IMG/VR virus record: IMGVR_UViG_3300020045_004753
Span: 1 to 36,799 of that record
Origin: a virus
Taxonomy: Duplodnaviria; Caudoviricetes
Length of the DNA stretch: 36,799 nt
Strand: one strand, 5' to 3'
Numbering within the stretch: the stretch's first letter is position 1; every line of letters starts with the position of its first letter. Shown one piece after another: positions 1 through 36,799 of this stretch. The translations under genes were made by a program, and so were the position numbers. Under the pieces are notes generated by a model. The model made no database searches. It saw only the letters and a list, made by a program, of their open reading frames with translations, and was not told the DNA's origin.

Positions 1-121
1 GCCGAAAGGGTGAAATACAGCATCGTATTAACCAAATAGACTCGCGCCTCATGTCTATCAAGTGGGCGAGTCACCCCATAGGCTCGATATGCGAGGATGA
101 CCGGGGCGTCAGGTTCCAGGT
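1..121. repeat. Terminal direct repeat, copy 1 (circular assembly overlap)
   Basis: Identical to 36679-36799 over 121 bp. Confidence 0.97.
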
Positions 122-218
122 AGGCGGGTATCGTAACAATTGGCTACTAGGCTACAAGATCAGGAAGGACGGTACTCCGGGGACCAAGTTGGTCAACGTG
201 TACAACGTCAAGGAGTAA
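1..218 (+). CDS. 3' part of a 92-aa hypothetical protein spanning the circular junction (starts at 36618)
   Basis: Manual translation MQGETQKEV...GYKIRKDGTPGTKLVNVYNVKE* is open across the join; TAA at 216-218. Confidence 0.75.
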   Translation, partial: RKGEIQHRINQIDSRLMSIKWASHPIGSICEDDRGVRFQVGGYRNNWLLGYKIRKDGTPGTKLVNVYNVKE

Positions 219-222
219 AGGA

Positions 223-570
223 ATGGAACACACAAAGGAGCCGTGGAAAACGGCGTATAGGCGTAGACCATCAAACGAAATGATGTATCAAGAAATATTT
301 GATTCAAATGGAAAAACAATAGCCATTCTCACGTGGTATCCAGTTAAAATAGACGAATATACTACAGCAACAAATCGAGAAGAAAACGCTCGACGTATCG
401 TCGCTTGCGTAAATGCGTGCGTGGGTATATCTACCGAAGACTTGGAGCGTGGATACATATCGATTCGGCAGGGGCACGTTCCGCACGGCAACGGATCAAG
501 CGTATTCAGAGCTTCAGGCCCTTCAATCGACCTAAGCCCCGACCGAAACCCATTAGAGACGCTCGACTAG
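223..570 (+). CDS. Hypothetical phage protein
   Basis: RBS AAGGAG upstream; ENARRIVACVNAC-type motif typical of small phage accessory proteins. Confidence 0.7.
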   Translation: MEHTKEPWKTAYRRRPSNEMMYQEIFDSNGKTIAILTWYPVKIDEYTTATNREENARRIVACVNACVGISTEDLERGYISIRQGHVPHGNGSSVFRASGPSIDLSPDRNPLETLD

Positions 571-667
571 TCAACGGTACATCGCGGATTCAATCTATAT
601 GCCACCGGACACTATGGAACGATAACGGCCGGTAATGTTACATTTATAAGCGTGCACGGCGATTTTG

Positions 668-676
668 TGCTATAAT
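668..676 (+). promoter_or_regulatory. Extended -10 promoter
   Basis: TG-C-TATAAT upstream of AGGAGG RBS and ATG 699. Confidence 0.55.
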
Positions 677-698
677 CGATTCAACCTAGGAGGTTTTT

Positions 699-938
699 AT
701 GGATGAGCAAAAAGGGCCGGTTCGTATTCAATTCGACCTGACCCGCGAAGAGTGGGCCATGTGTGAGAAGTACGCGGGCCCGTATGCCTATCGCCACTTT
801 TTCGGGCGTAACGCCTTCCTGGAGAAGGTCAAGCGCATGGAAGGACGGGACGAGTCGGCTATAGTGGAGCGGCTTACGTCGGACGGGAAGTATCTGCAAA
901 AGCTGATTGACGGCGGATACGCCAAGATGCCGAAATAG
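699..938 (+). CDS. Small protein, possible ribbon-helix-helix DNA binder
   Basis: Strong RBS; N-terminal VRIQFDLTREEW strand-helix pattern; fold call is weak. Confidence 0.6.
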   Translation: MDEQKGPVRIQFDLTREEWAMCEKYAGPYAYRHFFGRNAFLEKVKRMEGRDESAIVERLTSDGKYLQKLIDGGYAKMPK

Positions 939-953
939 ATTTTTATAAAAGGC

Positions 954-982
954 TTGACATTCTAACATGTTGGGTTTATGCT
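954..982 (+). promoter_or_regulatory. Sigma70-type promoter for the Y RNA/Ro60 operon
   Basis: TTGACA (954-959), 17-nt spacer, TATGCT (977-982); expected start site about 989-991, where RNA 1 begins. Confidence 0.8.
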
Positions 983-990
983 TCAATTAC

Positions 991-1052
991 AGCGGTGGTG
1001 CAGATGACGGATACTTATTGGAAATTAGCCCGTTATCGCTTTATTCCCCGCT
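991..1052 (+). ncRNA. Y-like RNA 1 (minimal hairpin)
   Basis: AGCGG/CCGCT outer stem, TGGTGCA and ATTCC internal loop, GATGACGG/CCGTTATC inner stem, TACTT; lies upstream of Ro60. Confidence 0.7.
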
Positions 1053-1059
1053 TTTCATG

Positions 1060-1187
1060 TACGCGGTAGCTCAGTTGGTAGAGCAAAAGTAAAAGACCGT
1101 TGCCGATTCATTCCCGCGTAAGCGTGGTGCAGGTTACGGATACTTAATTCAAACTTTGGGGCGCCGGTTCAAATCCGGTCCGCGTAT
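1060..1187 (+). ncRNA. Y-like RNA 2 (tRNA-shaped, YrlA-like, permuted)
   Basis: Acceptor TACGCGG/CCGCGTA, D arm GCTC-AGTTGGTA-GAGC, stem AAAGT/ACTTT, T arm GCCGG-TTCAAAT-CCGGT; 62-nt insert (1091-1152) carries the shared motif. Confidence 0.8.
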
Positions 1188-1194
1188 GTTAAAA

Positions 1195-1262
1195 GCCGGT
1201 GGTGCAGAGAACGGTTACTTAACCTGTTAAGTTATCCGTGCCGTTCTCGAACATTCCCCGGC
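1195..1262 (+). ncRNA. Y-like RNA 3 (minimal hairpin followed by U tract)
   Basis: GCCGG/CCGGC outer stem, TGGTGCA and ATTCC loop, GAGAACGG/CCGTTCTC inner stem, TACTT; T run at 1263-1268. Confidence 0.7.
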
Positions 1263-1287
1263 TTTTTTATTTTTCAAGGAGGATGTT

Positions 1288-2595
1288 ATGGCGTCGATCA
1301 ATTCAAAGGCTAAATACTCGGGGCCGATCACGCACGAAGGCGGTATGTCTTCGCGCGTATCGGATGCTGAAATATTGCGGAGGTCTGTGCTTTCCACCAT
1401 GCTGTGGGAGGATGGATTCTACGAAGACGGCGAAGCTATCGCGGAGAGAATCGTACGGATTACTAAGTCGGTACTTCCCGTCGAAGCCGTCGAAATCATG
1501 ATGGAGGCGAAGGAAAAGCAAAAACTTCGCCATGCTCCGCTTCTAATGGCCGTTGCTCTTGCTGAATCCGGCATACTAACGAAGGAAAATGTCGAGTCCG
1601 TGATTGATCGCGCCGACTCTCTTTCCGAGTTCATGGCGATGTATTGGAAAGATGGGCGCCGCCCGATCGACCACCAAGTACGAAAAGGCATCGCGCTTGC
1701 CTTCAAGAAGTTCAACGAGTACCAACTCGCCAAGTACGACCGCGCGAAGACAGTACGGCTTCGGGATGTTATGCGCATGGTTCGGCCTAAGCCGGAAGAC
1801 GACGAACAAGCCGCGTTGTGGGGCCGACTTATAAAGGGAACCATGGCAACCCCCGACACGTGGGAAGTGGCGCTCTCAGGCGGTGCGGACAAAAAGGAGG
1901 CTTTCACTCGCTTGCTTGTTGAAAAGGGCCTCGGGGATCTAGCATTCATTCGTAACCTTCGCAACATGACCCAGGCGGATGTTAGCCTTGACCTGATTCG
2001 AGAATCGTTCAAATCTCGCCGGTGGGGGCGAATGCTTCCGTTTCAGTTTGTAGCGGCGGCGCGAAACGTACCGATCCTTGATCCGGAAATCGAGACGGCA
2101 ATGCTCAAGTGCATGGAAGGCATGGACAAGGTCGCCGGAAAAGTCGTTATCCTCGTTGACGGTTCCGTCTCGATGGATGCAAAGATATCCGCAAAGTCGG
2201 AAATGACGCGATTCGATGCGGCTTGCGGTATTGCAATTCTCGCGCGTGAATTGTGCGAAGACGTTACGATCTACCGATTCAATGATTCGGCAAAGCTTGT
2301 CCCGGCTCGGCGCGGGTTCGCTCTTCGCGATGCACTTGGAAGCGCGAATGGCGGTACTGAAATGTGGAACGCGATACGAACCGCAAAGGCGCAAGGCCAT
2401 AGCCGATTGATGATCGTCATAACCGACGAACAAACGTCGGACAATGGGGGCGTGTCGGAGGCTGATTCCGATTTACTGGTAATCGTAAACGTTGCATCGA
2501 ATCAAAACGGCGTCGGGTACGGTAAAGGATCGGTCCATATCAGCGGATGGTCGGAAAACGTCATCGCCTATTTGCGGGAATTGATGAATGCCTAA
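1288..2595 (+). CDS. rsr: Ro60/Rsr family TROVE-domain RNA-binding protein with C-terminal vWA domain
   Basis: THEGG, LWEDGFYE, LRHAP, FNEYQLAKY, PDTWE, IRNLRN motifs; MIDAS DGSVS, GGT and ITDEQ; AAGGAGG RBS. Confidence 0.93.
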   Translation: MASINSKAKYSGPITHEGGMSSRVSDAEILRRSVLSTMLWEDGFYEDGEAIAERIVRITKSVLPVEAVEIMMEAKEKQKLRHAPLLMAVALAESGILTKENVESVIDRADSLSEFMAMYWKDGRRPIDHQVRKGIALAFKKFNEYQLAKYDRAKTVRLRDVMRMVRPKPEDDEQAALWGRLIKGTMATPDTWEVALSGGADKKEAFTRLLVEKGLGDLAFIRNLRNMTQADVSLDLIRESFKSRRWGRMLPFQFVAAARNVPILDPEIETAMLKCMEGMDKVAGKVVILVDGSVSMDAKISAKSEMTRFDAACGIAILARELCEDVTIYRFNDSAKLVPARRGFALRDALGSANGGTEMWNAIRTAKAQGHSRLMIVITDEQTSDNGGVSEADSDLLVIVNVASNQNGVGYGKGSVHISGWSENVIAYLRELMNA

Positions 2596-2740
2596 GTGCC
2601 CAAGATGCGGCGAGCCGTTGACCCCCGAAGAGCTTCGCGCCCTTTGGGGGTCTTTTAACGGCAGCAAAAAAAGCGACAAAAAGGCGAAAGCCGCCAGAGA
2701 GAATGGTAAAAAACACGCGGCCAGGAATACCAAGCCTTGA
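2588..2740 (+). CDS. 50-aa basic protein (CxxC; KAKAARENGKK), not in ORF track
   Basis: Manual translation MPKCPRCGEPLTPEELRALWGSFNGSKKSDKKAKAARENGKKHAARNTKP*; overlaps the Ro60 stop. Confidence 0.65.
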   Translation: MPKCPRCGEPLTPEELRALWGSFNGSKKSDKKAKAARENGKKHAARNTKP

Positions 2741-2765
2741 CAAGACGGACGGACGGACGTATACT
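2737..2765 (+). promoter_or_regulatory. Sigma70-type promoter with (GACG)4 spacer
   Basis: TTGACA (2737-2742), 17-nt spacer, TATACT (2760-2765). Confidence 0.8.
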
Positions 2766-2783
2766 GTAGGCAATGGAGGACGC

Positions 2784-3323
2784 ATGACCATAGACAAAGA
2801 TTTCCCAGGGCTGGTAACCAAGGACGGTTGGTTTTACTTCGAGGGGTCGATTGAAACCGAAGAAACGTTGAACATCAAAATACCGCTAAAAGTTAGCGGC
2901 GGGATCAAGGCTGGCACCTGGATCAAGGCTGGCACCTGGATCGAGGCTGGCACCTGGATCAAGGCTGGCACCTGGATCGAGGCTGGCACCTGGATCAAGG
3001 CTGGCACCTGGATCAAGGCTGGCACCTGGATCAAGGCTGGCACCTGGATCAAGGCTGGCACCTGGATCAAGGCTGGCACCTGGATCGAGTTTAAGACTAA
3101 AATAACCGTCAAAGGTATCGAGTCAAAAACCATCATCAACATTATCGGATCATTCCGGTTTATGATAACCGTACTCGATGACCATATCATCATCGGTTGC
3201 CAAAAAAAAACCAAGGCTGAATGGTGTACGTTGCTGGAAACCGGCGACGAACACGCGGCCGCTAAGCTCGGCGACGACGGTTCAATGTGGGCCGTTCGCG
3301 ACATGATCGCAAGGTTTTTGTGA
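2784..3323 (+). CDS. Hexapeptide-repeat (I[K/E]AGTW x10) protein, probable beta-solenoid
   Basis: GGAGG RBS before ATG 2784 (in frame with ORF 2703); C-terminal IIIGCQ..EW motif. Confidence 0.75.
   Translation: MTIDKDFPGLVTKDGWFYFEGSIETEETLNIKIPLKVSGGIKAGTWIKAGTWIEAGTWIKAGTWIEAGTWIKAGTWIKAGTWIKAGTWIKAGTWIKAGTWIEFKTKITVKGIESKTIINIIGSFRFMITVLDDHIIIGCQKKTKAEWCTLLETGDEHAAAKLGDDGSMWAVRDMIARFL
2902..3089 (+). repeat. 18-bp coding tandem repeat, about 10.4 copies
   Basis: GGATC(A/G)AGGCTGGCACCT contiguous units. Confidence 0.97.
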
Positions 3324-3330
3324 GGTACGC

Positions 3331-3534
3331 ATGGAAGCCGACGACGTAAAACGCATACGCGCAAAGCTTGGTATCACGCAAGCGGAACTAGCCGAACGGT
3401 TGACCGAAATGGACGGTAAGCCGGTAAGCTGGCGAACTGTGGGCGACTGGGAGCAAAAGCGGCGCGGTATCGGGGAAGTGAACGCCGAAAAACTGAGGAA
3501 GCTGGAAGGGGGACAAAATGGGAGTAGTCGCTAG
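3331..3534 (+). CDS. XRE/Cro-type helix-turn-helix regulator
   Basis: VKRIRAKLGITQAELAERL...VSWRTVGDWEQ. Confidence 0.85.
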   Translation: MEADDVKRIRAKLGITQAELAERLTEMDGKPVSWRTVGDWEQKRRGIGEVNAEKLRKLEGGQNGSSR

Positions 3535-4075
3535 GGATAATGGCGGAGAATACGAGCCTATACCTATTGGGATGACTCGCGCATTGTGCATAAACGTTTT
3601 TGACATCGGGTTTCAAAAGGGGTATCAAGGTGGACCGCCTACCCATAAAGTGGTCGTATTGTGGGAAATCGAGCCTATTTCTAAAACAAGCGGAAAGCAC
3701 TTTACTATTACCAAAATATACACGTTGAGCATTTCGGACAAATCAACTCTTGGGGTTGATCTTGTTTCGTGGAGAGGGAAGGCTTTTACCGATGAAGAGC
3801 GCAAGGGTTTTGATCTTGATAAAATCAAAACAAAAGCTTGCCAGTTAAACATTGTCCCACAGGGAGAAAAAGTAAAAGTTGCTTCAGTTCTTCCTGCTCA
3901 GCGTGTTATGGAGGATGGCAAATCTGTCATATCGATTCACTGGCAGCCTGATACTTCGAGCGATTTTATCCCCAACTTTGTAAAAAACATGATCGCGGAA
4001 CAGTTGCCTCCTCCTGAAAAAACAGCGGAAACACAAGATCATCAAGATGATTTTGTGGACGATCCTATATTTTAG
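3518..4075 (+). CDS. Phage ssDNA-binding/replication protein (NGO0469-like)
   Basis: DIGFQ, YTLS, SWRGKAFT..GFDL motifs; acidic tail DDFVDDPIF. Confidence 0.65.
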   Translation: MGVVARDNGGEYEPIPIGMTRALCINVFDIGFQKGYQGGPPTHKVVVLWEIEPISKTSGKHFTITKIYTLSISDKSTLGVDLVSWRGKAFTDEERKGFDLDKIKTKACQLNIVPQGEKVKVASVLPAQRVMEDGKSVISIHWQPDTSSDFIPNFVKNMIAEQLPPPEKTAETQDHQDDFVDDPIF

Positions 4076-4083
4076 GATAGGCC

Positions 4084-4533
4084 ATGAAAGTACCGCGTAT
4101 TCATCGCCGAAAAACCGGAAGTGCTGATGTTATATCGTTTGACCTTTCGATTGAGTACCACGAGGAATACGCGGAGCTTTTACGAAAGTGTAAGAAAGAC
4201 GACCTATACGACTTGGAATTAACAAAGCCGGTGAATCGCCGTACAACCGGTGACTTTTCGCAGTCGCATCACTTCAACGGCCATGTGGCGCAAATAGCCG
4301 AAGAAACCGGGAATGATTTCGACGATGTGAAACTATACGTGAAGCGTCGAGCATTTCACCGGGGCCTTCCGTACATGATGAAAGCCGATGACACACCAGT
4401 CTATTCTTTGATCGACGGCGAGCCGTTGCCGAAAAGCGAAACGCAGATGACAACGGTTGAATGCGGATGGTGTATCGACGAGTGCCATATACTTGCGGCA
4501 GAGTTGAACGTAACATTAAGGGAAACCGAATGA
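4084..4533 (+). CDS. NinB/Orf-like recombination protein
   Basis: RT...Q....GHVAQIAEETG and KSETQMTT..C..CID patterns. Confidence 0.6.
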   Translation: MKVPRIHRRKTGSADVISFDLSIEYHEEYAELLRKCKKDDLYDLELTKPVNRRTTGDFSQSHHFNGHVAQIAEETGNDFDDVKLYVKRRAFHRGLPYMMKADDTPVYSLIDGEPLPKSETQMTTVECGWCIDECHILAAELNVTLRETE

Positions 4534-4802
4534 AGTATGACGACATCCGCAAAGTGCACCAATGCGAGATATGCGGCCAACGGGCCGACCCTCACGAGAT
4601 AATCACCCGCGCAACCGGTGGGCCTCGTGAGCCGTGGAACGTCATCTATCTTTGTCCGGTTCATCACACAATGGGCCCGTTTGCTTTTCACCGTTTGGGG
4701 CGAGTAGGGTTTGCGATAAAGTTCCCGCAGTTTCGGGACAAGATAAAGGCGGCGTGTGAACGGATGGGCCGTGAGTACGACAAAACAGGGAGGGACAAAT
4801 GA
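4530..4802 (+). CDS. HNH-type zinc nuclease
   Basis: CEICG..ADPHE....GG.....NVIYLCPVHH; start reset to ATG 4530 (ATGA overlap). Confidence 0.7.
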   Translation: MKYDDIRKVHQCEICGQRADPHEIITRATGGPREPWNVIYLCPVHHTMGPFAFHRLGRVGFAIKFPQFRDKIKAACERMGREYDKTGRDK

Positions 4803-5011
4803 ACGAAAAGGATTATGACAAAATAAGGATATCACCATCGGATGATATTCGACATGATGCTGAATTAACGTTTGATGCTTACAAAAATCTACCAAGAGAC
4901 TATTCGGATATATGTCCAAGGTATGGGCAAGGAGACACGGCTTTAAGGGCCGCGGCTTTTATAGATGGCTATATGATGGCTATCGCTAATTACAAGGCTA
5001 TAAAATCATGA
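4799..5011 (+). CDS. Hypothetical protein
   Basis: ATGA coupling, GGAGG RBS. Confidence 0.6.
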   Translation: MNEKDYDKIRISPSDDIRHDAELTFDAYKNLPRDYSDICPRYGQGDTALRAAAFIDGYMMAIANYKAIKS

Positions 5012-5184
5012 CCGGCACCATCATCAAGTCCATCGTCAAGCTCGAACCGTTTTCGACTGAGGTGGACATAGACCACGCAATCAGCGGCATAATGACACGG
5101 GCGCGCGCGGAAATAGGCGACGAGCCGAACCGGGCGTATCTCGTGGTAGACCGTACCGGATACCAGACCGTCATCCGGGCGTAG
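5008..5184 (+). CDS. 58-aa hypothetical protein, not in ORF track
   Basis: MTGTIIKSIVKLEPF...QTVIRA*; ATGA overlap fills the gap. Confidence 0.55.
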   Translation: MTGTIIKSIVKLEPFSTEVDIDHAISGIMTRARAEIGDEPNRAYLVVDRTGYQTVIRA

Positions 5185-5200
5185 GTGGGGAGGGAGTGAG

Positions 5201-5458
5201 ATGGATAAATCTATAATGCTTTCTAATGATGAATATTCAAAGCTTTCTCCTCGTCAGCGAAAGTTTTACGATTATGCAATGGCGCATATTGATGACGAAA
5301 ACGCGGCCGGTCCGTGGGGAGGGTGGTCTAGAGCTCATGATGCACTCAAGGCTATTGGGTGGACTGAGAAACGTAGGGAAGAAGGATGCAGGGTATACGT
5401 AGCTCTTGTCCGCCCTGATGCCGTAAAAGAGCCGTCCGAAGACGCCGTGTGTGGCTAA
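5201..5458 (+). CDS. Hypothetical protein
   Basis: RBS, operon packing. Confidence 0.6.
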   Translation: MDKSIMLSNDEYSKLSPRQRKFYDYAMAHIDDENAAGPWGGWSRAHDALKAIGWTEKRREEGCRVYVALVRPDAVKEPSEDAVCG

Positions 5459-5852
5459 CATGGACCACTACGGCGCCCGAGGTGAACTACTCGCCGAGTC
5501 ATCCGGTCAATCCGTTCTCGGCCCTTGCCTAGTCGAACATGGATACGATCGCGCGTATAAGTTCAATGTCGACGGGACGACTACGGTATGGGAGCGCGGT
5601 CAAGGATCATGGGTAGAGGCTGAGGACAGAGACCGGCACAAGCTTACGCGTGACGAGTATATGTCGATTCACGCCGAGCATTTTTACGCCGGCGAGTTTT
5701 ACGATTGGGCTTGCTGGCGGTCATTTTTTACCGGAATCGAGATCATGCGATCGAAGGCTTGCAAGTGGGACTTGTCCCCAGCATGGGAAGCGTGGATCCG
5801 GTGGGCGTCTGCTATAATGCGAGACGTCGCAGTAGATGAGCAAACGAGGTAA
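5451..5852 (+). CDS. Hypothetical protein
   Basis: Operon packing; start uncertain. Confidence 0.55.
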   Translation: MANMDHYGARGELLAESSGQSVLGPCLVEHGYDRAYKFNVDGTTTVWERGQGSWVEAEDRDRHKLTRDEYMSIHAEHFYAGEFYDWACWRSFFTGIEIMRSKACKWDLSPAWEAWIRWASAIMRDVAVDEQTR

Positions 5853-5855
5853 CCA

Positions 5856-6347
5856 TTGAGATTATGTGCGGTACTTCTATTCATCGCTTCCACCCTTACC
5901 GCCGCCCCGATTGACGACGCAACCTTCCGCGACGTGATGTACATTTCCGACCGTGAAGGTGTCCCGCGATCCGTTGCCGCTCGCCTAATGTTCGAGGAGT
6001 CCGGTGATCCGTGGACCGGATCGCGTGGTGACCCTGACGCGGTGGGGGATGAGGCTACGGGGTGGGCTTCGGAGGGGTTGTATCAACTGCATACGCGTCC
6101 GGAAAACATTGAATATCTCGTCGCTACATATTGGTACGGTCGTGAAGAGAAAGAAACGTTCGATATTCGAAACCCTCGCCACAATTCTACCGTAGCACTT
6201 CGATACTTGGCCGACCTTCACCGCCGATTCAATACGTGGTACATGGCGGCGGCTCGGTTTAATTGCGGGCCATACTCTAAAACCATACCCGATAAAACAA
6301 AACGCTACGCCGTCAGAATTATATCAGCCAGGGAGCCGAAACTATGA
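5856..6347 (+). CDS. Secreted lytic transglycosylase (SLT family)
   Basis: Signal peptide; catalytic EES, GLYQL, YL..L, ARFNCG. Confidence 0.8.
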   Translation: MRLCAVLLFIASTLTAAPIDDATFRDVMYISDREGVPRSVAARLMFEESGDPWTGSRGDPDAVGDEATGWASEGLYQLHTRPENIEYLVATYWYGREEKETFDIRNPRHNSTVALRYLADLHRRFNTWYMAAARFNCGPYSKTIPDKTKRYAVRIISAREPKL

Positions 6348-6525
6348 GTCGACCTCGTTACGTCGATAGTGGTATTTGTCTTTACTACCGTGTTGATAGT
6401 CGCGGTTCACGTTGCACAATGTCATACGCCTGCCCGTGGGGTAAATCGCAGTTTAGACAAAACGGCGTGAAGTAATGCAAGGTTAACGGAGTCATAGGCG
6501 AGGGGCACAAACTAGGGGGTAAACG

Positions 6526-7071
6526 ATGAATGAAACGAAATGCGACGAGTGCCCCGGCTTAGCCTGCGGCGACGAGTGCGACGGGAAAAGCCACGCAACG
6601 ACGGAAAGGACGTGCGATACGTGCGATCACGATAACAAGCCGACGTGTGATCCTGGTAAATGTCTTCGCGGCCCTGGGATGTGGAAGCCCCGCCCAGCCG
6701 CTCAAGACGCGGACGAGTTGCGGTATGCAGGAATCATCAAGATTTTCGAAAACATTCGCGAAGAGCTTTTCGAACGATCGACAGACATGGGGTCTTATAG
6801 GGATGGATACGAAGAGGGTATCGAAGAAGCTATCCGGCTAATGTTCGACAAGATGCGCCGCCCCTCCCGCCCCATGAGCGCCGAGGTAGAGAAGGCGATA
6901 GAGACGGCAACGAAGTATACGCAGTCATACATCGACTGGTGGAGCACTGTAGAGTGCCAATGTGAACCTGAAAGCGATGCTGTTTGCGACAAATGCGCGC
7001 ACGTTAAAAACGGGCATGCTATTCTAAGCGCAATATCCACCATTGTCGCCGCCCTCAAGGCTCGCGGATAA
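6526..7071 (+). CDS. Cys-rich hypothetical protein
   Basis: RBS; several CxxC clusters. Confidence 0.6.
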   Translation: MNETKCDECPGLACGDECDGKSHATTERTCDTCDHDNKPTCDPGKCLRGPGMWKPRPAAQDADELRYAGIIKIFENIREELFERSTDMGSYRDGYEEGIEEAIRLMFDKMRRPSRPMSAEVEKAIETATKYTQSYIDWWSTVECQCEPESDAVCDKCAHVKNGHAILSAISTIVAALKARG

Positions 7072-7082
7072 AGGAGAAGGGG

Positions 7083-7586
7083 ATGTATTGTGCATGTGGA
7101 GCTAAATACGATCAATTTACCGGAGACAGATTATACAGCCAAAGCATAACAGAAAACGGGCGAATAATATACGGCGTATGCGCTCATGGCGTAGTAGTGG
7201 TTGACAACCGTAAAGATTCAGCCCTCACCACCCCGCATCCGGAAGCGTCGGATAGGGAGCGCAATAGCCTAGCGAAAGTTATAGTTGCGCGTCTACTTGG
7301 GTCGCTTGAGGCAAACGCTACATATATTGATGCTGTTGAAACCACATTATGCCTGTTTGAGGTTACCATCCGCGCGGACGAGCGACAGAAGTCGGACGCC
7401 AAGTGCTGCACCTGGACCGAAGAAAGCGGACACGACTATTCCGGCGTATGGAATACATCCTGCGGGGAAGCGTTTGTCTACGAACACGCCACGCCAGCCG
7501 AAAACGGCGCCCGGTTCTGCCAACACTGCGGAAATCCTATTGAGTTCAAGCCGTATGCGCCAGAGATAGACGAGGACGAGGGATGA
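7083..7586 (+). CDS. Modular hypothetical protein with C-terminal Zn ribbon
   Basis: WNTSCG...FCQHCG; AAGGAG RBS. Confidence 0.65.
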   Translation: MYCACGAKYDQFTGDRLYSQSITENGRIIYGVCAHGVVVVDNRKDSALTTPHPEASDRERNSLAKVIVARLLGSLEANATYIDAVETTLCLFEVTIRADERQKSDAKCCTWTEESGHDYSGVWNTSCGEAFVYEHATPAENGARFCQHCGNPIEFKPYAPEIDEDEG

Positions 7587-7825
7587 CCATCCGCGCGGCT
7601 ACTTGGGCATACCTGGACACTCTCGGCCCTTGCGTCATTTCCGGCTGGGGCCTCACCGACCACGTTAGTCGAGTGACCGGCGTTCGGGTTTATCCGTCGT
7701 CTGTGCTCAAGGCCGCGCATCGTTACGCCGACACATCCGGGGCGATCTTTCGGTGTATCAGCAACCGGACAAGCCGGTATCAGTTCGTACCGGGCGTTAA
7801 GGTGTCCGGGGCGATAATCGATTAG
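7583..7825 (+). CDS. Hypothetical protein (possible winged helix)
   Basis: ATGA overlap. Confidence 0.55.
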   Translation: MTIRAATWAYLDTLGPCVISGWGLTDHVSRVTGVRVYPSSVLKAAHRYADTSGAIFRCISNRTSRYQFVPGVKVSGAIID

Positions 7826-7835
7826 GGAGGAAATA

Positions 7836-7982
7836 ATGAACATTTCTAAAGGTGTAACCGGATTTATTCTCTGTTTGTGGACATGGATAATTATATCTAA
7901 TAGGTCAAAGGGCAACCCAATACCGCAATGGGCGACCATACTTCATGCTCTGGCGTTTGCCGCTTTTGTGTCGGTGTGGTAA
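7836..7982 (+). CDS. 48-aa two-TM membrane peptide, not in ORF track
   Basis: GGGAGG RBS; MNISKGVTGFILCLWTWIII...WATILHALAFAAFVSVW*. Confidence 0.6.
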   Translation: MNISKGVTGFILCLWTWIIISNRSKGNPIPQWATILHALAFAAFVSVW

Positions 7983-8198
7983 ATGGAAGTACACGGCATT
8001 TTATGTGCTCCGGGAATATACAAGTTTGAAGGCTGTACTTTTGAATACGGCATGTGTGGGCCGTGGCCCATTCGCAAGGACGGTGAACTATTCAAACGTG
8101 CTGGAGATAAGTTTTATGCCATGTTTGGAAGATGGTGTGATCTACCTGAAGACGAACGGGAATCGTACCGAATCGGCGGCGGGTGTAGGCAATTCTAA
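7983..8198 (+). CDS. Hypothetical protein
   Basis: Abuts previous stop; GPWPIRKDGE motif. Confidence 0.65.
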   Translation: MEVHGILCAPGIYKFEGCTFEYGMCGPWPIRKDGELFKRAGDKFYAMFGRWCDLPEDERESYRIGGGCRQF

Positions 8199-8209
8199 GG
8201 GGGGTAAAC

Positions 8210-8392
8210 GTGAAACACCAAATATTGAATTGGTTTCCATTTTGGAAAGGGTTCGGCTTTCAGCGTTTTGAAAAACCCTTGTATGGGTGTATCGCATGGT
8301 CATTACACCTTGGGTACATAGAGGTTAGAAAGTGGGCAATGGATTTGCCAAAAATGAAACACGAACAGCCCGCGCCGCCTATAATTGATTGA
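8210..8392 (+). CDS. Hypothetical protein
   Basis: G-rich RBS, GTG start. Confidence 0.55.
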   Translation: MKHQILNWFPFWKGFGFQRFEKPLYGCIAWSLHLGYIEVRKWAMDLPKMKHEQPAPPIID

Positions 8393-8417
8393 CGCGGCGG
8401 GCGTTATGGTGTATAGT
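8389..8417 (+). promoter_or_regulatory. Sigma70-type promoter of the replication operon
   Basis: TTGACG, 17-nt spacer, TATAGT. Confidence 0.7.
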
Positions 8418-8446
8418 ATGGGTAGCCTTTCGCGGGGCGTTGAAAT

Positions 8447-8542
8447 GAGGTAGAGTCAAGAAGGCTTCGGTCTTCTGGGAACCATGGCGAGCGACTACCT
8501 CCGCTTTTCATGGACGCGATCCCGGAAGTCCGAAGCCTTTTT
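8447..8542 (+). ncRNA. Structured leader RNA, C4/CI-like antisense architecture
   Basis: About 22-bp stem 8458-8480/8520-8542; inner hairpin loop CTACCTC (8495-8501) complementary to upstream GAGGTAG (8447-8453). Confidence 0.65.
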
Positions 8543-8560
8543 CATTATGGGGGGTATGTT

Positions 8561-8755
8561 TTGTCTAACGATGAAATAGGGTTTACCGCATGGGACGTAT
8601 CGGCTACCAGCGGAATGTGCGGGGCTGATATTACTGATGATTTTATACATTCACTCGATAATATTGAAATCGGTTACTTTTTTGAAAGTATAGACAATGC
8701 AAGAAAGATGGTTAAAAAGGAAATAGCGAAAAGGAAGGCGGCTAGAAATGGCTAG
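8561..8755 (+). CDS. Hypothetical protein
   Basis: TTG start after GGGGGG; in frame with ORF 8510, whose ATG is buried in the hairpin. Confidence 0.5.
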   Translation: MSNDEIGFTAWDVSATSGMCGADITDDFIHSLDNIEIGYFFESIDNARKMVKKEIAKRKAARNG

Positions 8756-9578
8756 ACCAATAAAGCAAGGCCTAGACTATTTTCCGCTTGATACAAACAT
8801 GGATGACAACTTTGAACTTATAGAAGCGAAGTATGGCCTTGAAGGATTCGGGGTACTTATCAAGTTGTATCAGCGCGCATACAAGGAATGCGGGTACTAT
8901 TATCCGTGGACAGAGAAAGAGCAATTACTATTTTCTAAGCGAGTAAATGTTAGCAATAACACGGTTAATAACATCATTATTGACGCAGTAACTTATGGCA
9001 TATTTGATAAGCGTCTTTATGATTTAGGTATACTCACGTCGCACGGAATGCAAAAAAGATACATCGAAGCCACAATTCGACGTCGAGAGATAACTATGTA
9101 TTTAGACCTTTTGTTAATAAATGTAGACGATATTCCGGTAAATGTAGGCAAAAACCCACGTAAAATAACACTCATTGAATACAGTAATACACAAAAGAAA
9201 GGAAATGAAATGAAATTAAATGAAAGAGAAAGTAAAGCAGTAACTGCGTTACCTTCATCACCAAAAAAAGAGATTAAAAAACACAGTGAAGAGTTTGACG
9301 TATTCTGGTCCCTCTACCCTAAGAAAGTATCTAAGGGACAAGCAGAGAAAACATACGGGGCAATGATGAAGCGAGGGGTAGAGGCTGACTCTATACTTTC
9401 TTGCCTTCAAAACTATCTCGACGAGATCCGAAAGACGGGGAAGGAATACCAGTTTATCAAGAACCCGTCGACCTTTCTAAACAATTATCTTGACTACGAG
9501 AACCCGGTGCCGGTCGCTGATCGTGGTGGGCCGCTTAGGGTTCATACACAGACGGCTATGCTTGATTTGGAGGAGTGA
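8748..9578 (+). CDS. Phage replication initiator (DUF4373 / Lin1244-like N-terminus)
   Basis: MARPIKQGLDYFPLD, ILTSHGMQKRY, FDVFWSLYPKK, PSTFLN; precedes the loader gene. Confidence 0.8.
   Translation: MARPIKQGLDYFPLDTNMDDNFELIEAKYGLEGFGVLIKLYQRAYKECGYYYPWTEKEQLLFSKRVNVSNNTVNNIIIDAVTYGIFDKRLYDLGILTSHGMQKRYIEATIRRREITMYLDLLLINVDDIPVNVGKNPRKITLIEYSNTQKKGNEMKLNERESKAVTALPSSPKKEIKKHSEEFDVFWSLYPKKVSKGQAEKTYGAMMKRGVEADSILSCLQNYLDEIRKTGKEYQFIKNPSTFLNNYLDYENPVPVADRGGPLRVHTQTAMLDLEE
9118..9235. other. Candidate replication origin inside the initiator gene
   Basis: TAAATGTAG at 9118 and 9139 (21-bp spacing) followed by an A-rich GAAAT-repeat tract. Confidence 0.4.
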
Positions 9579-10300
9579 GGATGCCTGGTAAATGCGAGCA
9601 GCACGGAGAGTATGATCTCATCCCTGGACTTGAAGGACGCATGGTTGACTTCGGCTGTCCTCAATGTGCTGAGGAGCGAATAGCCAAACACGACGCTCAC
9701 GCACAAGAGGAGTACGACCGAAGCCGCATAGCGAAGCTCAGAGAGATGAACATCGAGCCCGCATACTTTGACGTAACTTTCGACAACTTCAAAACGGACA
9801 CCCCTGATCTTGAACACAACAAGAGCCGGGTCCGGTCGATGGTTGACGGCCGCGTGGGTAAAATCATTATGACCGGCAAGAACGGGACGGGGAAGACTCA
9901 CCTCGCAATCGCAGCGCTTAAGATACTTACCGGCCGGATAATGACCATGTACGAGATATCAACCACGATACGCGCGTCATACACGCCACTTGCGAGTAAG
10001 ACGGAACTGGCAATAGTGGACGAGCTTGCGCGGTACCCTCTTTTTGTAATCGACGAGATAGGGAGGACGAAGGGGGGAGATTCGGAGGCGAATTGGTTAT
10101 CGTATATCGTGGACAAACGTCACACTCGCGGGCTTCCGTTGATCCTGATATCGAACAAGCACACGCGGAAGGACTGCATGGTTAAGGATGGGTGCGCGAA
10201 TTGCCTGGAGAATTACGTTGGAGAAGACATTATGTCGAGGCTATCTGAAGGCGGGGTATTACTCCGGTTCACCGGGGAAGACTACAGGAGGAAAAGGTAA
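9575..10300 (+). CDS. DnaC/IstB-like AAA+ helicase loader
   Basis: Walker A GKNGTGKT, Walker B FVIDEIG, ISN, SRL, GEDYR. Confidence 0.9.
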   Translation: MRMPGKCEQHGEYDLIPGLEGRMVDFGCPQCAEERIAKHDAHAQEEYDRSRIAKLREMNIEPAYFDVTFDNFKTDTPDLEHNKSRVRSMVDGRVGKIIMTGKNGTGKTHLAIAALKILTGRIMTMYEISTTIRASYTPLASKTELAIVDELARYPLFVIDEIGRTKGGDSEANWLSYIVDKRHTRGLPLILISNKHTRKDCMVKDGCANCLENYVGEDIMSRLSEGGVLLRFTGEDYRRKR

Positions 10301-10608
10301 TGGAAGGCGTAAATCTGGTAAACAGTAAAGGCGAGGATGTGTTTATCCCGTTTCATGCGATCGATCGTATAACTATAGAGCCAAATACCGAATGGGCCTA
10401 TTCAGAGAAAGGATGGCTCCAAAGGGTATTTGGCGGTCATCACGATTGGGAAAAAACAGGTAAATGGGACCTAAAGATTGAAACCATCGGTGATAACATA
10501 GGCCGAATTATATTCGACACAAAAGAGTCAGCCAACAAAATGCTTGAAAAAATCAAGTCGGCTCCTTCGATGGAAATAACAATAAACAAAATAACAGTAA
10601 AGGAGTAA
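10300..10608 (+). CDS. Hypothetical protein
   Basis: TAATG overlap. Confidence 0.65.
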   Translation: MEGVNLVNSKGEDVFIPFHAIDRITIEPNTEWAYSEKGWLQRVFGGHHDWEKTGKWDLKIETIGDNIGRIIFDTKESANKMLEKIKSAPSMEITINKITVKE

Positions 10609-10612
10609 CCCT

Positions 10613-11125
10613 ATGAACAAGGAACAGGAAGGGAAGTTTGAGAGGTGGAATGATTCAGTGCTTGGGCAGCCAAATAGCGATTACATAATGAAAAAAATGG
10701 CGTGGGCTGCATGCCTCGTCGCCAACGGTATCAACACGGAGGAACCAGTGAAGGATAAAACCACCGCCGTCCCTGAGTGTGTTATCGAGATGATGAGGAC
10801 GGGGAAGGCGGTACCGTGTGTTGCATGGTCTATAGACACCAATAAGCAATACGTCCAAATAACAGGGTATGATATTAATGACGAGTTTCCTTTTATCGGT
10901 GTAGACGAGAATGGGTCATACAACAGATGGGAACACGCCGAACCCATCCCCGCATGGCAGCCCCAAGACGGCGAGGCGGTGCTTACTCCTGTTATGGGCT
11001 ATGCAGAGATAGGGTATGTCAGGAGTGGGAATGTTTTGGTTCGTACACACAAAATGCCAATAGAAGAGGCTGAGTGTAAGCCGTTGGACGAATCAAAACT
11101 TGGATGGCTATGGTCCGAGATATGA
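10613..11125 (+). CDS. Hypothetical protein
   Basis: AAGGAG RBS. Confidence 0.65.
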   Translation: MNKEQEGKFERWNDSVLGQPNSDYIMKKMAWAACLVANGINTEEPVKDKTTAVPECVIEMMRTGKAVPCVAWSIDTNKQYVQITGYDINDEFPFIGVDENGSYNRWEHAEPIPAWQPQDGEAVLTPVMGYAEIGYVRSGNVLVRTHKMPIEEAECKPLDESKLGWLWSEI

Positions 11126-11187
11126 CAAACCAGGGGAGAAAGGAGTATACTGAATCATGAGCGAGTGGATAAGCGGAGGCGTAAACA

Positions 11188-11598
11188 GTGAAAGACAAGA
11201 ACTCTAAAGACAAGCAAGACACTACGGGAGATAAAAAGAAGGGCCGAGGTCAACCTCCATACTATGAAACTCCAGAAGAACTAGACAAAGCTATCGGAAA
11301 GTTTTTTACTGATAGGTCCGAAGCGGGAAAGCCTCCGACTCAAGCCGGGCTTGCTCTTTACCTTGGTTTTGAGTCTCGGCAATCGTTATGGGATTACAAA
11401 ACTAGAAAGGATTTCTCTTACGTAATAAAAAAGGCGCTGCTAATGATTGAGGATTTTCACGAAGGGAGATTGATGCTATCACAATGCACAGGTTCTATTG
11501 TGTGGCTTAATGCATGGGCTGGGTATGCTCAGAAGATAGAGCAAAAGCATACAGGATCGTTTAGAATGGTGGCGTCGGACGTAGACGAGAAGTTATGA
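11188..11598 (+). CDS. Terminase small subunit
   Basis: GQPPYYETPEEL, PPTQAGLALYLGF.SRQSLWDY; directly upstream of TerL. Confidence 0.85.
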   Translation: MKDKNSKDKQDTTGDKKKGRGQPPYYETPEELDKAIGKFFTDRSEAGKPPTQAGLALYLGFESRQSLWDYKTRKDFSYVIKKALLMIEDFHEGRLMLSQCTGSIVWLNAWAGYAQKIEQKHTGSFRMVASDVDEKL

Positions 11599-12920
11599 AG
11601 TTAACGCCAAAGCAAGAAGAAGCGCAAAAAGTAATTGCAGGAGATGCGACGCATATTCTTCTTGTGGGAGGTTCAAGGTCGGGTAAGACGTTTTTGTTTG
11701 TGCGAAACTTAGTTATGAGGGCAGCAAAGGCACCAGGATCAAGACACGCGATCTTTAGGTTTAGGCTTAACCACTTGATAGCGTCAATCTTTCTTGATAC
11801 TTATCCCAAAGTAATGAAGACGTGTTTCCCTTTTATCAATTATGACATTCACGGGCAAGAGAAATACGTAACGCTCGACAACGATTCAGAAATATGGTTC
11901 GCTGGCCTTGATGACAAGGATAGGACAGAAAAAATACTCGGCATGGAGTTCGCTACATTATACTTCAACGAATGTAGTCAAATACCATATAACTCTGTTT
12001 TGATGGCAAAGACGCGATTGTCTCAAAAGGTTAATCAGGTTATAGAAGGTCGGCCAAATACTGAGCTTAAGCTAAGAGCATATTATGATGAAAACCCGCC
12101 TTCTAAAAATCATTGGACATACAGACAATTTATAGAAAAAATAGACACAGAAACAAAAATAAAACTAGAAAACCCAGACGACTATGCTTCGTTCTTTATG
12201 AACCCCATCGACAACATAGACAATTTGTCTGATGGGTACATAAAGCAATTGCAATCAATGCCAGCCAGGATGAGGACACGGTTTCTTGATGGGCGCTTTG
12301 CAGATGCCACGCCTAACGCTTTATTCCCAGATGAAAATATAGACAAGTGGAGAGTTATAGACGGGGCCGTGCCTGATTTTGTTCGTGTGGTTATAGCTGT
12401 AGATCCTAGCGGATCGGATGATATTGATAATGCAGACAATGACGAAATAGGGATAGTTGTGGTTGCTTTAGGAACAGATGGGAACGCGTATGTTCTTGAA
12501 GACGATACCGTAAAGGCTGGTCCTGGGACATGGGGCAGGGTTGCAACGGGTGCGTATGACAGGCACGCCGGAGACTGCATAGTCGGAGAAACAAACTTCG
12601 GCGGCGCAATGGTTCAGCAAACAATACAGGTTGCACGACCTCGTACGCCATTCAAGGGTGTTACGGCAAGTCGTGGAAAAGCAGTTAGAGCAGAGCCTTT
12701 TTCTGCATTGTACGAGCAAGGGAAGGTCCGCCACGTGGGTAGATTTGTCGAAATGGAGGAAGAGCTTGCGGGATTCTCAAGTGTGGGTTATATTGGTGGC
12801 AAGTCTCCGAACCGTGCAGATGCATTGATATGGGGGCTTGCTGAGTTGTTCCCGGCCATTGTGAAGGCACAGAAAGAGAAAGTTTTCGCTTCTGTAATGC
12901 CGATCGCTAATAGGTGGTAA
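11595..12920 (+). CDS. Terminase large subunit
   Basis: LTPKQ, GGSRSGKT, YFNE, DENP, nuclease VAVDPS, SPNRADA. Confidence 0.95.
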   Translation: MKLTPKQEEAQKVIAGDATHILLVGGSRSGKTFLFVRNLVMRAAKAPGSRHAIFRFRLNHLIASIFLDTYPKVMKTCFPFINYDIHGQEKYVTLDNDSEIWFAGLDDKDRTEKILGMEFATLYFNECSQIPYNSVLMAKTRLSQKVNQVIEGRPNTELKLRAYYDENPPSKNHWTYRQFIEKIDTETKIKLENPDDYASFFMNPIDNIDNLSDGYIKQLQSMPARMRTRFLDGRFADATPNALFPDENIDKWRVIDGAVPDFVRVVIAVDPSGSDDIDNADNDEIGIVVVALGTDGNAYVLEDDTVKAGPGTWGRVATGAYDRHAGDCIVGETNFGGAMVQQTIQVARPRTPFKGVTASRGKAVRAEPFSALYEQGKVRHVGRFVEMEEELAGFSSVGYIGGKSPNRADALIWGLAELFPAIVKAQKEKVFASVMPIANRW

Positions 12921-12921
12921 G

Positions 12922-13278
12922 ATGATCGTCTATCACTGGAGCCCGACAAAAAACAGAAACAGCATACTAAAAAACGGCTTAACTGTATTAAGCGGAAACG
13001 CGATAGAATATGAAAACCCGGTAACTGGTAAGAATGAGACGTGGATACCGCCATATATATGCACGTCGCCGGATGCGTGGAAGGCTTACGTTTATGTAAC
13101 GCCGATGTTTAGAGGTGACGATCTACCAGCGCTTGATTTATATCAGGTTACGCTAACAGAAAAAGACGATTGCATATTTAGGAATGACAGGACCATTGAA
13201 ATCATAGAGGTTAGGGTGCTAAACTCTATACCGGCTGATAGGGTGAAATATATTGCGACAAGAGAAAGTGAATATTAG
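12922..13278 (+). CDS. Putative ADP-ribosyltransferase-fold protein (Tpt1/KptA C-domain-like pattern)
   Basis: YHWS...NRNSILKNGL...YICTS.D...A...LYQV...E.....IPADRV. Confidence 0.55.
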   Translation: MIVYHWSPTKNRNSILKNGLTVLSGNAIEYENPVTGKNETWIPPYICTSPDAWKAYVYVTPMFRGDDLPALDLYQVTLTEKDDCIFRNDRTIEIIEVRVLNSIPADRVKYIATRESEY

Positions 13279-13287
13279 GAGCTGAAT

Positions 13288-13332
13288 ATGGGATGCAAGA
13301 AAGGTGGAAAGCGCAAAGGCGGAAAAAAGTAA
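13288..13332 (+). CDS. 14-aa basic micropeptide MGCKKGGKRKGGKK
   Basis: AGGAG RBS; stop abuts portal ATG. Confidence 0.55.
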   Translation: MGCKKGGKRKGGKK

Positions 13333-15366
13333 ATGCCCAAGCTAACGAACGATGAACGCTTAGCCAGGATACACGCCGAAGCTATGCTTCAGTTTGACCG
13401 CATACAAGAATCCATGAGAGACGAGCGCAGACAATGCCTTGAGGATCGCCGATTCTACTCCATAGCCGGAGCGCAGTGGGAAGGAAATCTCGGCGAGCAG
13501 TTTGAAAACAAGCCGAAGTTTGAAGTTAATAAAATCATGCTTGCCATTATCCGCATATTTAATGAATACCGAAACAACCGTATATCTGCTAATTTTATTT
13601 CGAAAGATGGTGACATGGACGACGAACTATCCGACGCTTGCGATGGTTTGTTTCGAGCTGATGAATATGACTCAAGCGCAGAAGAGGCATACGATAACGC
13701 ATTTGAAGAGGCGGTAGGCGGTGGGTTCGGTGCGTTCCGTTTGTGCAACGAGTATGAAGACGAATACGATCCCGACGATGACCGGCAACGTATCCGCATA
13801 GAACCAATATACGACGCCGATACATCAGTATGGTTTGACCTGGACGCTAAGAGGCAGGACAAGTCCGATGCAAAGCATTGTTTTGTAGTGTATTCGAAAA
13901 CGAAAGACGCGTTTGAAAACGAATACGACGAAGCGCCATCGTCGCTAATGGACGATACCAAGAAAACGGAGTTTGATTGGTTTACCCCTGACGTCGTGTA
14001 TATAGCCGAGTATTACCAGGTTGAAGACAAGGGCCGGTGGCGCGTAACGTATCAAGGCACGTCGGGCGATGAAGTCAAGCTATGGGATGACGACATAACG
14101 CCGGAAAAGCTCGCAGAGCTAACTGCGACCGGGTACAAAGAGATTAGGCGCAAAAGAGTCAAGACTCGGGCTGTACACAAGTACATTCTTTCGGGCAATT
14201 CGGTTTTGGAGGACTTGGGATTTATTGCCGGTGAAAACATCCCCATCATTCCGGTTTACGGCAAGCGTTGGTTTATTGATAACGTCGAGCGGTGCATGGG
14301 GCATGTTCGGCTTACGAAAGACGTACAGCGCATTTTTAACATGCAGATATCAAAGCTTGGCGAGATCAGCGCAATGTCGCCTTTGTCTAAGCCTATATTT
14401 ACACCGGAGCAAATAAAAAACCATGAGCAATCGTGGGCTAATGACAACATGAAGAACTTTGCGTATTTGCTTCTTAATCCTATTACCGGCGCTGACGGAA
14501 ACCCGATGCCAGCCGGTCCAATGGCATACACGAAACCGCCGGAGATCCCGCAAGCTAACGCGGCGTTGATGACGATTACTGATATTTCGCTCAAGGAAAT
14601 GCTAGGCAACCAGCAAGAAGCCGACAAGATGGTATCGAACATTTCCGGCAAAGCGGTTGAAGCGATTCAAACGCGTCTCGACATGCAGACGTATATTTAT
14701 ATATCGAACTTTTCGAAAGCTATTCGGCGTGCGGCCGAGGTGTGGCTGTCCATGGCGAAGGACATATATGTCGAGCCCGGGCGCAAGATGAAAACTATTG
14801 GTGTTGGTGAAGAGGTCGGGACGGTCGAGCTTGAGACAGTAGCAAAAGACAAGACCGGGAAACTTATCAAAGGTAATGACCTATCGCGCGCCGTGTTCGA
14901 CGTGTCGGTAACGGTGGGGCCTTCGTCTACTTCTAGGCGTGAGGCAACGGTTCGGTCGCTTACGAACATACTTGCGTTCGTGCCTCAGGAAGACATGGAA
15001 GCGCGCCAGGTTCTTCTTGGCATGATTATGAAAAACATCGAAGGCGAAGGTTTAGCAAGCGTCAACGAGTTCTTCCGAAAGCGACTTGTTAGGATGGGGG
15101 CTGAAAAGCCGACCGACGAAGAGGCGAAGGTGCTAGCAGTATCAGCGCAAAAGCCCGACCCGCAGACGGAAGCTTTGATGGCCATGGCGGAAGAGGCAAG
15201 CGCTAACGCGGTGAAAGCTAGGGCAAGCGTGTTGAAGACTGTCGCCGACGTTGAATTGACCAAGGCTAAAACGATAGAGACGCTTGCAAATGTTGATATG
15301 GATACCAGTGAAAGGGCGATTCAGATAGCCGAGTCGGTTACTCCGCAAGCGCAAGGTCTTGTATAA
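13333..15366 (+). CDS. Portal protein, P22 gp1-like
   Basis: 677 aa; GAQW, GGGFGAFR, IPIIPVYG, SNISGKAV, VTVGPS..SRR. Confidence 0.93.
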   Translation: MPKLTNDERLARIHAEAMLQFDRIQESMRDERRQCLEDRRFYSIAGAQWEGNLGEQFENKPKFEVNKIMLAIIRIFNEYRNNRISANFISKDGDMDDELSDACDGLFRADEYDSSAEEAYDNAFEEAVGGGFGAFRLCNEYEDEYDPDDDRQRIRIEPIYDADTSVWFDLDAKRQDKSDAKHCFVVYSKTKDAFENEYDEAPSSLMDDTKKTEFDWFTPDVVYIAEYYQVEDKGRWRVTYQGTSGDEVKLWDDDITPEKLAELTATGYKEIRRKRVKTRAVHKYILSGNSVLEDLGFIAGENIPIIPVYGKRWFIDNVERCMGHVRLTKDVQRIFNMQISKLGEISAMSPLSKPIFTPEQIKNHEQSWANDNMKNFAYLLLNPITGADGNPMPAGPMAYTKPPEIPQANAALMTITDISLKEMLGNQQEADKMVSNISGKAVEAIQTRLDMQTYIYISNFSKAIRRAAEVWLSMAKDIYVEPGRKMKTIGVGEEVGTVELETVAKDKTGKLIKGNDLSRAVFDVSVTVGPSSTSRREATVRSLTNILAFVPQEDMEARQVLLGMIMKNIEGEGLASVNEFFRKRLVRMGAEKPTDEEAKVLAVSAQKPDPQTEALMAMAEEASANAVKARASVLKTVADVELTKAKTIETLANVDMDTSERAIQIAESVTPQAQGLV

Positions 15367-15377
15367 AAGGGCCAACA

Positions 15378-15653
15378 GTGTATGATGATTTTGCAGAAAG
15401 CTATTGTGATTCAAGGGCCGAAGCAAAAAGTATGTTTGGAAAAAGTGGTGGGGATCGGTGGGATCAATCTCATAAGGGGGAAGACTTACGGCTAATAAGC
15501 CTGGATGGGTGTATAAAAATTGATAATAGCGATGTAACCTTAAACAAATTAAGAGAAGATGCGGACAAAACCGGAGATTATACAAATGTAATAAAATATG
15601 TACGAAACAAGAAAAATAATAATGGCGATAGTTGGTGGCTGAAAAACGCATGA
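15378..15653 (+). CDS. Small protein carrying a copy of the scaffold C-terminal motif
   Basis: DVTLNKLREDADKTGDYTNVIKY; start uncertain. Confidence 0.55.
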   Translation: MYDDFAESYCDSRAEAKSMFGKSGGDRWDQSHKGEDLRLISLDGCIKIDNSDVTLNKLREDADKTGDYTNVIKYVRNKKNNNGDSWWLKNA

Positions 15654-15706
15654 AGTAAGACGCTACCCGCTCGGGCGTATAAATGCGAGTGAGGAAAGGT
15701 TAAGGA

Positions 15707-16570
15707 ATGGCGGAAGATATTGGCGAGGTGGTAGAGATTCCGGCGGTTGATGAAGTCGGAAGCGGTGAAAATGGCCAGGATGCAGTAGCGGAAGCTATTG
15801 TTGTATCCATTGGTGACGAGCAAATAAATGCAAAACCAGAAGAGCCGAGCGAAGAGGAGGTAAAAAAGGCCGCGCCGTGGATTAGAAACTTGCGTACAAA
15901 CTATGAAGATAAAGCTAAAAAGGTACGAAATCTTGAAGAAGAACTGAGAGAAACAAAACGTAAATTAAACGAGCTAGCCCCAAAAAAAGAACTAGAGCTA
16001 GGTCCGGAGCCGACTCTTGAAGATCCTGATATTGACTTCGATACGGAAAAGTTTAAAAAGAAAATGGTTGCATACATGAAGCAGGAGCAAGAAGTAAACG
16101 TAAAGAAAGCCGAAGTAGAACAAAACGCACGCAAAGAACAGGAAAAGTGGGCTGCAAAATTGGCGTCATACCAAAAGGCGCGGGAAGAAATAAAAGTCGA
16201 CGACTTTGAAAACGCCGAGTCCGCGGTATCGGACTTGCTAAATCAAACGCAGCGCGGTATAATTATCCACGGGGCCAAAGATCCGGCACTTGTCGTCTAT
16301 GCGCTTGGTAAAAGTCCAGCAAAGGCGAAAGAGATTGCCGCGATAAATGATCCCATTGAGTTTGCGTTTGCAATTGCGAGACTGGAGGCGCAGGTGAAGG
16401 TAGAGAAAAAGCCCGTCGTTAGCCCGGAGCGAAGAGTAACGGGCAACGCGGGCCTTTCCAGTGTGACTGACAACACTCTTGAGAGACTCCGAGAGGAAGC
16501 GTCAAAAACCAGCGACTACTCGAAAGTAAATGCATACAAAAAGCAATTTCGCGAAAAGCGCGGAGCGTAA
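15707..16570 (+). CDS. Capsid scaffolding protein
   Basis: Between portal and coat; acidic N-terminus, coiled coil, ALVVYALGK. Confidence 0.85.
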   Translation: MAEDIGEVVEIPAVDEVGSGENGQDAVAEAIVVSIGDEQINAKPEEPSEEEVKKAAPWIRNLRTNYEDKAKKVRNLEEELRETKRKLNELAPKKELELGPEPTLEDPDIDFDTEKFKKKMVAYMKQEQEVNVKKAEVEQNARKEQEKWAAKLASYQKAREEIKVDDFENAESAVSDLLNQTQRGIIIHGAKDPALVVYALGKSPAKAKEIAAINDPIEFAFAIARLEAQVKVEKKPVVSPERRVTGNAGLSSVTDNTLERLREEASKTSDYSKVNAYKKQFREKRGA

Positions 16571-16690
16571 GTACATAAAGGGACGCCGTACCTCAATTCG
16601 GTAGTTGTTGGCCATCCGTCCGGCCTAAAGGATGAGAGTTCTATAATCGGTATTTGACCGGTTGATTCTCAATTTTTAGGAGGGCCTAAG

Positions 16691-17956
16691 ATGGCCAACG
16701 ATTTCAGTAAAGAAGAAAAGGTTGCATTCGAGGATGTTTGCGAAGGATTCGAAGACGGCCTCGTAATGTCCAAAAACATGAACATCTACCGTACCGACGA
16801 CCAGACGATGGAGCGGACGGGGGATGTCATCAATCGCCCGATGCCGTACATCATGACTAGCCACGACGGATCAGATGCGACCGCCGACTTCGACGATGTG
16901 ACGCAGCTTACCGTCCCGGCGACTATCGGATATGACAAACACGTTTCCTGGATCATGTCGGCGACCGAACTTCGAGACGCATTGCAGGAAGGCCGGATCG
17001 CAGATGCCGCGCGTCAGCGGTTGGCCTCGGACGTCAATGTCGCGTCTATGAACGTATCCGCCTACCAGGGATCGCTCGTTGTGAAGCGCACCGTTGCGGC
17101 AACCGGGTTCGATGACGTGGCCTTGTGTGAAGCCATCATGAACGAACAGGGCGTCCCGTCGTATGACCGGTTCCTTGCTCTTTCTACCCGCGATTACAAC
17201 GGCATGGCCGGGAATCTTGCGGGCCGTGCTACCATGCAGGGCAAGCCGATGAACGCCTACGAGCGCGCGTATGTCGGTCCCGTGGCGAGCTTCGAAACGT
17301 TCAAGATGGACAGCTCGATTCGCCTCGCTGCGGCGGGTGGTGGTGCTGGTCTGACGATCACGACCCTCGCGGCGGGCGGCAATGTGTACGTTCCGGCTGC
17401 GACTTCCGTGGCGACTACGGGGCAGCGGTCGAACGTTGACAATCGTTTCCAGTCAACCGTGTGGTCTTCTACGGCCAGTGTGGTTGCCGGGGATTGTTTC
17501 ACCATCGCGACCGTCAACGCCGTGCATCACATCACCAAAGAAGACACCGGGCAGCTCAAGACTTTCCGCGTTGTTTCAGTGGACGATGCAACTCACGCGA
17601 CCATCACCCCGCCTCTCATCACAGCGCAAGGTGGTACGCAACCGGAGTTGCAATATCAGAACTGCACCGTCGGGACTCCCGCGGCAAACTCGGCTATCGT
17701 GTTCCTCAACACGGTCGCGGCGTATGCAAACATTTTCTGGCATAAAGATTCTCTTGAGCTTCTGCCGGGCCGTCTCGTGATCCCGTCGGATGGCGTCGCG
17801 GTTATGAGGGCCACTCTTGATAACGGCCTAGAAGTCGTTATGCAAAAGCAATACGACATCGATATCCGCAAGTTCAAGATCCGAATCGATACGCGGTTCG
17901 GAGTGGTCAACAAGAATACCGAAATGAACGGGATCATCCTGTTCAGCCAGACCTAA
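16691..17956 (+). CDS. Major capsid protein, P22 gp5-like
   Basis: MANDFSKEEKVAFE, LASDVN, GDCFTI..VNAVHHITK.DTGQLKTF. Confidence 0.93.
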   Translation: MANDFSKEEKVAFEDVCEGFEDGLVMSKNMNIYRTDDQTMERTGDVINRPMPYIMTSHDGSDATADFDDVTQLTVPATIGYDKHVSWIMSATELRDALQEGRIADAARQRLASDVNVASMNVSAYQGSLVVKRTVAATGFDDVALCEAIMNEQGVPSYDRFLALSTRDYNGMAGNLAGRATMQGKPMNAYERAYVGPVASFETFKMDSSIRLAAAGGGAGLTITTLAAGGNVYVPAATSVATTGQRSNVDNRFQSTVWSSTASVVAGDCFTIATVNAVHHITKEDTGQLKTFRVVSVDDATHATITPPLITAQGGTQPELQYQNCTVGTPAANSAIVFLNTVAAYANIFWHKDSLELLPGRLVIPSDGVAVMRATLDNGLEVVMQKQYDIDIRKFKIRIDTRFGVVNKNTEMNGIILFSQT

Positions 17957-17963
17957 CGGAACA

Positions 17964-17983
17964 GGCGGGGAGTAATCCCCGCC
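17964..17983 (+). other. GNRA hairpin after the coat gene
   Basis: GGCGGGGA-GTAA-TCCCCGCC with no U tract (stabiliser or weak terminator). Confidence 0.55.
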
Positions 17984-18004
17984 ATTAAACAAGGAGTCAA
18001 AGAG

Positions 18005-18976
18005 ATGGCTAATTTGGTTTATGCGAATGGAACGAAAGAAATAGCGGTACCCGCTGGCGAAAAGATCGCCATGTATTCCATGTCCCCTGCGGTGCTTTCT
18101 CAGCAAGTCGGATACCCGAACTATCCCGATTCGTGGGATTACCTCTATACCACTGTCGCCGGTACCGAGTACTTGACGGCTGCGTTTTCCGCGGCGACTA
18201 CTGTAAAGATCGACGCGGGCCCGTCCGACTGCTACTACGAAGTCGGAGCCGCTCCGAAGATTTTTGAGCCGGTGGCGAGCCTGTCGCTTACTGACGTGGC
18301 TGCGACTGTTTCCGGTCTTGCGGCTGCTCAGGGAGGATCGGTTACGGTGGTCGGCGGAACGTCTTCCACGGCCGGTAACGCGGGCGGCGCGGCTGCGATC
18401 AAGGGCGGCGAGCCGGGAGCAACCGGAGTCGGTGGAGCGGCGACCGTAACTGGCGGAGCTGGCGGAGCTACTTCCGGGAAGGGCGGCGCTGCAACGGTAA
18501 CCGGTGGAGCGGGAACCAACGGGAATGCGGCTGGCGGGTCGGTTATCCTAACTCCTGGAGCTAAAAACGGTTCTGGCCTGGACGGCGGCGTGTTCAATCG
18601 CGGAACGTACCAGTTCCGAAAACAGGCCGCGCAGATCGACAAGGTCGACGGGAACCAAAGCGTAACCGGCGCTCAGATCATCGGCGGAATCTGTGTTCAT
18701 ACCATCACCACGGGTCGAACTCTCACCACTCCGACCGGTGCCCTTATCACCGCGGCGTGTCCCACTGACCTTGCGGTCGGCGATTCTTTCGACTTCACCC
18801 TGATAACGATCGGGGCGGGGGCTGACGATATCGACACCCTCACCGCCGGAGACGGGGACGTTACGATTGTCGGCGAGCCGACGGTAGGGCCGTCAGGGTC
18901 AACGTTCAACTGCTACGGGACTTTCCGTTTCCGCTATTCGGGAACGAACGCCTGGGTGGCGTATCGTATCGGGTAA
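18005..18976 (+). CDS. Gly-rich virion protein (decoration or head fibre)
   Basis: Follows coat; GG.AT.TGG repeats. Confidence 0.65.
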   Translation: MANLVYANGTKEIAVPAGEKIAMYSMSPAVLSQQVGYPNYPDSWDYLYTTVAGTEYLTAAFSAATTVKIDAGPSDCYYEVGAAPKIFEPVASLSLTDVAATVSGLAAAQGGSVTVVGGTSSTAGNAGGAAAIKGGEPGATGVGGAATVTGGAGGATSGKGGAATVTGGAGTNGNAAGGSVILTPGAKNGSGLDGGVFNRGTYQFRKQAAQIDKVDGNQSVTGAQIIGGICVHTITTGRTLTTPTGALITAACPTDLAVGDSFDFTLITIGAGADDIDTLTAGDGDVTIVGEPTVGPSGSTFNCYGTFRFRYSGTNAWVAYRIG

Positions 18977-18982
18977 TTGAAA

Positions 18983-19011
18983 GCCGGGCTGGAAACGGCC
19001 CGGTACTTTTT
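18983..19011 (+). terminator. Intrinsic terminator
   Basis: GCCGGGCTG-GAAA-CGGCCCGGT then ACTTTTT. Confidence 0.65.
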
Positions 19012-19021
19012 GGAGGTGTGA

Positions 19022-19273
19022 ATGGATTTTCCTAGGTTGGTATATACGAGTCCGGGACCGTGCGAATGCGCTGGCGGTTCGTATGGGTTCGAAAAGGTCC
19101 TAGACGAAAAAGAGCTTGAATCCGCTCTTGAGGCTGGATTCTATGCAACGCTACCGGAGGCACTGAATGGGGATAAAGGTAGTCCCGACGAAAAAGTCGA
19201 GCCAGTCGAATCAAAAGAAGTCGTCGACGAAAAGCCCGCAGAAAAAAGGCGCGGACGTCCAGCCAAAAATTAG
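19022..19273 (+). CDS. Hypothetical head-region protein
   Basis: GGAGG RBS; C-terminal KRRGRP. Confidence 0.7.
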   Translation: MDFPRLVYTSPGPCECAGGSYGFEKVLDEKELESALEAGFYATLPEALNGDKGSPDEKVEPVESKEVVDEKPAEKRRGRPAKN

Positions 19274-19277
19274 CATA

Positions 19278-19433
19278 ATGCCAGGGCAAAAGAGCGAAGC
19301 GGACTGGCAAGCCGAGGAAGACGTCCGTACGTTGATGCGCGCGGAAGAGATCAAAGCCAACGCGAAGCGGTTCGCAAAGGCCAAAGAAGAAGCGCGCAAG
19401 CAAGCCGCGCGAGTCTCAAGGATTGTGAAATGA
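19278..19433 (+). CDS. 51-aa helical hypothetical protein
   Basis: ATG 19278 inside ORF 19167; WQAEEDVRTLMRAEEIK. Confidence 0.6.
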   Translation: MPGQKSEADWQAEEDVRTLMRAEEIKANAKRFAKAKEEARKQAARVSRIVK

Positions 19434-19897
19434 GCTATACCAAACGTCAATTGATAAGCTCGGCGCTTTCTGAAATAGGAATAGCTGAGTATACTTTTGA
19501 CGTTTTACCCGAACAGAAAATTGAAGCGCTTCACCGGCTTGATTCGATGCTAGCGGAATGGAACGGGCGAGGCATACGGTTATCGTACCCGGTTCCTGTT
19601 GCTCAATCGGGATCGTCGCTTGACCAAGACGCCGGTATTCCTGATATGGCATGGGAAGCCGTCATAACCAATCTTGCGATCAGGATCGCACCAAGCTACG
19701 GGAAAGTCGTCAGCGCAGAAACAAAAGCCACGGCTCGCCACGCGCTAAATACGGTTATGGCTTTTGACTCCACGCCGAGAGAAATGGTTATTACCGGGAT
19801 ACCCATGGGAGCCGGGCATAAAGACACGGAAGACACGTTCATCGAACAAGAAAGCGCTATAGTTGAACGCCATGAATATGAAGCGACTTTTGAATAA
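19430..19897 (+). CDS. Head-tail adaptor, P22 gp4-like
   Basis: TKRQLI..AL..IG, LDSMLAEW, NLAIRIAPSYG, PMGAG. Confidence 0.85.
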   Translation: MSYTKRQLISSALSEIGIAEYTFDVLPEQKIEALHRLDSMLAEWNGRGIRLSYPVPVAQSGSSLDQDAGIPDMAWEAVITNLAIRIAPSYGKVVSAETKATARHALNTVMAFDSTPREMVITGIPMGAGHKDTEDTFIEQESAIVERHEYEATFE

Positions 19898-19906
19898 GGT
19901 GGTAGT

Positions 19907-20350
19907 ATGTCGAAACTGACGATAACTGATACCGTATCAACCGGCGATCTTTTTGTAATAGAAAAAGCGAATCAAAGCGACTTCCGGGAAGTCTCTGGGA
20001 CTGACTTACTTGCGTGGATTCAATCCTCGCTAACGTATGGGAAGCCGACGACGCAATACTACGCTCCGGCCGCTTCTGGGTTCACCGCGACGATTACCGA
20101 TGGATCAGAAGATATTCATTTGATTCTTACCCCTCTGGCCGGATACGCTGCGGGAACTATCAAACTACCGGCGCTTGCAAACGCAATTGATAAACAGATC
20201 GTAACGGTAAATTGCACGCAGTCAGTCGCCGCGCTCACCATGGACGGAAACGGCGCGACGGTGGTCGGAGCACCGACGGCTCTTTCTGCAAACGGGTATT
20301 TTGTCATGAAATACGACATCGTGTTATCAACATGGTATCGAATAGGATAA
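19907..20350 (+). CDS. Virion structural protein
   Basis: Beta-rich, ends WYRIG like 18005 (AYRIG). Confidence 0.65.
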   Translation: MSKLTITDTVSTGDLFVIEKANQSDFREVSGTDLLAWIQSSLTYGKPTTQYYAPAASGFTATITDGSEDIHLILTPLAGYAAGTIKLPALANAIDKQIVTVNCTQSVAALTMDGNGATVVGAPTALSANGYFVMKYDIVLSTWYRIG

Positions 20351-20359
20351 GGGGGATTT

Positions 20360-20650
20360 ATGATACCTTTTTACGCAGCAAGAGGAGCTAACCAAGTTGT
20401 TTCTCCAGCCGCCGCTTCGGCATCAACTTCTATCGATAAAGTAGCTCGGTCGGTTCGATTTGTTAATTCTGGAGCTAGTATCTGCTATGTACGCATCGGG
20501 ACCGGAGCGCAAACCGCTACAACGGCAGATATCCCGATTCGTTCCGCGGAGTCTGTTGTGCTTGGAAAGGCAGACGGGGAAGACACGATTGCATACATAT
20601 CAGCAGCGGGGACTACCCTTAACATTCAGCCGGGCATAGGTGGTAGTTAA
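20360..20650 (+). CDS. Virion structural protein
   Basis: Position in tail module. Confidence 0.6.
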   Translation: MIPFYAARGANQVVSPAAASASTSIDKVARSVRFVNSGASICYVRIGTGAQTATTADIPIRSAESVVLGKADGEDTIAYISAAGTTLNIQPGIGGS

Positions 20651-22059
20651 TGCAGATACCCATCTTAACAGGGATTTACACAGACAACGCAGACTTCCGC
20701 ACGTCATACCCTGTTAACATGGTTCCGGTTCCTGTCAACACTGGAATAAGCGCCGGGTATTTGCGTCCCGCAGAGGGTGCCGTTAGGTTGGGGTATGGGC
20801 TTAGCTTGGGTGCTCCGCGCGGTGCCGTAAACTGGCGGGGTAAATGCTACGCGGTATTCGGTAGCTCGCTTGTTAGAATCAACGCAGATTACAGCCTAGA
20901 TGTGCTAGGAAACGTTGGGAATCACAACGATGAACATGTAACATTTACATACTCATTTGAATTGTTAGCCATAGCTTCAAACAACAATTTATTTTATTGG
21001 AACGACGACGTATTGGTTCAATTGGTCGATGCAGACCTCGGGAATGTGATTAGTGTTGAATGGGTTGACGGATACTTTATGACGACCGACGGTGATTATT
21101 TAGTAGTCACAGATATCGGCAATCCGATGAGCGTTAACCCTCTTAGGTACGGATCGTCTGAAATAGACCCTGACCCTATTGTTCAAGTAATAAAGCTTAG
21201 AAACGAAATACACGCGATAAATAGGCATACGATCGAAGTATTTGAAAACACTGGCGGTTCTACGTTTCCTTTCACCAGAATACAAGGAGCACAAATACAA
21301 AAAGGGGCTTGCGGATCTCATTGTGCTTGCATATTGAACGACTCTGTCGCTTTTCTTGGTGGTGGAAGAAATGAGCCGCCGGCCGTATATCTTGGATCAA
21401 ACGCTATAGCTTTGAAGATAAGTACCAGAGAGATAGAAGACATACTCTTGACATATACCGAAACCGAACTATCAAATGCGGTGGTGTCTGCAAGAATGCA
21501 TGAAGCGCATGAAACGTTTTGGATTCGTCTTCCTGACCGAACGCTTGTATATGACCTTGAAGCTTCAAAAGCGCTTAGCTCTTCTGTATGGTATCAACTC
21601 ACAAGCGCAACGGCCGGGTTTGCAGAATATAGAATAGTCGACCCGGTATGGTGCTACGATAAATGGATTGTATTCGATCCATCGAATAGTGATTACGGGT
21701 ATCTTAGCAAAGACACGTCAAAACAGTTTGACAATATTTATCGGTGGGAGTTTGGGACAACGATAGTGTACAACGAGGGTAGGGGAATACTATTTCACTC
21801 TATTGAGCTTGTCTGCCTTTCTGGGCGCCTTGAGCAAGGCGATGCGTCATATGTAAGCACGAGCTACTCTACCGACGGAATGAACTGGAGCATGGAGCGT
21901 CTCATATCTGCTGGATCACGTGGAGATAGGATGCGCCGCCTTATGTGGTTACAACAGGGTCCTATGCGAAACTGGAGAACGCAGCGTTTTAGGGGCGATG
22001 GTAAATCTATGATTGTCATTGCAAGAATTGAGGCGGCAATGGAGCCGCTTGCAGTATGA
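20650..22059 (+). CDS. Tail hub / DNA stabilisation protein, P22 gp10-like
   Basis: 469 aa; PVNM, GYLRP, DGYF, SE.DPD. Confidence 0.88.
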   Translation: MQIPILTGIYTDNADFRTSYPVNMVPVPVNTGISAGYLRPAEGAVRLGYGLSLGAPRGAVNWRGKCYAVFGSSLVRINADYSLDVLGNVGNHNDEHVTFTYSFELLAIASNNNLFYWNDDVLVQLVDADLGNVISVEWVDGYFMTTDGDYLVVTDIGNPMSVNPLRYGSSEIDPDPIVQVIKLRNEIHAINRHTIEVFENTGGSTFPFTRIQGAQIQKGACGSHCACILNDSVAFLGGGRNEPPAVYLGSNAIALKISTREIEDILLTYTETELSNAVVSARMHEAHETFWIRLPDRTLVYDLEASKALSSSVWYQLTSATAGFAEYRIVDPVWCYDKWIVFDPSNSDYGYLSKDTSKQFDNIYRWEFGTTIVYNEGRGILFHSIELVCLSGRLEQGDASYVSTSYSTDGMNWSMERLISAGSRGDRMRRLMWLQQGPMRNWRTQRFRGDGKSMIVIARIEAAMEPLAV

Positions 22060-22694
22060 GCACGCCTATCCCGGTTACCAGAGCTCAGTTACAAGCATTT
22101 TTGAAAGACGAAAAAATGATAAAAATGTTTGAGCGCTTGTTCGGAGCCGTTAATTCTTCGTCGGTCGACACTGCGGCATACGCTGACACTGCGGCATACG
22201 CCGACAACGCAGGACATGCAACGACTGCGGATACTGCTACAAGCGCGACAAGCGCGACAAGCGCGACAAGCGCGACAAGCGCAACATACACACCAGCTGG
22301 AAGCCCGTTTAGAAAGACAGGCATCTTGACTGCGGCTGCGGCTGGGACGGCAGTTCACATATTGACAGACGCGCTTGTAGGGACTGGAAAAAAAGCCTAT
22401 ATACACGTAATTTTTATAAAAGTAGACGGTGCAACAGCATGGGCAGATGGGACATCAACTATTGTAAAAATCCAAGATACAAACGGAACGCCCGTTTTGG
22501 GCCTTACAATTCCTAAAGCCTCACTTGTTGGAAATGCGTTTTTGTTTATAAATAGCGCTGGCCTTACCGTCGGAGACAGCATAGCAAAAGGAAGCGGATT
22601 TACCACGACAAAAGGTATCGATATAATTGGTGATGGTAACTTTGCGGCTGGTAGCAATATTCATGCTACAATCATAGGGTTTATAGATGTGTGA
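22056..22694 (+). CDS. Tail needle-like protein (gp26 position) with low-complexity stalk
   Basis: Follows gp10; DTAAYA x2 and ATS x5 repeats. Confidence 0.55.
   Translation: MSTPIPVTRAQLQAFLKDEKMIKMFERLFGAVNSSSVDTAAYADTAAYADNAGHATTADTATSATSATSATSATSATYTPAGSPFRKTGILTAAAAGTAVHILTDALVGTGKKAYIHVIFIKVDGATAWADGTSTIVKIQDTNGTPVLGLTIPKASLVGNAFLFINSAGLTVGDSIAKGSGFTTTKGIDIIGDGNFAAGSNIHATIIGFIDV
22167..22282 (+). repeat. Coding tandem repeats (18 bp x2; 9 bp x about 5)
   Basis: GACACTGCGGCATACGCY at 22167 and 22185; ACAAGCGCG from 22239. Confidence 0.85.
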
Positions 22695-22703
22695 GGTATT
22701 AAT

Positions 22704-23861
22704 ATGTGGGCTCTTTTAGCCGCTGGCGGTGCCTTTGCTGCAAGTTTGTTGAACGGATATATTCAGTCTTCTGCGGCGGCTAAGGCTGCGGCAGCGGCTA
22801 CCGCTGCAAACCAGCAAGCAACCGCCGAAGCTCAACGTCAGTTTAACGCACAAATGAACATGTATAAAGGAGACCAGGCGGCGGCTCTTGAAAGATACAA
22901 TACACTTCAAGCCGACTTATCCCCGTATAAAGCTGCTGGACTTGAAGCCTTAAAAGCTCAAATGGCCTTGATGGGAATAGGGCAAAAAGAGCTTTTAATT
23001 TCTGACGCGCAAGCGCAATATGCAAAAGATTTAGCAGAAGCAGAGGCCAATTCTAAAAAACTGACAAGTCCTGATTATGATAATGCAACAGATTTAACTC
23101 CGACCGTTTCGGATAATGCTACCGATCCATCTGTAAAAGAAAGAGCATATACCGGTCCGGCTTTAGGAGACGGCCAAACTACAACAACAGATCCTAATGG
23201 AATGTTTCCGTCAGCCACCGATCCAAGGTTAAGTGTAAAAGACAACGCGGACACAAAAACAGCGTCTATGGGAGACGCGACAGCAGATTCAAAAGCAGCT
23301 TACGACCAAGCTGTAGCGGCAGCGGCAGCGAAACGAGACGCGGCAATTGCGGCTGCGGAAACGGCCCAAACTGGTGAAGAAGCGCAGAAGGCAGCCATAG
23401 CGGCGATTGAAGCTAACCCCGAAATGGCGGCTCTTACTTCAAAAGGGGAAGAGGCGATCTTGATGAACGCCTCGGCTACCGGGGGACTTCGAGGCGGAAA
23501 CACTCAAAATGCAATAGCGCAGTTTAGGCCGTCGGTGTTGGCTGGTCTGATAAACCAACAATATCAACGCCTTGGGGCAATGACTGAAATAGGTCAATCT
23601 TCTGTCCTTGGATCAGCCGGAGTTGGTGTGGGTAGTGGCGTAGGCTATCCAGATGCTTCGTCAATTATAGATCTTTTAAACCAAAAAGGATCCATAACAT
23701 CGGGTAACGCATTAGCCCAAGGGAATGCGTACTCTTCAATACCAAATGCGTTTATGGCTGGGCTTGGTGCGTTTGCAGGGTTTGGCGGGTTTGGTTCCAC
23801 TTCATCGCAAACACAAAACAGTTCAGCGATGCCGTGGGGAAACTGGAATATCAAGTTCTAA
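22704..23861 (+). CDS. DNA ejection protein, gp7-like
   Basis: Ala/Gly-rich; LSPY..AG..AL, NASATGGLRGGN. Confidence 0.75.
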   Translation: MWALLAAGGAFAASLLNGYIQSSAAAKAAAAATAANQQATAEAQRQFNAQMNMYKGDQAAALERYNTLQADLSPYKAAGLEALKAQMALMGIGQKELLISDAQAQYAKDLAEAEANSKKLTSPDYDNATDLTPTVSDNATDPSVKERAYTGPALGDGQTTTTDPNGMFPSATDPRLSVKDNADTKTASMGDATADSKAAYDQAVAAAAAKRDAAIAAAETAQTGEEAQKAAIAAIEANPEMAALTSKGEEAILMNASATGGLRGGNTQNAIAQFRPSVLAGLINQQYQRLGAMTEIGQSSVLGSAGVGVGSGVGYPDASSIIDLLNQKGSITSGNALAQGNAYSSIPNAFMAGLGAFAGFGGFGSTSSQTQNSSAMPWGNWNIKF

Positions 23862-23867
23862 GGATGG

Positions 23868-25238
23868 ATGAATATGCAGCCTAACGATTATACGCTTAAC
23901 ATGCAGAATCCTCTCCAGTCTTTTCAAGATTCGTATATTCTTGGATCAACAATACAGAAACAGCGAGAAGCCGCTATGGCTGCGGAACAGGAAAGGACGC
24001 AAGCGCGTATTCAGGCAGAGGAAGACGCTAAAAGGCAGCAGCAACTCATGGCGGCCTATGACAAGCTCCGTGACCCTAGCGCCAGGGCTCGTGACTATGA
24101 AAACTTGGCGATGATGTTGCCTAAGGATCAGGCAGAGACGCTATTGAATATAGCAAAAAATAGGACCGAAGAAGAAAACCGGGCGGATTTGATAGATTCA
24201 ATGTCCGTGTTCAATTCTTTTAATTCTGGCCTTCCCGAAATGGGGATATCATTGCTCAGAAAACACGCCGAAGCTGAAAAAGCAGTAGGCAATGTAGAAG
24301 GGGCAAATACATTTGAAGAATACGCCAAATTAGCTGAATCGGGAGAAGAAGGCGCAAAGGCCATTGAAAACTTGATCGGGCTTACTATCATTGCGCTTCC
24401 TGGGGGAAAGGACGCGTTAGACGCTTCTTCAAAATACAATGAAGAGCGAAGAAAAGAAAAAGAACATCCTATACTTGTACAACAGAAAAAGGTTGAATTG
24501 GATAAAGCAACATCAGAAGCTGAAAAGTCGGCGATAGAGGCCAAATACGCCGAAAAGGCTAAAGTACTAGACCTTGAAAAAACTGCGGCGGACATAGGAA
24601 GTACAAAAGAAGGAACTAAAGAAATAATTGCAAAGACTAAAAAACTAGGCGCAGAAACTGCTAAGTTGTTTATGGAGCTTGACGCGCTGAAAAACACTGG
24701 TGGAATACCGCCAGAAAAGAAGTTCGAGCAAGAAGGCAAGATACGAGGAGAATATCAAACACGAGTATCTAAATATAATGAAATGCGGCAAACCTTGCCG
24801 ACAATTCAAATATCAGCGATGGATGACACTGGAGCTTCTGATGTTGCGTTGATAACTGCATTTATGAAAATGCTAGATCCTGGGTCTGTCGTAAGGGAGA
24901 CAGAGTTTGCAACAGCTAGAGACACTTCCGGTTTATATGGAAGTCTTACTTCTTTGCTATCTAAGGCTAATACGGGGCAGTTTCTTAACCCTCAACAAAG
25001 AAAAGATTTTTCTAGGCTTGCCGAAAAGTATATGGAAGCGTCACAAGCCTATGAGGGTAAAGTTAGAAAAGACTTGACCAATGTTGTCGAAAGCTATGGG
25101 CTTTCACCGACCAATGTTTTCGGGACTATTGCGAACGCCCCGGAAATAAAAAAACCAACAGCGCCTAAGAACAATCCAGGGTTTGAATTGTCAAACATTG
25201 AAAAGAAAAAATACCCGACACGGGAGGTTGACTATTAA
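23868..25238 (+). CDS. DNA ejection protein (gp20 position)
   Basis: Helical; MKMLDPGSVVRETEF; synteny. Confidence 0.65.
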   Translation: MNMQPNDYTLNMQNPLQSFQDSYILGSTIQKQREAAMAAEQERTQARIQAEEDAKRQQQLMAAYDKLRDPSARARDYENLAMMLPKDQAETLLNIAKNRTEEENRADLIDSMSVFNSFNSGLPEMGISLLRKHAEAEKAVGNVEGANTFEEYAKLAESGEEGAKAIENLIGLTIIALPGGKDALDASSKYNEERRKEKEHPILVQQKKVELDKATSEAEKSAIEAKYAEKAKVLDLEKTAADIGSTKEGTKEIIAKTKKLGAETAKLFMELDALKNTGGIPPEKKFEQEGKIRGEYQTRVSKYNEMRQTLPTIQISAMDDTGASDVALITAFMKMLDPGSVVRETEFATARDTSGLYGSLTSLLSKANTGQFLNPQQRKDFSRLAEKYMEASQAYEGKVRKDLTNVVESYGLSPTNVFGTIANAPEIKKPTAPKNNPGFELSNIEKKKYPTREVDY

Positions 25239-27217
25239 TGTCGTACTCCATAAAGACAAAAGACGGGATTGTCATTGACGGAATACCGGACGATATACCC
25301 GAAAACGACCAAAGGCTAAAAGATAAAGTTGCGCAGCTTCGAAACGCTGGTCAAAAGTATGCGACACTTCAATCGGGGCAAGCTCAAGAAGAAGCACCTA
25401 AGCCTAGAAATGAAGTATTGGAAGGGGCTGCTAAAGGTCTATCGCAAGGCGCGTCTTCGCTGGTACGTGGTGCGGCCGGTGGCGTTGCTGGTACGGTCGG
25501 AGTTGTAACGGATCCTATAGTTGCACTTCTTAACACGGTTTTGCCGAAAGAATACCAAGGGCTTCCGGCCGCGCAAGGAATGAAGCTTTTACTAGACAAA
25601 CTTGGTGTGCCTGAATCAGAAACGGCCGCGCAGCGCATTGTCGAAGCAGGGACGGCCGGATTAACCGGGGCGGCTCTTACAGCTGGAGCTGGACAGGCTG
25701 CGGCCGCTGGGGCTGGTATAGCTCCGACTGTAGCGCAGAAAGCGGCGCAAGTTGTAGGAGCTCAGCCAGTTCAACAGGTAGCCGGAGGCATAGGCGCTGG
25801 AGTTGCAAGCCAGGGCGTCGCAGAGGCGGGAGCGGGTCCACTTGCACAACTTGGAGCCGGATTAGCCGGCGGAATGTCTGGATCAAGTCTAGCCGCCACG
25901 CGAGCAATCCCTGACGTTGCTTCAATAGCCGACGCAAAAAAAGCCGGAATTGATTTGATGACTTCTGACGTTCGCCATCCTAATACGTTTGCGGGTAAAT
26001 GGGCGCAAGCGTTTGGTGAAAAGATCCCTGGAGTCGGGACCGGCGGGGTACGCAAGATGCAACAGGCACAGCGCGTTGAAGCTGTTCGCGATGTTATTCG
26101 CCAGTACGGGGCGGAAGATTTGGCGGCGGCTTCTGATGACGTCATGGCCGATCTTCTTGGTAAACGATCCGCAGACTTGAATAAGTGGAGCCAGGCAAAG
26201 AATGAAGTAATAGAAAAACTAAGCAAGTCGGGCCCTATGCTTGGTGAAAAAGGCGTTAGTGTACCGACTGTTGTCCCTATGCTGAAAACAGTTGAAAAAA
26301 TTGATCAGTCTATAGCATCGCTAAAAAGTCTTAAAACAGACCAGGTTGCGCCCGTTATTGGTGTGCTTGAAGACTGGAAACAAGCCATACAAGGTCAGGA
26401 CCTTAAAAACGTTGAAACGCTTAGAAAACAAATAGGCGAAGTATTCAAAGCGCCGGAACTAGCTTCGGTTCGGTCTACCGGAGAGAAAGTGCTTTCAGAT
26501 GTTTACGGATCAGTAAAAGACGATATGACGTCATACATTGCAAAGGCTGGCGGTCAAGCCGACCTAAACAAATGGCAAGTAGCAAACAAACAACTATCAA
26601 ACATGATGAACGAGATGGAGTTGCCCGCGTTGAAATCGGCCATAGAACGCGGAGAGTCTACGCCTGAAACCATAAATAAACTTTTGTTCAGTCAAAAGCG
26701 ATCAGATGTAGACTCCCTCTATCGCAACCTTTCACCAAACGGAAAGGCTTCGGCCCGTGCTGCTATCATTGCAAAGTCCGCAGAAAACAACGGCGGTGAC
26801 TTATCACCGGATAAGTTTGCGGCTGCGGTGAAAAAGATGGGTGCGCAAACCGGAGTATTCTTTAGCGAAGATGACGCCAAACAAGTTAACGGGCTGGTTC
26901 GTGCTCTTGACGTAACGAAACGCGCAAGCCAAGCAGCATTAAGCCCGCCGACTGGAGTACAGACACTTATCCCGGCAAGTTATACGGCTCTTGCTGCTTT
27001 GATACCAGGCAGCCCGCTTGAACGGTTTGCGGGAGCTACGGCGGGAATGGCGTTAGCTGGCGGAGCTGCTAGGCTGTATGAGTCAAAGCCAGTGCGTGAC
27101 ATTCTAGTTAAGCTTCCTACGGTTAAGGCGGGAAGCCAGGAAGAAGCGGCGCTATTTAAGCGGCTTATCTCGACAATAAATGTTCAAGCGAATACGTCAC
27201 AAAAGGAGAGCAAATAA
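25238..27217 (+). CDS. DNA ejection protein, gp16-like
   Basis: Gly/Ala hydrophobic segments; ARLYESKPVRDIL; synteny. Confidence 0.7.
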   Translation: MSYSIKTKDGIVIDGIPDDIPENDQRLKDKVAQLRNAGQKYATLQSGQAQEEAPKPRNEVLEGAAKGLSQGASSLVRGAAGGVAGTVGVVTDPIVALLNTVLPKEYQGLPAAQGMKLLLDKLGVPESETAAQRIVEAGTAGLTGAALTAGAGQAAAAGAGIAPTVAQKAAQVVGAQPVQQVAGGIGAGVASQGVAEAGAGPLAQLGAGLAGGMSGSSLAATRAIPDVASIADAKKAGIDLMTSDVRHPNTFAGKWAQAFGEKIPGVGTGGVRKMQQAQRVEAVRDVIRQYGAEDLAAASDDVMADLLGKRSADLNKWSQAKNEVIEKLSKSGPMLGEKGVSVPTVVPMLKTVEKIDQSIASLKSLKTDQVAPVIGVLEDWKQAIQGQDLKNVETLRKQIGEVFKAPELASVRSTGEKVLSDVYGSVKDDMTSYIAKAGGQADLNKWQVANKQLSNMMNEMELPALKSAIERGESTPETINKLLFSQKRSDVDSLYRNLSPNGKASARAAIIAKSAENNGGDLSPDKFAAAVKKMGAQTGVFFSEDDAKQVNGLVRALDVTKRASQAALSPPTGVQTLIPASYTALAALIPGSPLERFAGATAGMALAGGAARLYESKPVRDILVKLPTVKAGSQEEAALFKRLISTINVQANTSQKESK

Positions 27218-28411
27218 ATGCTCACAGAAGTTAAGTCGCCGTTTCAATATTTTACCGACACGGATGGGAATCCGCTTGAAGGCGGCTACATATACATAGG
27301 GCTTGAAAACCTTAACCCTATTACAAGTCCCAAGGCGTCATATTGGGACAGCGCGTTAACTATCCCTGCTGCAAACATTCGAACGACAATTGGATATCCG
27401 GCTTATGGCGGATCACCTGGACGGCTGTATGTTGATGGCGCCTACTCGATACTGGTAAAGAACAGCAACGAAGAGACGATATACCTATCATTGTCGATGG
27501 CGGAAGCGCTTGACGCAACGTCGTTGCTGGCTACGGCTGACCTTGCGTCTAAAAAAAACAGCGTGGAATACGGCCACTTTTTAGGCGAAGTGTTTCCGCT
27601 AATGGATGTTCGAGTCCCCACCGAATGGGACCCGCTAGATCCTGCCTCATATTTTCCAGATTTGTGTATAACCAACATAGATACCTATGTAGACATATCA
27701 ACGACAAATTGGCCGGCTGCCTCTATCACATATTTACGAAATCTTAAAGTTACATACAAGGACGGATTAACCGGAGCCCTTACAAGTTACGGCGTTACGA
27801 ACTGGGCAATTGCAGCAAACGTCGCAACACTTACTTTTACAAATAATGCTGATCATATAGCATTCTTGAATGCGCTTCTTGAAGATGAAGCTTCATACGG
27901 ATCATATTCCAATTGGCGAACAATCACGCTAGCGTCATCGATAGGAGACATTGCGGCTGGAACGTATGCACTAACAAACGTGAACTCATCAAGTCGTACA
28001 GTGTCATTTGCTTTTGTTGCTGGCAACAACTCAGGGGCCGTCACCGCTACTGCTGAGTTTTACGCAAACCGCATTCCCGGCAGCACAACGACCGCCCGCG
28101 TATTCAGCGCTCGGGGCCGCGCGATCCATGGCGCCGGGGATGATAACGGGTACATGATAAATGGGCTGGCGAGAAGGGGGTTTATGCAAGATCATGCCCA
28201 TAATCTTAGTTATTTTAATATCGGGGGTGCTAGTGGTGGAACTGGATTGTTTTTTTCTAACGCCGCCGACTCAACGATAGACACACCAAACAATCATATA
28301 GGTGGTCCTATTGCAAAAGGCACTAGCGGAACATCACGAGCTTCCAAAGACACAAATAGCCCGGCGTTTGTAACGCTTCTATACTTGCACTTAGGGAGCT
28401 ACACCGCATGA
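27218..28411 (+). CDS. Tailspike/tail fibre with P22-type head-binding N-terminal domain
   Basis: PFQYFTD.DGNPL.GGYIYIG..NLNP; QDHAH near C-terminus. Confidence 0.8.
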   Translation: MLTEVKSPFQYFTDTDGNPLEGGYIYIGLENLNPITSPKASYWDSALTIPAANIRTTIGYPAYGGSPGRLYVDGAYSILVKNSNEETIYLSLSMAEALDATSLLATADLASKKNSVEYGHFLGEVFPLMDVRVPTEWDPLDPASYFPDLCITNIDTYVDISTTNWPAASITYLRNLKVTYKDGLTGALTSYGVTNWAIAANVATLTFTNNADHIAFLNALLEDEASYGSYSNWRTITLASSIGDIAAGTYALTNVNSSSRTVSFAFVAGNNSGAVTATAEFYANRIPGSTTTARVFSARGRAIHGAGDDNGYMINGLARRGFMQDHAHNLSYFNIGGASGGTGLFFSNAADSTIDTPNNHIGGPIAKGTSGTSRASKDTNSPAFVTLLYLHLGSYTA

Positions 28412-28584
28412 AATACGTAACCATCGTCAACTCGCAAGGCTTCGAGCTTGAGCGCCATCCCCTCAGTGGAGACGACCGCTACAATGAGACGCTTGTCTAC
28501 GCAGCCAAAATTACCGCTGAAGTATGGAACCGAGACCACCCAAAAGACGGGTGGAAAGTTGTTGAAATTGATGACAAGACGTAA
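28408..28584 (+). CDS. 58-aa protein coupled to the tail fibre gene, not in ORF track
   Basis: ATGA overlap; MKYVTIVNSQG...AAKITAEVWNRDHPKDGWKVVEIDDKT*. Confidence 0.7.
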   Translation: MKYVTIVNSQGFELERHPLSGDDRYNETLVYAAKITAEVWNRDHPKDGWKVVEIDDKT

Positions 28585-28596
28585 ATATGATATACT
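28568..28596 (+). promoter_or_regulatory. Promoter of the lipoprotein gene
   Basis: TTGATG, 17-nt spacer, TG-A-TATACT. Confidence 0.65.
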
Positions 28597-28616
28597 GTAG
28601 CTAACAGGAGGCCACT

Positions 28617-29315
28617 ATGAAAAAGTGGTTTTTACTGATTTCGGTTTTTGCGTTTGTTTTTTTATCTTGCGACCTGTCAGGCGGAAATAATGACGACAAA
28701 GATGAAGCCGTTGGAACTACCGAAGAGGAAAGTGCCGACGACGGAACGAATACCACTACAGAAGCCGACGATCCAGAAGTAATCGACCAGCAGGATACGT
28801 CGTGGCAAGACGACCGAACTAAAGATATTGATTCTGCCGGGTATAAGTGGATCCGCAAGCCGGTCAAGAAAGACCTTATTCTCCGCAGTGTCGTATATAA
28901 TATTGCCGATGGTGACCCGATCGCTGCTTACTGTACTGAGCCAGGATGGGCGTACATTTTCTATAATGACCAGGCTGTTATAGGGTATGAACCGTTCCCT
29001 GATAGAATAGATATTTTGCAAGCAGCGGTGGCTATAACGGTCGAAGTGCACAACAGAGACAACCCTAGTGAACAGTGGGGATTTATCAACGTCCCAATGC
29101 CTGCGCCCCCTGCGCCTATAACATCTAATGACCCTGTACTAGGCAAGTGGCAATTTGCGCTTTGCATTGATACCGGGGCGATCGTGGACGGCCCGTATAC
29201 TGCTGAGTTTGATTGGGAATGGCAAATGTGGAAAGAAGGAATTGCTCGTCAAATGTGGGAGATGTATAACCGCGATCACGACCCGGACGCGCACATCGTA
29301 TGGGGTACTGAATAG
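28617..29315 (+). CDS. Lipoprotein (moron-like, possible superinfection exclusion)
   Basis: MKKWFLLISVFAFVFLS-C signal and lipobox, acidic tether, own promoter. Confidence 0.75.
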   Translation: MKKWFLLISVFAFVFLSCDLSGGNNDDKDEAVGTTEEESADDGTNTTTEADDPEVIDQQDTSWQDDRTKDIDSAGYKWIRKPVKKDLILRSVVYNIADGDPIAAYCTEPGWAYIFYNDQAVIGYEPFPDRIDILQAAVAITVEVHNRDNPSEQWGFINVPMPAPPAPITSNDPVLGKWQFALCIDTGAIVDGPYTAEFDWEWQMWKEGIARQMWEMYNRDHDPDAHIVWGTE

Positions 29316-29360
29316 CTTACACCCCTTGGGTGAGGGGTTATATCTTTATTGGAGTGTAAC

Positions 29361-29759
29361 ATGGTAAAGGTTTTTGATTTTGCTATGCAGATCCCGTATT
29401 TATGCGGGGCGGAAGATCCAGAGCGGTGGGCTCGTCTAAGCAAAATGGCGTATGATGATGAGATGGATCATGACCGGTCAGTATTCAAGCGAAAAGAAAC
29501 CGACTTCTTTCAGCCCGGCCGCCGCCTTCGCTCGGCCTTTGCCTTTACGGCGTTCCCTCATGACGCCGGTAAAGCCGCGCATTGCATGAACCTGTTGAAG
29601 ATATGGGAGATTTCCCACTACGAAAAGGAACATGGCGAATCCGGCCACGAAGCCGAAAAACAGGACCTCATACTTGACGCCATCGAAGCCGAAAAGAAGT
29701 ACCCGGACATTGCCGAGGTGCTGACCGTGGAACAGGCCGTAGCAAACTATGGTTGGTAA
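29361..29759 (+). CDS. Hypothetical protein
   Basis: GGAG RBS before ATG 29361. Confidence 0.65.
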   Translation: MVKVFDFAMQIPYLCGAEDPERWARLSKMAYDDEMDHDRSVFKRKETDFFQPGRRLRSAFAFTAFPHDAGKAAHCMNLLKIWEISHYEKEHGESGHEAEKQDLILDAIEAEKKYPDIAEVLTVEQAVANYGW

Positions 29760-30275
29760 ATGATACCAAGGAAGGCGACGTCAGTCATTTTCTTATGCTT
29801 CTCGATTGTCGTCGCCTTTTCTAACTATTTAAAAGGTAATTATCAATACTGTCTGTTTACAGTATTTTTCATTGCTTCTGTTCTATCATCTGGTAAAATC
29901 AGCCTATATTCCGAAATCATTGGGGTGGTTGCGACGGCCGTGTATATCATGGCTTTTCAGATCTTCCACGTTGGCTTGTTTGGAATGATTCTATCGGCTA
30001 TTTTGTTTTCTACTTTGGGCGTTACGTTGCGGACTGTTCGAATATACATATACTCGACCATCCCTATAGTTGCAATTTGCTCATACTTTCAGTACATGCG
30101 TTTTGAAAACATGCTCATACGATCGGCTCTTGATTCTGGTCTTTATGCCGTTTGCTCTCTTTGCGTCTACATAGCCCTACAAGATTACATTGCAAACAAT
30201 ATAGATAAAGCTCTTGGCATAGCTCAAGAGGCCATAGCCATCGCTAAAAAAGGGCTAAAAGATGGGGATAAGTGA
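29760..30275 (+). CDS. Multi-pass membrane protein
   Basis: Five to six hydrophobic segments. Confidence 0.7.
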   Translation: MIPRKATSVIFLCFSIVVAFSNYLKGNYQYCLFTVFFIASVLSSGKISLYSEIIGVVATAVYIMAFQIFHVGLFGMILSAILFSTLGVTLRTVRIYIYSTIPIVAICSYFQYMRFENMLIRSALDSGLYAVCSLCVYIALQDYIANNIDKALGIAQEAIAIAKKGLKDGDK

Positions 30276-30522
30276 TGTTGAAAGAATCGCGGGGCTTGAG
30301 AAAGATATGGAAAACATGAAAAAATCTTTTGAAGGTCATATGCGTTTTCATGAAAGAAACAACACAAACGTCCAGGCGTGGGCCATGATTGTCATGACGG
30401 GGATAAACATTCTTGTTGTCATATGGAGCGTTTCGGCTACATCCAGGGGATCTGATCAGCACTCGCAGCCAATCGGTATCGAGCGCCAGTATCAAGGAAC
30501 TGATAAAGGAACTGATAAATGA
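30262..30522 (+). CDS. Single-TM protein, holin/antiholin candidate
   Basis: Short coiled coil then TM; precedes endolysin. Confidence 0.55.
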   Translation: MGISDVERIAGLEKDMENMKKSFEGHMRFHERNNTNVQAWAMIVMTGINILVVIWSVSATSRGSDQHSQPIGIERQYQGTDKGTDK

Positions 30523-30980
30523 AGTACACAGTAAGATTCGCGCACTTGGATAAGGCGCCATCGTGGAAAGCTGGCGATACTATAAAGTCGGGCGACGTCA
30601 TCGGTAAAATGGGGACAAGTGGACAAAGCACAGCCGCTCATCTTCACACTGATTGTGTCCACGGCTTCCAGGATGCACGGTACACTTTGCGAGACATCGA
30701 AGGCGGCGCCCCGGAACCCGCCCCTCGTCAGATGAATCTATTCATAGACAAAGACCTTTTCAAAGAAACCATTGTTATCACGACTTATTACGCCGATCCC
30801 GTGTACCAGTCCGTTCTAGGAAAGGTCCATTTAGGCTATGACGTTGTACCGGTCAACCGAAAGGAACCGAGAGCGCCGCTGCTAATTTACTGGAATCGTT
30901 CGGTCCCCGGAAAAGTTTTAAAAGTTGACGATGACCCGAAAGGATACGGTAATTGTCTTTATGTAGGATTTGAAGCATAG
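30519..30980 (+). CDS. M23-family peptidase endolysin, circularly permuted
   Basis: FAHL, IGKMGTSGQSTAAHLH, then HLGYD and GYGN. Confidence 0.85.
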   Translation: MKYTVRFAHLDKAPSWKAGDTIKSGDVIGKMGTSGQSTAAHLHTDCVHGFQDARYTLRDIEGGAPEPAPRQMNLFIDKDLFKETIVITTYYADPVYQSVLGKVHLGYDVVPVNRKEPRAPLLIYWNRSVPGKVLKVDDDPKGYGNCLYVGFEA

Positions 30981-30992
30981 GGGGGGGGTAAA

Positions 30993-31223
30993 ATGAAAGA
31001 GGCGTTTTCCGTATTGATTGGTAAAATGTCATTCATTGAATGGATTATCGCGTTCGGCGCGGTTATTCTTGGAGTAGTCGTGCTTCTTATGGCTATCGCT
31101 TACGTGTTTGACAAGCTCGATGTAAAATCGTTTTCGTTTACCAAAGGGTTTACTTTTTACCAGGAAGGCGACGTGAAGCGCGCTCGTGTGGCTAGAAAAA
31201 CGAAACGCACGGCAAGGAAATAA
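30993..31223 (+). CDS. Holin candidate
   Basis: One long TM, basic C-terminal tail, in lysis cassette. Confidence 0.55.
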   Translation: MKEAFSVLIGKMSFIEWIIAFGAVILGVVVLLMAIAYVFDKLDVKSFSFTKGFTFYQEGDVKRARVARKTKRTARK

Positions 31224-31232
31224 GGGGAGCGA

Positions 31233-31775
31233 ATGTGTCGAAAAAATGGCTTTACCTTGCTATCGCTCTGCTTTCTTTTTGGTCTATCGCTTCCGTGTTC
31301 ATTATCTTCCGAGGAAGCGTCGAATCCGAACGACTCGGCGAACTCGTCGGAAAGTATCGAGCAGACAGCGACGAACTTGCGAGAATCAGCAACGAGCTTG
31401 CGGGAGCGGTTGGAGTCGCGCAAAATTCAGGTAGAAGCGCAAGTGATCTACTGGCAGAATATCGCCGCATCATTGACGATCGAGAAAGAGAACGACGCGA
31501 AAGCCTCGAAAGAATTATCGGACAAGCTAGCGCAGGCGGAATCGGAGCTCTCGAAATTGCGGACGGAATTGACGGAGATATCGCGATTGCAGTTAGAATC
31601 GAAGGGCAAGCAAAACGAGTTGAAACTTGGATTCGAGAACTACAAAACGGAATCAGAAAAGAAAATAGCGCGCCTTGAAAAACGGGCGCGCTTCTGGTCG
31701 TTCATCGGTAAGTTTGTTTTACTCGTCGCGGCCGGTGAAGGCGCGTACATAGCGGCTTCTCACTTTTTACCATAA
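31233..31775 (+). CDS. Second spanin-like coiled-coil protein in an overlapping frame
   Basis: Signal-like N-terminus, long heptad coil, C-terminal hydrophobic segment. Confidence 0.6.
   Translation: MCRKNGFTLLSLCFLFGLSLPCSLSSEEASNPNDSANSSESIEQTATNLRESATSLRERLESRKIQVEAQVIYWQNIAASLTIEKENDAKASKELSDKLAQAESELSKLRTELTEISRLQLESKGKQNELKLGFENYKTESEKKIARLEKRARFWSFIGKFVLLVAAGEGAYIAASHFLP
31235..31678 (+). CDS. Inner-membrane spanin-like protein
   Basis: N-terminal TM followed by helical/coiled-coil region; GTG start. Confidence 0.55.
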   Translation: MSKKWLYLAIALLSFWSIASVFIIFRGSVESERLGELVGKYRADSDELARISNELAGAVGVAQNSGRSASDLLAEYRRIIDDRERERRESLERIIGQASAGGIGALEIADGIDGDIAIAVRIEGQAKRVETWIRELQNGIRKENSAP

Positions 31776-31869
31776 TGCACTCGCAATGATGACATATCGC
31801 TACCCCAGGGCCTAGCGCCTTCTCTTTGCCGCGCGGGATAGCGTGGCCGCAGACGGAACAGCGGTTCAT
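31702..31869 (-). CDS. 55-aa ClpX-type C4 zinc-finger-like protein, not in ORF track
   Basis: MNRCSVCGHAIPRGKEKALGPGVAICHHCEC...; ATGA overlap with the SpoU gene. Confidence 0.55.
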   Translation of the reverse strand: MNRCSVCGHAIPRGKEKALGPGVAICHHCECIMVKSEKPLCTRLHRPRRVKQTYR

Positions 31870-32309
31870 GCTTGCTTCCTGTATCGGTCATACAAAACGA
31901 TTGACCCGGCGACAGATACATTCATCGATCTTTTCCCGTGCAGCTTTATTATGTCTTGGCAATTGTCTATGCACTCTCGGGATAGCCCGTTGTCTTCGGC
32001 TCCTAGCAAATAGACGGCCCTTTTCGGGTGCTTATATTCACTCACTTCAATTGCGTTGTCGGTAAGTTCTATTCCTACAAGCTTGCAATAGAATGGGCGA
32101 TGCGTGTTGAAGTCCTGAAAATCCGTGTATGAAAAAACCGGCATGTGACGATATGAACACATCGTGTCGGCCGAATGTATCTTGAACCGTGCGCCGATCA
32201 AAAACAAAAAATCAGCATCGAGTATCTGCGCGGTTCTGAACAACGTCCAATAGTTGTGCTCTGTTTTCGGCATGAACACGCCTATTCCATAATACCCGCT
32301 TTCACGCAT
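31866..32309 (-). CDS. SpoU/TrmH-family (SPOUT) RNA 2'-O-methyltransferase
   Basis: N..TLFRTA, LLGAEDNGLS, SMNVSVAGSIVLY. Confidence 0.9.
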   Translation of the reverse strand: MRESGYYGIGVFMPKTEHNYWTLFRTAQILDADFLFLIGARFKIHSADTMCSYRHMPVFSYTDFQDFNTHRPFYCKLVGIELTDNAIEVSEYKHPKRAVYLLGAEDNGLSRECIDNCQDIIKLHGKRSMNVSVAGSIVLYDRYRKQA

Positions 32310-32462
32310 ATCAATCCCCGTCCTCTTCCGCTACCGCAAGGGCCTCGTCTATCTCGTCGCTCATCCTCTCTCATCGTGAGCGGTTCTCCACCTCGGCGAC
32401 CACGTTGGCGGCGTACTGAGGGGAGAGGTCTAGCTGGTCGGCTACATGTTGGATGGTGGCGG

Positions 32463-33008
32463 TCATTGAAAAGCCTGTCCTGTTTTGCAATCAATCGCGT
32501 GAGCGTTCGGGTATTTTGATCCGCACTCCGGGCAATCGTCATACCGCGTCTTCGGCTTTTCGGTTACCGGAGGATTCCATCGAGCCTTGCATAAACTGCA
32601 TACCCCGTAATGTTGGCTTCCAGGCGGTCCCGCAAGCTCGACCGTCGTTTCTTTATGGCAATTCTGGCATATCAGCGCGCCCGGTTTCCTCCACACAAGC
32701 GCGAGCGCTTCGGCTTCGGTGAGGGGTTCGATATGACAAAAATGCTCAAATGCGAGTCCGTAAACTAAATAAGGAGTTAATGAGCATGAACTATCAATTG
32801 CTCTGAATATCCCTATTTGTTTTTCGTCGCCTTCGTTATCCCACGCCCGCACAAGATTTCCTATCAAGTCCTCCGGCTTCCATGCGGGGGCCTCGGGCTT
32901 GCACGCGTTGAGTTCTCTGACAAGAGTCGCGCACACACGCCCAATCATATCCGACATATTTTTTTGCGCCGCTTCAATGTCGGCCTGCAATTTCTCAATA
33001 TCGATCAT
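32463..33008 (-). CDS. Hypothetical protein with CxxC pairs
   Basis: GGAGG RBS. Confidence 0.65.
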   Translation of the reverse strand: MIDIEKLQADIEAAQKNMSDMIGRVCATLVRELNACKPEAPAWKPEDLIGNLVRAWDNEGDEKQIGIFRAIDSSCSLTPYLVYGLAFEHFCHIEPLTEAEALALVWRKPGALICQNCHKETTVELAGPPGSQHYGVCSLCKARWNPPVTEKPKTRYDDCPECGSKYPNAHAIDCKTGQAFQ

Positions 33009-33075
33009 AAATCCTCCATAAGATCGTGGATAGTCTCATCGTCCAGGCCGCCCGTGAGCGGCTAGGATGAGGGGT

Positions 33076-33378
33076 CTACTCGCAAAGGCTTTTCAGAATA
33101 AGTCCGCAGACCTTTTCCTTGTGTTCGTGCTTTGGCTCAAAAGAACCCATGACAGCCTTCAGCATACGAAGACCTTTTGATCGGTATTCTTCCGGCAGTG
33201 TTTTGTTGACTGGTACTTCGCCTCCATGAAAAAACAAAGACTCCATCATAGAGTTGTATTTTGCGTCTTCCGGTTGTTCTTCAATTTTCATGACCGAATC
33301 AAACCATTCGCGCGGATATCCTCCGAACGCCATTGAAACCTTGTCAACCTCGGGAAAGTCTAAACGCCACTCTTCCAT
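33076..33378 (-). CDS. Hypothetical phage protein
   Basis: GGAGG RBS before MEEWRL; SFEPKHEHK motif. Confidence 0.65.
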   Translation of the reverse strand: MEEWRLDFPEVDKVSMAFGGYPREWFDSVMKIEEQPEDAKYNSMMESLFFHGGEVPVNKTLPEEYRSKGLRMLKAVMGSFEPKHEHKEKVCGLILKSLCE

Positions 33379-33454
33379 TCCATCCTCCATTCCCATCCTC
33401 GTTACCGTCGCCATACGGCGGGGCATGAGCGCCCCAAAGGGCGCCGGGGTGCGA

Positions 33455-33658
33455 TTAGTTGATACCGTATTTCTCGTCTATTCTAGCGAAAGCATCTTCA
33501 TCGAGTTCGGCGACGTAGAATTCCCCGTATTGCATGGTAGAAAGATCGCGCTCAAACTCGCGAGCGGAGATTTCCATAGCACCTTCCGAAACCGCATCTT
33601 CGATCGAGGAAACCTCTATGCACCCGTTCACCGTGTCGGCCATTACTATCTTCTTCAT
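33455..33658 (-). CDS. Acidic hypothetical protein, first gene of the leftward operon
   Basis: AGGAGG RBS; promoter upstream. Confidence 0.7.
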   Translation of the reverse strand: MKKIVMADTVNGCIEVSSIEDAVSEGAMEISAREFERDLSTMQYGEFYVAELDEDAFARIDEKYGIN

Positions 33659-33688
33659 GACGTCCTCCTGCTCTCAATCTCTACATAC

Positions 33689-33717
33689 ATTCTAAACCCG
33701 CGTTTGGGATATTGCAA
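33689..33717 (-). promoter_or_regulatory. Leftward sigma70-type promoter
   Basis: TTGCAA, 17-nt spacer, TAGAAT on the minus strand. Confidence 0.7.
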
Positions 33718-33762
33718 GCGTTTTTTCGCTTAATAGTAGATTATTTTGTGTGTTTTTTTCGC

Positions 33763-33792
33763 TTGACAAGATTGAGGGTTATCCCTTATGAT
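33763..33792 (+). promoter_or_regulatory. Rightward sigma70-type promoter
   Basis: TTGACA, 18-nt spacer containing AGGG-TTAT-CCCT, TATGAT. Confidence 0.7.
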
Positions 33793-33874
33793 TACTTCAG
33801 ATCAACGAAAAGGAGGCGCTTATGGGGCGTTGCCTCGGGCTGGTAGCACGAGAAAAAGCCCTATACAAACAAGT

Positions 33875-34051
33875 ATGAGGACGCTTAAAAAGATACCGTT
33901 ACAAGCTAAACGCGAGGTTAAATACGTTTTCCCGCGTTTTGTGGTCGATCGGCTCATGGCTGAGGGGGTCGTTGAAATCGAAGTCAGTATCGACGACGTG
34001 ACATCCGAAATCAAAATAGAGCCGGTCCGGGAGGCCCCATGCGCGACCTGA
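33875..34051 (+). CDS. AbrB/MazE-like small regulator
   Basis: KYVFPRFVVDRL..EG..EIEVSIDD...EIKIEP pattern. Confidence 0.5.
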   Translation: MRTLKKIPLQAKREVKYVFPRFVVDRLMAEGVVEIEVSIDDVTSEIKIEPVREAPCAT

Positions 34052-34203
34052 TAATCAACATCGCGATACTGGCAATCATGGCGGTGTTCTGCGCCGGTTC
34101 GGTGCAGATTAACGTGATAGATCGGTGGAAATCTCGCATGGTTTCAGGTCTAAAAAGACGCGATTCCGTGCAATTCCATATTCACAAGGAGGCGGCTAAT
34201 TGA
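34039..34203 (+). CDS. 54-aa membrane peptide, not in ORF track
   Basis: GGGAGG RBS; MRDLIINIAILAIMAVFCAG... Confidence 0.55.
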   Translation: MRDLIINIAILAIMAVFCAGSVQINVIDRWKSRMVSGLKRRDSVQFHIHKEAAN

Positions 34204-34514
34204 ACGTGAACAAGAACGGCGTAAGGGCCAGGATCGGTCTTTATCTCGCCTTGGCGTCGATGCTCGGCCAAAAACACGCCGATGCGTTTTTCAAGACGCG
34301 AAAAAAAGAAAACCATCCAAGGTGCGGCAACACTCGGCGCCAGACTCACGACTCGCCAGCTGGGTTCAAGCTCATCAAGAAGATGCACCGACAGCCCGCG
34401 AAGATCGGCAAGGTTCCGATTTCTTCCGACCGAAAGCGTAGGCGATGGATAAGGACCGGATACTCCGGGACTCTCGCCGAGCTTATGCCGGTTCCGCGCA
34501 AGGCTTCCAAGTGA
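34200..34514 (+). CDS. Basic hypothetical protein
   Basis: AAGGAGG RBS. Confidence 0.6.
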   Translation: MNVNKNGVRARIGLYLALASMLGQKHADAFFKTRKKENHPRCGNTRRQTHDSPAGFKLIKKMHRQPAKIGKVPISSDRKRRRWIRTGYSGTLAELMPVPRKASK

Positions 34515-34726
34515 TCCTTCTCCTCGCGGCCCTCGTCAACTTCGCCTTCCCGGTCGTACCGGTTTTCGGAACGCCAAGAGAGGCCACCATACCGCAGCCT
34601 GTGTGCATCGCGGTCACCATCGACGAGAGACGCATCAACAGGACGCGCTACGGCGCGAAAGCCAAGGCGCGTGTTTTGAGGGAGCGAAGCCACGGCGTTG
34701 TGGCCGTCGGTTGGGCTTCGCTGTAG
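34511..34726 (+). CDS. Hypothetical protein with hydrophobic N-terminus
   Basis: GTGA overlap; 3' half overlaps hairpins. Confidence 0.35.
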   Translation: MILLLAALVNFAFPVVPVFGTPREATIPQPVCIAVTIDERRINRTRYGAKAKARVLRERSHGVVAVGWASL

Positions 34727-34735
34727 TAAAACCAT

Positions 34736-35013
34736 CATCGAGAATACCCGGCGTCGGGATGAGACGCGTCGAAGCGTTACGCCGAACGGAGCGGCGAGTC
34801 AATACATTGAAGTAAAAACGGTTCGGGCCGGGACCGGGAGGCCTATTACTGTAAGCGTACCGTGACGCTGAATACTGACGAACACAGAATATCACGGCGA
34901 AGTCTACCGGGAGACGACAAGGCGGCAAGCGAAAATGATTTTACGCGCTACCGCCTGAAGCCCGGATTCACTCGATGAAATGCAAGTCCCCGCGTCGTGA
35001 AAAGAGGCGCGGG
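34736..35013 (+). ncRNA. Candidate structured RNA upstream of the tRNA cluster
   Basis: CATCGAG/CTCGATG closing stem enclosing several hairpins; no convincing ORF. Confidence 0.45.
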
Positions 35014-35019
35014 TGTTTA

Positions 35020-35091
35020 GGGGGCGTAGTCCAGCCGGTAGAACAGCGGACTGAAAATCCGTACGCGATGGTTCAACTCCATCCGCTCCCA
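35020..35091 (+). tRNA. tRNA-Phe(GAA)
   Basis: GGGGGCG/CGCTCCC, GCGGA-CTGAAAA-TCCGT, GATGG-TTCAACT-CCATC; no encoded CCA. Confidence 0.88.
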
Positions 35092-35092
35092 T

Positions 35093-35164
35093 GTGGCAGT
35101 AGTTCAGTGGTAGAACGTCAGGATGTGGACCTGAATGTCACGAGTTCAAATCTCGTCTGTCACC
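35093..35164 (+). tRNA. tRNA-His(GTG)
   Basis: GTGGCAG/CTGTCAC, TCAGG-ATGTGGA-CCTGA, ACGAG-TTCAAAT-CTCGT, C73. Confidence 0.9.
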
Positions 35165-35172
35165 AGTTTAGA

Positions 35173-35243
35173 CGGGGCGTAGCCAAGCGGTAAGGCGGCG
35201 GGTTTTGATCCCGCGATCGGAGGTTCAAGCCCTTCCGCCCTGA
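35173..35243 (+). tRNA. tRNA-Gln(TTG)
   Basis: CGGGGCG/CGCCCTG, GCC-AAGCGGTAA-GGC, GCGGG-TTTTGAT-CCCGC, GGAGG-TTCAAGC-CCTTC. Confidence 0.9.
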
Positions 35244-35332
35244 GTATCCCATTTTGTGCCGCCGGTAAATGTAGCAGGCCGGCCACCGGTCGAGCCCGTA
35301 CGGCGCACGGGCAAACTTTCCAGGGAGGGTGT

Positions 35333-35610
35333 ATGACCAAAGAAGACGTAGAAATTGGAAACGAATTGGTCGAGCTTATCACAGTTACCGAAAAAGCGAT
35401 TGAAGATATTGAAGATTGGTTGACCGAAAAAGCGGACAAAAATACAACCAAGATTTTCACTATTCGATGCATATATCGGAATGCTCGGATGGCTCTGGCG
35501 GGTGTGCTCACCTTGACCGATATTTCGGTAATACCGAATTGCTCAAGGTAATACGCACCGAATTAAAAAGACAACTTGAAATGTTCAAAAAAGATCTGGA
35601 GGAAATATGA
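35333..35610 (+). pseudogene. Apparently frameshifted single gene
   Basis: Protein-like N-half in frame 35333 (with RBS) and C-half in the -1 frame coupled to the next gene. Confidence 0.45.
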
Positions 35611-35804
35611 CCGACTATCAGCGCATATTTGTTGACAACTTCATCGAGGACATCGGTGAAGTATTTACGTTGCGATCGTTTGATAAGGAAAAACTAGCGG
35701 ACAAGATTGAGTCCCGCATTGTCGCCTATGACCAGGAGCGCAAGGACCAGATTCTCCGCGACATGCCGGCCGCAATCGAGCGGGCTATGGGGGATGTGTT
35801 ATGA
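35607..35804 (+). CDS. Hypothetical protein
   Basis: GGAGG RBS, ATGA overlap. Confidence 0.65.
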   Translation: MTDYQRIFVDNFIEDIGEVFTLRSFDKEKLADKIESRIVAYDQERKDQILRDMPAAIERAMGDVL

Positions 35805-36172
35805 GCGATACGACGGAAAAAACATGCAAACAATGCGGCGCTCCGTTGCTGATAAAAGCCGTGCCACGTGACCCATCAAAAGAAAACGAAGCAGCGCAAG
35901 ACATGGTAGCTGCATGCTCGAACTGCGGTACTCGCAATTATGATGATGTATTTCAAGGATGCCAACACAAGGTTCCGCCATGGTTTACCAGCGGATCGGC
36001 GGATAAGCCTATCGATTCAACCTTGAACGGATATCCTTGCGACGAAGTATCCATCCGCGCGGACGAGCGAAGGAAGGTCATAAATGCAGTTTTGTCGATG
36101 GGAATAATCTACAAGTGCAAGCCGCTTAAGCGTGACGACATAACGGCTATTATTGAGAAGGTAAAGCCATGA
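35801..36172 (+). CDS. Zn-ribbon hypothetical protein
   Basis: CKQCG...CSNCG; ATGA overlap. Confidence 0.65.
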   Translation: MSDTTEKTCKQCGAPLLIKAVPRDPSKENEAAQDMVAACSNCGTRNYDDVFQGCQHKVPPWFTSGSADKPIDSTLNGYPCDEVSIRADERRKVINAVLSMGIIYKCKPLKRDDITAIIEKVKP

Positions 36173-36357
36173 CCCTCGCCGCTTTCTTCGGTTCCGCCCT
36201 TCCCTACGCTCTCGTTTCCCTCATCGCGGCCGTGGCGTTATTGTATTTCAGGAAAATACAGCCGTGGGTAAATCGCGTAGTTAAGCCTTTCTTGGCAAAA
36301 CTAAAAAGCAAACGACGTGCGCGCAATGAAAGGAGGTGGGACATACATGCTCGATAA
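36169..36357 (+). CDS. Small membrane protein
   Basis: N-terminal TM, basic tail. Confidence 0.6.
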   Translation: MTLAAFFGSALPYALVSLIAAVALLYFRKIQPWVNRVVKPFLAKLKSKRRARNERRWDIHAR

Positions 36358-36628
36358 TATTGGTATTGGAATGGAAAAAACAGAAACCGGCGTTATGGTT
36401 ATGAAAGACGGGAAGGCCTGGGGAACTACCTATGAAGACGGGTATAGTACATCATACGGATGGATGAACCCTTCGGATGCTCCAATTCATGACCCAAAAT
36501 ATTGCACAGAAACAACCGATGTAACCTATGAAAACAGCCCGCATATTAAAGAACTTAGAACGGGTAAACTTGTAATGGTTGAAAGAAAAACAACGGTTGT
36601 AATTATTGAGGACATCCATGCAAGGTGA
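36347..36628 (+). CDS. Hypothetical protein
   Basis: AGGAGG RBS before ATG 36347. Confidence 0.65.
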   Translation: MLDNIGIGMEKTETGVMVMKDGKAWGTTYEDGYSTSYGWMNPSDAPIHDPKYCTETTDVTYENSPHIKELRTGKLVMVERKTTVVIIEDIHAR

Positions 36629-36799
36629 AACGCAAAAGGAAGTTCATGTACTCAAAAGCGAAAGGGGAAATCTTGAACGCCGAAAGGGTGAAATACAGCA
36701 TCGTATTAACCAAATAGACTCGCGCCTCATGTCTATCAAGTGGGCGAGTCACCCCATAGGCTCGATATGCGAGGATGACCGGGGCGTCAGGTTCCAGGT
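36618..36799 (+). CDS. 5' part of the junction-spanning 92-aa protein
   Basis: GAGGA RBS; continues to TAA 216-218. Confidence 0.7.
   Translation, partial: MQGETQKEVHVLKSERGNLERRKGEIQHRINQIDSRLMSIKWASHPIGSICEDDRGVRFQ
36679..36799. repeat. Terminal direct repeat, copy 2
   Basis: Identical to 1-121. Confidence 0.97.

Follow-up and report, generated by a model that had tools for sequence, protein, structure and literature searches.

The locus considered here lies in a virus record of 36.8 kb (Duplodnaviria; Caudoviricetes), and the window is that whole stretch of 36,799 nucleotides. Between a sigma-70-type promoter consensus (954-982) and an open reading frame (1288-2595), one motif was found in three copies, and in each copy the pentamer TACTT directly precedes a different tip. 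The question raised by this arrangement is whether the tips imitate the anticodon loops of tRNAs and, if so, what such an imitation would serve.

The Ro60 gene and its RNA cluster

The window encodes, among others, terminase, portal, major head, head-closure and DNA-ejection proteins and a DnaC-like loader. The product of the open reading frame at 1288-2595 (plus strand), with 435 aa, is a Ro60/Rsr homologue matching Pfam TROVE (5.1e-9), phrog_850 (5.5e-33) and a phiLo Ro60 profile (3.8e-52). Its vWA domain carries the metal-site residues D291-x-S293-x-S295 and D380, all invariant, and its structure model (pLDDT 84.9) retrieved Ro60 proteins throughout Foldseek ranks 1-13. The modelled protein combines the TROVE helical region, in a ring fold, with the vWA domain and its metal site, as Ro60/Rsr proteins do. 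The promoter consensus at 954-982 (plus strand), TTGACA and TATGCT with a 17-nt spacer, agrees in 10 of 12 positions, a match of consensus only (three such sites occur in 600-2800 against 1.9 expected by shuffling); it is predicted to drive both the RNA cluster and Ro60. Beyond Ro60, the open reading frame 2703-3323 contains about ten tandem 18-nt repeats (2902-3081), which are translated into a hexapeptide repeat with a weak match to phrog_5353.

The three RNA units lie on the Ro60 strand and end about 25 nt ahead of the Ro60 start codon. On folding, the two handle strands of each unit pair into a long stem, as in Y RNAs in general. RNA 1 (992-1052, plus strand; fold z -1.86, family PWM score 28.5) and RNA 3 (1195-1262, plus strand, ending in a T run; fold z -5.17, PWM score 29.6) are YrlB-like long hairpins in which D arm, T arm and acceptor stem are all missing. 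The hairpin of RNA 1 is formed by its 5′ handle, GTGGTGCAG...GATACTT, and the 3′ strand, CCGTTAT...ATTCCCCGCT.

RNA 2 (1060-1187, plus strand), delimited by its fold and by comparison with the family, is built in normal tRNA order, with a 7-bp acceptor stem (1060-1066/1180-1186), a D arm (1069-1084), a T arm (1163-1179) and U73 at 1187; its ends are free and CCA is not encoded. Its predicted Ro60-binding handle (1098-1145, plus strand) was recognised by fold, by a PWM score of 28.8 and by alignment with five relatives. This handle is inserted between tRNA positions 31 and 32 with its 3′ strand first, is closed by a GUAA tetraloop (1118-1121) and is followed by TACTT, a short segment, a 5-nt variable loop and the T arm; it would probably be bound by Ro60. 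ARAGORN and Rfam made no tRNA call in 1060-1187, and a working or intron-bearing tRNA was rejected on this ground together with A33, the missing CCA and the identity of the 55-nt insert at 31/32, which is the Y handle. An inverted repeat (1047-1066/1180-1199) prolongs the acceptor stem of RNA 2 so that it reaches the ends of both neighbours, RNA 1 and RNA 3, and could link the maturation of all three.

The tips of RNAs 1 to 3

TACTT occupies 1012-1016 in RNA 1, 1141-1145 in RNA 2 and 1216-1220 in RNA 3. An earlier note on this DNA had placed candidate loops just past each pentamer, namely CTTA-TTGGAAA-TTAG at 1014-1028, ATTCAAA at 1147-1153 and TAAC-CTGTTAA-GTTA at 1220-1234, and these positions were recovered. 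The last of them had been read as the Asn(GUU) loop in a 4-bp stem, and this reading held: the anticodon stem-loop of RNA 3 (1220-1234, plus strand; loop CTGTTAA at 1224-1230, G39) is present in the minimum free energy (MFE) fold of the whole RNA, with pair probabilities of 0.65-0.79 against just 0.09-0.15 for a rival hairpin of 6 bp and a 4-nt loop. After TACTT, the same CTGTTAA was found in 15 further non-redundant units.

For RNA 1, the proposed Ser(GGA)-type loop TTGGAAA (1018-1024, in a tip at 1014-1028 on the plus strand) stood as a sequence, but its stem is weak (pair probabilities 0.30-0.55) and does not appear in the MFE fold, and a second register, TATTGGA at 1016-1022, would give Gln UUG with A33. 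Both registers recur in the family, ATTGGA in six other units and TTGGAAA in three. A Ser(GGA)-type mimic is plausible but weak here, and RNA 1 alone proves little because a single 7-mer fits the strict rule by chance in 14-25% of units; the family as a whole exceeds chance.

The register of RNA 2 was set by its own T loop, with T54 at 1168. Positions 32-43 (1146-1157, plus strand) then read AATTCAA followed by ACTTT, so that 32-38 (1146-1152) contain A32 and A33 and the anticodon at 1148-1150 would be Glu UUC. The U33 that had been ascribed to all three RNAs is therefore A33 in this one, and of the two triplets suggested for it, Glu UUC agrees with the T-loop spacing, whereas the UCA (opal) register was ruled out by that spacing and by the absence of ATTCAAA from every other unit. 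Just past the D arm, AAAGT (1086-1090) is complementary to positions 39-43 (ACTTT, 1153-1157). The helix is absent from the ViennaRNA fold (probability 0.02), where it would have to be forced at a cost of 3.2 kcal/mol, but it is predicted on family evidence.

Judged by their letters, the tips of the window comprise one exact copy of an anticodon loop and two loose ones. RNA 3 has the 7-nt loop on a stem, Y32, U33 and R37 of an anticodon arm; RNA 1 has them in sequence, on its weak stem; RNA 2 lacks Y32 and U33, features that nevertheless characterise the family as a whole. Near the other end of the window, three ordinary tRNA genes were found at 35020-35243, for Phe(GAA), His(GUG) and Gln(UUG), whose anticodons all differ from the Ser, Glu and Asn triplets carried by the tips.

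Tips and triplets across the family

Ro60 loci were collected from viral contigs, metagenomes, genomes and five annotated phages, which gave 265 loci including the window, some contigs being present twice. A handle profile search returned 711 units on the Ro60 strand, in 237 loci, and none on the opposite strand. A single filter at 80% identity left 532 units, which are not phylogenetically independent. A motif scan contributed 360 further loci, with many chance matches, that were excluded from the unit counts and fed the reference tRNA set only; the reference loops were 108 loop 7-mers from 194 real tRNAs in the fetched loci. A T arm is present in 224 of the 532 units and missing from 308, of which 263 have a closing strand; the hairpin-only set of 191 consists of those whose tips measure 9-30 nt, the 72 outside this range being excluded. 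The handle profile found no unit in the 27 kb of phage Bas63 examined (60000-87000) and no match in the 4.4 kb fetched from phiLo.

Units with a T arm were aligned on the T loop, which yielded a profile of tRNA positions 32-53. Among the 143 with suitable spacing, in which loop sequence was not selected for, the commonest geometry was a 7-nt loop with a 5-nt variable loop, found with at least four of five pairs in 48 units against 31 for the next. These 48 loops carry U33 (88%), R37 (92%) and A38 (88%) and 26 different triplets, and Y32-U33-R37 occurs in 31 of them, where 4.5 +/- 2.0 were expected. The 109 units with both D and T arms comprise 57 with a local stem, whose 5′ strand is the end of the handle motif, 42 with the long-range helix and ten with neither. 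The long-range helix was found in 36 of 46 units without a local stem as against 9.5 +/- 2.4 with permuted partners, a comparison that argues for a real helix at the level of the family. In both classes position 37 follows position 36: G36 is accompanied by G37 in 16 of 16 local and 16 of 17 long-range cases (32/33), and U36 by A37 in 32 of 32 and 10 of 10 (42/42), a coupling with a Fisher value of 5.9e-23 among units that are not fully independent. The same G36-G37 and U36-A37 pattern is shown by tRNAs with m1G37 and t6A37 modification.

Hairpin-only units, which prefer loops of 7 nt (69 units; next 26), match a real tRNA loop 7-mer exactly in 65 of 191 cases, compared with 12.3 +/- 3.4 by shuffling and 24.5 +/- 4.4 by column permutation, and with nine matches for reversed and 13 for reverse-complemented control loops. 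The strict rule fits 89 of the 191, against 26.9 and 48.1 in the two nulls, so that over half of the set lies outside it; in all, a U33/R37 loop closed by at least three pairs was found in only 169 of 532 units, and the remainder bear other tips. These results altogether indicate that the predicted tips, family-wide, obey the rules of tRNA anticodon loops while the triplet varies. The initial reading of the tips as mere variable loops was ruled out by the T-loop-aligned counts and the loop statistics. The comparison with homologous arrays that the earlier note had proposed thus revealed U33/R37 and anticodon enrichment above the nulls, and the family counts bear out its picture of Ro60-associated Y RNAs with an anticodon arm after TACTT and triplet changes on a fixed scaffold.

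Two other kinds of tip were observed. In L015, L433, L439, L441 and L486 a whole or partial D arm follows TACTT, which places a near-complete tRNA body on the handle. A second class, seen in L002, L293, L297, L324, L334, L345 and L348, has short loops ending in GGT-GA (18 of 191, against 1.4 expected). In T-box antiterminators, UGGU pairs with the 3′ ACCA end of tRNA; the UGGU of these tips could pair likewise or could be a D-loop remnant.

The existence of this non-anticodon class is one reason to consider that RNA 3 may be the sole true mimic in the window, the tips of RNAs 1 and 2 having decayed or belonging to another class, a proposal compatible with the bait role discussed below. The weak stem and ambiguous register of RNA 1 would agree with it, as would RNA 2, without U33 and with a long-range helix outside the MFE fold. 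However, RNA 2 belongs to the 42-member long-range class, in which A33 is found in 52% of units and the 36-37 rule is kept, and shares its normal tRNA order with 30 of the 224 T-arm units. Moreover, AATTCAA or ATTCAA recurs in loci L262 and L298, and at the anticodon place of RNA 2 the relatives L260 and L265 carry Asp(GUC). On balance, this proposal is rather doubtful.

The triplet itself changes fast. On each of two fixed stems many different loops were found (27 and 28), the entropy being low at positions 32, 33, 37 and 38 and high at 34-36. Among 74 pairs of scaffolds at least 90% alike, which are not independent pairs, the anticodon differs in 56; the mismatch is 0.069 in the scaffold, 0.08 at position 33 and 0.39, 0.61 and 0.50 at positions 34, 35 and 36, so that these vary 6-9 times faster than the scaffold. 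In L260, the closest relative (87% protein identity), the tips differ from those of the window at all three places. Within arrays, none of 47 pairs has the same anticodon twice, where 2.1 such pairs were expected, a difference too weak to count. The 169 loops include Ser GCU (18), Asn GUU (16), Pro UGG (16) and Lys UUU (3), with 29 Ser loops of all kinds; Asn(GUU) and Thr(UGU) are both frequent. A34 is found in 14, and a stop-reading triplet in one, against 7.6 expected. Some of the A34 loops, in L297, L320, L352, L359, L363, L453 and L484, correspond to the four GUN (queuosine) anticodons with A in place of G at 34 (AUU, AUG, AUC, AUA) and could evade queuosine insertion or GU-specific nucleases.

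These observations bear on the proposal that the loops are relics, in which Y RNAs would descend from tRNA genes, their loops being leftovers refreshed by recombination with tRNA genes and the fold alone mattering, for stability or PNPase. An origin of YrlA from dimeric tRNA transcripts is a published model (Wang et al. 2018, bioRxiv 10.1101/312249), Y RNA clusters often lie among tRNA genes, and two thirds of the units have no clear loop. However, the local stem takes its 5′ strand from the Y handle and has a 3′ strand that fits this one, which leaves only the 7-nt loop to vary, and hairpin-only units, without tRNA homology for recombination, still match real loops. Neutral drift, furthermore, would neither avoid stop-reading and A34 triplets nor keep position 37 coupled to 36. 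A relic origin of the loops is thus regarded as quite improbable, and the triplet pattern appears to fit selection for anticodon-loop recognition better than drift or the copying of whole tRNA segments.

The same avoidance of stop-reading and A34 triplets, together with the 36-37 rule, is what decoding requires, and the RNAs might therefore act as translation adaptors that read codons or engage tRNA-handling factors, bringing Ro60 to stalled ribosomes; forms in tRNA order such as RNA 2, with its 7-bp acceptor stem, may even be processed and charged. One unit in L352, upstream of Ro60, unites tRNA order and a His-type loop with G-1, C73 and an encoded CCA, in agreement with the identity elements of tRNA-His. 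The YrlA of M. smegmatis, with an Arg(UCU)-type loop recognised by eye, is reported to be cut by RNase P and to gain CCA (PMC4201824). On the other hand, RNAs 1 and 3 lack all three tRNA arms mentioned above, CCA is encoded in just 4 of 30 tRNA-order units, A32 is found in 17 of 101 loops compared with 4 of 194 real tRNAs, and A33 is common. A Ro60 ring seated a few pairs from the anticodon would also be likely to clash in the ribosome. An adaptor role is accordingly judged improbable.

Possible roles and known systems

What was observed is a cluster of RNAs on a common handle beside a Ro60 gene, with anticodon-loop rules kept across the family and a triplet that varies. Our preferred reading, offered tentatively and at somewhat below even confidence, is that the three RNAs are Ro60-stabilised baits for host enzymes acting on tRNA anticodon loops, whether by cutting or by modification, which they would occupy or inhibit. 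A single transcript from the 954-982 promoter would be cut into three RNAs, the 7-bp acceptor stem of RNA 2 being a likely signal for tRNA processing, and each handle would be bound by Ro60, which would protect the RNA. Host enzymes would take the tips for anticodon loops; those modifying position 37 are probably among them, which would explain the 36-37 coupling. In this way, the loops and the host tRNAs would be rivals for a defence nuclease or toxin, the loops being retargeted by point changes at 34-36, while loops with A32 or A33, such as that of RNA 2, may bind and yet escape efficient cutting.

In favour of baits, the hairpin-only units retain no part of a tRNA other than the loop, and its triplet is hypervariable. 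Seryl-tRNA synthetase does not read the anticodon, and that Ser is nevertheless the commonest identity (29/169) argues against synthetase recruitment. The main target of PrrC is Lys(UUU). The same tRNA is the main target of AriB (bioRxiv 10.1101/2025.02.04.636281), and the presence of Lys(UUU) in only 3 of 169 loops therefore speaks against baits. The earlier note had listed AriB among the anticodon-loop cutters, which requires correction: according to that preprint, AriB cuts the anticodon stem between positions 40 and 41 and needs U39 and distal contacts. Its site U36AAUCA occurs in 0 of 56 U36AA loops, though U39 is present in 36, and AriB was rejected as the target of RNA 3, whose G39 does not fit.

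A counter-defence precedent is provided by phage Bas63, whose Ro60-like gp130 counters the ppl defence in the PhageMaP study. However, gp130 rescued T7 on ppl although it was expressed without the Bas63 RNA cluster, and this activity counts against baits. Bacterial genomes supply 43 of the 169 loops, which are therefore not phage-specific; anticodon display, as predicted in those 169 of 532 units, is not universal; and a decoy must compete with abundant tRNA.

The loop statistics would fit equally well a sensor in which the loop acts as a cleavable fuse, since faithful U33 loops look cleavable. A cut by an anticodon nuclease would open or release the Y RNA and make the vacated Ro60 cavity available for the repair or decay of RNA (with PNPase or a ligase), or it would leave a cyclic-phosphate end as a signal. 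Such a device would have parallels in Y RNAs that control entry to Ro60 and keep PNPase tethered (Chen et al. 2014, PMC4201824; Wang et al. 2018, bioRxiv 10.1101/312249) and in tRNA halves with cyclic phosphate that activate RtcR (Hughes 2020). The neighbourhood of Ro60 gives it, like the bait reading, little company: in 802 neighbouring ORFs that were clustered, with 40 representatives scanned against Pfam, no widespread nuclease, RtcB or RtcR was found as a conserved partner, and an RNA ligase was seen in one 2-member cluster and beside one Streptomyces phage Ro60. The A33 loops, half of the long-range class, would also imitate a cleavable loop poorly. A sensor of this kind is considered unlikely. 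As a separate observation from the neighbour survey, a BCS1-type AAA ATPase recurs beside Ro60 (L471:3-1577 and 21 related genome or metagenome loci, a 22-member cluster), mostly in Acidobacteria by title.

The bait reading, extended to the family, suggests a Ro60 and Y RNA array that would be a retargetable counter-measure against tRNA-attacking defences and toxins, with one protein ring that would hold a small loop library and triplets that would be under diversifying selection; this wider proposal is possible and is put forward with more reserve. If the loops are baits, RNA-based counter-defence would be found in small phages, jumbo phages and bacterial genomes, the missing partner of the Y RNA effector end would be supplied, and from the loops one could predict the tRNAs that host defences attack. 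The effector partner of YrlA, a question dating from 2014, would become accessible to direct tests with isogenic loop swaps. Annotation is also affected, as several such units are entered in GenBank as tRNA genes, namely tRNA-Thr in Xanthomonas phage 10KY502B, tRNA-Gln in CcrColossus, tRNA-Arg in VanLee and tRNA-Ser in Gurke.

Among known Y RNAs, the cluster resembles YrlA (RF02553) in its Ro60 neighbour on the same strand (within about 4 kb), in the long handle stem and in UAC ahead of the variable segment, and RNA 2 keeps the D and T arms. Published YrlA RNAs are circularly permuted, with T before D and a closed acceptor loop, whereas RNA 2 has normal tRNA order and free ends and RNAs 1 and 3 have neither arm. 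The handle of the window reads GGUGCAG (GGTGCAG in DNA) rather than GNCGAAN0-1G near the 5′ end, a variant of one motif, since at the same profile position GGCGAAG is found in 57 and GGTGCAG in 20 of the 532 units. The place of the YUAY motif at the start of the V region reads UUAC in RNA 3 and AUAC in RNAs 1 and 2. The Rfam YrlA scan of the window gave no match above the gathering threshold, and in the family it matched three units, in L645 and L651.

The segment after YUAY was named the V loop by Chen et al. (PMC4201824), and Wang et al. (bioRxiv 10.1101/312249) described YrlA as having no anticodon loop and likened long V loops to those of class II tRNAs; in the RNAs studied here, it is made up of an anticodon arm and a 5-nt variable loop, and in Rfam it is handled as an insert. 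By eye, anticodon-type loops were also recognised in units of the Rfam-YrlA type (L645, L648, L649, L651) and in 4 of 11 sequences of the Chen seed alignment (M. smegmatis, Streptosporangium, Gordonia and phage ET08), where a 7-nt loop is carried on a stem of three to four pairs that is left unpaired in the published consensus structure. The Chondromyces seed contains a whole tRNA body, and the seed of Salmonella, whose YrlA was crystallised, has no anticodon loop.

RNAs 1 and 3 are closer to the YrlB and Yrn2 hairpins and to Yrl1 and Yrl2 of Thermus phage phiLo (PMC12135203), which are likewise long hairpins upstream of Ro60, several per locus; the phiLo Ro60 is also the closest solved relative of the protein of the window. 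It binds the Yrl RNAs, and PNPase capture has been proposed for it (PMC12135203), a paper whose accessible text does not contain the word anticodon. The tips described for YrlB and Yrn2 are small and pyrimidine-rich (PMC4201824), whereas those of RNAs 1 and 3 are of the anticodon type. Yrn1 of Deinococcus radiodurans was modelled with an "anticodon arm" (PMC4201824), as here, but has a 6-nt loop and a metazoan-like handle and belongs to a separate lineage, and the sections consulted describe no triplet variation.

In the searched part of the literature, which included the AriB preprint, a jumbo-phage review and a 2026 tRNA-mimic preprint, loops of this kind are undescribed. Hughes (2020) suggested YrlA as a possible competitive inhibitor of an anticodon nuclease, such loops being unmentioned in the available text, and reported that Salmonella YrlA, which has no loop, is not cleaved in vivo. 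Phage tRNA variants that bypass PARIS/AriB are likewise phage RNAs answering a tRNA-cutting defence, and competitive inhibition of AriB by viral tRNAs has been raised (bioRxiv 10.1101/2025.02.04.636281). Those tRNAs are complete, translating and cleavage-resistant, whereas the Y RNAs studied here are partial, predicted to be held by Ro60 and mostly without CCA. The family data point to an anticodon arm with a fast-changing triplet in many Y RNAs, seeds from the original alignment among them.
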